A stretch of DNA of 59,344 nucleotides from Oscillospiraceae bacterium (GTDB taxonomy: Bacteria > Bacillota > Clostridia > Oscillospirales > Ruminococcaceae): positions 1-59,344 of the forward strand of contig WRJM01000001.1 of NCBI GenBank assembly GCA_009782265.1, given 5' to 3'. Positions 1 through 59,344 of this stretch are shown here, in pieces. How positions within the stretch are numbered: position 1 is the stretch's first letter; each line of letters begins with the position of its first letter. The translations under genes were made by a program, and so were the position numbers. Below the pieces are notes generated by a model. That model searched no databases. It saw only the letters and a program-made list of their open reading frames with translations, and was not told where the DNA came from.

Positions 1-14
1 TTTATGGTTTTTTG

Positions 15-85
15 GTGGGGGCGACCTTGGCGGTCGCCCGCTAAATACCGCGAACTTATCGGGCGACCGCAAGGGTCGCCCCTAC
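15..85. repeat. GTAG-type REP doublet (inverted pair) downstream of recA
   Basis: gtgggggcgacc..ggtcgcccg and cgggcgacc..ggtcgcccctac; same family as the other GTAGGGG hairpins in the window. Confidence 0.8.
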
Positions 86-99
86 ATTTGCAAATTTAT

Positions 100-1320
100 T
101 TACAATTCGTCCGGTGAAAACTCTTCAAAATTATCATCAGCTTCCACAATGACGGTTTTCTTAGATTTTTTAGAGGCGGTTTTTTCAAGCGGGACGCCGT
201 GGGCGTCGTCCCCTACATTCAGTGTATCTGACGAGCGGACAGAGTCGTCCGCCCCTACGGGTTCATCTGCGCTTGAAGCCACATTAACCTTATCCGCCTG
301 TTCGCGGACTTTCTGTTCGATTTCGCCCATGATTTCAGCGTTCTTTGACAGAAATTCCTTAGCGTTCTCACGCCCCTGCCCGAGCCTTTCATCACCGTAA
401 TAAAACCACGCGCCGCTTTTTCTCGTTACGCCGATTTCGGTTGCAATATCTAAAATTTCGCCGTCCTTGGAAATTCCCTTGCCGAAAATCATATCAAATT
501 CGCATGATTTAAACGGCGGCGAAACCTTGTTTTTCACTACCTTGCACTTTGTCCGCGCACCGACGATATCTCCGCCGTCCATGATTTTTTCACCCTTACG
601 AACTTCAATTCTGACAGACGCATAGAACTTCAAAGCCCGTCCGCCCGGCGTGGTTTCGGGGTTGCCGTAACCGCCGATTTTTTCACGTACTTGATTAATA
701 AAAATAGCGACTGTGTTCGTTTTTGAAATAACGCTTGTTAATTTCCGGAGCGACGACGACATCAGCCGTGCCTGCATACCTACGGTAGTCTGCCCCATTT
801 CTCCCTCAATTTCGGCTTTAGTGGTCATGGCGGCAACGCTGTCAAGCACGATTATATCTATCGCTCCGGAGCGAGTCAACGCCTCGATAATTTCAAGCGC
901 CTGTTCGCCGGTATCGGGTTGTGAAACGATTAACTGGTCAACGTCCACGCCTAAAGCCTTCGCATAAACAGGGTCAAGCGCGTGCTCTACGTCTATGAAC
1001 GCCGCAATCCCGCCCCGTTTCTGCGCTTCCGCAACCGCGTGCAGGGAAACGGTGGTTTTACCGCCGCTTTCCGGTCCGTAAATTTCGGTGATTCTGCCTT
1101 TAGGCAAGCCGCCGATTCCGAGCGCAATATCAAGGGTCAGCGAACCGGTGGGAGAGGATTCCACGTTCATTTTGGAATGTTCGCCGCTCATGTACATAAC
1201 CGCGCCCGCCCCGAACTGCTTTTCTATGTTAGCAATCGCGGTTTCCAAAGCTTTTTTCTTTTCATCCGAGCTTGCGGAAGCGGTGTTTAAGGTCTTTTTT
1301 GAACTTTCTTTTTTAGCCAT
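100..1320 (-). CDS. recA: Recombinase RecA
   Basis: GPESGGKTT Walker [26 protein letters not shown]; start moved to MAKKE (1320), preceded by GGAGG. Confidence 0.98.
190..258 (-). repeat. Two REP units embedded in the recA coding sequence
   Basis: cgggacgccgtgggcgtcgtcccctac (190-216) is identical to intergenic copies ending at 7500 and 30432; second unit gagcggacagagtcgtccgcccctac (233-258). Confidence 0.85.
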
Positions 1321-1352
1321 TTTTACTTTCCTCCGATATTGATGTTGTTTTT

Positions 1353-1447
1353 GTAGGGGCAGACCCATGTACATAGCTCGCTAAGTACCGGTCGCCCGCT
1401 AATTGTTTCGTGCTTTTATTTTTCGGGCGAACATTGTTCGCCCTTAC
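1353..1447. repeat. GTAG-type REP doublet between prmC and recA
   Basis: gtaggggc...cgcccg and cgggcgaacattgttcgcccttac; the second unit contains the prmC stop codon. Confidence 0.75.
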
Positions 1448-2160
1448 GCTTTCAGCGCGTAAACCACTCTTTCAATTCCCGAATAATCTTTTATAATCTG
1501 CGGGGTTTCAAACAATCCCGCGTTTTGCATGAACCCGCAGACCTCCCGCGCCTGTCCGTCCCCGACTTCTACAGCGAATAAACCGCCTTTTTTCAGCTTC
1601 CCGCTCCAAAGCGTGAAAATCTTTCTGTAAAAATCCAGTCCGTCCTTACCGCCGAAAAGGGCGATTTCCGGCTCATAAGTCACTTCTTTCTGTAATTTCT
1701 GTATTTCTAATCCTGTCAAGTACGGCGGATTGACAAGTATACAATCCGATTCTGTATAGGTTTCAGCAGGATTTAAAACATCGTCTTTAATAGTTTCTAT
1801 TTCAACGCCATTTAATTTTATATTTTGTTTCAGGTATTTAATTGCTTCTTCAGAAATGTCAACCGAAATAACTTTACAGCCTGTTTCTTTCGCAAGTGCA
1901 ATTCCGACACAGCCGCTTCCGGCACATAAATCGTAAACCAATTCAGGTTTATACTCTTTTGCCGAATCTACAAGAAATTCTGTTTCGGGGCGGGGAATCA
2001 GCACGCCTTTGCCGATTTTAAAGTTATAACCGTAAAACTCCCACTCGCCTAAGATATACTGTAAGGGTTCGCCGTTTACTCTGCGTTCAATAAGCTTATT
2101 TATATCTTGCTTGCTCTTCTCAGCGTATTCGCGAAGCCATTTTTCTTCCTGCCGCGTCAT
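1444..2160 (-). CDS. prmC: Release factor glutamine methyltransferase PrmC/HemK
   Basis: GEPLQYILG, VLIPRPETE, DLCAGSG, NPPY motifs. Confidence 0.95.
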   Translation of the reverse strand: MTRQEEKWLREYAEKSKQDINKLIERRVNGEPLQYILGEWEFYGYNFKIGKGVLIPRPETEFLVDSAKEYKPELVYDLCAGSGCVGIALAKETGCKVISVDISEEAIKYLKQNIKLNGVEIETIKDDVLNPAETYTESDCILVNPPYLTGLEIQKLQKEVTYEPEIALFGGKDGLDFYRKIFTLWSGKLKKGGLFAVEVGDGQAREVCGFMQNAGLFETPQIIKDYSGIERVVYALKA

Positions 2161-3263
2161 ACTATATCGGGTTCGGGCGGTGGTACGTCAGAAGAATCAT
2201 CGTTTTGCGAAATGTCGGACGGCGGCGGCGTGCCGCCGCTGTCAGTATTTGTGTGATTTTCAACAGTTTCAGTTGGTAACACAGGAATAAACGCCGCCAT
2301 TGCTACTTCAATTTGACTGTCGTCCGGTTCTTTGGTAGTCAGACGTTGAATTCCCAGCCCGGGCGCGGAAATAATCCGCATGATGATGTTCCGGTCATAT
2401 TTTCCCGCCAACTTCAATAACTCATAGGAAATTCCCACAAGAACAGGCAAAAACAGCAGTTTCAACCCTGTGCGGATTAAATCCGCAATAATTTTACTGA
2501 CACCGAGCGCGGCGACAATATCCGCGCTGTTAATCGGAAGAACGAGCGGCAGAACCGAATAAAACAAAATCGAAATAGCAAGCGTCAAAAAAATAAAACT
2601 TGTGCCGCAGCGGGGGTGAAAGCGTTTATATTTCTTGATGTTTTCGACGGTTAATTCCGCGCCCGATTCATGCGCAAAAATGGTTTTATGCTCCGCGCCG
2701 TGATAGGCATACATGCGGCGAATGTCACCCATAAACGACGTCAGGAATAAATAACCGATGAAAATCGTAATTTTAATAATCCCTTCAAAAAAAGACTGCC
2801 AGAAAGCGAATTGAGAAATGTCTTCCACAAAAAGCGAGCTTACCCACGTGAAGATACGTGTGGGTAAGAACATAAACAGCAGAAGCGCAAGCCCCACACC
2901 GAGAATCATACCGATAACCATGACGACGGACATTAATTTATCACCGAATTTTTCAGACAGCCATTTTTCAAATTTGCTTTCCGCTTCACCTTCTTCGTCC
3001 AGCATACCGGATAAATCCGCCGATTTCATCATATAGCGATACCCGTCAACCATTTGCAGGATAAAATTAAAAATGCCGCGAATGAAAAGTGCTTTCTGAT
3101 ACCATCTTTTTTCTTTTAAAGCCCATTCTTCCACGTGAACTGAGCCGTCCTTTTTACGGACAGCCATGGCGGCTTTTTCTTCGCCGCGCATCATAATTCC
3201 CTCAATCAGGGCTTGTCCGCCGATTTTGGTGGGAATCGGTTTTGTTTCCTTGTTTTTACTCAT
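2157..3263 (-). CDS. DUF1385 family membrane protein
   Basis: IGGQALIEGIMMR, YHGAEHK, HPRCGTSF, QRLTTKEP; usual neighbour of prmC. Confidence 0.9.
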   Translation of the reverse strand: MSKNKETKPIPTKIGGQALIEGIMMRGEEKAAMAVRKKDGSVHVEEWALKEKRWYQKALFIRGIFNFILQMVDGYRYMMKSADLSGMLDEEGEAESKFEKWLSEKFGDKLMSVVMVIGMILGVGLALLLFMFLPTRIFTWVSSLFVEDISQFAFWQSFFEGIIKITIFIGYLFLTSFMGDIRRMYAYHGAEHKTIFAHESGAELTVENIKKYKRFHPRCGTSFIFLTLAISILFYSVLPLVLPINSADIVAALGVSKIIADLIRTGLKLLFLPVLVGISYELLKLAGKYDRNIIMRIISAPGLGIQRLTTKEPDDSQIEVAMAAFIPVLPTETVENHTNTDSGGTPPPSDISQNDDSSDVPPPEPDIV

Positions 3264-3298
3264 TTCTTTTGTTCCTTAAATTAAATTTTATGGGGTTT

Positions 3299-3372
3299 AA
3301 CCACCCCGCCCGCTTTGTACATAACAAGCTATGTACAAAATTCTGCAAAGCGAATTCGGTGACGGGGTGGTT
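3299..3372. repeat. ACCACCCCG...CGGGGTGGT palindromic element (second REP-like family)
   Basis: Terminal inverted repeat aaccaccccg/cggggtggtt with inner palindrome tttgtacata/tatgtacaaa; related ends at 34814-34934. Confidence 0.65.
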
Positions 3373-3402
3373 TAAGTTTAGTATTATATAAACTCCCTGT
3401 AC

Positions 3403-4821
3403 TTAACTTTTCCCCTGCATAAGCGGAAGCATTATTTTCACCGTCGTGCCCTTGCCCCATTCACTCTCTATATCAAGCGTTCCCTCGTGCATGGCAATAA
3501 TTTCGTCTGCCACCGCAAGCCCGATTCCTGAACCGCGCACCGTGTTATTCGCTTTGAAAAACCGCGCTTTCACTTTTGGTAAATCCCGCTCCGAAATCCC
3601 GCAGCCGTTGTCGGAAACACTGATAATAAGCTTGTTTTCATCAATTACCGCGTCCACGAAAACCGAACCGGTTCTGCTCTTGTCTGTTAAGCTGTATTTT
3701 ACGGCGTTGTCAATAATATTGATAAAAACCTGTCGGATTCTGTTTTTGTCCCCGTGAATTGTCGCAATCCGGTCAGGCTCATTATAAACAAGATTAATCT
3801 GCTCTTTTCTGGCTTTCTCGGCATACACGGACACTGCGTCCGCAAGCTCCGCAAGCGCGTCCATGTTTGTTTTGCGTAAGTTGAGCCGTCCGCTCTGCAT
3901 TTTGGAAAAATCCAATAAATCTTCAACCATATCCGAAAGGCGCGTGGTTTCGGACGTGATAATTCTCATGCCTTTTTCAAAGTTCTGCAATGAATCGCTG
4001 TCTGTTCCCGAACCGGTTTCCAATACGGTTTCGCTCCAGCCGCGGATTGCGGTCAATGGGGTTCTGAGCTCATGCGAAACAGAGGAAATAAAATCATTTT
4101 TAATTTTTTCGGAGTTTTCAAGGTCGTCCGCCATAGAATTAAAAATAAGGCAAAGCTCTCCGATTTCATCATCTTTTCCGGCAATCAAAACGCGGTCGGA
4201 AAAATCGCCCGCTGCGAGTTTTTTCGCGGAATTTCCGACGATGCGGAGCGGCGACACAATCGACTTAATAAAATACATGCCTAAAAATAAAACCAAAAGC
4301 ATAACCGCCGCGCTTAAAAAAGCAATCAGCAAGGTTGTGGCGGTGATTTGCGTATCGATTCTTTCAAGCGAGGAAACAACTCTTATTGCGTCGTAAACAT
4401 CGCCCGGAAGCATAACCGTAACCGCCATATACCGCTCGGAATTCGGCAGGAATCCGATATAATCTGCTATACCGCTTTCAGAAAGCTTTGCTTTTTCATA
4501 ATCCGGCATTTCATAATTATACCCGGGTTCAAAGCCGCTTGAAGTTATATCAACCCTGCCGTTTGCTGTAATCACCATAAGCTCGGTGTGGCTTTTTTTG
4601 TCATATTCCTCCACAGCGCGCCGTATTTCCGGCGCGTAATCGTCCATGTATGACAAAACGCCGTAGATGATTTTAGCTTGTGTGCCGAGGTATTGCTTAA
4701 CCGAATCGTAATAATAATTTCTGATTGAAAAATAAACCACAACGTTAATGACTAAAAGAAAAACCGCAACAACGCTGAAGCTGTTTATAAACCAACGGTT
4801 CGCTATACTTTTTTTCGCCAT
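3403..4821 (-). CDS. HAMP-domain sensor histidine kinase
   Basis: Two TM segments, HAMP, H-box SHELRTPLT, N-box NIIDNAVKY, G-boxes DNGCGI and GSGIGL. Confidence 0.95.
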   Translation of the reverse strand: MAKKSIANRWFINSFSVVAVFLLVINVVVYFSIRNYYYDSVKQYLGTQAKIIYGVLSYMDDYAPEIRRAVEEYDKKSHTELMVITANGRVDITSSGFEPGYNYEMPDYEKAKLSESGIADYIGFLPNSERYMAVTVMLPGDVYDAIRVVSSLERIDTQITATTLLIAFLSAAVMLLVLFLGMYFIKSIVSPLRIVGNSAKKLAAGDFSDRVLIAGKDDEIGELCLIFNSMADDLENSEKIKNDFISSVSHELRTPLTAIRGWSETVLETGSGTDSDSLQNFEKGMRIITSETTRLSDMVEDLLDFSKMQSGRLNLRKTNMDALAELADAVSVYAEKARKEQINLVYNEPDRIATIHGDKNRIRQVFINIIDNAVKYSLTDKSRTGSVFVDAVIDENKLIISVSDNGCGISERDLPKVKARFFKANNTVRGSGIGLAVADEIIAMHEGTLDIESEWGKGTTVKIMLPLMQGKS

Positions 4822-4852
4822 AATTACCTGTCCCTAAAATTTGACAAAATGC

Positions 4853-4889
4853 AAAAATAACCGCCCCTCGCTAAAGTGTGCGGTTATTT
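4853..4889 (-). terminator. Intrinsic terminator-like hairpin upstream of the kinase
   Basis: 10-bp stem aaataaccgc/gcggttattt ending in a T run on the minus strand. Confidence 0.6.
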
Positions 4890-4939
4890 CGACCTAATAC
4901 TTAGCTAACCGTCTGCAGGTATCGCCTTTGTCGTATTTA

Positions 4940-4968
4940 ATTATACAATAAAATTTACTGATTGTCAA
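4940..4968 (-). promoter_or_regulatory. Consensus sigma-A promoter
   Basis: TTGACA-17 nt-TATAAT on the minus strand. Confidence 0.8.
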
Positions 4969-5032
4969 GCAGTTTTTTGAAAACTGTAAAATTTAAACCC
5001 ACATTTTAAATTTAATGCAGACAATTGACTTG

Positions 5033-5746
5033 TCAGCTTTCTACAGTCCATTTATACCCGAAACCCCATATGGTTTGTATGAATACCGGCGTTGACGGGT
5101 CGTCCTCTACCTTCATGCGGAGCCTTCTGATATTCACATCTACGATTTTATCGTCACCGAAATACCCGTCACCCCAGATATGTACTAAAATGCTTTTTCT
5201 GTCAAGCGCGACGCCCGTATTTCTGATGAAATACTCAAGAATTTGATATTCAACCTGCGTCAGGTCAAGCTCTGTGTTGCTTTTCGCAATCGTGCGGCTT
5301 TTTGTGTTGACTTTAAAAGGTCCGGAAATCATTTCTCTCGTGTTATTATTCCCCGAAGCGTTTAAACTTACACGGCGGTAAATTGCGTCTACCCGCGCAA
5401 CCAATTCCGACGGTGAAAACGGCTTGGTTACATAATCGTCCGCGCCGAGCATTAAACAGCCGACCTTGTCCATTTCCTGCGCTTTTGCCGACAGCATGAT
5501 GATGCCTACAGATGAGCTTTCCTCACGGATTGCCTTACAAAGCTCAATCCCGTCCATGCCGGGCATCATAATGTCAAGCAGGGCGACATCAAACGGCTTT
5601 TCAGATTCTTCAAGCGCATTTTTGAATTCAATCAACGCTTTTTCGCCGCTGTTGACGTCCACGACTTCGTATTCGGCGCGTTTTAAATTAATCACGACAA
5701 AGTCGCGAATAGCGTCTTCGTCCTCACAGACTAAAATTTTTTTCAT
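5033..5746 (-). CDS. OmpR/PhoB-family response regulator
   Basis: REC (LLDIMMPGMDG, GADDYVTKPF) plus winged helix (VDVNIRRLR, TIWGFGY). Confidence 0.95.
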   Translation of the reverse strand: MKKILVCEDEDAIRDFVVINLKRAEYEVVDVNSGEKALIEFKNALEESEKPFDVALLDIMMPGMDGIELCKAIREESSSVGIIMLSAKAQEMDKVGCLMLGADDYVTKPFSPSELVARVDAIYRRVSLNASGNNNTREMISGPFKVNTKSRTIAKSNTELDLTQVEYQILEYFIRNTGVALDRKSILVHIWGDGYFGDDKIVDVNIRRLRMKVEDDPSTPVFIQTIWGFGYKWTVES

Positions 5747-5749
5747 AAT

Positions 5750-7396
5750 TTACTCCACCGAAATTAAATAATAATACACCGGCTGACCGCCGTTGACCAA
5801 CCCCATTTCAATATTATCGCCGATTTTTTCGCGCAGTGCCGCAAACGCAATTTCCGCGTCGCTGTCGGTTACATCCGCGCCGTGAATTACCGTAATGTAG
5901 GTTGTATCATTTTTAATCATCTTGCGGGTCAGCTTAATAAGTGCTTTCGGCACTTCTTTTTCCGTAAAGGAAAGCTTGCCGTTTTCAAGCGCGATAATAT
6001 CGCCGGTTTTGATTTTCTTACCCTCAAAATGGCTGTCACGCGCCGCATACGTCACCGCGCCCGTCCCGACCTTGTCAAGTGCGCGGGTCATTATCACGCT
6101 GTTTTCGGTTACGCTCAAAGTTTCGTCAAAGCAAAGCATAGCAGAAAGCCCCTGCGGAATCGTCCTTGACTGCAGAACAATCACTTTTCTGTCCGCAAGC
6201 CTAACCGCCTGTTCCGCCGCCATGATGATGTTTTTGTTATTCGGAAGTACAAAGACGTTATGAGCCGGCGTGGCTAAAATAGCTTCCAATATATCTTCAG
6301 TTGAGGGGTTTTGGGTTTGTCCGCCGCGCACAATGCGGTCAACGCCTAAATCCTTGAACAGGTTTTCAATGCCCGCGCCGTTGGCGACTGCTACAAAACC
6401 GAATTTTCGTTCAGGGCGTTCCGGTTTGAGCGAATTCTTCTTTTGTAATCCTGCTTTAACCGCTTCCTGTTTATGCTGTTCGCGCATATTTTCAATTTTC
6501 ATGCTGGTTAATGCGCCGAATTTAATTCCCTCTTCAAGTGCTTTCCCGGGGTTTTCGGTATGCACGTGAACCTTAATGATTTCATCGTCGTCAACCACAA
6601 CAACGCTGTCCCCGATGGTTTCGAGATAAGCGCGAAGCCCCGCGCCGTCCTTGGCGTCAGCGGATTTTAAAACGATAAATTCCGTACAGTACGTAAATTC
6701 TATATCCGTATCAAAAGAACCCGCAATATTCGTTACAACCTGCTCCGTAACGCCGCCCGCACCGGAAGCCTCTTCAACCGCCAAACCGCCGAGCATAACC
6801 TGTTTAATTCCTTTCAGAATAATCAAATACCCCATACCGCCCGCGTCTAAAACACCCGCTTTTTTCAGAACGGGAAGCAAATCCGGCGTTCTTGCAAGGG
6901 ATGCTTCCGCTTCGGTAATCAGCGTGTCGAAAACCTCTTCAAGACTGCTTTCTTTTTCGGCTTTTTCAAGCGCGGCTTCGGTTGCTTCACGCGCAACGGT
7001 CAGAATTGTACCCTCTGTAGGCTTCATAACGGACTTGTAAGCGGCTTCAACACCCATCTGCATTGCTTTGCAGTATTCTTTGGGCGTTGCGGAGGTTTTT
7101 CCTGCAAGCCCTTTGGCAAGCCCTCTGAAAAGAAGCGATAAAATAACGCCCGAATTCCCTCTTGCGCCGCGGAGCATGGCGGAAGCCGTGATTTCGGCAA
7201 CACTGCTGATATTGGCGTCGTCCGGCATCAGATTCAACTCTGTCAGCGCGCTTTTAATCGTCGCGGACATGTTTGTGCCGGTGTCGCCGTCCGGAACGGG
7301 GAAAACATTCATTTCGTCAACCGTAATTTTATGGTTGATAATATTATTCGCGCCTGAAATAACCGCGCTTTTTAACATTTTTCCGCTAATCGTCAA
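5750..7396 (-). CDS. fakA: DAK2-domain fatty acid kinase subunit (FakA/YloV-like)
   Basis: MNVFPVPDGDTGTNM, GARGNSGVILS, GGQTQNPS, GGQPVYYYLISVE; TTG start at 7396 after GGAGG. Confidence 0.9.
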   Translation of the reverse strand: MTISGKMLKSAVISGANNIINHKITVDEMNVFPVPDGDTGTNMSATIKSALTELNLMPDDANISSVAEITASAMLRGARGNSGVILSLLFRGLAKGLAGKTSATPKEYCKAMQMGVEAAYKSVMKPTEGTILTVAREATEAALEKAEKESSLEEVFDTLITEAEASLARTPDLLPVLKKAGVLDAGGMGYLIILKGIKQVMLGGLAVEEASGAGGVTEQVVTNIAGSFDTDIEFTYCTEFIVLKSADAKDGAGLRAYLETIGDSVVVVDDDEIIKVHVHTENPGKALEEGIKFGALTSMKIENMREQHKQEAVKAGLQKKNSLKPERPERKFGFVAVANGAGIENLFKDLGVDRIVRGGQTQNPSTEDILEAILATPAHNVFVLPNNKNIIMAAEQAVRLADRKVIVLQSRTIPQGLSAMLCFDETLSVTENSVIMTRALDKVGTGAVTYAARDSHFEGKKIKTGDIIALENGKLSFTEKEVPKALIKLTRKMIKNDTTYITVIHGADVTDSDAEIAFAALREKIGDNIEMGLVNGGQPVYYYLISVE

Positions 7397-7423
7397 AACC
7401 GTAAACCTCCGATGATATTGAAT

Positions 7424-7500
7424 GTAGGGGACGACACCCACAGCGTCCCGCGATGAAACTATAAGGTTTATTTCGGGACGCCGTGGGCGTCGTCCCCTAC
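7424..7500. repeat. GTAG-type REP doublet
   Basis: gtaggggacgac..cgtcccg ... cgggacg..gtcgtcccctac inverted pair. Confidence 0.85.
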
Positions 7501-7510
7501 AAAAAGCCAG

Positions 7511-7870
7511 TCAAGATTTGATTGCGTCTATATAAACATTCACACGCCCTACTTTAATCCCGGTTTCCTCCTCCACCGCATACGTGACTTTGTGCTGTAT
7601 GCTTTTGGTGACGGACGCCGCGTTAATGCCGTAAGTAACCGTAATGTGCAAATCAATGTACAATTGATTCTCAATCAGCTTCACGCTTACGCCTTTATCG
7701 GGTTCTTTCCTGCGCCGCAGAAAGGGCAGGGATTCCGCCATGTTCTGCCATAAAGTGCCGGAATTCATACCTGCCACGCCGTAACAGCCGGCGACTGTGC
7801 CGCCGATGAGCGCGGTGAAGAACCGCTTGGTTATGTTTATACTGCCGAGATGATTATTGATAATAATCAT
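7511..7870 (-). CDS. Asp23/Gls24 family protein (YloU-like)
   Basis: CYGVAGM, IDLHITVTYG, VNVYID; conserved position upstream of the DAK2 gene. Confidence 0.88.
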   Translation of the reverse strand: MIIINNHLGSINITKRFFTALIGGTVAGCYGVAGMNSGTLWQNMAESLPFLRRRKEPDKGVSVKLIENQLYIDLHITVTYGINAASVTKSIQHKVTYAVEEETGIKVGRVNVYIDAIKS

Positions 7871-7924
7871 AATATGCCTGCTTTCTTTTAGTTTAACATG
7901 TATAAAGTGCTTATTATATGCGTA

Positions 7925-8062
7925 TTACTCACTCTTGTCTTTCAATGCCTTTAACTCTTGCTCCAAACTGATAACCTGCTTTTCTATCTTTTTACAATTC
8001 AATGATACAGTTATAATTCCTATCCCTAAAATGACAAGCGGGATTGCCCAAAGAACTTCCAT
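7925..8062 (-). CDS. Small 45-aa single-TM protein (not in the ORF track)
   Basis: GAGAGG 7 nt before ATG; MEVLWAIPLVILGIGIITVSLNCKKIEKQVISLEQELKALKDKSE*. Confidence 0.65.
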   Translation of the reverse strand: MEVLWAIPLVILGIGIITVSLNCKKIEKQVISLEQELKALKDKSE

Positions 8063-8135
8063 ACCGTAACCTCTCTTAATATAAATAAGTTAATATGACT
8101 CTTTATTATTTAATACTATCATACTATAATTTCAA

Positions 8136-8948
8136 TTAATTTTCAAGTCTTTTTACCGGCAAAGCAAGGTACATTTCCGGATAATTCAGTCCGGAAAAGG
8201 CTTTTTCCGCTTGCTGTTTATTTTCAAAAACCCCGAAAACCGCGCTCCCGCTCCCTGTTAAACTTGCGCCCATTGCCCCCGCGCTGATTAAATTCTGCTT
8301 GATTTTTTCGATTTCGGGGTTGTTATAAAGCTTTTCAAAGGCGTTGTATAAGAATAAATCGCCTTTTTCATGGGGAATAAGCGGGTTTTTGTCGTACAAA
8401 GCATACGCTTCCTTTGTTGAACAGGAAAAATCGGGTTTAATAATCACAAAAGCGCAGGTATAATCCGGCAGAGCCTGTGCGATTGTTGCGCCCGTGCCCG
8501 AACAGAAAGCATATCCGCCGTGTATGCAGAAAGGTACGTCCGCACCTATTTCCGCGCCCATTTCAAGCAATTCTTGCAAATTAAAACGATTATCTGCGAT
8601 TTTATTCAGTCCCCGCAGAACCGCCGCCGCGTCCGCGCTTCCTCCGCCAAGCCCCGCCATCAGCGGAATTTTTTTGTTAATTGCAATTTCAGCTTTAACC
8701 TGCTTGCCGATTCTTTGCATGAAAAGCTCTGCCGCTTTAACTGCGGTGTTTGTGCTGTCAGCCGGAACGGCGGGATGATTGCAGACAATGCTGATACCCT
8801 CACCCGCGCTTGCTTTGATTTGCACATCGTCCGCCAAGTCAATCAGCTGCATGGACGTCAGAACATGATGAAGCCCGTTATCAAGCCTACCGGTTATATC
8901 AAGGAACATATTCAATTTTGCGTAAGCTTTTAATGTTATTTTTTTCAT
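8136..8948 (-). CDS. ispE: 4-diphosphocytidyl-2-C-methyl-D-erythritol kinase
   Basis: AYAKLNMFL, KKIPLMAGLGGGSADAAA, GADVPF, LTGSGSAVF. Confidence 0.95.
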   Translation of the reverse strand: MKKITLKAYAKLNMFLDITGRLDNGLHHVLTSMQLIDLADDVQIKASAGEGISIVCNHPAVPADSTNTAVKAAELFMQRIGKQVKAEIAINKKIPLMAGLGGGSADAAAVLRGLNKIADNRFNLQELLEMGAEIGADVPFCIHGGYAFCSGTGATIAQALPDYTCAFVIIKPDFSCSTKEAYALYDKNPLIPHEKGDLFLYNAFEKLYNNPEIEKIKQNLISAGAMGASLTGSGSAVFGVFENKQQAEKAFSGLNYPEMYLALPVKRLEN

Positions 8949-9004
8949 ATTTTAATTTCATCCAAAAATTCTGCGATTCTTTTGGTTGCGTCGTTGAGAT
9001 GAGC
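8945..9004 (-). repeat. Diverged duplicate of the last codons of the aminotransferase
   Basis: Translates AHLNDATKRIAEFLDEIKI* versus the gene end AHLNDATKRIEEFLREI*. Confidence 0.85.
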
Positions 9005-9013
9005 GGGCGCATC

Positions 9014-10195
9014 TTAAATTTCTCTTAAGAATTCTTCAATCCTCTTTGTTGCATCATTAAGATGCGCCAATGAATAAGCGTAAGAAACGCGGATAAATCC
9101 CTCTCCGCTCTTCCCGAATGCGTTCCCCGGGACAACCGCAACCCGCTTTACTTTAATCAGCCGTTCGCAGAATTCGTCCGATGACAAACCGGTTGATTGA
9201 ATACGCGGGAACACGTAAAACGCGCCTTCCGGCTCGAAACAATCAAGCCCCATATCCCCGAATGCCTTTACACATAAGCGGCGGCGCATGTCGTATTCAC
9301 TGACCATGAAGTCTACATCGCGCCGACATTCCGGCGCAGACAGCGCGGTAATCGCCGCGTACTGGCTCGTGGTCGGACTGCACATAATTGCATATTGATG
9401 AATTTTCAGCATTTGGGTTAAAATCGGTTCAGGTCCTGCCGCCCAGCCGAGCCGCCAGCCGGTCATGGCAAAGGCTTTAGAAAAGCCGTTAATCACAATC
9501 GTGCGTTCTTTCATGTTGTTAAGAGAAGCAATTGAAACGTGTTTTTGACCGCCGTAAGTAAGCTCGGAATAAATTTCGTCGCTGATAACCATGATGTTCG
9601 TACCGCGCAGAATTTCTGCGATTTTTTGCAAATCATCACGGCGCATGACCGCGCCTGTGGGGTTATTCGGGAAAGGCAGAATTAACGCTTTGGTTTTCGG
9701 GGTAATCGCGGCGCGCAGTGCTTCCGGCGTAAGCTTAAATTGATTTTCAAACCTTGTCACAATCGGCACGGCAATGCCTCCGGCAAGCTCAACAAGCGGC
9801 GAATAACAGACAAAGCACGGTTCGGGGACTAAAACCTCGTCGTTCCTGTTTATAAGGGCGCGGATTGCTAAATCAATTGCCTCTGAGCCGCCGACAGTGA
9901 CGACAATTTCACTGCTCGGGGAATAATTTACGCCAATAGAATTTTGCGTATACTCGCAGATTTTACGGCGCAGTTCTTCTATACCGGCGTTTGATGAATA
10001 GCGGGTATGTCCGGTTTCAAGCGACAGAATCGCCTTTCTGCGAATCGCCCACGGCGTTTTGAAGTCCGGTTCGCCCACCGATAAAGAAATCACGTTGTCC
10101 ATGGTTGCGGCAATATCAAAGAATTTGCGTATACCTGAAAATTCTACGTTTTTCACACGCTCTGAAAGCAGTTTTTCATAATCCGGCGTTTTCAC
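9014..10195 (-). CDS. Class I/II PLP-dependent aminotransferase
   Basis: PNNPTG, SDEIY, GFSKAFAMTGWRLG; typical pairing with Lrp/AsnC. Confidence 0.93.
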   Translation of the reverse strand: MKTPDYEKLLSERVKNVEFSGIRKFFDIAATMDNVISLSVGEPDFKTPWAIRRKAILSLETGHTRYSSNAGIEELRRKICEYTQNSIGVNYSPSSEIVVTVGGSEAIDLAIRALINRNDEVLVPEPCFVCYSPLVELAGGIAVPIVTRFENQFKLTPEALRAAITPKTKALILPFPNNPTGAVMRRDDLQKIAEILRGTNIMVISDEIYSELTYGGQKHVSIASLNNMKERTIVINGFSKAFAMTGWRLGWAAGPEPILTQMLKIHQYAIMCSPTTSQYAAITALSAPECRRDVDFMVSEYDMRRRLCVKAFGDMGLDCFEPEGAFYVFPRIQSTGLSSDEFCERLIKVKRVAVVPGNAFGKSGEGFIRVSYAYSLAHLNDATKRIEEFLREI

Positions 10196-10683
10196 GGGGA
10201 AACAAGACTCCTTTCGTCATCGGCGTCAAGCGCGAACAACGCGCCTTTTTCCTTGAACCGCTGTAATATAAAATGCGTTGCCGTAGACAGCACGCCGTCC
10301 ATCACCGCAAGCCTGTCCGACACGAACATAGCGACTTCGCGCAGGTTTTCGCCTTTTACAGTCACGGCAAGGTCGTATGCTCCGCTCATCAGCTGAACGC
10401 TTTCAACTTCGCGGTTCTGGGCGATTTTGTTGGCAACCGCGCCGTATCCGTTTTCGATTTGGGGGGAAACTTTTAGCTCGATTACGGCGGTGACGGCGTT
10501 TCTGTCGTATTTTTCTTCATTAATAATCGCAGAATAACCGATAATAATACCCTCATTTTCAAGGTTTGAAATTTTGTCTGCGGCTTCCTGCTCGGAAACG
10601 CCGAGCATGGCGGCGATTTGGGCGTTGGTTAGTCTTGCGCTTGTCCGCAGAATATGCAGGATTTTGCTTCTGATTTCGTTCAT
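10192..10683 (-). CDS. Lrp/AsnC family transcriptional regulator
   Basis: N-terminal HTH, MSGAYDL, TATHFIL; start moved to MNEIR (10683) after GGAGAG. Confidence 0.92.
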   Translation of the reverse strand: MNEIRSKILHILRTSARLTNAQIAAMLGVSEQEAADKISNLENEGIIIGYSAIINEEKYDRNAVTAVIELKVSPQIENGYGAVANKIAQNREVESVQLMSGAYDLAVTVKGENLREVAMFVSDRLAVMDGVLSTATHFILQRFKEKGALFALDADDERSLVSP

Positions 10684-10745
10684 TATGCTCTCCTTTTCAC
10701 ATGAAATGTTTATAATGCGAAGCTCCGCTTCGCTTAACGGAGGAC

Positions 10746-10966
10746 TTGTTCTTTTTGCTTGTGCAAAAAGAACCAAAAACACAGCCCTGCGGGCGGCTTT
10801 ATCCTCTTACAAAGTAGATTACTTGCTTGTAAACTTATTCATAGTCAGCTATTCTTTTGGGTTGTGCTCACTGTTGGTAGTTTTCTAATAAGGATAGACA
10901 TTAATAGGAGGACGAGCCCTCCGCAGGAGCGTGTTTTGGTTACTTTTGCACGAGCAAAAGTAACAA
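10746..10966. repeat. Inverted pair of ~37-bp palindromes (REPIN/MITE-like)
   Basis: ttgttctttttgcttgtgcaaaaagaaccaaaaacac (10746-10782) versus reverse complement of 10931-10966, ttgttacttttgctcgtgcaaaagtaaccaaaacac. Confidence 0.7.
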
Positions 10967-11010
10967 CCCCCGCGGGGAAGTCCCCATAAACATCGCATTA
11001 TATAAATTCC

Positions 11011-11829
11011 CTACATTAAACCCACAAAAACCGGTTTCCGTTTGATGAAATATGCAATTTTTTTAAACCCTGCAGATTCGGCGATTTCGGCGGCGGCATT
11101 GAAATGCGCGGCAAGGTCGGTTGTTCTGTGCGCGTCTGAACCTATGGTAATGATTTCGCCGCCGAGTTCGCGGAAAAGCTTTATGTATTCCAAGCCCGGG
11201 TCTGCTTTATTATATTCAGGTTTACGCAAGCCCCCGGTGTTAATTTCAAGCCCGATGTTTCTTCTGACGGCAGATTTGAATATTTCCTGTATAATATCCG
11301 TATATTTGCTCATGCCAACCGGAATATGATTACGTCCTGTGATATAACGGAGCGGATAGGTTAAATGCCCGATGACGTCTATATCCGCGTTTTCAACCAT
11401 TTCAAGCGTTTCTTCAAAATAAGTCTGCATGATTTTTTCCGGTTCAAGCTCTTTGTTTTTAAAATCCAAGTAGTAAAAATCTTTATAACCGCGAATGCTG
11501 TGGGTTGAACCGATGACGTAATCAAGCTTGAATTCCGCGATTAACCGCTTGGAAAGTGCGGGGTTCTGTATGTATTGCCCGATTTCCGCCCCGAAGCCGA
11601 TATGAATTTTATCCGCATATATTTCAATCAACGCCGGAATTTCGGCGGCGGCAAGCGGCATAAGCCGGCTTTGGTTATAATGAGAATCATAATAATCGTT
11701 CACGTCGATATGGTCGGTAAACGTAAGCGCGTGCAAACCTGATTCGAGCGCGCAGTTAATCATTTCACGCGGAGAATTTTCCCCGTCGAAGGAAAAATTG
11801 GTGTGGGTGTGTGTGTCAATTATATTCAT
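11011..11829 (-). CDS. PHP-family histidinol-phosphatase (HisJ/HisK-like)
   Basis: DTHTHT, FTDH, GSTH, IGHL, EINT, GSDAH metal-binding motifs. Confidence 0.85.
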   Translation of the reverse strand: MNIIDTHTHTNFSFDGENSPREMINCALESGLHALTFTDHIDVNDYYDSHYNQSRLMPLAAAEIPALIEIYADKIHIGFGAEIGQYIQNPALSKRLIAEFKLDYVIGSTHSIRGYKDFYYLDFKNKELEPEKIMQTYFEETLEMVENADIDVIGHLTYPLRYITGRNHIPVGMSKYTDIIQEIFKSAVRRNIGLEINTGGLRKPEYNKADPGLEYIKLFRELGGEIITIGSDAHRTTDLAAHFNAAAEIAESAGFKKIAYFIKRKPVFVGLM

Positions 11830-11837
11830 AATAAAAT

Positions 11838-11883
11838 ATTATAACATAAAAATATTGATATGGCAAGATTTTTATGTTATAAT
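11838..11883. promoter_or_regulatory. Overlapping divergent sigma-A promoters
   Basis: Minus: TTGCCA-17-TATAAT (11866-11838); plus: TTGATA-17-TATAAT (11855-11883); both have an extended TG. Confidence 0.7.
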
Positions 11884-11920
11884 AATGTTAATTGTATTAC
11901 TTTGAAAGTTATCAATGCTT

Positions 11921-11957
11921 GTTTTATGTTCCCCGCTTTCGGCGGGGAACATAAAAC
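11921..11957. repeat. CCCCGC-GCGGGG hairpin family copy
   Basis: gttttatgttccccgc/gcggggaacataaaac; related to 36057, 50614 and 54570. Confidence 0.6.
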
Positions 11958-11980
11958 AAAATTCAAGCCGGAGGATTTAT

Positions 11981-12250
11981 ATGAGAGCAGTTATAACCGT
12001 TATCGGAAAAGATACCGTGGGGATTTTAGCAAAAGTCACCGGAATCTGCGCGGAAGCCAATGTCAACGTCATGGACGTGACTCAGACGATTGTGCAGGAT
12101 TTATTTGCGATGACTATGCTGACGGACATATCGGGGCTTCAGGGGGAATTCGGAGCGTTTTCGGACAAGCTGACCAATCTCGGCACAAGCATGAATTTGC
12201 AGATTCATGTTATGCACGAGGATATTTTTAATTCCATGCATCGGATTTGA
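11981..12250 (+). CDS. ACT-domain protein (UPF0237-like)
   Basis: MRAVITVIGKDTVGI...HEDIFNSMHRI; GGAGG before ATG 11981. Confidence 0.92.
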   Translation: MRAVITVIGKDTVGILAKVTGICAEANVNVMDVTQTIVQDLFAMTMLTDISGLQGEFGAFSDKLTNLGTSMNLQIHVMHEDIFNSMHRI

Positions 12251-12279
12251 ATAATTAATAATTAAAAGGAAAATCAACC

Positions 12280-13638
12280 ATGCTCAACAACACCGACATT
12301 TTAGAAACTATCCAAATGATACAGGAAGAACATCTTGACATTCGCACAATCACAATGGGCATTTCGCTCCTTGACTGTATTTCCCCCGACATAGACATAG
12401 CCTGTGCGAAAATTTACGATAAAATTACAAGAGCCGCGCAAAATCACGTGAAAACAGGGCAAGATATAGAAAAGCGTTACGGAATCCCGATTATCAACAA
12501 GCGGATTTCAGTCACGCCGGTTGCTGTTTTATGTGCGGGGTTGGAAGAAAAAAATCCGGTCAAGCTTGCCTTAACCTTAGATAAAGCCGCCAAAGAAACC
12601 GGTGTGGACTATATCGGCGGGTATTCCGCGTTGGTTCATAAGGGTTTTTCGGCAGGGGATTTGCCGCTGATTAATTCCATTCCGGAAGCCTTGGCAGTCA
12701 CCGAGCGGGTTTGCAGTTCTGTCAATATAGGCTCTACCAAAGCGGGAATTAACATGGACGCTGTCCGCCTTATGGGTGAAATTATACTTGAAACAGCAAA
12801 GAGTACAGCGGATAATTACTGCTTCGGCGCGGCGAAAATCGTGGTTTTCTGCAATGCGGTTGAGGATAACCCGTTCATGGCGGGTGCATTTCACGGCTTC
12901 GGCGAACCGGATGTGGTTTTGAACGTCGGCGTAAGCGGACCGGGCGTTGTGCGCGCCGCCGTTGCGAAAATGCAAGGTGCAAGTATTGACGAAATCGCCG
13001 AGCAAATTAAAAAAACCGCGTTCAAAATCACCCGCATGGGACAGCTTGTCGGTACGCAGGCAAGCAAAGCGTTGGGAATTCCTTTCGGCATTGTTGACCT
13101 GTCGCTTGCGCCCACGCCCGCAGTCGGGGACAGCGTGGCGTATATCTTGGAGGAAATGGGCTTGGAAAAATGCGGCGCGTACGGCACAACGGCGGCGTTA
13201 GCCCTGCTGAATGACGCGGTGAAAAAAGGCGGCGTAATGGCATCTTCTCACGTGGGCGGGCTTTCGGGCGCGTTTATCCCCGTTTCCGAGGACGCGGGTA
13301 TGATTGAAGCGGTGAAAAGCGGCGCATTAAGCCTTGAAAAATTAGAAGCCATGACGGCGGTTTGCTCGGTCGGGCTTGATATGGTGGTCGTCCCGGGCGA
13401 TACACCCGCCGAAATTATTTCGGCAATGATTGCGGACGAAGCCGCTATCGGCATGGTCAACAATAAAACCACAGCCGTTAGGGTAATTCCCGCGATTGGT
13501 ATGAAGGAAGGCGAGGTTTTAGATTTCGGCGGGCTTTTCGGAAGCGGACCTGTTATGCCTGTAAACCGTTTTTCACCCACCGGATTCATCAGCAGGGGCG
13601 GAAGAATCCCCGCACCCCTACAAAGTTTAAAAAATTAG
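12280..13638 (+). CDS. DUF711/UPF0210 (PFL-like fold) protein
   Basis: [40 protein letters not shown]; standard pairing with the ACT protein. Confidence 0.92.
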
Positions 13639-13835
13639 CTAAAAAAATATATTTCTTCGCGGTATATTTTGTTTACTTTACTGTTGCAAAAAACGTCGTA
13701 AAGTAGTATTATAGATTGCGTACGGTTTTGTTTGAAAAGATAAATCTTTTCAAACGGGAATTTGTGCTTTGCACAAATTCCGAAGAGGGGATAAAATTTG
13801 AAAGAGTTATTTGCAAAAAAGTGTGGATATAGAAC

Positions 13836-14147
13836 ATGTTAAATTTAATTGATTCAATCATTAATATAGATAAGAACGCCCGCTTGCAGTTAGAGCAGGC
13901 GAAGCTTTTGGCACGTGAAATACTTGAAAGCGCGGAAGCCGAATGTAAGAAAATAGAGTTTGAATACACCGAGCGCGCTGATAAAAGGCTTTCCGTTGTA
14001 GACGAAACCTATTCAAAAATAGCACAAGAGGATATAGAGGTTATTGAAAATCGGGAAAAAGAGCAGATTGCAAAAATTGAAGCGGTTATGGCAGAGAACA
14101 GGAACGCTTGGAAGCGTGAAATTTCAGAAAGAATCTTAAAGGCGTGA
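13836..14147 (+). CDS. V/A-type ATPase subunit G/H-like coiled-coil protein
   Basis: Charged helical 103 aa, first gene of the operon. Confidence 0.65.
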   Translation: MLNLIDSIINIDKNARLQLEQAKLLAREILESAEAECKKIEFEYTERADKRLSVVDETYSKIAQEDIEVIENREKEQIAKIEAVMAENRNAWKREISERILKA

Positions 14148-15178
14148 GCGGCAGAAACACCGCGCTCGTTGCCAAGGCAAGAGCAATTTACGGCAAGCGG
14201 GTTACGGATAATGAATACAATATCCTGCTTCATAAAACATCTGTTCCGCAGGTTGTGAATCTGCTGAAAACTACGGCGCGCTACCGGAAAGAGCTTGAAG
14301 CAGTGGATGAACAGCAAATTCACAGGGAGCAGATTGAGCTTTTGCTTAATCAATCGGTTTTTGATATCTATTTGAAATTATGCCGTTTTGTTCCGAATTC
14401 AAACGCCGGAAACACCGGTAACCGCTTTATCGGGTTTTATATCCGCAAGGCGGAGCTTGAAATTATTCTGAACACGGTTCATTTTCTGAATTCAGGTCAG
14501 CGCGACAGAATCATTTTTTATCTGCCCGCTTATTTGGAACGGCATGTAAACTTCACGCTGATGGATTTGGGTAATGTTGAAAATTTTAATGATTTAATAA
14601 ACATTCTCCGCAATACTTGTTATTATAAAATTTTAAATTCATTCGGGGGCACAAATTTTGAAGAGCTTTCCGCGGTGCTTTATACCGATTATTATGAACG
14701 GCTTTCGGAGCAGATTAAAAATGAATTTTCGGGAGAAGAAGCGGATTTGCTGAGCAAAACGGTGCAGAAACGGATTGCTTTTGATAATCTGATGATGATT
14801 TACCGTATGAAAACGTATTTCAACCGCCCGCCGGAAGAAATAAAAGGAATGATGACGCCTTTTTACAGCGGGCTTTCAAAGAACGACGCAGAAGTGCTTT
14901 TAAACGCTAAAAACGCGGACGAATTAATTGCTGAGCGTTTTAATAAAAAGTATTTAAAACACGGCGATGTGTTTGACCGGGATTTTCCGGAAATTGCGGC
15001 AGAGCGCGGGGATTTCAGGTTACTAAGCAGTAAGCTGCGGATTACGCAAAGCTGGGCGTTTGTGATTTTTTCGCTTGTCAGGCTTCTTGAAATCGAAAAG
15101 CAGAATGTTTTCAATATTATAGAGGGCGTCCGGTATCAGATGCCCGCGGCGGAAATTGAAAGGTTATTGGTGTTTTAG
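14144..15178 (+). CDS. ntpC: V/A-type ATPase subunit C (d)
   Basis: KARAIYGK N-terminus, NIIEGVRY C-terminus, operon position. Confidence 0.85.
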   Translation: MSGRNTALVAKARAIYGKRVTDNEYNILLHKTSVPQVVNLLKTTARYRKELEAVDEQQIHREQIELLLNQSVFDIYLKLCRFVPNSNAGNTGNRFIGFYIRKAELEIILNTVHFLNSGQRDRIIFYLPAYLERHVNFTLMDLGNVENFNDLINILRNTCYYKILNSFGGTNFEELSAVLYTDYYERLSEQIKNEFSGEEADLLSKTVQKRIAFDNLMMIYRMKTYFNRPPEEIKGMMTPFYSGLSKNDAEVLLNAKNADELIAERFNKKYLKHGDVFDRDFPEIAAERGDFRLLSSKLRITQSWAFVIFSLVRLLEIEKQNVFNIIEGVRYQMPAAEIERLLVF

Positions 15179-15180
15179 TT

Positions 15181-17166
15181 ATGGCGATTGAACGTATGTC
15201 TTTGGTGTCGATTGTGGGGGGAATCAAAAAAGTCAACCGTTCCCTCATGCGTTGCTTTGAAAGCGAATGTTTTCATATCATTGAATCATCGCACGGCTCG
15301 GACATCAGCACGGCGGGTGTCGGGTTTAAAACCCTGAAAGACCGTAATCCCTACGCGCCTTTAGTGAAACGTGCGGCGGCTCTTGCCGAAGGTTTGGAAA
15401 TTAAAATCGAGCAAAAGGAATATGAGGAAATTGATTTTGCGGTCAGCGTGGATTTCGCGCACTATTTTACAGAAATAGAAACGGTTTATAATGATTTTTT
15501 CAAGCGTTTGCAGGAAACCAAGTCCATGCTTGAACAGCACAAACGCGCCTTAACCTATGTAGAGCATATGGAGGGCTTAACCTCAGATTTTGAGAAAATA
15601 TTTGCGCTTGAATACATAAAAGTGCGCTTCGGGCGGCTTCCTGCCGACAGTTTTAAGAAACTGCGCTTCTTTGAACATATGAACTTTATGTTCTTTCCGT
15701 TTGAAGAATATGAAAATTATGTCTGGGGGGTTTATTTCGCGGCGGCTGAAGAAGGCGTTGTGGTGGACGACCTTTTTAACTCGATTTATTTTGAGCGCGT
15801 CAGAATCCCCGATTATGTCAAGGGAACGGCGGAAGACGCCAAAAGTTATATAGAAAACCTTATGAAACGGGAAACGGAAGAAATCGAAAAGTTAAATCAT
15901 TTAATCAAAGAACTCAGTAAAAACACCGAAGAAAAATTTCTGAAAGTTTTTTCAAAGCTCAATGCGCTGAACACCAGTTTTGAACTGCGCGGAAAAGTAT
16001 CGGTCATTAACAGCCGGTTTTTCCTGCTCGGATATGTACCGGCGAAGAAAGCGCGGAAATTCATTGATATTATTGAAGAGGAAGAATCGGTTACGGCGCA
16101 GATTATGCCGGACGCCGACCCCATGACTGTTCCGCCGGTAAAGCTTAAAAACAACCGCGTTTTCCGTCCCTTTGAAATGTTTGTGTCTATGTACGGACTG
16201 CCCGAATACGGCAAGGTTGACCCAACACCTTTTGTCGCTGTTACGTTTATGCTTCTTTACGGAATCATGTTCAGCGATTTGGGGCAGGGCTTGTTTTTAT
16301 CGCTGTTAGGATTTCTGCTTTATAAAATCAAAAAAGTAAAGCTCGGACCGGTTATGGTCAGGCTTGGTTTTTCAAGCGCGGTTTTCGGATATTTTTTCGG
16401 TTCGGTTTTCGGGAATGAAGAACTGATTACGCCCGTATTCGCCAAAAAGGAAATATATTCGTTGGCAGGGCTTGAACACGCCCCGCATAATATTTTTGAA
16501 GTTTCGTCCCTGTTAATGATTGCTTCTATTGCTGTAGGTGTAATCATTATTTTAATCGCTATGATTTTTAACGTCATTGTCAGTGCGCGGAGCAACAATA
16601 TTGAAGCAGGGGTTTTCGGGACGAACGGGATTAACGGCTTCATGCTTTATTCCGCGCTGATTATCGGCGCGGGCATGACTTTTGGGTTAGGCGTGAATTT
16701 GTTTACGCCGGTTTATGTAACCGGGTTCATCATTATTCCGGTGCTCATTTTATTCTTTAAAAAACAGCTTGCGGATTTATTTCATTTAAAAGATAAAAAT
16801 AACGGTTCTGCAAAACAGCGCAAAACAGCCGGTACGTTTATCATAGAGGGTGTAATGGAAATTTTTGAAAGCGGCTTAACTTACGTAACCAATACTATGT
16901 CATTTTTAAGAATCGGCGGGTTTGTGCTCAGTCACGCGGGGCTTATGCTCGTGGTGAATATTTTAGCGGAGAAAGCGGGTTCGGTCGGTTCGGCGGGCTG
17001 GATAATTGCCATGGTTGCGGGGAATCTTTTCGTCATCGGGTTAGAGGGATTTCTCGTGGGGATACAGGTTTTAAGGCTTGAATTTTACGAAATATTCTCG
17101 CGGTTTTATAAAAGCGGCGGAACGCCGTTTCATCCTATGGCAACGGAAATGACGGTTGACAGTTGA
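15181..17166 (+). CDS. ntpI: V/A-type ATPase subunit I (a)
   Basis: YGLPEYGKVDPT, DLGQG, NTMSFLRIGGF, LRLEFYEIFSRFY. Confidence 0.93.
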   Translation: MAIERMSLVSIVGGIKKVNRSLMRCFESECFHIIESSHGSDISTAGVGFKTLKDRNPYAPLVKRAAALAEGLEIKIEQKEYEEIDFAVSVDFAHYFTEIETVYNDFFKRLQETKSMLEQHKRALTYVEHMEGLTSDFEKIFALEYIKVRFGRLPADSFKKLRFFEHMNFMFFPFEEYENYVWGVYFAAAEEGVVVDDLFNSIYFERVRIPDYVKGTAEDAKSYIENLMKRETEEIEKLNHLIKELSKNTEEKFLKVFSKLNALNTSFELRGKVSVINSRFFLLGYVPAKKARKFIDIIEEEESVTAQIMPDADPMTVPPVKLKNNRVFRPFEMFVSMYGLPEYGKVDPTPFVAVTFMLLYGIMFSDLGQGLFLSLLGFLLYKIKKVKLGPVMVRLGFSSAVFGYFFGSVFGNEELITPVFAKKEIYSLAGLEHAPHNIFEVSSLLMIASIAVGVIIILIAMIFNVIVSARSNNIEAGVFGTNGINGFMLYSALIIGAGMTFGLGVNLFTPVYVTGFIIIPVLILFFKKQLADLFHLKDKNNGSAKQRKTAGTFIIEGVMEIFESGLTYVTNTMSFLRIGGFVLSHAGLMLVVNILAEKAGSVGSAGWIIAMVAGNLFVIGLEGFLVGIQVLRLEFYEIFSRFYKSGGTPFHPMATEMTVDS

Positions 17167-17214
17167 TAATGTATAATTGACAGTTGAAAATTTAAAATAC
17201 GGAGGGGAATTTTT

Positions 17215-17655
17215 ATGTTTATATTTTTTATGCCTTTGATTTTGCTTGCGGTGGTTGTTCTGCCGTTTATTTCGGCGGGTTTGAAGAAAAGAGCGGGTAA
17301 GAAAGTGAACGGAAAGCGTGTGATTCTGCTGAATATAGGCTCGTTTTTCGTTTGTCTTGTCAGCTTCGGGGTTTTCTTTGTGCTGTCGGCGTCGGCGAAC
17401 GCACCGGAAGCGGCAGAAACAGCGGTACAAGCGGCGGGGGGCGTTGCTGAGGGCATGAAATACCTCGGCGCGGCGCTTTCAACGGGGCTTGCCACAATCG
17501 GCACGGGCATAGCGGTAGGCAGTGCCGCGCCTGCGGCAATCGGCGCGGTCAGCGAAGATGACAAGAACTTTACGAAAGCATTGATTTTCGTGGTTCTTGG
17601 TGAGGGCGTGGCGATTTACGGGCTTCTTATATCTATGCTGATATTATTTAGTTAA
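17215..17655 (+). CDS. ntpK: V/A-type ATPase proteolipid subunit K (c)
   Basis: GIAVGSAAPAAIGA and LGEGVAIYGL hairpin with the essential Glu. Confidence 0.9.
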   Translation: MFIFFMPLILLAVVVLPFISAGLKKRAGKKVNGKRVILLNIGSFFVCLVSFGVFFVLSASANAPEAAETAVQAAGGVAEGMKYLGAALSTGLATIGTGIAVGSAAPAAIGAVSEDDKNFTKALIFVVLGEGVAIYGLLISMLILFS

Positions 17656-17683
17656 TTTAAATATTGCGGCGGAGGCACTCCGG

Positions 17684-17992
17684 ATGAAATTTTATTTAAT
17701 CAGCGATAACGCCGACACCGAAAACGGTATGAGATTAGCAGGAATAGAGGGCGTTTCGGTTTACAGCGCAGGGGAAGCGGAAGACGCGATTGACAGAGCC
17801 TGTTCCGACACCGAAATTGCGATTATTCTCGTCACCGAAAAAATTATGACGCTTTGCCCCGATAAAATTTACGGGCTGAAGCGTTCTTCAAAACGTCCGC
17901 TGATTGCGGTGATTCCCGACCGCCACGGCGGCGGAAACATCAGCGAAACCATTAACCGTTATATCAGCGAATCAATCGGAGTAAAATTATGA
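17684..17992 (+). CDS. V/A-type ATPase subunit F
   Basis: SDNADTENGMRLAGIEG, PLIAVIPDRHG, YISESIGVKL. Confidence 0.9.
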   Translation: MKFYLISDNADTENGMRLAGIEGVSVYSAGEAEDAIDRACSDTEIAIILVTEKIMTLCPDKIYGLKRSSKRPLIAVIPDRHGGGNISETINRYISESIGVKL

Positions 17993-18591
17993 CCGGAAAC
18001 AGCAGTGCCTATGGTAATAACAAAACATTAGAGAATATCCGTCTTTCAGTGATTCGCGAAACAGATGAAACGGCGGCGGCGATTACTGAGTGCGCAGAAA
18101 AAGAAAAGATGGATTTAATCAATCAAACATGCGACGACTGTATCGCGCTTTCTTATGAGCGCGTTACCGAGGGTGTGCGCGAGATTAAGCAAACCTGTGC
18201 AAGACGGGTTTCAAAAAATAGCTTTGATGTTTTCAAAGCTATTTTGTCACGCAGGGAAGAATTAATTGAAGAGCTTTTTACGGAGATTTCTGACGAGCTT
18301 ATCCGTTTTACGGAAAGCAAGGATTATATCAGTTTTACGGAAAATAAATTAAAACAAGCCGATTCGGAAAGACCGCTGAAAAACGCTGTGGCTTATATTA
18401 AAAGCGAAGACGCGGGCAAAATTAAATGTTTAGGCGCGGAGGTCAGAATCAGCGAAAAAATCAAGCTCGGCGGGGTCAATCTTTTTTATCCGGACGAAAA
18501 GATTTGGGTTGATTTAACACTTGATAAGCTACTGCGTGACGAAAGAAATCATTTTGCGCATAAAAGCGAATTAGAAATACGGGAGACTTAG
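17989..18591 (+). CDS. ntpE: V/A-type ATPase subunit E
   Basis: Long N-terminal helix, IKLGGV...VDLTL C-terminal domain, operon position. Confidence 0.8.
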   Translation: MTGNSSAYGNNKTLENIRLSVIRETDETAAAITECAEKEKMDLINQTCDDCIALSYERVTEGVREIKQTCARRVSKNSFDVFKAILSRREELIEELFTEISDELIRFTESKDYISFTENKLKQADSERPLKNAVAYIKSEDAGKIKCLGAEVRISEKIKLGGVNLFYPDEKIWVDLTLDKLLRDERNHFAHKSELEIRET

Positions 18592-18595
18592 AATC

Positions 18596-20332
18596 GTGGA
18601 TACTGTTTACGCTATAAACGGACCTGTCGTTAAGGTGAAAGCCTCAAAGAATTTCTCCATGCTTGAAATGGTTTATGTCGGGAACGAAAAGCTTGTGGGC
18701 GAAGTGATTTCCGTTGACGAAAATTTCACGACCATTCAGGTGTATGAAGAAACCTCCGGCATGAAAACCGGCGAACCCGTTACGGGTACGGGCGCGCCCA
18801 TGCAAGCGGTTTTGGGACCCGGGATTATTGCCAATATATACGACGGCATACAGCGTCCTTTAAAAACAATGTTCAGTAAAAGCGGTGCGTTTATCAACAA
18901 AGGTATTACGGCGAACGCGCTTGATGAAGAGCGGGTTTATGATGTTTCTGTGCTTGTAAAAGAGGGCGATGTTCTGAAAGGCGGCGAAGCTTACGCCGAA
19001 TGTCCCGAAACGCCGCTGATTACACATAAATGTATGTTACCGCCCGATATAAAGGAAGCTGTTGTTACCTTCGCCGCGCCGGACGGACAGTATAAAACAA
19101 ACGATGTTATTATAAAAATCAGAAGCAAAAATTCACAGCAAGCGGAAATTCCGCTGACCTTAACACAGAAGTGGGCAATCAGAAAACCCCGCCCCGTTAA
19201 AAACAGAATAGCCGCAAACAAGCCTTTAATTACCGGACAGCGGATTTTAGATACAATTTTGCCTGTCGCCAAAGGCGGAACGGCGGCGATTCCGGGCGGT
19301 TTCGGCACAGGTAAGACGATGACCCAGCACCAAATCGCAAAATGGTGTGACGCCGACATTATCGTTTATATCGGCTGCGGTGAGCGCGGCAACGAAATGA
19401 CGCAGGTTTTGAAAGAGTTTTCGGAGCTGATTGACCCGAAATCCGGCAAACCCTTAACCGACCGGACGATTTTAATTGCCAACACGTCCAACATGCCCGT
19501 TGCGGCGCGTGAAGCCAGTGTTTACACCGGTATTACGCTCGCGGAGTATTACCGCGACATGGGGTATCATATTGCGATTATGGCGGACAGTACATCGCGC
19601 TGGGCGGAAGCATTGAGAGAAATTTCCGGCAGGTTGGAAGAAATGCCGGCAGAAGAGGGTTTTCCGGCCTATCTGCCGTCAAGGCTTGCGGAATTTTACG
19701 AGCGCGCCGGTTATGCCGAAACCCTTTGCGGAAAAGAGGGAAGCGTAACGGTCATCGGGGCGGTATCGCCGCAGGGCTCGGACTTTTCCGAACCTGTTAC
19801 GCAGAACACCAAGCGGTTTGTGCGGTGCTTTTGGGCACTTGATAAAAATTTAGCGTACACGCGGCATTATCCCGCGATTAACTGGATGACCAGCTACTCG
19901 GAATACGATGATGATTTGGCGGCGTTTTACAACAGCGTCAGCGATGATTTTTTGAAAGTCAGGCAGAAAATGATTTCCCTGCTCACGGAAGAAAACAGCT
20001 TGATGGAAATTGTGCGGTTAATCGGTTCGGACGTTCTGCCGGATGAGCAGAAGTTAATTATAGAAATTGCAAAAGTAATCCGAACAGGCTTTTTACAGCA
20101 GAACGCTTTTCATAAGGATGACACGTTTGTGCCGCTTGAAAAACAGCTTTTGATGATGAGAGCGATTACGGGTTTTTACGAAAAATGCGCGGAAGCACTC
20201 GGCAAGGGGAAATTGCTTTCGGACATCATTGAAACCGGCTGGTTTGATAAGCTGACCAAGATGAAATATGATATACCGAATGACAGACTGGAATTGTTTG
20301 AGGAATATGAGGATATACAGTTGAACGTGTGA
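18596..20332 (+). CDS. ntpA: V/A-type ATPase catalytic subunit A
   Basis: [42 protein letters not shown]. Confidence 0.97.
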
Positions 20333-20393
20333 TACGCGAGATACTGTAGGGGCGTACAGTGTGCGCCCGCATAATAAGAAGCAAGAGGTTTTC

Positions 20394-21854
20394 ATGGAAA
20401 CACTAAACATCCAATACGCCGGGCTTCATCAGGTGAACGGACCTTTAGTCGCGCTTGACGGCGTGAAAGGCGCGGCTTATGAGGAAATCGCAGAAATCGA
20501 GCTTGAAAACACTGCCGCCTCCAGAATCGGGCGCGTAATTCAAATGGAGGGCGAAAAGGTTGTTTTGCAGGTTTTTGAAGGTACAAGCGGAATTTCGCTC
20601 ACCAACACCAAAACAAGGTTTACCGGAAAAGGGCTTGAAATACCATTAAGCACAGAAATGCTCGGCAGGGTGATGAACGGTGCGGGGAAACCTATAGACG
20701 GATTGGGTACGATTTTCGCCGAAAAAACCGCCGACATCAACGGGCGGGCATTGAATCCTGTAGCGCGTGATTACCCGATTGATTATATCCATACGGGCAT
20801 TTCCTCTATTGACGGACTGATGACTTTAATAAAAGGGCAGAAACTGCCGATTTTTTCCGGTTCGGGGCTTTCGCATAACAAGTTGGCGGCGCAGATTGCG
20901 CGGCAGGCGCGGTTAAGACGCGGAGAAGAAGAATCGGAGAACAGCCGTTATCAAAGCGGCGATAATTTTGAAAAGCAGGACAGAAAAGATTTTGCGGTTG
21001 TTTTCGCAGCGATGGGCGTGCAGAATGACACGGCGGAGTTTTTCCGCCGCTCGTTTGAGGAAACCGGCGCAATTGAGCATGTCGTGATGTTTCTGAATCT
21101 TTCAAGCGACCCGATTATCGAGCGTATTTTAACGCCGCGCTGTGCGCTGACGCTTGCGGAATATTTAGCCTTTGAAAAAAACATGCATATTCTTGTCATT
21201 ATGACCGATATGACTTCGTATTGCGAAGCTCTGCGGGAATTCAGCTCGTCAAAAGGCGAAATACCGGGGCGTAAAGGTTATCCCGGGTACTTGTATTCGG
21301 ATTTAGCGTCATTGTATGAAAGAGCCGGCGTCATTGAAGGCTCGTCGGGTTCTGTTACGCAAATCCCGATTCTGACTATGCCCAATGACGATATTACCCA
21401 CCCCGTCCCCGACCTGACCGCCTATATCACAGAGGGTCAGATGGTGTTCGACAGGGGGCTTGATTCATTAGGGGTTTATCCCGGACTTTCGGTTCTGCTG
21501 TCGCTGTCAAGGCTGATGAAAGACGGTATCGGAGAGGGCTTTACGCGCCCTGACCACCCCGATGTCACCAATCAGCTTTTCGCCGCGTATGCAAGGGTAG
21601 GGGAAGCGCGTTCGCTTGCTTCGGTTATAGGGGAAGATGAGCTTTCGGTTACTGATAGGGCTTATATGAATTTCGGGCGGCATTTTGAAAGGAATTTTCT
21701 CCATCAGGGCGCGGACGAAAACCGTTCGATTGATGAAACATTAGATTTAGCGTGGGATTTAATCTGTCTGCTTCCTAAAACAGAACTTGACCGCATGAAC
21801 AGCGCGTTAATCGAAGAAAATTATAACGAAAAACGAGCGGAGAAATTTAAATAA
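20394..21854 (+). CDS. ntpB: V/A-type ATPase subunit B
   Basis: [43 protein letters not shown]; start METLN (20394) after GAGG. Confidence 0.96.
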
Positions 21855-21876
21855 TTATTAATTTAAAGGTATCATT

Positions 21877-22494
21877 ATGGCTGAACATCAAATCGTCCCG
21901 ACTAAGGGCAACCTGCTGATTTCAAAACGCCTGCTTAAACAGGCGCAGACAGGGTATGACCTGATGGATAGGAAGCGGAATATTTTAATCCGCGAAATGG
22001 TTGCGCTGTCGGACAGGGCAAAAGAACTGCGCGGTAAAATCGAATCGACTTTCGCGGAGGCATATAAAGCCTTGCAAACGGCAAATATAACGCTGGGCGC
22101 AAACATTCCCGCAACCGCGCAAGTGCCGGCGGAAACACGCTTAACGCTTACTTCAAGAAGCGTTATGGGAGTGGAGCTTCCGACGGTGTCATTGGAAAGA
22201 ACAGAATTAAAGCCGGTTTACGGGATTGCGCAGTCAAATTCTCAGCTTGATATTGCCTATATTAAATTTGATGAAGCAAAATATATGGCTGTAACCTTAG
22301 CTGAAATCGAAAACAGCATTTTCCGGCTCGCGCACGCGATTAAAAAAACGCAGAAACGCGCAAACGCGCTCGGGAATATATTAGTGCCGCGGTATAAGGA
22401 GCAGGTGAAATATGTCGCGGACGCGCTGGAGGAAAAGGAGCGGGAGGAATTTTCAAGACTGAAAGTGATTAAGGCAAATCAAATAAAAACATGA
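21877..22494 (+). CDS. ntpD: V/A-type ATPase subunit D
   Basis: PTKGNL, GYDLMDRKR, KTQKRANAL, LEEKEREEFSRLK. Confidence 0.95.
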   Translation: MAEHQIVPTKGNLLISKRLLKQAQTGYDLMDRKRNILIREMVALSDRAKELRGKIESTFAEAYKALQTANITLGANIPATAQVPAETRLTLTSRSVMGVELPTVSLERTELKPVYGIAQSNSQLDIAYIKFDEAKYMAVTLAEIENSIFRLAHAIKKTQKRANALGNILVPRYKEQVKYVADALEEKEREEFSRLKVIKANQIKT

Positions 22495-22510
22495 GGGATT
22501 AGTATAAAGC

Positions 22511-22538
22511 TAAAGTTTTCCAGACTTTCTGCCGATAT
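22511..22538 (+). promoter_or_regulatory. Sigma-28 (SigD/FliA)-type promoter
   Basis: TAAA-16 nt-GCCGATAT, 38 nt upstream of ATG 22577. Confidence 0.75.
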
Positions 22539-22576
22539 AATAATAGAAGTATAAATCTGTCAAGGGGGAAAAGAAC

Positions 22577-23374
22577 ATGGCTATAAATTCAGTAGTATCG
22601 GATTATGTAAAAAACACTGTTAAAGCACAAAGCGGCGTAAACGTCTGGAGTAATGAAAACACCGCAAAAACTGACAAGGAAAGCGGATTAAGCACCGCCA
22701 CTAAAAATTATCTTGCGTATCTGAGAGATAAATTCGGTGATGTTAATTTTGTTGTAGGCAGTGCGAAAGACGGTGCTTCGGGCGGCGGTAAAAAATACAA
22801 TTGCTTCATCCATGAGGATTTATTGGAGCAAATGGCAAACGACCCGGAAACAGCCGCAAAATATGAAAAAATCATTTTTGAAGCAAGAGCGCAGGTAGAC
22901 GAGCTGAAAGAGAAGGTTGACGAAAGCGGGCTCGGAAAGCTTGTTAAATCCTACGGCATAGAAGTAGACGCCGACGGCAAGGTGAATTACATCGTCATGC
23001 TCAACGACAGCATTAAAGGTATGTATGACAAAAAGCCCGAAAACAGTTCCGGCGATAAAAAGAATGTTGATAAATCCGCCGAAGCAAACGGTGTTCCTAA
23101 ATCAATCAAAGCCGGTTCAATTGAAGAGCTTTTGGAAAAGTTGAAGGAAATTGCCGAAAACAGAACCGAAAAAGCGAACGAGCTTTACGGCGGCAAGGAT
23201 GAAAACAAAACAAACGCTAAGAACACTGATGTTTTGGAAAAAGACGGGGAATTTAAAAAGCCTTTTATATCCAAACCCGCCTCCAATAAAAAAGACGGTT
23301 TTGATATAACCGCCATGCTCCCGAAGAAGGAAGAAAATCATTCCGCAGGCATTTACGGTAAAAAAGTAAAATAA
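22577..23374 (+). CDS. Hypothetical protein (possibly DUF6033-like)
   Basis: 265-aa ORF with RBS; YLAYLRDKF and LLEQMANDPE..KYEKII pattern; own promoter and terminator. Confidence 0.7.
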   Translation: MAINSVVSDYVKNTVKAQSGVNVWSNENTAKTDKESGLSTATKNYLAYLRDKFGDVNFVVGSAKDGASGGGKKYNCFIHEDLLEQMANDPETAAKYEKIIFEARAQVDELKEKVDESGLGKLVKSYGIEVDADGKVNYIVMLNDSIKGMYDKKPENSSGDKKNVDKSAEANGVPKSIKAGSIEELLEKLKEIAENRTEKANELYGGKDENKTNAKNTDVLEKDGEFKKPFISKPASNKKDGFDITAMLPKKEENHSAGIYGKKVK

Positions 23375-23377
23375 TAT

Positions 23378-23415
23378 AAAAAAAGGGGACGCCGTGAGCG
23401 GCGTCCCCTTTTTTT
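23378..23415. terminator. Bidirectional intrinsic terminator
   Basis: A-run ggggacgccg/cggcgtcccc T-run between convergent genes. Confidence 0.85.
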
Positions 23416-23423
23416 ATATTTCA

Positions 23424-24353
23424 TTAAACCTGATAATATTTATCATAATTCACTAATTCGTCAAGCAGTTTCGGCAACTGCTCATCAACTGTTTCCCCTG
23501 TGAACTGGCAAGTTCCGACCATCGGGTGTCCGCCGCCGCCGTATTTCAGCATAAGACTGCCCACGTTCACTTTGCTGGTTCTGTTCAGTATGGAATACCC
23601 CACCGCCACAGCACAGCCGATTCCGCCTCTGCCGGACACTATCCATGCTGAAATATTCTGCTCCGGATAAAGGCTGTAAATCAAGAAGCGGTTGCCGGTG
23701 TAAATGGTTTCAATCCCGCGCAGGTCGGTAATAATGACATCACGCTCTACTTTCGTATGCTTTGCCACCATTTTCTTGAAAAGCTCCGCCTGTTCCTTAT
23801 ACAGTTCAATGCGTTCCTTGATGTCCGGTAAATCAAGAATTTCCTGCGTCGTCATGGTACGGCAGCAAATCAGCAGTTTTTCCATAAGCTGATAATTACT
23901 GATGGTGAAGTTGCGGAAACGCCCCAATCCGGTTCGCGGGTCCATCAGGAAGCCCACAAGAATCCAGCCTTCGGGGTCAAGGATTTCTTCACGGGTCAGA
24001 TTGCCCGAATCCACCTTGTCAACCGCAATCATCAGGTCGTCAAACTGCGGGAATTTTTCGCGTCCGCCGTAATATTCATAAATAATGCGGGCACAGCTCG
24101 GCGCACTGCGGCTTTCTCCCTTGTATTTCCCTTCAAGCTCGTTGCGTTCCTTTTCGCTTGAATGGTGGTCAAACCAGATTCCGCAGCCCGCCGCGTAAGG
24201 CACGTTCGCCAGCACGTCGTTCTCGGTGACAGGCACAAGTCCGTCCTGTATGTCCTTGGGATGCGCAAAGGTATAGCTGTCTATTACCCCCGCCTCAAGC
24301 AGTAAAGCACCGCAGGCGAGCCCGTCAAAATCTGAGCGGGTAATTAATTTCAT
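23424..24353 (-). CDS. DHH-family phosphoesterase (often annotated exopolyphosphatase/nanoRNase-like)
   Basis: TRSDFDGL, FDHH, GGGGH motifs; start MKLIT (or TTG at 24359). Confidence 0.85.
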   Translation of the reverse strand: MKLITRSDFDGLACGALLLEAGVIDSYTFAHPKDIQDGLVPVTENDVLANVPYAAGCGIWFDHHSSEKERNELEGKYKGESRSAPSCARIIYEYYGGREKFPQFDDLMIAVDKVDSGNLTREEILDPEGWILVGFLMDPRTGLGRFRNFTISNYQLMEKLLICCRTMTTQEILDLPDIKERIELYKEQAELFKKMVAKHTKVERDVIITDLRGIETIYTGNRFLIYSLYPEQNISAWIVSGRGGIGCAVAVGYSILNRTSKVNVGSLMLKYGGGGHPMVGTCQFTGETVDEQLPKLLDELVNYDKYYQV

Positions 24354-24456
24354 CGGCAATTTATACACCTCTTTTTTAATTTCATACATAATATCAAGAA
24401 TATTATACCAAATAATTTTCATTTTTGCAAGTCTTTTTTAATTTTATAAACAAATT

Positions 24457-27291
24457 TTATTTTATAAAGTTAAAAACAACGATTTTCTTAATGAATTTCC
24501 GTATTATTTTCTTATCGGAAACGATTTGCTTATAAAGCCGGTCTGTACAGGCTGAAAGCAAGTCATACTCTGCTCTTGTCAGCTCTTCTTTGCTGAATTC
24601 CAGCTTTTCAGCCGCACCTATTAACTCGTTTATATATACAAATCCCTGCGCGGCTTCAACCGGCTTTCCTTGCTTTGTTTGTTTTGCTTCCGCCTGTTCG
24701 GTCAGCATTTTTTCCGCCCTTGCGGCGAATTTTACGGGTGTTTCGCCCGGCTGGGCAGTTAATCCTTCCGTTCTGAGCAGTTTTAATATAAATTTATACG
24801 CTTCAGCCGCTGTTTTCTTATCCTGAAGCGACGTATATTTTAAAATCCGCTTTCTTTCGGTCTTATTGAGCGATTTTACGAACAGAACAACAGAACCCGC
24901 CGGAATTGCCGCAAGCAGGATAATCAGCGCGGTAAACAGCACCTGAAGCGGTAAAATTGATTTCGGCTTTAATGGCTCTATCACCGGCATCCCTTCAGAA
25001 TCTGTCTGCGGCGGCGTTGTGGGGGTGGTTGTTGTTGTGGTTCGCGGGGTGGTTTCGGGCGGGTTGGTTCGCGGCGCGGTTGACGAACTTGGGGGTGTGG
25101 TGCGCGGGGTGGTGGTGGAAGAAGCCGGTCTGTTTTCGCCTACTCTCTCCGCTTCAAGATAGTTGTATTCAAAGATAGGGGGGGTGGGGTCAAACGGAAT
25201 CCAACCGACGCCTTTAAAGTAAACCTCAACCCAAGCGTGCAAATCTCTTTCTAAAATAATCTGCGTTCTTGCGTAATCTGTCACATATCCCGTGACATAT
25301 CTTGCGGGAATCCCCATTTCCCGCAGTGCCAGCGTCATGCAGGTCGCATAAAGCGCGCAGTGCCCCTGTTTAGTTTCAAACAAAAAGTTGCCGAGCATGG
25401 TGTTAGGACCGCTGTTGTTGTCTGTAACCAAAGAATAGGTATAATTGGAGATAAAGTAATCCTTGATGGCTTCCGCTTTATAATAATCGTTTAATAAATA
25501 AAATTCAGAATCAAGAAAATCATCTGTAAAAACACCTCTATAACTGCTAAAGAGAGGTCTGTAATTGCTCACATTCGTTAAAAGCTGTTTAATATTCTCC
25601 CTTTCACTTTCAACCGTTGCGGTATATACTTCGTAAACTAATTGTTCATATTCGTTTAAATAATCAAGATATTTCTCCGCCGTAAGCCCGTATTCGTTGG
25701 CATAAATGCGGATTGCCATTGGTTCTCTGTTTATTTCGGTATAAATATAATCGTCATAATCCTCAACTCTTATGCCGTCGTAATAATCCGCTTCCTCCAA
25801 GGTAAGCGGTCTTACGGCGGTAAGAAGATTTTGAATGTTCTCCGCTATTTCCCCGAAATTAGTATTATTTTTATAATAAAGTACATCCCAGTAATAAGTT
25901 TCCGCGCTTGTTCCGCTTCTTTTTCTTAACACGGTATCCTGATTGTAGTTAAAACGGCTGTCGGTTTTATAATTCGGTAAATACGGGGAAGTCGGGAGCA
26001 TAACATGCGGCGAACGCACCAAATACTCAATCACAACCTTTTGAATTCCGATTAACGTATCGGGATGATAGTTAAATGCCAGCATCTTCTGCCTAAAAGC
26101 CAAATATTCATGCTCCGGATAAAAGTTGGTCGGGAATTTTTTCGCAAAATCGCCCGCGTTGCCGTTTACGTCCCAGCTTCCTTTCGCGGGATTGAAAACC
26201 GCGCCGATACCGTTTCTTAAATAGATGTTCGTGCTTGTGTCTTCAAGCGTAACCCGCAGGATTTCCCGCCGGCTAACAGTCGGGCTGTTGATGGAAAGCG
26301 AACCGCCCACATTACCCGAAGGCATGAACCCGCTGTGGTCAAGCAAAGGAACGGTTTCAAACAAATTCCCTTCAATCGAAAAGCTGTCCATGATTTCCGT
26401 AACTTTATCAACAATCGAGTTCGCCGCGTTCTCCCAGAACTGAATGATTTCATGTGTTTTTTCTACCGGAAGGAACACATTCGCAAGTCCGCAGGCGATA
26501 AACGCAATCACAACCGTCATTGCGCCGTTCACGGCGTACCGGTGTATTTTCGGGATAAAAGGACCTTTTTTCAGTTTCCGCGGTTTTATATTTTTTAAAA
26601 AGCTTTGCTCCTGACTTGCCCAAATGCTGTATAAGCCAAGCATGCTGATGACTAAAACCGTCATCGCCGGAACGAAGCTTGCCTTTTGGGAAGCAATCGC
26701 GGGAATCAGTACAACGATACAGGTAATCAATACAGAGCCGATAAACTTTCCCCTTGAAGATACCGCATAAATTAACGCTAACACAACGCAAAGCAGAATA
26801 ACGCTTTTCTGAAGCCCCTGCACGAAAGAGTAACTCATTTCGTTGACCACCATGTAAGCGGGGCGGGAAGCGTAAACCGCGGTATTTACCATGCCCCCGT
26901 CAATATAAATCAATATGTAGTCCACAAAACAGCCAAGGTTAAATAAAACATCCTCTACTCTGATGTACAGATAAAACATCGCCGCAATCACGGGAAAGGC
27001 GTATCTGAATTTCAAAAATAAAAATAAAGAATTAAAAGCAATCGTAGCCGTTACCGCCCACATAATCACCGGCGTGCTGTCAATCGGCATTTTATACAGC
27101 TGAATAAGCAGAAGCCCTATTCCCGCAGCCGCCGCGCACAGCAAAGCCGCCCGAACCGCTACGTTCATGTACAGCGACGATTCAGGCTGTTGTTTTTGAA
27201 TCTGCGCCCCCGTCCAGAACGGCAGGGGTTGTTTTTTCTGCTTTTTTTGTTTTTTCGGTTTTTTTGCTTTTTGCGCTTTTGGCTCTTTCAA
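24457..27291 (-). CDS. Multi-TM transglutaminase-like domain protein
   Basis: GHCALYA, GIPARYVTGY, HAWVEVY, GWIPFDPTP Cys-His-Asp triad; T/P-rich linker and C-terminal TM. Confidence 0.9.
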   Translation of the reverse strand: MKEPKAQKAKKPKKQKKQKKQPLPFWTGAQIQKQQPESSLYMNVAVRAALLCAAAAGIGLLLIQLYKMPIDSTPVIMWAVTATIAFNSLFLFLKFRYAFPVIAAMFYLYIRVEDVLFNLGCFVDYILIYIDGGMVNTAVYASRPAYMVVNEMSYSFVQGLQKSVILLCVVLALIYAVSSRGKFIGSVLITCIVVLIPAIASQKASFVPAMTVLVISMLGLYSIWASQEQSFLKNIKPRKLKKGPFIPKIHRYAVNGAMTVVIAFIACGLANVFLPVEKTHEIIQFWENAANSIVDKVTEIMDSFSIEGNLFETVPLLDHSGFMPSGNVGGSLSINSPTVSRREILRVTLEDTSTNIYLRNGIGAVFNPAKGSWDVNGNAGDFAKKFPTNFYPEHEYLAFRQKMLAFNYHPDTLIGIQKVVIEYLVRSPHVMLPTSPYLPNYKTDSRFNYNQDTVLRKRSGTSAETYYWDVLYYKNNTNFGEIAENIQNLLTAVRPLTLEEADYYDGIRVEDYDDYIYTEINREPMAIRIYANEYGLTAEKYLDYLNEYEQLVYEVYTATVESERENIKQLLTNVSNYRPLFSSYRGVFTDDFLDSEFYLLNDYYKAEAIKDYFISNYTYSLVTDNNSGPNTMLGNFLFETKQGHCALYATCMTLALREMGIPARYVTGYVTDYARTQIILERDLHAWVEVYFKGVGWIPFDPTPPIFEYNYLEAERVGENRPASSTTTPRTTPPSSSTAPRTNPPETTPRTTTTTTPTTPPQTDSEGMPVIEPLKPKSILPLQVLFTALIILLAAIPAGSVVLFVKSLNKTERKRILKYTSLQDKKTAAEAYKFILKLLRTEGLTAQPGETPVKFAARAEKMLTEQAEAKQTKQGKPVEAAQGFVYINELIGAAEKLEFSKEELTRAEYDLLSACTDRLYKQIVSDKKIIRKFIKKIVVFNFIK

Positions 27292-28481
27292 TTAATATAA
27301 AACTCCGCTTCTTCATCATTAATTTCTATCAGCTTCATTTTAGTCTGCGTTTTGATAAATTCCGAAAGCTCGCTGTTTGTGCGGACGGCGGTAAACGTAA
27401 TAATCCCCACCCCGCCGCGCATCGCTAACCCGGTTTCTTCAAGCATTGTTAAAAGCTCGTCGCTGACCGCCGGCGTAACAATGTATATCGTATGATGTTC
27501 CTGTATATCAGGCGAAAAAAGCGTAATCAGTTCGCTGAAGCTTTTTTCTGCCGGCTTCTGCGGTAAAATCGTAAAGGCGTTATGGATATAGCTGTAATGC
27601 GACAGTTCTGTCATTTCATACTTTTCGCTTCCGGCAGAACCTTGCCAGCAGTTAATTACGCTGTTTCCCTCTTCCAATACCGCTTTGGTTACGGCAAGCG
27701 AGGTTTCAATCACCGCGTCAAGCATACGCCTTGTCATAAACCGGTCTTCTCCGAAATCTTCGGAAAAATTGCTGAAAATAACCGCGCTGTTATTCACCGA
27801 TTGCTCCTGCTGTTTCACAATCAGCTCGTCCTGCTTCGCAGAAAGCTTCCAGTGTATGCTTCTTATGCTGTCGCCTTCGCGGTATTCCCGAAGCGAATTA
27901 AACGTATTGCTTCTGTGCGACGTAATTTTGCTTGCCGGGCTTTCGCTGTCGGTTTCGGTTTCCTTTTCGGTGCTGTGCGGGATTTTTTCACGCGGAAGCA
28001 CAATAACCCTGATATTCAGATTCACTTTTTTACTTAATTTAAAAAGCTTCAGTAAATCATACACGCATACTTCATAAATCCTTACGTTGTATTCCCCCCT
28101 GAAAGGCAGACAGAAAGGCACGCCTAAAACCGTTGTGTTAAAAGGCGAAACGCCTGTAATCATCACTTTCTTGGAGAAATCCGCCTCCTGTTCCGCAAGG
28201 CTTTGAAAATCGCCGATGATTCTAATCGGCGAAACAGGAAGAATAAAATGGTTTTCAATCGCCAGCCCGATTTGATATTCTTCAAATTTACGGACGACCA
28301 CTTCTGCGGGCATGGCTTTCAGCCCTACCGAGACGTAATTGACTACCATCACGATAAAGCTGATTACGGGGCAAATAATCAATATCAGCAGAAGCAGGGG
28401 CATCATACGGCTTTGGTATACAAAACACATAATCAGTATCAGCCCCGTCAGCACACTGTAAAAAGTTCGGAATTCCCTCAT
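27288..28481 (-). CDS. DUF58 domain protein
   Basis: LREYREGDSIRSIHWKLSAK. Confidence 0.9.
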   Translation of the reverse strand: MREFRTFYSVLTGLILIMCFVYQSRMMPLLLLILIICPVISFIVMVVNYVSVGLKAMPAEVVVRKFEEYQIGLAIENHFILPVSPIRIIGDFQSLAEQEADFSKKVMITGVSPFNTTVLGVPFCLPFRGEYNVRIYEVCVYDLLKLFKLSKKVNLNIRVIVLPREKIPHSTEKETETDSESPASKITSHRSNTFNSLREYREGDSIRSIHWKLSAKQDELIVKQQEQSVNNSAVIFSNFSEDFGEDRFMTRRMLDAVIETSLAVTKAVLEEGNSVINCWQGSAGSEKYEMTELSHYSYIHNAFTILPQKPAEKSFSELITLFSPDIQEHHTIYIVTPAVSDELLTMLEETGLAMRGGVGIITFTAVRTNSELSEFIKTQTKMKLIEINDEEAEFYIN

Positions 28482-28505
28482 TTTTAATCTACCTGTAATT
28501 TTATT

Positions 28506-28632
28506 GTAGGGGACGGCGTCCTCGACGTCCCGCCGGCGAACCGCCGGTAGTAATACCGCCTTGCCGGCGGCTGTTGTGTTATATTACAATCTTGTTTAAA
28601 TGTATAGGGACGTTGAGGACGCCGTCCCCTAC
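28506..28632. repeat. GTAG-type REP doublet with GC-rich hairpins inside
   Basis: gtaggggacggcgtcctcgacgtccc / gggacgttgaggacgccgtcccctac. Confidence 0.85.
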
Positions 28633-28636
28633 AGTT

Positions 28637-29596
28637 CTATTGCCTATGATACGGCGGGGTGATGGATTTTGCGATTTCCCGCAGTACGTTTATTTCCGTC
28701 ATTTTGCGCACTTTTGCGTCCTGCGTTAATTGCAGGCGGTGTTCAAGCACATGCGGCGTCATTCTCAGTACATCTTCGGGGGTTACATACGCCCGCCCCG
28801 ATAAAAACGCGCACGCCTGACTTGCTCTCATCAAGAGCAGACTGGCGCGCGGACTTGCTCCGAGCAAAACCGCCCTGTGCCCTCTTGTTGAGGACACAAG
28901 CTGAACGATATAACGGTAAATGCTCGGCTCTATATTCACATGCTGAACGGCTTCTATACAGGACAGTATATCTCTTTTATTGCAAATCGCGCTGACGCTT
29001 TCAAGCGGGTCGGCGGTCTGGCGGGAAGCAATAATATTAACTTCCTGCTCCTGCGTCGGATAACCGACCGATATTTTCATCAGGAAGCGGTCAAGCTGAG
29101 CTTCCGGCAAGGGATATGTTCCCACAAAGCCAAGCTCGTTCTGCGTGGCAATAACCATAAAGGGCTGAGGAAGCTCATATGTAACGCTGTCTACCGTAAC
29201 TCTCTGCTCTTCCATCGCTTCTAAAAGCGCGGACTGCGTTTTCGGGGAGGTTCTGTTAATTTCGTCCGCAAGCAGGATATTGCACATGACCATGCCCGGA
29301 CGGTATTCAAACTCGTTGGTTTCCTTGTTATAAATCGTAAAGCCGGTGATGTCCGACGCCATAACGTCCGGCGTGAACTGGGCGCGGCGGCTCATCAGTC
29401 CGGTTGCTTTCGCAAGCGTAGTCGCAAGCATGGTTTTACCAACGCCCGGCACGTCTTCAATCAGCACATGCCCGCCCGAAAGCAAAGCAATCACCAACAT
29501 TTTCACTACATCGCGCTTACCTACAATAACCTTTTCCACTTCGTCAATAATCTGTTTGATTTGCCTGTTTTGTTCTTCTGCTATTTCTTTATGCAT
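28637..29596 (-). CDS. moxR: MoxR-family AAA+ ATPase
   Basis: EDVPGVGKT, LADEINRTSPKTQSALLEAM, TYPLPEAQLDRF. Confidence 0.95.
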   Translation of the reverse strand: MHKEIAEEQNRQIKQIIDEVEKVIVGKRDVVKMLVIALLSGGHVLIEDVPGVGKTMLATTLAKATGLMSRRAQFTPDVMASDITGFTIYNKETNEFEYRPGMVMCNILLADEINRTSPKTQSALLEAMEEQRVTVDSVTYELPQPFMVIATQNELGFVGTYPLPEAQLDRFLMKISVGYPTQEQEVNIIASRQTADPLESVSAICNKRDILSCIEAVQHVNIEPSIYRYIVQLVSSTRGHRAVLLGASPRASLLLMRASQACAFLSGRAYVTPEDVLRMTPHVLEHRLQLTQDAKVRKMTEINVLREIAKSITPPYHRQ

Positions 29597-29782
29597 GTTT
29601 TTGCGTTCCGCCTTTTTTTAATTTAAACAATATTATTCCGGCACTAAACAATAGGAAAACACAGAGAAAACGTCTACTGTTTACTTAAAAAATAATAACA
29701 AATAATATTATAGCATTAAAATCAGGCAAAATCAAGTAAAAATTAGAAATTGTAAACAGATTGTAATTATTTATAATTAGTA

Positions 29783-30343
29783 TTATATTTGATTCAACTG
29801 TGATTTATTAAAAATCATCTTCACCGGATTATAAAGCACAATCGCTAAAACCGCATTGATTCCGCCTTTAGCTAAATTGAACGGCAGAAATAAAGGAATA
29901 AGCAATTCTGCGACGGCTTCCCGCGGCACAGGCATATAAAGGGGGGTTATAATATAGTTGGCGAACAGCATCACAGGAACCATAACCGCAATACCCACGC
30001 CAAGCCCCGCAACAGCCCAAACATTTTTTTTCTTATACCGATAAATCAATACGGCGGGAATCACGAACGAACAGGTCGCAATCATGTTCATTATAAAACC
30101 CCAATGCCCTGTTTTGCTGATAGTGAACCATTCTATAAAAGAAACAGCAAGGGACATCATAAGAGTCGCCATAGGACCATAGATAAACCCGCCAATAATA
30201 ATGATTACGTCTTTAACGTCAAGAATAGGAAAGTTGTACCCGGGTATAAGCGCGATGTTGAGTATGTTAAACACGAAAGTTACAGCATACGCCATAGCAC
30301 TTAAAAGTGCTAAAGTTACAAGGTTTTTTGTTGTGAATTTCAT
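29783..30343 (-). CDS. ribU: ECF transporter S component, probably riboflavin (RibU-like)
   Basis: Six-TM S-component pattern (IGGFIYGP, PFNLAKG); FMN riboswitch upstream; start MKFTT. Confidence 0.8.
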   Translation of the reverse strand: MKFTTKNLVTLALLSAMAYAVTFVFNILNIALIPGYNFPILDVKDVIIIIGGFIYGPMATLMMSLAVSFIEWFTISKTGHWGFIMNMIATCSFVIPAVLIYRYKKKNVWAVAGLGVGIAVMVPVMLFANYIITPLYMPVPREAVAELLIPLFLPFNLAKGGINAVLAIVLYNPVKMIFNKSQLNQI

Positions 30344-30355
30344 AAATGTACTCCC

Positions 30356-30432
30356 GTAGGGGACGACGCCCACGGCGTCCCGCAAAATTTTTATATTGCT
30401 TAACGCGGGACGCCGTGGGCGTCGTCCCCTAC
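30356..30432. repeat. GTAG-type REP doublet in the ribU leader
   Basis: gtaggggacgacgcccacggcgtcccgc / gcgggacgccgtgggcgtcgtcccctac perfect inverted pair. Confidence 0.9.
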
Positions 30433-30436
30433 AAAC

Positions 30437-30462
30437 AAAAAACCCCATGAAAATTCATGGGG
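30437..30462 (-). terminator. Riboswitch expression-platform terminator
   Basis: ccccatgaa/ttcatgggg stem followed by T6 on the minus strand. Confidence 0.75.
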
Positions 30463-30495
30463 CAGTTTCTCCTTGTAATTTAATTACAAGGATTT

Positions 30496-30751
30496 TGTTT
30501 CTCTCTTCCGGACTTGTACTTCGCTAAAGCGAAGTACGAACATTATTTCGTAATGTTCCTTCGCCTACGCAGTTGATAAACATTAAAATATAATGTTCAT
30601 TCAACTATGCAGTATATGAAGTATTTCACCGTCGGTTTCGGAATTTCACCGAATCAGCTCGTTTTAACGAAGTTAAAACAAGGTCGTAGACTTGTAGCAC
30701 GTTCGCGTGCTACTCACTACCGGTGGGGAATTTCACCCCGCCCCGAAACAT
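30496..30751 (-). ncRNA. FMN riboswitch (RFN element) with large insertion
   Basis: Minus strand: TTCGGGGCGGGGTGAAATTCCCCACCGGTAGT...GATTCGGTGAAATTCCGAAACCGACGGT...AAGTCCGGAAGAGAGAAAC. Confidence 0.9.
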
Positions 30752-30828
30752 TGAACAATTAATAATTGTTCGTAAAATTATTAAATTTTTAATTCTCTTA
30801 ATAGTAGAAAATAAGTTGAAGCGCAATC

Positions 30829-30996
30829 TCAGCTGCTGATTGCTTCAACAGGGCATACACCCGCGCACGCGCCGCAATCTATACATTTGTCAGCGTCGAT
30901 ATTGTACAGTCCTTCGCCCTCCGCAATCGCGTCCGTGGGACATTCGCCGGCGCACGCGCCGCAGGAAATGCACTTGTCGTCAATATGGTAAGCCAT
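30829..30996 (-). CDS. 2[4Fe-4S] ferredoxin
   Basis: CISCGACAGECP and CIDCGACAGVCP; AGGAGG before MAYHI. Confidence 0.95.
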   Translation of the reverse strand: MAYHIDDKCISCGACAGECPTDAIAEGEGLYNIDADKCIDCGACAGVCPVEAISS

Positions 30997-31100
30997 GATT
31001 TTCCTCCTTGTTTTATTTTTTTTCTTAGTATAACATAACAAATATAAAATGTCAATGGTTTTATGAAAACCGTTCCACCGCGTACAGTTCCGCCGCTACT

Positions 31101-31967
31101 TTAGTCCTCTAACCCTTTCAGGGCGTTAATTTCATCGCGTTCGAGCCTGATTTGGGCTTCGCGGATTACCCTGACGTCTTTGCGGTCTGCCGTAACCGGC
31201 GGCGCGTCCTTGTTTTTATCAAGCTTTATTTTTAATTTCCCGGTCAATAAATTCGATTCCTCAACCATGCCGCGCCCTTCGGCGCACTCAACATAAGCCC
31301 CGACAGTCGGCGTGATTTTCAGCAGTTCTTCATACGTGTCCTGCTCATATTTAAGACAGCACATCAGCCGTCCGCATGTGCCTGAAATTTTTGTGGGGTT
31401 CAGCGATAAGGACTGCTCCTTTGCCATTTTAATGGAAACCGGCTGGAATTCCCCCAGAAAGCTCGAACAGCACAACCCTCTGCCGCAAACACCCAAGCCG
31501 CCGAGCATTTTGGCTTCGTCGCGGACACCGATTTGCCTGAGTTCAATTCTTGTGCGGTAAATCGACGCCAAGTCCTTTACAAGTTCACGGAAATCCACGC
31601 GGCTTTCGGCGGTAAAGTAAAATAAAATCTTACTGCCGTCAAATGTGCAATCTATACCGATAGGTTTCATGGTTAGCTTGTGTTCTTCTATTTTACGTGT
31701 AAAAACATGCAGAATTTCCGCTTCTTTTTTACGGTTGGCTTCAAGCGTTTGGGTATCTCTCGGGGTTGCCGTACGCATAATATTTTTAAGAGGGGGAGTG
31801 ATTTCGCTGTCGTCAACCTCTTTGTTGGGAATCACCACTTCGCCGTATTCAACGCCGTGCGCGGTTTCAACAATGACCTTGCCGCCCATGGGTATTTTTA
31901 ATCCGCCCGGTGAAAAATAATACACCTTGCCTACATCCTTGAATCTTACGCCTACGATTTCTGCCAT
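31101..31967 (-). CDS. ricT: PSP1-domain protein RicT/YaaT
   Basis: RVDFRELVKDLA, RIELRQIGVRDEA, ISGTCGRLMCCLKYE. Confidence 0.92.
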   Translation of the reverse strand: MAEIVGVRFKDVGKVYYFSPGGLKIPMGGKVIVETAHGVEYGEVVIPNKEVDDSEITPPLKNIMRTATPRDTQTLEANRKKEAEILHVFTRKIEEHKLTMKPIGIDCTFDGSKILFYFTAESRVDFRELVKDLASIYRTRIELRQIGVRDEAKMLGGLGVCGRGLCCSSFLGEFQPVSIKMAKEQSLSLNPTKISGTCGRLMCCLKYEQDTYEELLKITPTVGAYVECAEGRGMVEESNLLTGKLKIKLDKNKDAPPVTADRKDVRVIREAQIRLERDEINALKGLED

Positions 31968-31991
31968 CTTTTGCTTCCTTTTAATTTTATT

Positions 31992-32060
31992 GTAGGGGCG
32001 AACAGTGTTCGCCCGTTACGCGGGTATTTTTTTATTCGGGCGAACATTGTTCACCCCTAC
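31992..32060. repeat. GTAG-type REP doublet
   Basis: gtaggggcgaacagtgttcgcccg / cgggcgaacattgttcacccctac. Confidence 0.85.
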
Positions 32061-32065
32061 GTTTT

Positions 32066-32860
32066 TTATTTTAATCTGCTGAAAATTCCGCTCGTCAAAT
32101 TTGTGCAAGCAAGCGCAATATTCGGATTAAACTGCAAATCGTCAATGCAGTCTAATGTGAATTTCTGTACTTCGATTAAGATTTTAATATTTGCCGTGCG
32201 GTTTTCAACGGTCAGCTTTCTTATTGCTTCGGAAATAAGTTTAAAAGCCGCGGCGGTTTCTTCGCGTGTTTTTATCTTCGTCAATGCCGCCGCCGCAAGG
32301 TATTCATTCCCTTTAACAAGCGCGGATATGAAAAGTTCCGCGGTTTCCTGTAATTCAGGAAAGCCGGGCACGCCGTTCCCTGTGTTCTGCGCGTTTATAA
32401 AAACCAAACGGGATTTAATCGTATCAAGTAAATTTTCCTTTGTTTTTACCGTGAAAATAATCCGCACATATTCCGGCGGCTCTTCCGTGAATTTTAAAAG
32501 CGCGTTCTGGCAAACCGGCGACATTTCATCAGCTTCATTAAAAATATAAACCTTTAAATCACCGTCGTTCGGGCGGAAAACCGAATCCGCCGCAACTTTC
32601 CGCACAAAATCTACTTTATATTTATTATCCGGCGATAATTCCCGAACGCGGAAAATATCGGGGTGCATTTTATTCTGCACTTTTTTGCAATTTATACACG
32701 TAAGGCAGGCAGGATTTTTTCCGCAAAGAATCGCTTTCGCCGTTTCTTCCGCAAGTTCCGCAAGCCGGCTCACATCATCGCCGATAAAGCATACGGCATG
32801 CGGAAATTTGTCTGCGGACGGGCATTTGTCTGAACCAAAAAAGTTTTGCAAACCGTTCAT
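32066..32860 (-). CDS. holB: DNA polymerase III delta-prime subunit
   Basis: C..CLTCINC zinc module, HPD, QNALLKFTEEPP, TIKSR; darA-holB-ricT synteny. Confidence 0.85.
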   Translation of the reverse strand: MNGLQNFFGSDKCPSADKFPHAVCFIGDDVSRLAELAEETAKAILCGKNPACLTCINCKKVQNKMHPDIFRVRELSPDNKYKVDFVRKVAADSVFRPNDGDLKVYIFNEADEMSPVCQNALLKFTEEPPEYVRIIFTVKTKENLLDTIKSRLVFINAQNTGNGVPGFPELQETAELFISALVKGNEYLAAAALTKIKTREETAAAFKLISEAIRKLTVENRTANIKILIEVQKFTLDCIDDLQFNPNIALACTNLTSGIFSRLK

Positions 32861-33180
32861 ACTTTTTCAAACCGCTCTATGTCGGTTACGAACACGGTCG
32901 CGCCGCCCACGCTGACTTCAACGGGGAAACCGGTGTAATTCTCTGTGCTGAAAGACGCCGCCGACGGTACGAACTGTTTGCGCTTGCGCGAACGCTCCCT
33001 GATAATCCCGATAATTTCATCCACTTTATCATCGTCCGAGCAAACCAAAAAGGTTGTATTTCCGGACATCAAAAAACCGCCGGTCGAAGCCAGCTTCGTC
33101 ACCGAAAAACCGCTTTGCGTCAGCGCATTGGAAACAGGGTGCGAATCATCATTGTTCACAATCGCATAAACTAATTTCAT
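32857..33180 (-). CDS. darA: Cyclic-di-AMP receptor DarA/PstA (PII-like)
   Basis: TKLASTGGFLMSGNTTFL, VGGATVFV; GGAGG before MKLVY. Confidence 0.92.
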   Translation of the reverse strand: MKLVYAIVNNDDSHPVSNALTQSGFSVTKLASTGGFLMSGNTTFLVCSDDDKVDEIIGIIRERSRKRKQFVPSAASFSTENYTGFPVEVSVGGATVFVTDIERFEKV

Positions 33181-33263
33181 ATTTGTACCCTCCCGTGCAA
33201 GCATTGTTTGTATTATTTATCAACACCGCCGACAAGGCGGAATTGCGTCCTGCGGCACGCAGG

Positions 33264-33752
33264 TTAATACCCATCCGAGCCGTTTAAACTTTCATCGTTC
33301 TCAATCCATTTTTCCACGTTGACTGTTTTGAATTCGTCCTTGGTCAGACGTATAATCACCGTGCCGATTCCGGCGTTGATAATCAGTCTTTTGCACATGG
33401 AGCAAGGTTCGCCGTAATCCAAAAGCTCATCTGTAACGGGGTCTTTCCCCACAAGGTAAATCGTAGCCCCGAGCATTGCGGAACGCGGCGCGGAAATAAT
33501 GCAGTTGGCTTCCGCGTGCACGGAACGGCAAAGTTCATACCTTTGTCCTTTCGGAACATTCAGCTTATCGCGCACGCAGGTGTTTAAATCGCAGCAGTTA
33601 GCGCGTCCGCGCGGTGCGCCGTTGAAGCCTGTGGATATAATTTCATCGTTTTTAACGATAATCGCGCCGTAATTTCTGCGCAGACAAGTTCCCCGCTCGC
33701 CGACGGTTTCGGCAATATCAAGATAATAATTGATTTTATCGCGTCTTTGCAT
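33264..33752 (-). CDS. dCMP deaminase family protein (ComEB-like)
   Basis: STGFNGAP, HAEAN, PCSMC. Confidence 0.9.
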   Translation of the reverse strand: MQRRDKINYYLDIAETVGERGTCLRRNYGAIIVKNDEIISTGFNGAPRGRANCCDLNTCVRDKLNVPKGQRYELCRSVHAEANCIISAPRSAMLGATIYLVGKDPVTDELLDYGEPCSMCKRLIINAGIGTVIIRLTKDEFKTVNVEKWIENDESLNGSDGY

Positions 33753-33862
33753 GACTAACCCCCTGCGGGCGGTACAATGCCGCCTTCATTATTTCAATTA
33801 TTTTATTAGATTATAACATAAATTTATTGCCCCGTCAACAAATTTATGCTATACTTAAATTT

Positions 33863-34744
33863 ATGAACCTTACATCAATCAATACGATTAAAGACTTACT
33901 CACCCGTCACGGCTTTTCTTTTTCAAAATCGCTGGGACAGAATTTCCTGATTAACCCGTCTGTCTGCCCCAAAATGCTCCCACCCGCAGGGGGCGAGCAT
34001 CATGTGTTTGCTTTCGAGATAGGCGCGGGTATCGGCGTGCTGACCAAAGAGCTTGCAAAGGTGTGCAAAAAAGTTGTCTGCGTTGAAATTGACGAAACTT
34101 TAAAACCGATTCTTGATGAAACGCTTGCCGATTGCCCGAATGTTGAAATCGTTTGGGGCGATATAATGAAGCTTGATTTAAAACAGCTTTTCATTGAAAA
34201 ATTTAACCAAAACAATGAAGTAATCTGCTGTGCCAATTTGCCGTATTACATCACTTCACCTGTGATTATGCGGCTTTTGGAAGAACGCTTGCCGCTTGCT
34301 TCAATCACCGTCATGGTACAAAAAGAAGCGGCAGTGCGGCTTTGCGCCCCGCCCGGAACAAGGGATTGCGGAGCGGTGAGCGTTGCGGTGCGGTATTACA
34401 GCGAGCCGAAAAAACTATTTGATGTGTCGAGAGGAAGCTTCATACCGTCCCCGAACGTAGACAGTGCGGTTATCCGCCTTGATGTGCGGAGCGAAAAAAG
34501 ACATGATATAGCCGATGAAGCGGTTTTTTTCCGCCTTGTCCGCGCTGCGTTCTCGCAAAGGCGCAAACAGCTTGTGAATCCGGTTTCGGCGGCGTCGAAG
34601 CAACCCAAAGAAGCAGTTAAAGCCGCGCTTGCCGCTTGCGGATTGAAAATAACAGCAAGAGCGGAAGAATTAACGCTGGAGGAGTTTATAAATTTATATA
34701 ATGCGGTGTTCGCAGGGAACACATTTATACGTTCCGAAATGTAA
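33863..34744 (+). CDS. rsmA: 16S rRNA dimethyltransferase RsmA/KsgA
   Basis: KSLGQNFL, EIGAGIG, ANLPYYITSP, FSQRRKQL; start MNLTS. Confidence 0.95.
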   Translation: MNLTSINTIKDLLTRHGFSFSKSLGQNFLINPSVCPKMLPPAGGEHHVFAFEIGAGIGVLTKELAKVCKKVVCVEIDETLKPILDETLADCPNVEIVWGDIMKLDLKQLFIEKFNQNNEVICCANLPYYITSPVIMRLLEERLPLASITVMVQKEAAVRLCAPPGTRDCGAVSVAVRYYSEPKKLFDVSRGSFIPSPNVDSAVIRLDVRSEKRHDIADEAVFFRLVRAAFSQRRKQLVNPVSAASKQPKEAVKAALAACGLKITARAEELTLEEFINLYNAVFAGNTFIRSEM

Positions 34745-34757
34745 TAATGAAATCAAT

Positions 34758-34934
34758 GTAGGGGACGATGGAAATCGTCCTGTAAATCGGGCGGATTACC
34801 TCCGCCCCTACAGACCACCCCGTCCACTTCGCGTCCACCCCTCCAAGGAGGGGAATTTAACTCGTTTAAAAGGAAAATTATTCCCCTCCTGTGGAGGGGT
34901 GGCATCCAGTCCGCAGACTGGTTGACGGGGTGGT
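34758..34934. repeat. REP cluster: GTAG doublet (34758-34811) plus ACCACCCCG-family element (34814-34934)
   Basis: gtaggggacg..cgcccctac followed by accaccccgtc..ccacccctcc..ggaggggtgg..gacggggtggt nested palindromes. Confidence 0.8.
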
Positions 34935-35016
34935 TTGTAAACACACATTATAAACATTACCCGCGTGTTAATACACAAATCTATTATAATTTATTAATAT
35001 TAAGGAACGAACCCCC

Positions 35017-36036
35017 ATGAAAATATTAGGAATCGAAACCTCCTGCGACGAAACCGCCGCCGCCGTTGTTGAAGACGGGCGCAAAATATTGTCGAATATA
35101 ATCGCTTCTCAGATTGACGCGCATAAGCTTTACGGCGGCGTCGTACCCGAAATCGCTTCACGTCTGCACTGCGAAAATATAATCGGCGTGTGTGAGGAAG
35201 CACTTGAAAAAGCAGGGTGTAAACTTGATGAAGTTGACGCGATTGCCGTTACAAATGCGCCCGGTTTAATCGGTGCGCTTTTAGTCGGCGTGAACTTTGC
35301 AAAAGGGCTTGCGCTTGCCGCCGGTAAGCCGCTGATTCCCGTGCATCATATTAAAGCCCATGCCGCCGCGAATTATCTTGTATACCCTGATTTCGCCCCG
35401 CCTTATTTATGTTTAACGGTTTCAGGCGGGCATAGTCAGATTATGGAAGTTAGAAGTTATACGGATTTTAAAGTTATCGGACGGAGCATTGACGATGCGG
35501 CGGGTGAAGCGTTTGATAAAGCCGCCCGTGCGCTCGGTTTTCCGTACCCGGGCGGTGTTTATATTGACCGGTGTGCCTCCGGACGCAATATATTGATTGA
35601 TTCTAAAAAGTATCCGTTACCTTTTCCGAAAACCCCGAACCCGTTTGATTTCAGCTTTTCCGGGCTTAAGACCGCTGTTATTAACTTAATACACAACGCG
35701 GAACAGCGCGGTGAAACGCTTGATAAGGATTCTTTAGCCGGAAGCTTTCAATATACGGTCTGCGATATTCTTGTCAGTAAATTAATAAACGCCGCTTTAA
35801 AATACGGCGGCGGTTCAACGCAAATAGCGGTTACGGGCGGTGTTGCGGCGAATTCCTGCCTACGGGAAATGCTTACGGAACGTATGCGGGAACATTTTGA
35901 AAAAGCACCCTTCTTCCCGCCCCTGCCCTTATGCGGGGATAATGCCGCCATGGTCGCCGCGCAGGGTTATTATGAATTCAAAGCAGGAAATACGGCAAAT
36001 ATGACGCTAAACGCTTTTGCTTCTTTTGAATTGTAG
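35017..36036 (+). CDS. tsaD: tRNA threonylcarbamoyltransferase TsaD
   Basis: LGIETSCDET, GGVVPEIASR, HHIKAH, SGGHS, DDAAGEAFDK, DNAAM. Confidence 0.97.
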   Translation: MKILGIETSCDETAAAVVEDGRKILSNIIASQIDAHKLYGGVVPEIASRLHCENIIGVCEEALEKAGCKLDEVDAIAVTNAPGLIGALLVGVNFAKGLALAAGKPLIPVHHIKAHAAANYLVYPDFAPPYLCLTVSGGHSQIMEVRSYTDFKVIGRSIDDAAGEAFDKAARALGFPYPGGVYIDRCASGRNILIDSKKYPLPFPKTPNPFDFSFSGLKTAVINLIHNAEQRGETLDKDSLAGSFQYTVCDILVSKLINAALKYGGGSTQIAVTGGVAANSCLREMLTERMREHFEKAPFFPPLPLCGDNAAMVAAQGYYEFKAGNTANMTLNAFASFEL

Positions 36037-36056
36037 TAAAAGTAGATAAAATTTAT

Positions 36057-36112
36057 TTTGTGTTTTCCCCGCCGTAGGCAGGGAAAACACAAAGAAAAAC
36101 TCCTACTGTTTA
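36057..36112. repeat. CCCCGC-GCGGGG hairpin family copy with conserved tail
   Basis: tttgtgttttccccgcc..gggaaaacacaaa..ctactgtt; near copy at 54570-54623, half copy at 29654-29682. Confidence 0.7.
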
Positions 36113-36128
36113 TTTCAAAAGTAATAAA

Positions 36129-36926
36129 TCAATAATTGATTTTGATTTTTTCCGCGTAATAAAACACGAATTCCGTAATCGTCGGCACGCCCTTTAACGG
36201 ATTGATTCTTGCTTTATAATGTTTCTTCAATAACTCAATGTTTGAATTTTTCCATGTGCTGTTAATCGCGTTTTGAACAGAACGTTCAATCGTGGAGGGT
36301 GATTTTTTATATTTCGCGCTTAAATATTTTGAAAGATTAGGTTCGGGATTTGAAATCGTTTTAATAATACCGTCTATTAAATATCTTCTGCCGGACATTT
36401 TATGGCTGACACCGATTAAATCCATTTCGGTGTGAATTTTTTTCAAAAGCTTTTTATCAAGCTCTTCTCTTTCATGTATAGACAAAAAATCACGGGGCGA
36501 AGCGGACATGCTTTTTTTCTTTTTGCCGTGTATTACGCTTTTTACAGACTTGAGAAGTTCGATTACATTTTCGGCATTATAATCATCCTGATATTTAGAC
36601 ATGATAAAATCAGCACCTTGTTCCCTGACTAACTCATGCGTAAGCTTGCTTATATTGTTAGTAGTAATCAGTATATAAGGATAAATTACAGGATTCAATG
36701 CCCGTAATTTTTGCATGAAAAAAATACCGTTGCCGCTTCCGTTATGCAGTTCTATATCAAGAATAACTGCATCCGGAACACAATCGGAAACCAATTCAAT
36801 CGCCATATCAGAGCTGTTCGACACACCGACAAGACGTATACCGTCCGTGTTTTCCGCGCATTTAATTAGATTTTTACATTCCTCGGGGTCGTCTTCCACA
36901 AGCAAAACTCTAAGGTCGTTTTCCAT
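36129..36926 (-). CDS. Spo0A-like response regulator (diverged paralogue)
   Basis: REC domain (VEDD, VILDIEL) plus Spo0A-type C-terminus (LIGV..GRRYL, STIERSVQNAI, KGVPTITEF). Confidence 0.8.
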   Translation of the reverse strand: MENDLRVLLVEDDPEECKNLIKCAENTDGIRLVGVSNSSDMAIELVSDCVPDAVILDIELHNGSGNGIFFMQKLRALNPVIYPYILITTNNISKLTHELVREQGADFIMSKYQDDYNAENVIELLKSVKSVIHGKKKKSMSASPRDFLSIHEREELDKKLLKKIHTEMDLIGVSHKMSGRRYLIDGIIKTISNPEPNLSKYLSAKYKKSPSTIERSVQNAINSTWKNSNIELLKKHYKARINPLKGVPTITEFVFYYAEKIKINY

Positions 36927-36965
36927 AGAAAAGTCCTCCGTCCGAAGCGGGTTTTATTTTAAGTT

Positions 36966-37069
36966 ATACTAATCCCGATTATAAAAGCTCTTAAAAATTT
37001 ATGCAAAAAGCTTGCGTTTATGGGTTTTTGTACGGATTTTTCAGAAAGCTTTTAATGAGGGATTAGTAT
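36966..37069. mobile_element. 104-bp MITE-like palindromic element, copy A
   Basis: Ends atactaatccc/gggattagtat; close to the reverse complement of 49535-49638. Confidence 0.75.
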
Positions 37070-37152
37070 TAATTATATAACAATTTTATTCGTTTTGCAA
37101 TACATTTAAAAATCAAAAACCGCAAACTCGCTTACAATGCGGATTTACGGTT

Positions 37153-37183
37153 TAAGAAAAGAGGGAGGATAGAGGGGCTCGAA
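37153..37183. repeat. att site distal to the tRNA (duplicated tRNA-His 3' end)
   Basis: taagaaaagagggaggatagaggggctcgaa, identical to 46375-46405; imperfect similarity extends ~40 bp to the left. Confidence 0.92.
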
Positions 37184-37298
37184 AAGGCTTAAAGGCATTT
37201 TCTGATTTCTGTTAATCCCCGCTAAACAGCACTAATTCACACTTTACACCTAATATTAGTTTACTGAACTTAACTAATTTATAGTGATTTTTAACCAC

Positions 37299-37322
37299 CG
37301 TAAACGCCAAATAAACGCCAAA
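37299..37322. promoter_or_regulatory. Putative integrase arm-type sites
   Basis: cg(taaacgccaaa)x2, identical to 46293-46316. Confidence 0.7.
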
Positions 37323-37415
37323 AATAACAAAAACAATTCAACGGCGTGTTTTTTACTAAAAACTTTTTGCTCCCTTTAAGGGGGCTTTTCTTTGCCTGTT
37401 TATAATAAGTTTACA

Positions 37416-37496
37416 TTAAAAACGCCTTTTTGTCAAACCTTTTATAAAAAAAGCGGCAAGGGTCTGCGGATTGTTAAAGTAATTTGTAGTTTTCAT
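37416..37496 (-). pseudogene. Short ORF or gene remnant with strong RBS
   Basis: GAAAGGA then MKTTNYFNNPQTLAAFFIKGLTKRRF*. Confidence 0.35.
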
Positions 37497-37566
37497 GGTG
37501 CTTTTCCTTTCAAATCAAATAATTATTATATTTCGGGTTATACCATATAAAAAGAACGGCTAAAGG

Positions 37567-37755
37567 CTACGCTTTACCGCTCTTTTTTTCGTTTAAACAG
37601 GATTCAATCATTGAAATAACAACATTATTAAATGATGTGTCGTTGTTTTCGGCGATTTTATTAATTTTTTCTATCAGATTATCGGCAATATATAACGTTT
37701 TATAGGAGCATTTAACCTTTTCTTTGGTCTTTTTCAGCTTCCAGTTCAAAAGCAC
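37567..37755 (-). CDS. Small ribbon-helix-helix-like DNA-binding protein
   Basis: KTLYI strand followed by two helices (LIEKINKIA, SFNNVVISMIESCL); GAAAGGCGG before GTG. Confidence 0.65.
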   Translation of the reverse strand: MLLNWKLKKTKEKVKCSYKTLYIADNLIEKINKIAENNDTSFNNVVISMIESCLNEKKSGKA

Positions 37756-37803
37756 ATCACCGCCTTTCTAATATACATTATAAGGCAATATTCACATATA
37801 ATC

Positions 37804-37860
37804 TACATTAGAAATATCTAATGTATTTATGTTGACAGCTTTTTTATCCTGTGTTATAAT
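37804..37860 (+). promoter_or_regulatory. Palindromic operator plus consensus sigma-A promoter
   Basis: tacattaga-aata-tctaatgta (37804-37825); TTGACA-17-TATAAT (37832-37860). Confidence 0.7.
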
Positions 37861-38031
37861 TTTAAAAGTAACCCGTCAATATATGACAAATATAAACAAG
37901 AAAAGCAATTAAACGTTTGTAGTTTTATGTGCAATAGTAACAAATCAGAAAAATTCTATAAAAAAATTAGACCTCGCACCCTGCTAAACCGTCTATCTTA
38001 TGAACGGCAAAAAAACCAAAGGAGTAAATCA

Positions 38032-39819
38032 ATGGATAAGAAAAAGTTAACGGAAGTGGTAAAATCTGCGCAAACGGGCGATAACACCGCGCTTGAAACG
38101 CTTTACCGCGAATATACAAAGCCTGTTTATTTTCTCGCTTTAAAAATCTTAGCAAATAAAGAGGATTCGGAAGATATAACGCAGGAAGTATTTATACATA
38201 TGTTTCAAAAAATCGCGGACTTGAAAAATCCTGAAACATTCCCCACTTGGTTAAATCGGATTACTTCAAATAAATGCACTGATTTTTTGAGAAAAAAGCG
38301 TGTAACGCTGAATATTGAAGATGAGGAAATAGCGCAGACAGAATTTTTTGAAGAAAGTGACCCGTTATTAGTCCCCGAAAAAGCACTTGATAACGCCGAA
38401 ACGGTGAAATTAATAACAGATATTATTGATAATTTGCCGCTTCCGCAACGTGTATGTGTCTACTATTATTATTATGAACATCTGACAATCGCGCAAATCG
38501 CTGAAAATCTCGGCGCGAATGAAAGTACGGTAAAAAATCGGCTTGCACTGGCGCGTGAGAAAATCCGAAAAGCAATAGAAAGTCTTGAAAAAAAGGACGG
38601 CATAAAATTATACGGTGTAGTGCCGCTTATGATAACCCCGATACTGCGTATAGCTTTACAGCAGTTTCAAATGCCGCAGGGTTCTGTTAATGAAATGCTC
38701 GGTAATATTACCGCAGAAGTGACCGCGACTGTAGCGGAAACGGCGGGGACAGCTTCTACAACGACTACGGCAACAGCAGGGACGACTTCTACAGCAACCA
38801 CAGGAACAGCAGGGACTACTATTACAACTACTACCGCAACAGCGGGAACTGCTTCAACAGCGACAAGCACCGCAATTTCTATGAAGTCAATAATAGCGTT
38901 AATCGCGGCGATTGCAGTTGTCGCCGGAATTGGTATAACAGCGTTCTTGGTGCTAAATTCGGGGAATGAAGATGTACCCGCAGATTTAGAAGTTGTCGCG
39001 GGAGCAAATGAGGACACCGAAACGCCGGCAGAGCCACTCGAAAATATTATCACAACAGAACCCGAAACAGAGAATATAACAGAAACCGAACCCGAAATAA
39101 TCAAAATTGAGATTGATTTAAGCGGAAAAGATATAACCAATGAACAGTTGGCGGAATTAGTAGCAAACGGAGAAATTCCGAAAAATGTTACACATTTAAA
39201 ATTAGGAATATTCATTGACGAAAAAGCAAAAGATGAGATTACAGAATCTTTTAGCGGACAAGGGTTTTTATCGCAAATGGTATCATCGGCAGAATCATAT
39301 AACCAAATAACCGATATAACACCACTTGCGGAATTAACTGATTTGATTTATTTAGATTTAAGCGGCTCTGGATATTCATTTGGAAATGAATTTGGAAATC
39401 CGCGCCTTGAAGTATTCGGAAATCAAATTATTGATATATCAGCATTAAGTGAATTGACGAATTTAACGCATTTGTATTTGGGAAACAATCAAATTATTGA
39501 TATAGCACCGCTTTCAAGATTAAATAATTTGACAGTGTTGGATTTGGGAAGCAACCAAATCAACGATATAACACCGCTTTCGGAATTAAATAATTTAACA
39601 ACGTTGGACTTGAGGAAAAACGAAATTAATGATATTTCATCACTTACGGAATTGAATTGTTTAACAGAATTGATTTTAAGAAGCAACAAAATAGAAGATG
39701 TTATTTCGCTTGCAGAGTTAATTAATTTAACGGAATTGGATTTGTGGAATTGTACCTTGAATGAAGAAAAGATTAACGCGCTTCAAGCCACATTACCACA
39801 ATGCAATATAAAAAAATAA
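38032..39819 (+). CDS. ECF sigma factor fused to a TM helix and an LRR domain
   Basis: Region 2 (DSEDITQEVFI, FPTWLNRITSNKCTDFLRK), region 4 (LPLPQR, IAQIAENLGANESTVKNRLALAR), TM IIALIAAIAVVAGIGITAFLVL, six 22-aa LRRs; AAGGAG before MDKKK. Confidence 0.88.
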   Translation: MDKKKLTEVVKSAQTGDNTALETLYREYTKPVYFLALKILANKEDSEDITQEVFIHMFQKIADLKNPETFPTWLNRITSNKCTDFLRKKRVTLNIEDEEIAQTEFFEESDPLLVPEKALDNAETVKLITDIIDNLPLPQRVCVYYYYYEHLTIAQIAENLGANESTVKNRLALAREKIRKAIESLEKKDGIKLYGVVPLMITPILRIALQQFQMPQGSVNEMLGNITAEVTATVAETAGTASTTTTATAGTTSTATTGTAGTTITTTTATAGTASTATSTAISMKSIIALIAAIAVVAGIGITAFLVLNSGNEDVPADLEVVAGANEDTETPAEPLENIITTEPETENITETEPEIIKIEIDLSGKDITNEQLAELVANGEIPKNVTHLKLGIFIDEKAKDEITESFSGQGFLSQMVSSAESYNQITDITPLAELTDLIYLDLSGSGYSFGNEFGNPRLEVFGNQIIDISALSELTNLTHLYLGNNQIIDIAPLSRLNNLTVLDLGSNQINDITPLSELNNLTTLDLRKNEINDISSLTELNCLTELILRSNKIEDVISLAELINLTELDLWNCTLNEEKINALQATLPQCNIKK

Positions 39820-39853
39820 AGCAAAAAAATTAAATTTAAAGGGGAATTTCAAA

Positions 39854-41137
39854 ATGAAAATCAAAAAAATCACAGCATTACTCTTGGCTTTATGCCTTAT
39901 CATCGGCTTGACGGCTTGCGGCGGTGATAAACCCGTCGAAAGTTCTTTAAAAAACAACACAACCACAACGACAACGACAAGAGCAAATGAAAACGCTTCG
40001 ACAACAACGCCTGAAGTCATAACCGCGTCTGACCCTGAACCTATAATTAATGTACAAGGGGGTGCTTTTTCGGACGGGGTTGCATGGGTTAAATTAAATA
40101 AAGGGCAATGGCACTGTTTGGATAAAACAGGAACGGTTTTATTTGAATTAGAAGAAAATCACGGACCTGCATCTGATTTTTTAAATGGTACTGCTTGGGT
40201 GCAATCCAACGGGAAAACAATTGGATTGGTTGATAAAACCGGAAAAATAATTCCTGTACCGGAATCAAACGAATACGACGAGATATTTATGTTTATTTAC
40301 GGAGCGGATTTAATGTTTGTTAAAAAACATATTGAAACTTTTGAAGTGACCGAAGACAGAGTCGGGTTGATTGATATTAACGGGAATTGGAAAGTAGAAT
40401 TGAGCAACGATATTGTTTGGACTGCTCTTTTAGAGGAAGGAGATTTTAAATATTTAGGTGAGGGTTTTGTGAGTAAAACAACAGGGTTATTAGGTTCTTC
40501 TACATATCTCTACAATATTTCTGAATGTAAAGCTCTCGGAAAAATATATGACATGAGTGCAGTTTATTTTTATAATAATCGTCCCGCTCATCTTGAAAAA
40601 ATGGAAAACGGTATCGGATTTTACAGCGATGACGGTTTTATATATTATGTTGATAAATCAGGCACAACAACAAAACTTGGCGGTCAATTTATGGATACTG
40701 TTTTAGGAAACTACAGTAACGAACTGTTTTATGCGGAATTCAAAACAGGGTTTATTTCAGAAACAAATCGTGGGTTTTATGATGTTGAGGGGAATATTAT
40801 AATAGACCTTTCAGAGTACGATGTTGAGATTCACCCTGATAAACCTGAATTTATAGACGGGTATTGCTTACTTTCTATGAAGAATCCGCAAGGCAGTGAA
40901 TATTACACTATTATTGATAAAACAGGTAAGCAAATGTTTGAACCTAAACTTTACAATTACAACATAAAGTATAACGGTGGCGGGGTATACACGGAAGAGA
41001 ATACTCTTTTTAACATTAACGGTGAAATGATAGCTGAAATTGAGGGCGATGTATCATTTTTCTGCGAGGGTATTGCTGTGGTCAATATAAATAATGAATT
41101 TTATTATATTGACACATCAGGGAAGCGGTTGTTCTAA
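39854..41137 (+). CDS. WG-repeat lipoprotein
   Basis: Lipobox LTAC; Thr-rich linker; repeats FSDGVAWV, FLNGTAWV, FIDGYCLL, FCEGIAVV with (Y/L)IDxxG motifs. Confidence 0.8.
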   Translation: MKIKKITALLLALCLIIGLTACGGDKPVESSLKNNTTTTTTTRANENASTTTPEVITASDPEPIINVQGGAFSDGVAWVKLNKGQWHCLDKTGTVLFELEENHGPASDFLNGTAWVQSNGKTIGLVDKTGKIIPVPESNEYDEIFMFIYGADLMFVKKHIETFEVTEDRVGLIDINGNWKVELSNDIVWTALLEEGDFKYLGEGFVSKTTGLLGSSTYLYNISECKALGKIYDMSAVYFYNNRPAHLEKMENGIGFYSDDGFIYYVDKSGTTTKLGGQFMDTVLGNYSNELFYAEFKTGFISETNRGFYDVEGNIIIDLSEYDVEIHPDKPEFIDGYCLLSMKNPQGSEYYTIIDKTGKQMFEPKLYNYNIKYNGGGVYTEENTLFNINGEMIAEIEGDVSFFCEGIAVVNINNEFYYIDTSGKRLF

Positions 41138-41159
41138 ATAAGGAAATCTGAATTAAATA

Positions 41160-41190
41160 AAAGCGACACCTTAACCCGGGTGTCGCTTTT
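41160..41190 (+). terminator. Intrinsic terminator after the lipoprotein
   Basis: aaagcgacacc/ggtgtcgcttt stem. Confidence 0.75.
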
Positions 41191-41268
41191 GGTTATTAAG
41201 TCTTTACAGATTTAAAGGATTGTGATATAATTATAATGTAGATAAATTAAGAATGGGAGAGGTTTAAC

Positions 41269-41934
41269 ATGAATTTATTTAGAAAAATTAAAGACTTTTT
41301 TAATAAGTTAATAAAAAATCTTCGGGCTGAACTACACAGAGAACACGGAGGGTTTTTACATGTAGAGAATATTATAGCGGAATTGAAAAAACAAGTAAAT
41401 AAATATAACAATGCTCGGTTAAAATTCGTTGAAAAGGTAAAGGAATATAAATCACATTGCTCTCTTTATATTATAGATAATCCTAATTTAACAGAAAATT
41501 TTAAAAAATCCGAAAAGGAATTTAAAGAAACGGAAATGTGGTGCAGAGAAGCAATAAAAGAAATATTACGCAATCTAACCTTTTGGGATGTTTTATATGT
41601 ACTAATGATAAAATATAAAAAAGAGAAAACAAAAGAACAAGTTGCTTATACAACGGCAGTTGAAAAACACTTTTCAATGAGTAGAATTTATAATTCTAAA
41701 AAAGGGAAAGAAATATTTAATGCGTATTATGCAATTGTGCTTATAATTGTACTCAAAGTAAATATTATAGTTGCCGAAGTATGGCTAAATAAAATAAATT
41801 ATTCGTTTTCATATGATAACGAAGCAGATATTTTTATTTACGAAAAAATAAAGGAAGAAAAGCACTCGTTTATAAATGATGATGATTTAGAATATATTCG
41901 GAATCGGAATTATACTTATAAATTTATAAATTAA
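41269..41934 (+). CDS. Hypothetical AT-rich cargo protein
   Basis: 221-aa ORF, GGGAGAGG RBS, upstream TTTACA-17-TATAAT. Confidence 0.7.
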   Translation: MNLFRKIKDFFNKLIKNLRAELHREHGGFLHVENIIAELKKQVNKYNNARLKFVEKVKEYKSHCSLYIIDNPNLTENFKKSEKEFKETEMWCREAIKEILRNLTFWDVLYVLMIKYKKEKTKEQVAYTTAVEKHFSMSRIYNSKKGKEIFNAYYAIVLIIVLKVNIIVAEVWLNKINYSFSYDNEADIFIYEKIKEEKHSFINDDDLEYIRNRNYTYKFIN

Positions 41935-42075
41935 ATAACTATGCAGAAACTCGCATAAAAATTGGCGGGGGATTTTGATATGATTAAAGCAAGGACAAGA
42001 CTTGCTCTTAATCAATCAACAATCCCCCGCCATATTCGCGCGATGTTGGCGGTACAAATTAAAGGAGTATACCTT

Positions 42076-42429
42076 ATGATTAAAAAACTTGATTTAACCC
42101 TCGCCGCTATAAACGGCGGACAAGAAACCGCGATTTTAACCGCAAAAGCGGACTTTTTCCCGTATGCAAACGGTAAGAAGTCAAGCGAAACACCGATAGG
42201 TGTTAAGTTCACGGTGGCACTCCAAGGAAACAAGTTCACATCTCTTGATGTAAAAATCAAGGGTGTTGACCCGCTTCCGAACGTAACTGATGAGCAACTC
42301 ACAGTTGCATGTGCAACCATGAAGTACCCTATTGTTAAGTTCACCGATTGCAAGGTCACGCTGTACCCCACTGGCGGGATAATGACGGCAGAAGCAAGCG
42401 GAATTGAGCTTGTGAACGGAGGAAAATAA
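42076..42429 (+). CDS. Small beta-rich protein, possible ssDNA-binding OB fold
   Basis: AAAGGAG before MIKKL; beta-strand pattern; first gene of the replication/mobilisation module. Confidence 0.55.
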   Translation: MIKKLDLTLAAINGGQETAILTAKADFFPYANGKKSSETPIGVKFTVALQGNKFTSLDVKIKGVDPLPNVTDEQLTVACATMKYPIVKFTDCKVTLYPTGGIMTAEASGIELVNGGK

Positions 42430-42509
42430 AAAACACGGTGAAGTCAATAAGGGAAAGCGGAAACCCGCTTCCCCTGCGGCTCGCCGCAATAGGAAAGGAA
42501 ACTATAACT

Positions 42510-43031
42510 ATGTTTTATTTCAAATCGGGCGTTATCGGGATAACCAATAATAGGTACAAACTTTTACTGGTTATCGCGTACACGGTGACGGCTTCCATTA
42601 TGGGGTATAAGCTGTACAACGCTTTACCCTCCGGTATACCGTTCTATTTTATAATCGAAAAAATCATCACCACTTTAATTGTATCTGTCGGCACGGCGGG
42701 GTTGATATTTTTGATTAAATTCATTGGGAGGCTTCAAACGCGGAAGTATCAAGATGATTTTTTAAGAATCCACCTTAAAAATGGGCTTGGTGAAACGCCG
42801 CAACGGTTATCTAAACGACGCGACAAGGAAACAAAAAAGGGCTTTATCATTACATTTGATAACGCACGGATAAGTATTGAGGATTTTGATAATAAAACCG
42901 CTGACCTTAACAACATTTTAAATGCGGAAGTTTACCACATGGAATATAGCAAAACTCTGCGAAAAACCCTTGTTTACGCTCGCAAATACAAAAAAATAAA
43001 AGTCGGGGAGGTTTTAGATGATGAAGTATAA
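42510..43031 (+). CDS. Two-TM membrane protein (possible anchor for the FtsK-like ATPase)
   Basis: GAAAGGA before MFYFK; two hydrophobic segments; overlaps the next gene. Confidence 0.65.
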   Translation: MFYFKSGVIGITNNRYKLLLVIAYTVTASIMGYKLYNALPSGIPFYFIIEKIITTLIVSVGTAGLIFLIKFIGRLQTRKYQDDFLRIHLKNGLGETPQRLSKRRDKETKKGFIITFDNARISIEDFDNKTADLNNILNAEVYHMEYSKTLRKTLVYARKYKKIKVGEVLDDEV

Positions 43032-43785
43032 CCAAAACGCTCCCACCCTCTCTCTCGGTTATGACCTTGATTTATTGGAGCGGGGCGAAAAATCTAAAAT
43101 TATGCTTAACCTTTCCCGTTCTCAAAACACTCATTTGTTGTGTATCGGGCAGTCAGGAAGCGGGAAAAGTTATTCCTTAATTAGTTACCTGTCAAAACTA
43201 TCATTGGCAGAACCGCAGGGGGAAATTTTGTTTGCAGATTTCAAGGGCGAATTTGAGTGGCTTAGCGGCTGTCCTCGCTACTTTCCTTACAAGAACGCAT
43301 ACAACGCTGTTGAAATTGCCTACAATATGTTGTCTGCTCGATTATCGGGTGATGATGTGTCGGAAAATCCCTTGACCTTTATTTTCGACGAATATGTAAG
43401 CGCGATACTAAGCCAAACGGCAGAGGATAAAAAAGCCGCCGCACTGACTATGAGTAAAATATCAGAAATTTTACTAATGGGTAGAGCTTGCGGGCGCGCT
43501 TCCGTCCGATTCTGGTGTTTTACCCAGAGATGCGATAGTTTAGTTTTTCCTGTTGGCTCAAGGGAGCAGTTCGGGGGTGCAGTAATAGCCCTCGGAATGG
43601 TTAGTAAGGAAGCAAAACAAATGATGTTCAGTGATTTTACAGAAGATTTTAAGGGCAGAATACTTGGACGTGGCGAAGGCAGAGTTATATTAAATGGTTC
43701 TACCCTCCGACATGTCAAAATAGGGCAAATCAACACGGATAAGGCGCAAGCCTTATGTAAAGCGGCTTTGTTAAAACCACTATAA
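43018..43785 (+). CDS. FtsK/SpoIIIE-like (TcpA-type) ATPase
   Basis: HLLCIGQSGSGKS Walker A, DFKG, FIFDE Walker B, GRACG, FTQR, GRGEG. Confidence 0.82.
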   Translation: MMKYNQNAPTLSLGYDLDLLERGEKSKIMLNLSRSQNTHLLCIGQSGSGKSYSLISYLSKLSLAEPQGEILFADFKGEFEWLSGCPRYFPYKNAYNAVEIAYNMLSARLSGDDVSENPLTFIFDEYVSAILSQTAEDKKAAALTMSKISEILLMGRACGRASVRFWCFTQRCDSLVFPVGSREQFGGAVIALGMVSKEAKQMMFSDFTEDFKGRILGRGEGRVILNGSTLRHVKIGQINTDKAQALCKAALLKPL

Positions 43786-43798
43786 CAAGTAATCGCAG

Positions 43799-43863
43799 GG
43801 CTTCCGCACCGTGAAGCGGAGCGAAAACGGCGCGGAAGCCGCTACTTTTAACTTGATTGTAGC
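43799..43863 (+). other. Candidate double-strand origin/oriT
   Basis: 14-bp stem ggcttccgcaccgt/acggcgcggaagcc, then gctac-loop-gtagc with AACTTGAT in the loop, just upstream of rep. Confidence 0.6.
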
Positions 43864-43899
43864 AGAAAAAGGGCGAAGCTGAAAATTTGGGGGTGAACA

Positions 43900-44856
43900 A
43901 TGCGAAAATATAAAAGCGTTGATAGCGTTTATATTCCCGACAATGACCCTGTGACGGTGAAATTCTGCGGAAACGTCATTGAAATTAAATACGCCAGTCA
44001 CCGCAACTCGGAAGCCCATATAAAAAAGCTCGATAAAGATTGCTACATAAAATTATCTGAAAACACAGGTGAGGTTTACGAGTTTAAACACGGAGAGAAC
44101 AGGCTAAACGATACAATCAGCGTTAAAAGAAGCCTTGAAGAATTGCGGGATTATATCAACACCAATGTTATAAATACTGTAAACTGTAAATGGTTGACAT
44201 TAACTTATGCGGAAAATATGACAGAACCGAAACGGTTAAAAGATGATTTCAAGGAGTTTAACAGATTATGCCGTAACCAATACGGACACTATGAATATAT
44301 CACGGCGGCAGAACCTCAACAGCGCGGCGCATGGCATTTACACGTCATATTAATATTCGATAAACCCGCGCCGTATATGAGAAATTCAGAGGTTTGCGCT
44401 TTATGGGGTCAAGGGTTCGTAAATGTCCGCAAACTCAATGAGGTTGACAATATAGGAATGTACTTAACGGCATATTTGGCGGATTTACCGCTTGATGAAG
44501 CAATTCAAAACACAAAAAATATATTGGCTTTAAAAGTTGAAAATGTGAAAATGGTTGAGAGCGTAAACAAAAACGGCAAAATGGAAACCAAAGCATACAT
44601 AAAGGGCGAACGTATGAAGATGTACCCGCGCGGATTTCATATACACCGCGAAAGCAGGGGAATCAAAAAGCCCGAAAAAATAAAAATGAAAAACTCCGAA
44701 GCCGCGAAAATAGTTAAGGATTATAACAAAATATACGAAAAAAGCGTTGAAATAACTGATGAAGATAACAGCTTCACTGTGGTGACAAACAAGCGGGTTT
44801 ATAACAAGAACCCGCACGCTAAGAAATTTTTGAAAGGTGGTGCAGATGATGAGTAA
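43900..44856 (+). CDS. Rolling-circle HUH endonuclease (Rep/relaxase)
   Basis: Motif I WLTLTY, motif II EPQQRGAWHLHVIL, motif III YLTAYL. Confidence 0.88.
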   Translation: MRKYKSVDSVYIPDNDPVTVKFCGNVIEIKYASHRNSEAHIKKLDKDCYIKLSENTGEVYEFKHGENRLNDTISVKRSLEELRDYINTNVINTVNCKWLTLTYAENMTEPKRLKDDFKEFNRLCRNQYGHYEYITAAEPQQRGAWHLHVILIFDKPAPYMRNSEVCALWGQGFVNVRKLNEVDNIGMYLTAYLADLPLDEAIQNTKNILALKVENVKMVESVNKNGKMETKAYIKGERMKMYPRGFHIHRESRGIKKPEKIKMKNSEAAKIVKDYNKIYEKSVEITDEDNSFTVVTNKRVYNKNPHAKKFLKGGADDE

Positions 44857-45022
44857 ACCTAAAATGCTTACAATTGATGAAGCCGCCGCTTTGGTGGACG
44901 GTTTAACAAAATTTCGTATACGTCAGATGTGTATTGATGGAATACTCCCGCATATAAAGGCGGGGAAAAAATACTTAATCAATCAAAGTATTTTATTTGA
45001 AAAAATCGGCGAAAAAATTTAA
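44846..45022 (+). CDS. xis: Excisionase-like HTH protein
   Basis: MLTIDEAA...IRQMCIDGILPHIKAGKKYLI; directly upstream of the integrase. Confidence 0.82.
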   Translation: MMSKPKMLTIDEAAALVDGLTKFRIRQMCIDGILPHIKAGKKYLINQSILFEKIGEKI

Positions 45023-45051
45023 TAAAACCTTGTATTAATCGGTGTTTAGGC

Positions 45052-45080
45052 TTGACATTGCTACTAAAATATGTTATAAT
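45052..45080 (+). promoter_or_regulatory. Consensus sigma-A promoter of the integrase
   Basis: TTGACA-17-TATAAT with extended TG. Confidence 0.8.
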
Positions 45081-45135
45081 AACAGTAGTAAAAAACACGC
45101 CATACACCGATTAAGTTTAAGGAGGACTTAGTAGT

Positions 45136-46308
45136 ATGGCAACAATTCAAAAAAGAGGTAATACCTACAAAATAACCGTTTCCACTGGCTACAATGCAAA
45201 CGGACAGCAAGTAAGGCAGTATAAAACATGGAAGCCGCAAGGAGGCATGACGGAAAAGCAGATTGAAAAAGAGGTCAACCGTCAAGCGGTATTGTTTGAG
45301 GAAGATTGTTTGAACGGTCAGATTACGGCGGCGGTCAAGTTTGAGGATTTCGCTTGTCAATGGTTCAAAGAGTATGCGGAAATTAAGTTGAAAACTCAAA
45401 CGCTCCGTAATTATCACTTTGCAGAAAAAAGGATTTATAAAGCAATAGGATTTTTGAGAATGGATAAAATTACCCCGCGAAATATCCAAAAATACATACT
45501 TGACCTTAATCAAACAGGATTAGCACCAAAAACAATTAAAAATCATATCTGCCTTATTTCCTCAATCTTCAATTATGCGGTTAAAATGCAACAAATTGCT
45601 TTTAATCCCTGCACCAATGTTACAATCCCGCGACAAGAGCAAAAAGACAAAGAGATTTATACGCTTGAAGAAACGCAAAACCTGCTTGATTTACTTTCTA
45701 AAGAGGACACAAACGATTTTAAATTTACGGTTTTCTTTACTCTCGCAATTTTTACAGGGCTAAGGCGCGGGGAACTGTTAGGGCTTGAATGGCAGGACTT
45801 CAACATGGAAAATAATGTTGTTTCCATTAATCGCACGTCAAACTGGACGAAAGAGCGCGGAGTATACACCGATACCCCAAAAACGCAGTCAAGCCGCCGA
45901 AGCATAAAACTTCCCGTCGAGATTATACGATTTTTGCAAAACTTCCGCGAACATCAAAACACGGAAAAGGAACTAATAGGTGATAAATGGGAAGAAAACA
46001 ACCGCCTTTTCACACAATGGAACGGCGCGCCCATGAGTACAAATGCCCCTTGCGCCTATTTCAGAAGATTTTGCAAACGTACAGGCATACGTTATGTAAA
46101 TATTCATTCTTGGCGGCATTTCAACGCTTCGGTGTTGATTTTCAAAGGTGTTGATGTTAAATCGGTTCAAAGCCATTTAGGACATTCTTCCGCTAATACC
46201 ACGCTTTCTATTTACTGCCATGAGTTTCAAGCCGCACAAGCTGTAGCAATGGAAGCACTGACAAGTGTAATAAGTTTACAGGGATTAGGAAGCGTAAACG
46301 CCAAATAA
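45136..46308 (+). CDS. int: Tyrosine recombinase/integrase
   Basis: TGLRRGELLGL, TPKT, HSWRH, LGHSS, TLSIYCH catalytic residues; N-terminal arm-binding domain. Confidence 0.96.
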   Translation: MATIQKRGNTYKITVSTGYNANGQQVRQYKTWKPQGGMTEKQIEKEVNRQAVLFEEDCLNGQITAAVKFEDFACQWFKEYAEIKLKTQTLRNYHFAEKRIYKAIGFLRMDKITPRNIQKYILDLNQTGLAPKTIKNHICLISSIFNYAVKMQQIAFNPCTNVTIPRQEQKDKEIYTLEETQNLLDLLSKEDTNDFKFTVFFTLAIFTGLRRGELLGLEWQDFNMENNVVSINRTSNWTKERGVYTDTPKTQSSRRSIKLPVEIIRFLQNFREHQNTEKELIGDKWEENNRLFTQWNGAPMSTNAPCAYFRRFCKRTGIRYVNIHSWRHFNASVLIFKGVDVKSVQSHLGHSSANTTLSIYCHEFQAAQAVAMEALTSVISLQGLGSVNAK

Positions 46309-46385
46309 ACGCCAAACAGCAAAAACGCTAAAAAGCAAAAACCGCAAACCCGTTTTAAATGCGGATTTACGGTCTAAGAAAAGAG

Positions 46386-46459
46386 GGAGGATAGAGGGGC
46401 TCGAACCCTCGACCTTCAGAGCCACAATCTGACGCGCTACCAACTACGCTATATCCTCC
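46386..46459 (-). tRNA. tRNA-His (GTG)
   Basis: Cloverleaf GGAGGATA..TCAGA-TT-GTG-GC-TCTGA..TTCGAGC..TATCCTCC with the His-type G-1:C73 pair; CCA not encoded. Confidence 0.95.
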
Positions 46460-46523
46460 AAATCGCCACGGTATAATGATTCATATAAGAACCACGCAAA
46501 TACTGCCCGTCGCGGCTCGCGAC

Positions 46524-46597
<74 letters not shown>

Positions 46598-46700
46598 AAG
46601 ATAATATTATTTCCAAACAAGATAAAAACCCCGCCGCCAATCAAGCCGATAAACATTCTGCCTTTTTGGGCGACGGAACAGAGAGCGGCGGCACGCCGCA

Positions 46701-46771
46701 AGCGGGTGATGGGAATCGAACCCACGTGTTCAGCTTGGAAGGCTGACATTCTACCATTGAACTACACCCGC
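46701..46771 (-). tRNA. tRNA-Gly (TCC)
   Basis: GCGGGTG..TCAGC-CT-TCC-AA-GCTGA..GTTCGATTC..CACCCGCT. Confidence 0.95.
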
Positions 46772-46801
46772 ATTTTTAATAATGAGCAATACAGCTTATT
46801 A

Positions 46802-46830
46802 ATTATAGCATATAATTTTTCCCTTGTCAA
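46802..46830 (-). promoter_or_regulatory. Sigma-A promoter of the tRNA cluster
   Basis: TTGACA-17-TATAAT on the minus strand. Confidence 0.8.
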
Positions 46831-47082
46831 CAACTTTTTAATAAACCTTTTTTAATCATACAAATTAATTGTATTTATATCATCGTTATTTGGTTATTTC
46901 GCCGATTTTTTGATTTTAAAGCTTTTGCTGATGAATATTTCCTTGCAATTATGGGTTTGTTTATGATATTATGGATATATAATTATTTAGGCACACTGTA
47001 TATTGATTTTTTACTTGATTTATACGACCTACAACAGCGTGCCGCAAATTACTTTAAATTAATTTTGAAAGGAATTTTAGGC

Positions 47083-47772
47083 ATGGCAGACGATGTAAAG
47101 AAAGGTTTTATAACCCCGGCAGTTCCCGTGGCAGTTAAGCCCGCAGAAACCGCCGCTCCCGTAGCTCCGGCGGTGAAACCCGCCGTAGCAAAACCCGCCG
47201 AAAAAGCACCCGCAGTAAAAAAAGCTGTTGCAAAAAAACCCGCAGTTAAAAAAGCAACCGCAAAACCCGCCGCAGCAAAACCCGCGGCAAAAAAACCTGT
47301 AGCAAAAAAAGCAGCCGCAAAACCCGCAACTAAAGTTACGGCTAAAAAAGCAACCGCAAAACCCGCAACTAAAGTTGCGGCTAAAAAAGCAGCCGCAAAA
47401 CCCGTAGCTAAAGTTGCAGCAAAAGGCGGCAGGAAAAAGGCTGTTCCCAACATTGATTCTATCACCACGGCTCTTTGGAAGAAAATCGGAAAAGCCAATG
47501 TTAAAAACATGGAAGCACCTATTGCTATCCAAGTGATTATCAACGATTTAGGTACATTCTTTGTGGCAATCAAAGACGACGGCGACGGCAAAAAGCCGCA
47601 CATCATCCAAGCGATTTATGACGACCGCGATGGCACCTTGGAAACATCCTACGACGAGATGATAAAAATCGCAAACGGAAAGTACGACTTCCTGACCGCG
47701 ATTACTAAAGGCACAGTGCGTTATTCCGGCGACATCAGAAAAGCAATTATTCTTGCAGGTTTATTCAAATAA
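47083..47772 (+). CDS. Ala/Lys/Pro-repeat (histone H1-like) protein with SCP2-like C-terminal domain
   Basis: GAAAGGA before MADDV; AKPAAKK repeats; C-terminus AIQV..GTFFVAIK..KIANGKYDFLTAITKGTVRYSGDI. Confidence 0.75.
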   Translation: MADDVKKGFITPAVPVAVKPAETAAPVAPAVKPAVAKPAEKAPAVKKAVAKKPAVKKATAKPAAAKPAAKKPVAKKAAAKPATKVTAKKATAKPATKVAAKKAAAKPVAKVAAKGGRKKAVPNIDSITTALWKKIGKANVKNMEAPIAIQVIINDLGTFFVAIKDDGDGKKPHIIQAIYDDRDGTLETSYDEMIKIANGKYDFLTAITKGTVRYSGDIRKAIILAGLFK

Positions 47773-47787
47773 TGCATTTTATCAGGA

Positions 47788-47822
47788 ATTTACGCGGATT
47801 GCTTTTTGCAGTCCGCGTAAAT
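47788..47822 (+). terminator. Hairpin/terminator
   Basis: atttacgcggattgc/gcagtccgcgtaaat stem. Confidence 0.6.
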
Positions 47823-47838
47823 TTATAAGGAGCATTTT

Positions 47839-48156
47839 ATGTCAAACGATTCATCTTTTCCGAAGCTTGTATTTGAAGCCGTCCGTAAAATCCCGTGCGG
47901 CTTTGTTTCCGCTTACGGCGATATAGCGATTGCGGCGGGCAGACCCCGTGCCGCCCGTATTGTCGGTTACACCCTGCACCGCAACGACGACCCTGTCGAA
48001 ACCCCCTGCCACCGCGTGGTGTTCAAGGACGGCTCGCTTGCTTCCGGATACGTATTCGGCGGCGCGGGCGTTCAGCGCGAAATTTTAGAAAAAGAAGGCG
48101 TTATTTTTACGCCGGAAGGCAAAGTTGATATGAAGAAGTGCAGGTTTTTGCCTTAA
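47839..48156 (+). CDS. MGMT-family alkylguanine repair protein
   Basis: VRKIPCG..YGDIA..PRAARIVG, PCHRVV. Confidence 0.9.
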   Translation: MSNDSSFPKLVFEAVRKIPCGFVSAYGDIAIAAGRPRAARIVGYTLHRNDDPVETPCHRVVFKDGSLASGYVFGGAGVQREILEKEGVIFTPEGKVDMKKCRFLP

Positions 48157-48189
48157 AACTTATATTCAATAATCCAAAGTTCTTATAAA

Positions 48190-48268
48190 TTTATAAAGTT
48201 TTTACGTAAATAATTTTGTTTATAAAGTTTTTACGTAAATAATTTTTGTTTTACAAAATTTTTACAAA
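48190..48268. repeat. 29-30 bp tandem repeat upstream of the iscS promoter
   Basis: tttataaagtttttacgtaaataattttg twice plus a degenerate third copy. Confidence 0.8.
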
Positions 48269-48345
48269 CCCCTTGATATTTATACCAAAATAGTGTACAA
48301 TAAAAGCAGACTACTTTAGTATAAATTAAAAAAGGTCGTGAAATA

Positions 48346-49563
48346 TTGAGTAATTCAAACAATCCAAACGAAATCATCTACTTAGATAACGCCGCCACAA
48401 CCCGTATCAGCCCTGCTGTTCTTAACGCAATACAGCCGTATTTGAATGAGCTTTACGGCAACGCTTCCTCTCTTTATTCGCTCGGCAGAGAAAGCGCAAA
48501 GACTTTGGAAAAAGCGCGTACTGATATTGCAGAAGCAATTCACTGCGAACCGCGTGAAATTTTCTTCACGAGCGGCGGCAGTGAAAGCAACAACTGGGCA
48601 ATCAAAAGCGCGGCAATGCTTATAGCAAAGCAAGGCAAAAAGCATATTATCACCTCCGCTTTTGAACATCACGCGGTTTTGCATGTGCTTGCAGGATTAG
48701 AAAAACAAGGTTTTGAAGTAACAGCTCTGCCTGTTTACAAAGAGGGTATTGTCCGCGTTTCGGACTTGGAAAAAGCCCTTTCAGAACACCCCGACACCGG
48801 ACTTGTTACAATCATGTACGTCAATAACGAAATAGGTACAATCCAGCCGATTTCGGAATTAGCAGAATTATGCCGGACACGCGGTGTTTGGTTTCACACT
48901 GACGCGGTTCAGGCACTCGGCAATATCCCCGTAAACATAGAAAAATTAAATGTTGGTTTTCTCTCGCTTTCAGGGCATAAAGTCCACGCTATGAAAGGCG
49001 TTGGGTTGTTATATGTAAATAAAAAAATCCTTCTTCCCGCTTTGATTGAGGGCGGCGCGCAGGAACGCGGCTTCCGCGCAGGTACGGAAAACATCGCGGG
49101 AATTGCGGGCTTCGCGGCAGCTGTAAAAGAAGCTGTAATCAACATGGAAACCAAAAACGCAAAACTTCTGCCTTTTCGCGAAAAATTATATAACAGTATA
49201 ATGAAACTTGAAAGAGTTCATCTTAACGGCGATTACGAACAGCGGACAATCAATAATCTAAATTTCTCTTTTGAGGGGATTGAGGGGGAAGCCCTGCTTC
49301 TGCATTTAGACTTAGCAGGGATTTGCTGTTCAAGCGGTTCAGCGTGTACTTCGGGTTCGCTTGACCCGTCACATGTATTGCTTGCTTTAGGTTTACCGCA
49401 CGAAATCGCGCACGGTTCACTGCGGATTTCCATGTCGGAATACACCACGGAAGCAGAAATTGACAGGTTTCTTGAAGTTCTGCCCGGGATTGTCAAAAAA
49501 CTGCGGGATATGTCGCCGCTTTGGGAGATTATTAATACTAATCTCTCATTAAAAGCTTTCTAA
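48346..49563 (+). CDS. iscS: Cysteine desulfurase IscS/NifS
   Basis: YLDNAATT, FTSGGSESNN, HTDAVQ, SGHK, SSGSACTSGS. Confidence 0.95.
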   Translation: MSNSNNPNEIIYLDNAATTRISPAVLNAIQPYLNELYGNASSLYSLGRESAKTLEKARTDIAEAIHCEPREIFFTSGGSESNNWAIKSAAMLIAKQGKKHIITSAFEHHAVLHVLAGLEKQGFEVTALPVYKEGIVRVSDLEKALSEHPDTGLVTIMYVNNEIGTIQPISELAELCRTRGVWFHTDAVQALGNIPVNIEKLNVGFLSLSGHKVHAMKGVGLLYVNKKILLPALIEGGAQERGFRAGTENIAGIAGFAAAVKEAVINMETKNAKLLPFREKLYNSIMKLERVHLNGDYEQRTINNLNFSFEGIEGEALLLHLDLAGICCSSGSACTSGSLDPSHVLLALGLPHEIAHGSLRISMSEYTTEAEIDRFLEVLPGIVKKLRDMSPLWEIINTNLSLKAF

Positions 49564-49638
49564 AAAACCCGCACAAAAACCCATAAACTCAAGCTTTTTG
49601 CACGGGTTTTTAAGAGCTTTTATAATCGGGATTAGTAT
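49535..49638. mobile_element. 104-bp MITE-like element, copy B (contains the iscS stop)
   Basis: atactaatctc...gggattagtat; inverted relative to copy A. Confidence 0.75.
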
Positions 49639-49664
49639 AAGAAAAACGAAAGGAACTGAAAATA

Positions 49665-50096
49665 ATGATTTATTCCGAAAGAGTGATGGAGCATTTTGCG
49701 AATCCCCGCAACGTCGGCGAAATTGAAAACGCGGACGGCATAGGGGAGGTCGGGAACGAAAAATGCGGCGATATTATGAAAATGTATCTGAAAATCAATA
49801 ACGGCATTATTGAGGACGTAAAATTTAAAACATTCGGGTGCGGCGCGGCAATCGCCACTTCTTCAATCGCCACCGAAATGATTAAAGGCAAACCGATTGA
49901 CGAAGCCTTGAAAATCACCAATAAGGCTGTGGTTCAGGCATTGGACGGGCTTCCGCCCGCAAAGCTGCATTGTTCTGTTTTAGCGGAACAGGCGGTGAAA
50001 ACCGCCGTCGCCGATTTTTACAAACGGCAGGGCGTTGACCCTACGCCCATTGTAGGCGTGATTGAAGACCGCTGTGAGGACTGTCACGGGCATTAA
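49665..50096 (+). CDS. iscU: Fe-S scaffold IscU/NifU
   Basis: HFANPRNVG, CGD, FKTFGCGAAIA, GLPPAKLHCS. Confidence 0.95.
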   Translation: MIYSERVMEHFANPRNVGEIENADGIGEVGNEKCGDIMKMYLKINNGIIEDVKFKTFGCGAAIATSSIATEMIKGKPIDEALKITNKAVVQALDGLPPAKLHCSVLAEQAVKTAVADFYKRQGVDPTPIVGVIEDRCEDCHGH

Positions 50097-50139
50097 AAAG
50101 CATGAATAAATTTCCTGTTTTTGTTAATAATTAATTGTA

Positions 50140-50243
50140 ATACTAATCCCTCATTAAAAGCTTTCTTATAAATCTGCACAAGAATCCATATATGCAAGAT
50201 TTTTGCACAGATTTATAATAGCTTTTATATTCGGTATTAATAT
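50140..50243. mobile_element. 104-bp MITE-like element, copy C (diverged)
   Basis: atactaatccctcattaaaagctttc..., colinear with copy B. Confidence 0.7.
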
Positions 50244-50271
50244 AATTATTAATGAAATGAGGAATTTATCA

Positions 50272-50607
50272 ATGCCTGCCGCAGTTATCACATCTAAGAA
50301 TTATAAAAAAGAAATTAAACGCTGTAAACTGCCGGTATTGCTGAGTTTTCGGGCAGAAAAGGGTGTTTCTTCATTTCTGCTGAGTAAAACCATTGAAGAA
50401 TTAAGCGAAGAGCTGAACGGAAAAATAAAAGTCGGCGTCGTCAATTCCGAGCCGGACAATTCTGAACTGATTAAAGCATATAATATAAATGTTTTCCCGA
50501 TAACGGTTTTAATTAAAAACGGCGTCGTTACCGAAAGAATCGTAGGAATTCTCGATAAAAAAAGCTTTTTGAAAGTTTTATCACAATTTTTTATTAATAC
50601 GCAATAA
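50272..50607 (+). CDS. Thioredoxin-fold protein lacking CxxC
   Basis: PVLLSFRA, IKVGVVN, YNINVFPI, KNG..ERIVG; GAGG before MPAAV. Confidence 0.75.
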   Translation: MPAAVITSKNYKKEIKRCKLPVLLSFRAEKGVSSFLLSKTIEELSEELNGKIKVGVVNSEPDNSELIKAYNINVFPITVLIKNGVVTERIVGILDKKSFLKVLSQFFINTQ

Positions 50608-50670
50608 ATAAACTTCCGTGATTCTCCCCGCCGCAGGCGGGGAGAATCACGGAAAAAAATATCTGACATT

Positions 50671-51375
50671 TTATTCAAATAAATCTTTGGTTTCCGCTTT
50701 CGGGATTTTCCTGTAAACGCTGACATCGCCGCCGGAAGCATACGTGGCAAGTGAAATATTTTTGACATCATTAAACCCTTGCGTATTTAAAATATCCGTC
50801 AGCCATATTTTATTTTTGCCGATATAATTTAAATTCGTGTCAAGGATTTTCCCGTCTAAAACAACGTTTACCGTAATCCCCTCCTGAGACGGGAACAGGC
50901 TTAAATCCTCCGGCGTGGCGGGTCTTCTTGCCGCTGTCGGAATTACGGAAAGCTGTCCGTTGGCTTCAAGGATAGCCGTTCCTATGTCCGCTAAGTTAAA
51001 AAAACCCGCATTTCTGCACATCATCTGAAATTCTGTTATATCAAGCTTTGCCTTGAACAGGTTCTTTTTATAAAGCTTGCCGTTTTCATAAATAATCAAG
51101 GGCTTGCCCCACAGAAACTGTCTTGCTTTTATAGACTTTATGGAAATCATTGAAATCGAAAAAGCCACAATCCCGTAAACAAGCATGGCAATCAGCGGTT
51201 CAAGCCACCGGTCGCTTATGCTGGTCGCCATTTCCGCCGCTATCGAACCTATGGTAATCCCGTTGATGTAATCAAAAACATTGAGCTGTGAAATCTGCTT
51301 ATTCCCGATGAGTTTTGCGATAACAAACAAAACCGCAAGCGAAAACAGCGACAGGTAAATAATTTTAAATATCAT
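50671..51375 (-). CDS. DUF421/YetF family membrane protein
   Basis: GNKQISQLNVFDYINGITIGSIAA, AILEANGQLSV; start MIFKI. Confidence 0.88.
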   Translation of the reverse strand: MIFKIIYLSLFSLAVLFVIAKLIGNKQISQLNVFDYINGITIGSIAAEMATSISDRWLEPLIAMLVYGIVAFSISMISIKSIKARQFLWGKPLIIYENGKLYKKNLFKAKLDITEFQMMCRNAGFFNLADIGTAILEANGQLSVIPTAARRPATPEDLSLFPSQEGITVNVVLDGKILDTNLNYIGKNKIWLTDILNTQGFNDVKNISLATYASGGDVSVYRKIPKAETKDLFE

Positions 51376-51426
51376 AAGTTTAGTATTTGTTTGACAAAAT
51401 GGAAAATAACTGGTAAAATGTGTAAT

Positions 51427-52308
51427 ATGAAAAAGAATCACAACGCTTTCATTCATATAATTTCATTCATAAAAAAGCTGATTAAAAAACTTGATGATAA
51501 CAAAATCGGGATTTACTCGGCGCAGTCGGCTTTTTTTATTATTATTGCTTTCTTTCCGACTATCATGCTGCTTTTAACCCTGCTTAACTATCTGCCCTTT
51601 TCAGCGGAGCAGATTGAGGATTTTTCAATGGATTTTCTGCCGCCGCAGGTGGAAACCTTTATTGAATCCCTTTTGGATGAAATTTTCCAAAAAGCCTCCG
51701 GTGCGGTTATTTCGGTTGCGACTGTAACCGCGCTCTGGTCGGCTTCACGCGGGCTTCTCGCCGTGATTACGGGATTGAATTCGATTTACGGCGTTGAAGA
51801 AAAGCGCAATTATATCAAACTGCGCCTGATTACCATGCTTTACATGCTTGCATTCATGGCTACTTTAATCATCACGCTTATTATTTTAGTTTTCGGCAGT
51901 GCGATTGCGAGCCGGCTGATTGACTCCGTGCCGGCACTGAGAAACGCGGATTTATTCCTTACTTGGACGCGCTGGCTTTTCGGCTTCTGTTTGCTGATTT
52001 TATTTTTCTGGGCGTTATATTCATTTGCGCCCGGAAGAAAAACCAGTTCAATTATGGAATTCCCCGGTGCGATTATCAGCGCGGGCGGCTGGGTAGGATT
52101 CTCGGCGTTATATTCGTTTTATATTACGAACTTTGCGAATTATTCGTATCTTTACGGTTCGCTGACCGCTGTTGTTCTGCTCATGCTTTGGCTTTACATC
52201 TGCATGAATATTTTATTTTTCGGCGCGCAGGTGAATGTAATCATTCGGAAAGAATATGAGAAGCATAAACGTAAAAAACCCATAAAAGCAAATATAAGGA
52301 GAGTATAA
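51427..52308 (+). CDS. YihY/BrkB family membrane protein
   Basis: SAQSAFF, LWSASRG, YGSLTAVVLLMLWLY; start MKKNH. Confidence 0.9.
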   Translation: MKKNHNAFIHIISFIKKLIKKLDDNKIGIYSAQSAFFIIIAFFPTIMLLLTLLNYLPFSAEQIEDFSMDFLPPQVETFIESLLDEIFQKASGAVISVATVTALWSASRGLLAVITGLNSIYGVEEKRNYIKLRLITMLYMLAFMATLIITLIILVFGSAIASRLIDSVPALRNADLFLTWTRWLFGFCLLILFFWALYSFAPGRKTSSIMEFPGAIISAGGWVGFSALYSFYITNFANYSYLYGSLTAVVLLMLWLYICMNILFFGAQVNVIIRKEYEKHKRKKPIKANIRRV

Positions 52309-52312
52309 AAAA

Positions 52313-53413
52313 ATGAAGCTCGGTATGGTCGGTTTACCCAATGTAGGCAAAAGCACTTTATTCAACGCGCTGACGAACGCCGGCGCGGCGTCCGCAAATT
52401 ATCCTTTCTGCACTATCGAACCGAATGTAGGTGTGGTTAGTGTGCCGGACAGCCGCCTTGACCGTCTTGCGGAAATTTACAAGCCTGACAAATTCACGCC
52501 CGCTTCACTTGAATTTGTAGACATTGCGGGGCTTGTCAAAGGCGCGTCAAAGGGCGAAGGTTTGGGGAATAAATTCCTTGCCGATATTAGAGAGGTTGAC
52601 GCGATTATTCATGTTGTGCGCTGTTTTGAGGACGAGCTGATTATTCACTCGGACGGCTCGGTCAGTGCGAAGCGCGATATTGAAACCATCAACTTAGAAC
52701 TTATTTTTTCGGATTTAGAAATTCTTGAACGCCGGCTTGACAAAGCTAAAAAAATGTCTAAAGCAGGGAAAGAATTTATAAAAGAAGCCGAATTTTTAGA
52801 ACGCTTGATTACTTACATGAGCGACGGAAAAACTGCGCGTTCTTATGAAAATGACGCCGCAGATTATGAGCGTGAAATTATTAAAACCATTCCCCTGCTT
52901 TCCGCAAAACCCGTTATATACGCGGCGAATCTGAATGAAAAGGATTTTTCCGGCGGCTTTGAGAATAACGCGCATTACAAGTTCGTTAAGGAAATCGCGG
53001 ACAGCGAAAACTGCGCCGTTCTGCCCGTCTGCGCCAAAATCGAAGCCGATGTTGCCGAAATGGATGAAGCGGACAGGAAACTGTTCCTTGACGAAATCAA
53101 CGTGACCGAATCGGGATTGGCGCAAATTATAAAGAAAAGCTATGCCCTATTAGGTTTAATTTCGTTTTTAACAGCAGGACCGCAGGAAGTCCGCGCATGG
53201 ACGATTAAGCAAGGCTTTAAAGCCCCGCAGGCGGCGGGCAAAATCCACACAGACTTTGAAAAAGGCTTTATTAAAGCGGAGGTTGCGGCGTTTACCGATG
53301 TTGACGCTTGCGGAAGCGTCAATGCTGCCAAGGAAAAAGGGTTGGTAAAAATTGAGGGCAAAGACTACATAATCCGCGACGGCGACGTGGTGTTTTTCAG
53401 GTTTAACGTGTAG
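52313..53413 (+). CDS. ychF: Ribosome-binding ATPase YchF
   Basis: GLPNVGKSTLFNALT, ANYPFCTIEPN, DIAGLVKGASKGEGLGN. Confidence 0.97.
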   Translation: MKLGMVGLPNVGKSTLFNALTNAGAASANYPFCTIEPNVGVVSVPDSRLDRLAEIYKPDKFTPASLEFVDIAGLVKGASKGEGLGNKFLADIREVDAIIHVVRCFEDELIIHSDGSVSAKRDIETINLELIFSDLEILERRLDKAKKMSKAGKEFIKEAEFLERLITYMSDGKTARSYENDAADYEREIIKTIPLLSAKPVIYAANLNEKDFSGGFENNAHYKFVKEIADSENCAVLPVCAKIEADVAEMDEADRKLFLDEINVTESGLAQIIKKSYALLGLISFLTAGPQEVRAWTIKQGFKAPQAAGKIHTDFEKGFIKAEVAAFTDVDACGSVNAAKEKGLVKIEGKDYIIRDGDVVFFRFNV

Positions 53414-53448
53414 GGGCGCACAGTTTAATTTTTTATCGGTGAGAAAAT

Positions 53449-54192
53449 ATGCAGATTTACAAAAACAAAAACCCCTATTACCGCACGCTTATGGTTTTGT
53501 CCGTGAGCCGGATTTTGCTTTGCGTTCTGCCGGTTTTCGTGCTTGTTTTCCTGCTTTGGAGAATGAAGTCGAAAGACTTCCTTGAAGCGGCATTGTTCGC
53601 TGTGCTTTTGGTGGGAATTATTATTACATACGCCGCTTTGTCGCGCCGTTACAGGATTCTGCTGTCCGGGCATAACGGCGAACGCGCACTGTTAAAAATC
53701 ATCAAGCAGATTCACTGGCACGGCGAAACTGCGGTTTTTACCAACCTTCCCGTTTTTCATAAAAAGAACCATTCGGAAATCGATATGCTTTTAGTGGGTG
53801 AACGCGGGATTTTAATTATTGAAGTGAAAAATCATTCAGGGGTTATTATCGGAGAAGAAAACGACGATTTCTGGGTACAGCGCAAAAAGTTCCGGGAGGG
53901 AAAAAGTATTCAGAAAAAAATGATTAACCCCGTCATTCAGCTCAGAAGACAGCGCGGTATTATTAAAAATCTGCTCCGCGATTATAACTTGGATGTTTGG
54001 GTTGAAAACGCGCTGTTTTTCTCCAATCCGAACGTCAGACTGCGGCTTTCTCTCGGGAAAAGCAACCGCGCTTTTTCTGATAAGGACGAGCTGATTCACT
54101 TCATCAACTTCCAAAAACCGAAAAAGCAGTTAACCAAAGAACAGGTGCGTGTGATTATTGATATTATCAGGGAAATGTCTGATAGCCATTAA
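53449..54192 (+). CDS. NERD-domain (nuclease-related) membrane protein
   Basis: Two TM segments, GHNGE, EIDMLLV, IIEVKNHSG, NPVIQ. Confidence 0.85.
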   Translation: MQIYKNKNPYYRTLMVLSVSRILLCVLPVFVLVFLLWRMKSKDFLEAALFAVLLVGIIITYAALSRRYRILLSGHNGERALLKIIKQIHWHGETAVFTNLPVFHKKNHSEIDMLLVGERGILIIEVKNHSGVIIGEENDDFWVQRKKFREGKSIQKKMINPVIQLRRQRGIIKNLLRDYNLDVWVENALFFSNPNVRLRLSLGKSNRAFSDKDELIHFINFQKPKKQLTKEQVRVIIDIIREMSDSH

Positions 54193-54342
54193 ATATCTCC
54201 GCTATCTTTTGAATGAGTGAATTTTTGGTAAATTTTCCGCCATGAACGGAGTTAGCGAAATTGCCTGTTAGACGTTTTACCTAATTCCTTTTGGTTTATT
54301 TGTACAGTGTAACCAAATTATTTATAAAATCATAAAAACATA

Positions 54343-54489
54343 TTGACAAAAAAGTAAAAAAGTATTATAATGTGAATAACATTAATGACCTCCATTTAAG
54401 TTGTTTTTGTTTTAGTTGTCTCCTTTCTTTTGTTCTACACATTATGCGTTATCTTACTTCCGCCCTTTTTATAAAAGGGGCTTTTTTTT
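54343..54489 (+). ncRNA. Candidate small RNA gene (promoter to terminator)
   Basis: TTGACA-17-TATAAT (54343-54371), ~110-nt pyrimidine-rich body, gccctttt/aaaggggc stem plus T8. Confidence 0.6.
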
Positions 54490-54658
54490 GCTTGTATTTT
54501 TTGCTTATTTTAAAAAACTATGGAAATTTTTGCAAATATGTGTTATACTATTATTCGGGTCGAATATTATTTTTGTGTTTTCCCCGCCGCAGACGGGGAA
54601 AACACAAAAAGATTTCTACTGTTATAATCGTTTAAATTAAAGAAAGGCTTTAAAATAT

Positions 54659-55975
54659 ATGGACAAGCTTCCGAAACGCGAAAAAATAGCGGAGGGCGTG
54701 CATTTCAACACCATTACTGACCCGCGTTATAAATTCAACAGGATTACTGCCGGCTTTTTTGCCCCGCTTGATGAAGAAACCGCGTCGCTGTACGCGCTGA
54801 TTCCGCGTCTGTTTCACAGAGCCAACGCTGATTACCCTAAAAGCAAAGACTTCAATAACTACCTCGCGTCCCTGTATAACGCGAAATCCGGTTATGAAGT
54901 GTTCGGCACCGGCGATACGCAGTTTCTTGGGATATACATGAACTTTATGGACGACAATTATGCGCTTCACGGAGAAAAAATCACCGAAGAAGCAGTGAAG
55001 GCTTTATTTAATTGTGTTTTTAATCAGGCTTGTTCCGAATCGGGAGATGAATTTGCTGATAACGCGGCAGTTGAACTGTGCAAACGTGAGCAAATTGAAG
55101 CGATAGAATCGGAGATTAACGACAAACGAACGTACGCCTCCAATCAGGCGCGCCGGATTCTTTATCAGGGAGAAGCCGCCGCCGTGAATATGCTCGGCGA
55201 TGTTGAAAGAACCCGTGAAATTACGCCGCAAACATTGTTTAAGGCATATCAGAAGCTTTTAAAAAGCGCGGTAATTGAAATCTTCTGCGTAGGCTGTAAT
55301 GACTTTTCCGACGCGCTGAAACAAGCAAAAAAAGAATTTTCCGCGCTTGAACGCGGAAAAATCTATCCTGCCGAATCAGCGTACAGCCCGCTTAAACCGC
55401 AAACCGCCGAAACAACGGAACGGCTTCCCTTATTAAACCAAAGCAAAATGGTGCTGGGTTTCAAAACAGATTTAAAAGGAAAAGAAATCCGACCCGCGAT
55501 TACGCTGATGAGTTTGCTTTACGGCGGAACAATTTCCTCCAAGCTGTTCTTAAACGTCCGCGAAAGGCTTTCGCTCTGTTACTACTGCTGGTCGCAGTTC
55601 AGCGCGAACAAAGGCGTTATGTCCGTATCCTGCGGCGTTGAAGAATCAAAGATTGAGGAAGCCAAAGCGGAAATATTAACACAGCTTGAAAACGTAAAAA
55701 AAGGTGATTTCACGGACGAAGAGCTGAACAGCGCGTTGCTTCACGAACAGAACAGCATTAAAACCACCCGCGACAGCTTAAGTTCGCTGACGTGGTGGTA
55801 CATTTCATTGATTTACATGAAAGATATTAAATCCGCTGCTGAAATTTTATCGGATTTTGAAAAAGTTACGCGGGAAGATATAATTAAAACCGCGAATTCT
55901 ATGAAATTAGATACATTTTATGTGCTGTCGGGTCTTGAATCTAATGATGAGGAGATGATAAACGAAGATGAATAA
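54659..55975 (+). CDS. M16 peptidase-like protein without zinc motif (YmfF-like)
   Basis: SKLFLNVRERLSLCYY; no HxxEH; paired with an HxxEH partner. Confidence 0.85.
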   Translation: MDKLPKREKIAEGVHFNTITDPRYKFNRITAGFFAPLDEETASLYALIPRLFHRANADYPKSKDFNNYLASLYNAKSGYEVFGTGDTQFLGIYMNFMDDNYALHGEKITEEAVKALFNCVFNQACSESGDEFADNAAVELCKREQIEAIESEINDKRTYASNQARRILYQGEAAAVNMLGDVERTREITPQTLFKAYQKLLKSAVIEIFCVGCNDFSDALKQAKKEFSALERGKIYPAESAYSPLKPQTAETTERLPLLNQSKMVLGFKTDLKGKEIRPAITLMSLLYGGTISSKLFLNVRERLSLCYYCWSQFSANKGVMSVSCGVEESKIEEAKAEILTQLENVKKGDFTDEELNSALLHEQNSIKTTRDSLSSLTWWYISLIYMKDIKSAAEILSDFEKVTREDIIKTANSMKLDTFYVLSGLESNDEEMINEDE

Positions 55976-57245
55976 AAATATAATTAAAAATGAACGTGTG
56001 CGCGAAGAATATCAGGTTATCAAACACCCTTCAGGGCTAACCGTATGCCTTTTCCCCATGAAAGGTTTTTCAAGTGCCTACGCTTTGTTTGCGGCAAAAT
56101 ACGGTTCGGTGGACGTTACATTTAAGACGAATGAAGACGCGGACTTTGTAACTGTTCCGGAAGGGATTGCGCATTTTTTAGAGCATAAGCTATTCGAGAA
56201 TGACCAATGTGATGCCTTTGAATTATATGCGAAAACCGGTGCAAACGCCAACGCTTATACGAGCTTTGACAAAACCGCGTATTTATTTTCATGTTCTCAG
56301 AAATTTGAGGAGAACTTAGAAATCCTTTTAAAATTCGTACAAGAACCTTATTTCACAGACGAAAGCATCGCTAAGGAACAGGGAATTATCGCGCAGGAAC
56401 TGAAAATGTATGAAGACGAACCGGGCTTTCAGGTGTTTTACAACGGCTTGCGCGCCCTTTACCATAACCACCCCGTCAGAATCGACATCGGCGGAACGGT
56501 TGAAAGTATCGCCAAAATTGACAAAGACTTACTTTACCGCTGTTATAAAACCTTTTACAACCTTAATAATATGATTCTTTCCATCGCGGGGAATTTTGAC
56601 GCCCAAAAAACCCTTGAAATCTGTGACAGGCTTTTAAAACCCGTACCCGATTTAGGGCTGGAAGCTCTTTTTCCCGAAGAACCCCCTGAAATCAAGGAAC
56701 GCGAAGCTGTAAAAAAAATGACCTGCGCCATGCCTGTTTTCAATGTGTTTTTAAAACTTCCGTCCTTTGAGGAACGTAAAAACGCTGAAATGTTCGTCAT
56801 TTGCAATATTATACTTGAAACCGTATTAGGAAAAACATCCGCTTTTTATGACAGAGCAATCAACGACGGCTTGATTAACAGTAATTTTTCCGTAGGCGTT
56901 TTGAACGGACGCGGATTTTTCTCGATGACAGCGGACGGCGAATCAAGTGACCCGCGCAAGGTTTTCACGGAAATAAAAAAAGCGTTAAAAGAAGCTAAAG
57001 AAACAGGTTTACCGAAAAAAGAATTTGAGAATGTACGGAAGATGACCTACGGCGAATTAATTTCAATGCTCGGTTCGGTCAGCTCCACGGCTTCGGCGGT
57101 TATGGATGCGCATTTCAGCGGGAATAATTTATTTGACGTGATTGAAATCACAGCGGAATTGAAGTATGAAGAAGTAGTGAAAGTGCTTGAGGAACTTGAT
57201 GAGGAGAATAGCTGTATTTCGATTATTGAGCCGGTTGAGGGGTAA
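55968..57245 (+). CDS. M16 family zinc peptidase (YmfH-like)
   Basis: GIAHFLEHKLF, NAYTSFDKT, KEQGIIAQE. Confidence 0.9.
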   Translation: MNKNIIKNERVREEYQVIKHPSGLTVCLFPMKGFSSAYALFAAKYGSVDVTFKTNEDADFVTVPEGIAHFLEHKLFENDQCDAFELYAKTGANANAYTSFDKTAYLFSCSQKFEENLEILLKFVQEPYFTDESIAKEQGIIAQELKMYEDEPGFQVFYNGLRALYHNHPVRIDIGGTVESIAKIDKDLLYRCYKTFYNLNNMILSIAGNFDAQKTLEICDRLLKPVPDLGLEALFPEEPPEIKEREAVKKMTCAMPVFNVFLKLPSFEERKNAEMFVICNIILETVLGKTSAFYDRAINDGLINSNFSVGVLNGRGFFSMTADGESSDPRKVFTEIKKALKEAKETGLPKKEFENVRKMTYGELISMLGSVSSTASAVMDAHFSGNNLFDVIEITAELKYEEVVKVLEELDEENSCISIIEPVEG

Positions 57246-57260
57246 TAATTTATATAATGC

Positions 57261-57410
57261 GTAGGGAACGGATTTATCCGTTCCGCAATAAACGATAAAA
57301 ATGTAGGGGCGACCCTACGTGGTCGCCCGTAAAAATAAAACGCCGTATAATACGGCGGGACGCCACATAGGGCGTCCCCTACAGTCGGAACGCATAAATG
57401 CGTTCCCTAC
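57261..57410. repeat. Nested GTAG-type REP doublets
   Basis: Outer gtagggaacg../..cgttccctac (57261-57410) enclosing inner gtaggggcg../..cgtcccctac (57303-57382). Confidence 0.85.
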
Positions 57411-57446
57411 CTGCACATTATAAACATAATTAAACACAGAAAGGCG

Positions 57447-58493
57447 ATGATTTTTATCAGCTACATTTCATTCCCCAACCTCTTCGGCGGTCTAAAATTA
57501 AACATAGGCAGAACTGCCTTTACCGTATTCGGTCTTAATATTTACTGGTACGGCGTTGTCATTACCGCCGCGATTATTTTAGGCTTCGGTTACGCTATGA
57601 AGCGTTCAAGGCAGTTCGGCATGATTGCCGACAAGGTTTTTGACGCGGCGGCGGCGGGCTTAATCGGCGGTTTTATCGGTGCGCGGCTGTATTACGTTAC
57701 TTTTTATAACCTTAACCCCGACAACGAAACGAAGTATAATTTTATTACTTATTTTACGGGTATACGCGACGGCGGTTTGGCGATTTACGGCGGCATAATC
57801 GGCGCGGCACTTTTTGCGTTTGTTTATATGAAACTGAAGAAAATAAAAATCCTGCCCGTTCTTGACCTCGGCGGGCTTGGTTTCCTTATCGGCATAGGAA
57901 TAGGCAGGTGGGGGAATTTCTTTAATCAGGAAGCTTACGGCGCGGTTATGAAAAACGAAATGCCGTGGGGCATGACAGGAAGCAGAATTGCTTCGGAAAC
58001 GGGCGGAAGCGTGCTTGTTCACCCCTGTTTCCTTTACGAAAGTTTATGGTGTCTGCTTGGGTTAGCGGTTCTGCACTTTTATTCAAAGAAACTGCGAACT
58101 TTTGACGGCGAAATTTTCTTGCTTTTCGTCACATGGTACGGAACGGGGCGCGCTTTTAACGAATCACTCAGAACAGACAGCCTTATGCTCGGCAGTTTAC
58201 GGATTTCGCAGATTTTGGCGGCTGTAACAGCCGGCGCGGCAATAGGAATTTTTATTTACTTCAAGAAAAAAGTAGTGAAAAGCGGAAAAACTGCGTTATA
58301 TTCGCAAACCGAAGAAAGCGAACTTGCGATTATCGCTTATGAAAAGAAGCTGAAACTCGATAAAGAAAAAGCAGACGCAAAAAAAGCTTTGAAAAAAGAA
58401 GATGAAACAGCCCCCAGTATATTAGCAGATGCAGGGGACAACGCCCCGCATAATGATACAGAAGGAGCAGAAGAAAATGGCGAAAATTATTGA
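57447..58493 (+). CDS. lgt: Prolipoprotein diacylglyceryl transferase
   Basis: IYWYG, GARLYYV, GGLAIYGG, IGRWGNFFNQEAYG, HPCFLYES. Confidence 0.95.
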   Translation: MIFISYISFPNLFGGLKLNIGRTAFTVFGLNIYWYGVVITAAIILGFGYAMKRSRQFGMIADKVFDAAAAGLIGGFIGARLYYVTFYNLNPDNETKYNFITYFTGIRDGGLAIYGGIIGAALFAFVYMKLKKIKILPVLDLGGLGFLIGIGIGRWGNFFNQEAYGAVMKNEMPWGMTGSRIASETGGSVLVHPCFLYESLWCLLGLAVLHFYSKKLRTFDGEIFLLFVTWYGTGRAFNESLRTDSLMLGSLRISQILAAVTAGAAIGIFIYFKKKVVKSGKTALYSQTEESELAIIAYEKKLKLDKEKADAKKALKKEDETAPSILADAGDNAPHNDTEGAEENGENY

Positions 58494-59331
58494 CGGTAAC
58501 GCAATGGCGGCGGCTATTAAAACCGAAATTAAAACTGAAATTGAAAGCGGCAATTTACAGGTAGGATTAGCGGTTATATTAGTAGGCAACGACCCGCCGA
58601 GTCAGATTTACGTTAAATACAAGCAAAAAGACTGCGGAGAATGCGGGATTCATTTTTACGGTTATACACTTCCCGAAGATACAAAAACAGAAGAGCTTTT
58701 AGAGTTAATTGATACTCTTAACGCAGACCCGAAAGTAAACGGAATACTTGTTCAACAACCCCTGCCCGCTCAGATTGACTTAACTGCCGCGAACGAACGG
58801 ATTTCTTCTTTAAAGGACGTGGATTCGTTCAGAGCCGACAACGTCGGCAGGGTTATGCTCGGGAGTTACGCGCTTCCCGCAGGTACGCCCGCAGGCGTCA
58901 TGGAAATGCTGAAACGCGAAAATATTGAAATCGCCGGTAAAGAGTGCGTAGTAGTCGGGCGCAGTAATATCGTCGGTAAACCAATGGCGATGCTTCTTTT
59001 GCATGAAAACGGCACGGTAACAATATGCCACAGTAAAACCGCGGATTTAAAAGCGGTTTGCAAGCGCGCGGATATTCTTGTAGTCGCTATGCGCCAGCCT
59101 AATTTCATAACAGCCGATTATGTAAAAAAAGGCGCGGTTGTAATCGACGTAGGCATAAACGACGCGGGAGAGGGCGCAAAAGGCGGCAGAAAGCTTGTGG
59201 GCGACGTGGATTTTGTAAGCGTTGAGCCTGCCGCAGGGTATATAACCCCCGTTCCGGGCGGCGTAGGACCTATGACCCGCGCAATGCTGATGAGGAACAC
59301 ATTAACGGCAAAGAAATTGCAGGAAAAATGA
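58477..59331 (+). CDS. folD: Methylenetetrahydrofolate dehydrogenase/cyclohydrolase
   Basis: YVKYK, GILVQQP, KDVD, GRSNIVGKP, TPVPGGVGPMT; start MAKII after AAGGAG. Confidence 0.96.
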   Translation: MAKIIDGNAMAAAIKTEIKTEIESGNLQVGLAVILVGNDPPSQIYVKYKQKDCGECGIHFYGYTLPEDTKTEELLELIDTLNADPKVNGILVQQPLPAQIDLTAANERISSLKDVDSFRADNVGRVMLGSYALPAGTPAGVMEMLKRENIEIAGKECVVVGRSNIVGKPMAMLLLHENGTVTICHSKTADLKAVCKRADILVVAMRQPNFITADYVKKGAVVIDVGINDAGEGAKGGRKLVGDVDFVSVEPAAGYITPVPGGVGPMTRAMLMRNTLTAKKLQEK

Positions 59332-59344
59332 AAATTAAAAAGAA

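What the first reader, a model, noticed from the sequence alone, without database searches (positions are those of the whole stretch)
37969..41190. Membrane-tethered ECF sigma-LRR one-component sensor with WG-repeat lipoprotein partner (best candidate for a new system)
Seen: one 595-aa polypeptide with complete sigma regions 2 and 4, a Thr/Ala/Gly-rich repetitive linker (TAGT units), one TM helix, an acidic ETEPE stalk and six 22-aa internalin-like LRRs. No separate anti-sigma gene is present. The next gene, 34 bp away, is a WG-repeat lipoprotein, followed by a terminator. An ECF-style promoter AGACC-16-CGTCTA (37969-37995) lies just upstream of the RBS. Known: most ECF sigmas are held by a separate anti-sigma, some groups carry TM-linked C-terminal extensions, and LRRs bind proteins. 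Inference: the exterior LRR, perhaps with the lipoprotein, senses a protein ligand, proteolysis releases the sigma, and it auto-activates; the module travels on a mobile element. Similar fusions may exist in related Clostridia, so novelty of the architecture is unverified.
Basis: partly seen in the sequence, partly recalled or inferred. Interest (0 to 1): 0.75.

Follow-up and report, generated by a model that had tools for sequence, protein, structure and literature searches.

The report
Self-locking membrane-anchored sigma factor receptor
This gene joins a transcription-starting sigma factor, a predicted built-in inhibitor, one membrane helix and a likely outside-facing leucine-rich-repeat domain in one protein; it is one member of a large gut-Clostridia family with interchangeable outer domains that likely switches on its own neighbouring surface-protein gene, a design known in outline from other bacteria.

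Summary
The fusion is real: one 595-aa ORF with sigma2, sigma4, a Thr/Ala/Gly linker, one TM helix and an LRR domain. It recurs in 17 other proteins held. The LRR is not the defining part: the same sigma head and TM carry outer domains that fall into 83 sequence clusters, and the LRR is scattered over the tree. New here: a conserved two-helix segment after sigma4 is predicted to bind sigma4 and the RNAP-binding face of sigma2 (score 0.81, best control 0.01), like the class II anti-sigma CnrY, so the anti-sigma is likely fused in cis. The proposed promoter is supported: a matching motif precedes 19 of 25 held-out relatives. The WG lipoprotein is not a conserved partner (no homologue in the other loci); the +1 gene is usually some exported protein. 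This copy sits in a 9.2-kb integrative element at tRNA-His; its closest relative shown does not. Release by proteolysis and the ligand are untested. Closest known: ECF262 (membership untestable here), IutY, ECF52. The scan noted similar clostridial fusions on other DNA. New variant of a known kind.

The parts
37107..37183 (.). Left att copy of the integrative element (includes the 3' fragment of tRNA-His)
   Evidence: 77-nt direct repeat, 92% identical to 46329-46405 (D9, 62); tRNA-His at 46385-46458
37832..37860 (+). Consensus sigma-70-type promoter (12 of 12, TG extended); likely basal expression of the operon
   Evidence: consensus match only, 15 weaker-or-equal sites found against 14.8 expected in the region
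37969..37995 (+). ECF-type promoter AGACC-16-CGTCTA, likely recognised by this sigma
   Evidence: related motif upstream of 19 of 25 held-out relatives
38032..39819 (+). ECF sigma / predicted anti-sigma / TM / LRR fusion gene, 595 aa (P0001)
38101..38565 (+). Sigma region 2 (aa 24-90) through region 4 (aa 128-178)
   Evidence: Pfam PF04542, PF08281
38599..38625 (+). Conserved hinge motif G-x-K-L-Y-x-x-x-P (aa 190-198); role unknown, not in the predicted interface
   Evidence: G190 99%, K192 83%, L193 100%, Y194 85%, P198 96% of 94 aligned sequences
38629..38730 (+). Two-helix segment (aa 200-233), predicted fused anti-sigma domain
   Evidence: AF2 helices 201-211 and 218-238; complex score 0.81 against best control 0.01
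38731..38877 (+). Thr/Ala/Gly low-complexity linker, four 33-nt repeats
   Evidence: (D8); AF2 pLDDT 38-48
38890..38955 (+). Single predicted TM helix (aa ~287-308), N-in by the positive-inside rule
   Evidence: hydropathy 2.75; net charge +1 before, -9 after
38965..39096 (+). Acidic Glu/Thr/Pro stalk
   Evidence: sequence
39100..39816 (+). Internalin-type LRR outer domain: cap, six repeats (one irregular), cap
   Evidence: Pfam LRR_4 87.7 bits; DNA repeats D3
39854..41137 (+). WG-repeat lipoprotein (P0002), likely co-transcribed target gene; not a conserved partner
41159..41196 (.). Intrinsic-terminator-like hairpin, likely usable in both directions
43018..46308 (+). Element backbone: P-loop ATPase (HerA/FtsK-like), Rep ORF2/G2P, excisionase-like gene, tyrosine integrase
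   Evidence: Pfam DUF87, PF23343, PF00589; TIGR01764 at 27.4 bits, just under its 28.8 cut-off
46329..46458 (-). Right att copy and intact tRNA-His (insertion site)

Best explanation
The gene encodes an ECF sigma factor fused in one chain to a predicted two-helix anti-sigma segment, a flexible linker, one membrane helix and a likely external LRR domain, and it likely works as a self-inhibited membrane receptor that would be released by regulated proteolysis to transcribe its own promoter and the exported protein behind it. Shown: the ORF and its domains, the family, the swapped outer domains, the conserved upstream motif, and the enrichment of exported +1 genes. Predicted: helix 201-211 contacts sigma4 and region 2.1, and helix 218-233 covers region 2.2, the RNAP-binding face (about 0.75). 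Inferred: basal synthesis from the sigma-70-type promoter; ligand binding or damage at the LRR or stalk allows site-1 cleavage; an RseP-type protease cuts the Gly-rich helix; the cis inhibitor is then cut off or displaced, perhaps at the conserved G-x-K-L-Y-x-x-x-P hinge; the free sigma drives a positive loop and the local surface-protein gene. Autoregulation about 0.85; proteolytic release about 0.5; ligand unknown, probably a protein or surface polymer.
For: Architecture: 221 of 231 proteins scoring at least 120 bits on the head profile have a TM after the head, and 91 of the 100 new ones from the search without a length filter. N-in charge bias in 124 of 131. Complex score 0.81 against best control 0.01; the mark was reached by 116 of 157 solved complexes and 2 of 215 mismatched pairs; runs agree in at least 78% of contacts; partner pLDDT at least 73. 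The contact pattern matches the description of CnrY: first helix on sigma4, second on sigma2 (PMC7406223, passages). Most interface positions of the segment keep hydrophobic residues across 94 sequences. Promoter: 19 of 25 held-out loci at p<0.05, 17 of them 23-48 nt before the start; the held-out C33 paralogue site is joint top of 238 genome hits. +1 gene with an N-terminal hydrophobic segment or lipobox in 33 of 42, against 359 of 1397 genes in the genome. TM has Gly-Gly in 113 of 185 against 14 of 104 control helices. RseP-like and ClpX/ClpP-like ORFs are in the genome by motif. Precedent: IutY is released by Prc and RseP (PMC5411451, abstract and passages).
Against: No experiment and no cleavage site. 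The closed sigma2/sigma4 shape is not diagnostic: the sigma-only control folds the same way (pTM 0.72; 153-154 residues at 4.1-4.3 A on SigW-RsiW; against 49, 56). The complex pass may reflect likeness to solved sigma/anti-sigma complexes, and the two pieces are parts of one chain. A covalently attached inhibitor is hard to remove by processive ClpXP without destroying the sigma, and the small-residue linker next to it would be gripped weakly (PMC6677533, abstract), so the last step is unexplained. The motif regex matched only 1 of 43 distant relatives. No PrsW-like site-1 protease was found by a crude motif (genome 88.5% complete). The head profile includes the hinge, which favours motif-bearing hits, and at this threshold 2 of 11 matches in other genomes had short open frames.
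Confidence: 0.5

Rival explanations
1. Membrane release alone is enough: the segment after sigma4 is a structural or modulating extension that stays attached, as in ECF41/ECF42, and the tether is the real inhibitor, as in IutY.
For: IutY truncations are constitutively active and the released ~23 kDa fragment works. In ECF41, removing the proximal extension inactivates the sigma (Text S2 passages). The most conserved extension residues (190-198) are not in the predicted inhibitory interface. A weakly gripped linker would let a sigma-plus-extension fragment survive ClpXP (inference).
Against: The predicted second helix covers residues 47-59 of region 2.2, which would block RNAP core binding while it stays bound.
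Confidence: 0.22
2. No proteolysis: the sigma acts while tethered. The long linker lets it reach RNAP and DNA, and ligand-driven clustering or pulling lifts the inhibitory helices.
For: The linker keeps its Ala/Thr/Gly/Ser make-up (35/16/14/9%) and has a median length of 59 residues. Tethered activators such as ToxR and CadC exist (recalled, from no call).
Against: A disordered linker transmits force or shape poorly. The Gly-rich helix suits intramembrane cleavage. The tested ECF fusion IutY uses proteolysis.
Confidence: 0.13
3. One reading: the LRR and the WG lipoprotein form a dedicated co-receptor that defines a new mobile system.
For: The genes are adjacent, 34 nt apart, share one terminator and lie inside one element. 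In 3 of 42 loci the +1 protein shares a domain with the sigma's own outer domain, against 26 of 3444 cross pairs, so local pairing can occur.
Against: No P0002 homologue in any other of the 104 loci scanned. The three genomes with a P0002 match among 300 others showed no sigma gene among the longest ORFs of the ~3-kb loci. The other LRR-bearing members have different +1 genes.
Confidence: 0.1
4. Artefact: a chance fusion or assembly error joining separate sigma and surface-protein genes.
For: Single-member cluster from one MAG; the LRR part has lower GC (0.317) than the head (0.382), which fits a past domain swap.
Against: 17 other proteins hold head plus LRR in one chain; a second assembly reads through with no gap; two paralogues in this genome have the same plan.
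Confidence: 0.02

Closest known systems
ECF262 (Casas-Pastor et al. 2021, PMC7826278; Supplementary Text S2 passages read)
   Same: Clostridiales; C-terminal extension with TM helices in some members; varied extension domains including low-complexity and zinc-binding hits; no anti-sigma gene nearby; members sometimes in consecutive loci (here L020, L030, L073).
   Different: The description rests on ten proteins from representative organisms, names no LRR or anti-sigma-like helices, and says promoters are not conserved, whereas the close clade here has a conserved motif. Sequence membership could not be tested.
IutY of Pseudomonas putida (ECF243; PMC5411451 abstract and passages)
   Same: Sigma, one TM helix and an external sensor in one chain; model for release by site-1 and RseP cleavage.
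   Different: Gram-negative, FecR-type periplasmic domain, needs a TonB-dependent receptor; the passages read describe no cytoplasmic inhibitor segment or long linker.
ECF48/ECF52/ECF53 (SCO4117; PMC5826349 abstract; PMC8999054 section 3.5)
   Same: Sigma fused to an anti-sigma-like cytoplasmic part, a TM helix and an external binding domain; proteolytic activation proposed.
   Different: Actinobacteria only; zinc-finger domain, whereas this segment has no Cys or His; carbohydrate-binding outer domains.
Class II anti-sigma CnrY with CnrH (PDB 4cxf; PMC7406223 passages)
   Same: Two helices around a closed sigma: first on sigma4, second on sigma2, as predicted here.
   Different: CnrY is a separate protein; here the helices are in cis. 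No sequence similarity was tested or is claimed.
ECF57 and ECF220 (Text S2 passages)
   Same: TM-bearing C-terminal extensions, repeat-type domains in some, membrane release proposed for ECF57.
   Different: Planctomycetes and Polyangiaceae; ECF57 has about two TM helices.

Membership tests
ECF (group 4) sigma factor | sigma2 and sigma4 present, no sigma3 | tested here: met
   PF04542 54.1 bits, PF08281 48 bits, no sigma3 family among the 12 listed; TIGR02937 102.5 bits against cut-off 42.9
ECF262 | Core sigma scores against the ECF262 group HMM or falls in its clade | not testable with these tools
   No group HMMs or member sequences available; supplementary tables S1-S5 were not readable (0 rows)
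ECF262 | Clostridiales host | tested here: met
   Closest named relatives are Oscillospiraceae/Ruminococcaceae records
ECF262 | C-terminal extension with TM helix; no anti-sigma gene in context | tested here: met
ECF262 | Members sometimes in consecutive loci | tested here: met
   3 of 42 +1 genes are another family sigma; not so in this window
ECF262 | Target promoter not conserved | tested here: inconclusive
   Conserved in the close clade (19 of 25) but 1 of 43 by regex in distant members
ECF48/52/53 | Zinc-finger anti-sigma domain in the extension | tested here: not met
   No Cys or His in residues 184-282
ECF48/52/53 | Actinobacterial host | tested here: not met
   Relatives are Clostridia
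IutY / ECF243 | FecR-type external domain and TonB-dependent receptor | tested here: not met
   Outer domain is LRR; no FecR family listed; the +1 gene is a WG-repeat lipoprotein
Class II anti-sigma (CnrY-like) | Two helices, first on sigma4, second on the RNAP-binding face of sigma2 | tested here: met
   Prediction only: contacts 147/148/144 with 201-205 and 47-59 with 222-226; score 0.81 against 0.01
Class II anti-sigma (CnrY-like) | Inhibits transcription by its sigma | not testable with these tools
   Needs a truncation or reporter assay
Integrative mobilizable element | Integrase, flanking att repeats at a tRNA 3' end, excisionase | tested here: met
Integrative mobilizable element | Relaxase or oriT, and excision | tested here: inconclusive
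   Rep ORF2/G2P and a P-loop ATPase are present; no relaxase family named; excision not shown

The most novel reading that the evidence does not exclude
This is a large, uncharacterised clostridial family of plug-and-play receptors: a constant cytoplasmic unit (ECF sigma locked by a cis class-II-like anti-sigma, a conserved G-x-K-L-Y-x-x-x-P hinge and a low-grip linker) joined to freely swapped outer domains, each switching on the surface proteins encoded behind it. It would need an undescribed release step, such as a dedicated cut at the hinge or stalled AAA+ processing, because the sigma must shed an inhibitor that is part of its own chain.
Probability: 0.25. Interest if true: 0.72.

Novelty: new variant of a known kind. 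Interest (0 to 1): 0.47.

Why it matters
Sigma/anti-sigma hybrids are known from few tested cases, and the clostridial group closest to this one (ECF262) has a short description and no tested member in the papers read. This locus gives a testable package: a predicted inhibitory interface with named residues, a conserved promoter for a reporter, and evidence that the outer domain is swapped repeatedly. If the model holds, it shows how gut Clostridia link sensing of outside proteins or polymers to expression of surface proteins with one gene, and it offers a modular receptor scaffold for synthetic biology. The LRR-plus-lipoprotein pairing itself is not the important part.

Tried and rejected
1) Closed sigma conformation as evidence of autoinhibition: rejected, because the sigma-only control folds the same. 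2) WG lipoprotein as conserved partner: rejected; no LRR-lipoprotein complex was predicted, the one job went to sigma plus extension. 3) Wider regulon: a PWM scan gave 238 hits, mostly not near starts; a regex gave 139 matches, 3 intergenic and upstream of an ORF: the C33 paralogue and two unconvincing. The window's own site was lost in that filter because it used the upstream in-frame ATG at 37927. No motif was seen upstream of four other LRR genes. The C17 paralogue has the -10 element without a matching -35. 4) Start at ATG 37927 (630 aa): rejected; it precedes the promoter, and homologues start at 38032. 5) Covariation of -10 variants (CGTC, CGCC, TATC, CATC) with the sigma2 loop: only suggestive and confounded by kinship. 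6) Signal-peptidase site after the TM: 45 of 185 against 18 of 104 controls, weak. 7) PrsW motif search: two hits, both apparently other enzymes. 8) Excision joint or empty site: none among the joints listed; contigs cannot show absence. The G018 locus fetched for the empty site (L124) was not analysed. No RNA holder listed. 9) ECF262 sequences: tables unreadable; cluster names for 10 proteins gave no Ruminococcus albus record. 10) Literature: 'ECF262' gave 6 papers, one relevant, a review table; searches listed no paper on a clostridial sigma-TM-LRR fusion; Text S2 has one unrelated 'leucine' hit. Most subscription papers are not in the library. 11) The small upstream partner gene from note e1-5211022: short ORFs are visible before distant members L036, L038 and L039, with no convincing tblastn hit in this genome. 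12) The tree is the quick version; the careful search did not finish. Its 56 rows were chosen by me from the 231.
Full report
Observation. The ORF at 38032-39819 encodes 595 residues without a stop. Pfam places sigma2 at 24-90, sigma4 at 128-178 and LRRs at 459-584. A Thr/Ala/Gly linker, one hydrophobic helix, an acidic stalk and six LRR units (five in exact register, one offset) follow. The lipoprotein gene starts 34 nt later and a strong hairpin ends the unit. The proposed promoter is at 37969-37995. A contig from a second assembly, possibly of the same sample, covers the whole gene with one synonymous change and no gap.

Family. The first search returned full-length sigma-plus-LRR proteins and proteins with the same head but other tails. 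This genome has two paralogues: one with a Thr-rich, Cys-containing tail, one with DUF5050 repeats. A profile of 16 heads was run on three collections. Of 318 proteins then held, 231 scored at least 120 bits and 221 of these had a TM after the head; 8 of the 10 without are 328 residues or shorter. Searches were length-filtered and hold near-duplicates; among the 100 new proteins from the unfiltered search, 91 had the TM. The charge bias points N-in for 124 of 131. The family is patchy: 9 of 150 other genomes of the same family at E 1e-45 and 11 of 398 in the class at 1e-40, two of those with short frames. Named members include Flavonifractor, Pseudoflavonifractor and Oscillospiraceae; weaker relatives with a TM lie on Clostridium and Paraclostridium plasmids. 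The one DNA run holding nearly all of this stretch is a termite gut metagenome.

The outer domain is swapped. The 217 outer domains of at least 60 residues fall into 83 BLAST clusters, 18 in the internalin-type LRR cluster. Among 65 proteins scanned, others carry BspA LRR, DUF5050, DUF6273, RCC1, TPR, VWA, Ig-like, Listeria-Bacteroides repeat or SLH domains, and many have no Pfam match outside the sigma. On a quick tree of 56 chosen heads the LRR label needs 15 changes, against 14.8 for shuffled labels, with at least 8 forced by well-supported branches. The nearest heads show it directly: P0004 (86%) has an extra domain and a short LRR, and P0006 (78%) has DUF5050.

A built-in anti-sigma. After sigma4 comes a conserved G-x-K-L-Y-x-x-x-P hinge and two amphipathic helices. 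AlphaFold2 models residues 201-230 at pLDDT 93. Folded as separate chains, residues 187-242 bind the sigma core with score 0.81 against a best control of 0.01; the mark was reached by 116 of 157 solved complexes and 2 of 215 mismatched pairs; runs agree in at least 78% of contacts, partner pLDDT at least 73. The first helix touches sigma4 (144, 147, 148) and region 2.1; the second covers 47-59 of region 2.2. A paper describes the same order of contacts for CnrY on CnrH (PMC7406223, passages). Two cautions. The pass may come from likeness to solved sigma/anti-sigma complexes. The closed sigma shape (153 residues at 4.1 A on SigW-RsiW, about 26 A on holoenzyme forms) also appears without the extension, so it is no support.

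Promoter and targets. A strict pattern matched 9 of 27 upstream regions against 0.19 in shuffles; the pattern was drawn from these loci. A matrix trained on 8 sites then scored 19 of 25 new loci above 40 shuffles each, 17 of them 23-48 nt before the start, mostly with a 16-nt spacer. These loci are kin, so they are not independent. The C33 paralogue site, not used in training, is joint top of 238 genome hits. Distant members mostly lack the motif (1 of 43). No wider regulon was found. In 83 dereplicated family genes from 104 loci (three from this genome), 42 had a +1 gene: 29 with an N-terminal hydrophobic segment, 4 lipoprotein-like, 3 another family sigma, 6 neither; the genome baseline is 359 of 1397. 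None resembled the WG lipoprotein. In 3 of 42 the +1 protein shares a domain with the sigma's own outer domain. The lipoprotein is best read as this copy's local target.

Mobile context. A 77-nt repeat at 37107-37183 and 46329-46405 overlaps the 3' end of tRNA-His and brackets an integrase, an excisionase-like gene, a Rep ORF2/G2P protein and a P-loop ATPase. GC inside is 0.373 against 0.474 on the left flank. The operon is cargo. L027 shares the promoter and head (75.6% DNA identity over 37959-38719) but has different neighbours and no integrase in its flanks.

Mechanism. I commit to a self-inhibited receptor released by regulated intramembrane proteolysis (0.5). The TM has Gly-Gly in 113 of 185 members against 14 of 104 controls, which may include spurious ORFs; that helix-weakening residues favour site-2 cleavage is established knowledge, recalled. 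RseP-like and ClpXP-like ORFs are present by motif. IutY is the tested precedent (PMC5411451, abstract and passages). The weak step is shedding a covalently attached inhibitor. ClpX grips small and polar residues poorly (PMC6677533, abstract), so the linker could stall it before the helices. That favours either a separate cut at the hinge or the rival in which membrane release is enough. The ligand is unknown.

Comparison and novelty. ECF262 fits by host, architecture, missing anti-sigma gene and tandem loci (PMC7826278: main-text passages, and 62 of 64 'C-terminal extension' places of Text S2 plus the first two). Membership needs the group HMM, and the supplementary tables that I could not read may bear on it. 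It is not ECF48/52/53 (PMC8999054 section 3.5 and tables; PMC5826349 abstract) or ECF243. PMC7593790 was read as passages only. Searches listed no paper on this fusion, its inhibitor segment or its promoter. Earlier scan notes report similar clostridial fusions on other DNA; the sequence look-up found none close to this protein. Verdict: a new variant of a known kind, interest 0.47.

Noticed in passing
window 36960-37078 (also 49528-49640 and 50138-50245): A ~110-nt interspersed, partly palindromic repeat with about 40 BLAST matches across the genome at 72-98% identity; looks like a REP- or MITE-type element. One copy lies just outside the left att site, one directly before the C45 LRR genes.
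   Followed up: partly
window 37299-37331 and 46293-46325: A 33-nt direct repeat (88%) inside each end of the element, likely integrase arm-type sites (D20).
   Followed up: no
window 37567-37755 (-): 62-aa ORF divergent from the sigma operon; looks like a small ribbon-helix-helix regulator by eye; no NCBIfam match.
   Followed up: partly
window 36129-36926 (-): Spo0A-like response regulator (receiver plus Spo0A_C) with low GC (0.366), just outside the element.
   Followed up: no
window 41269-41934 (+): 221-aa ORF with GC 0.25 and no clear family, preceded by an 11-of-12 sigma-70-type promoter at 41203-41231; second cargo gene.
   Followed up: partly
window 46951-47772 (+): Histone-H1-like Lys/Ala/Pro repeat region fused to an SCP2-like domain; a same-genus genome matches the C-terminal part only.
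   Followed up: partly
G000 C33:3287-5008 (-) and C17:3040-5904 (-): Two paralogous sigma-TM fusions with other outer domains; C33 has the same promoter type and a secreted +1 gene, so cross-talk between paralogues is possible.
   Followed up: yes
G000 C34:5550-6938 (-); L023:4933-5895 and 7849-8877: TIR-like domain (motif recognised by eye) + TM + stalk + LRR protein in this genome; in L023 similar TIR-like TM genes flank the sigma-LRR gene, and one starts with a piece of the sigma N-terminus. The cytoplasmic output domain may also be swappable, giving Toll-like-receptor-shaped proteins.
   Followed up: no
L025:5995-9745, L021:524-3649, L024:5995-9162: The +1 exported protein shares a domain with the sigma's own outer domain (87% over 184 aa in L025), suggesting local duplication as the route of domain swapping.
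   Followed up: partly
L036, L038, L039 upstream of the sigma gene: Short 39-42-aa ORFs directly before distant family members; L038 and L039 resemble each other.
   Followed up: partly
L129, L130, L131: Distant relatives (131-152 bits) with a TM on Clostridium baratii and Paraclostridium plasmids, next to LRR, Ig-like, LPXTG, SLH or DUF5011 surface-protein genes.
   Followed up: partly
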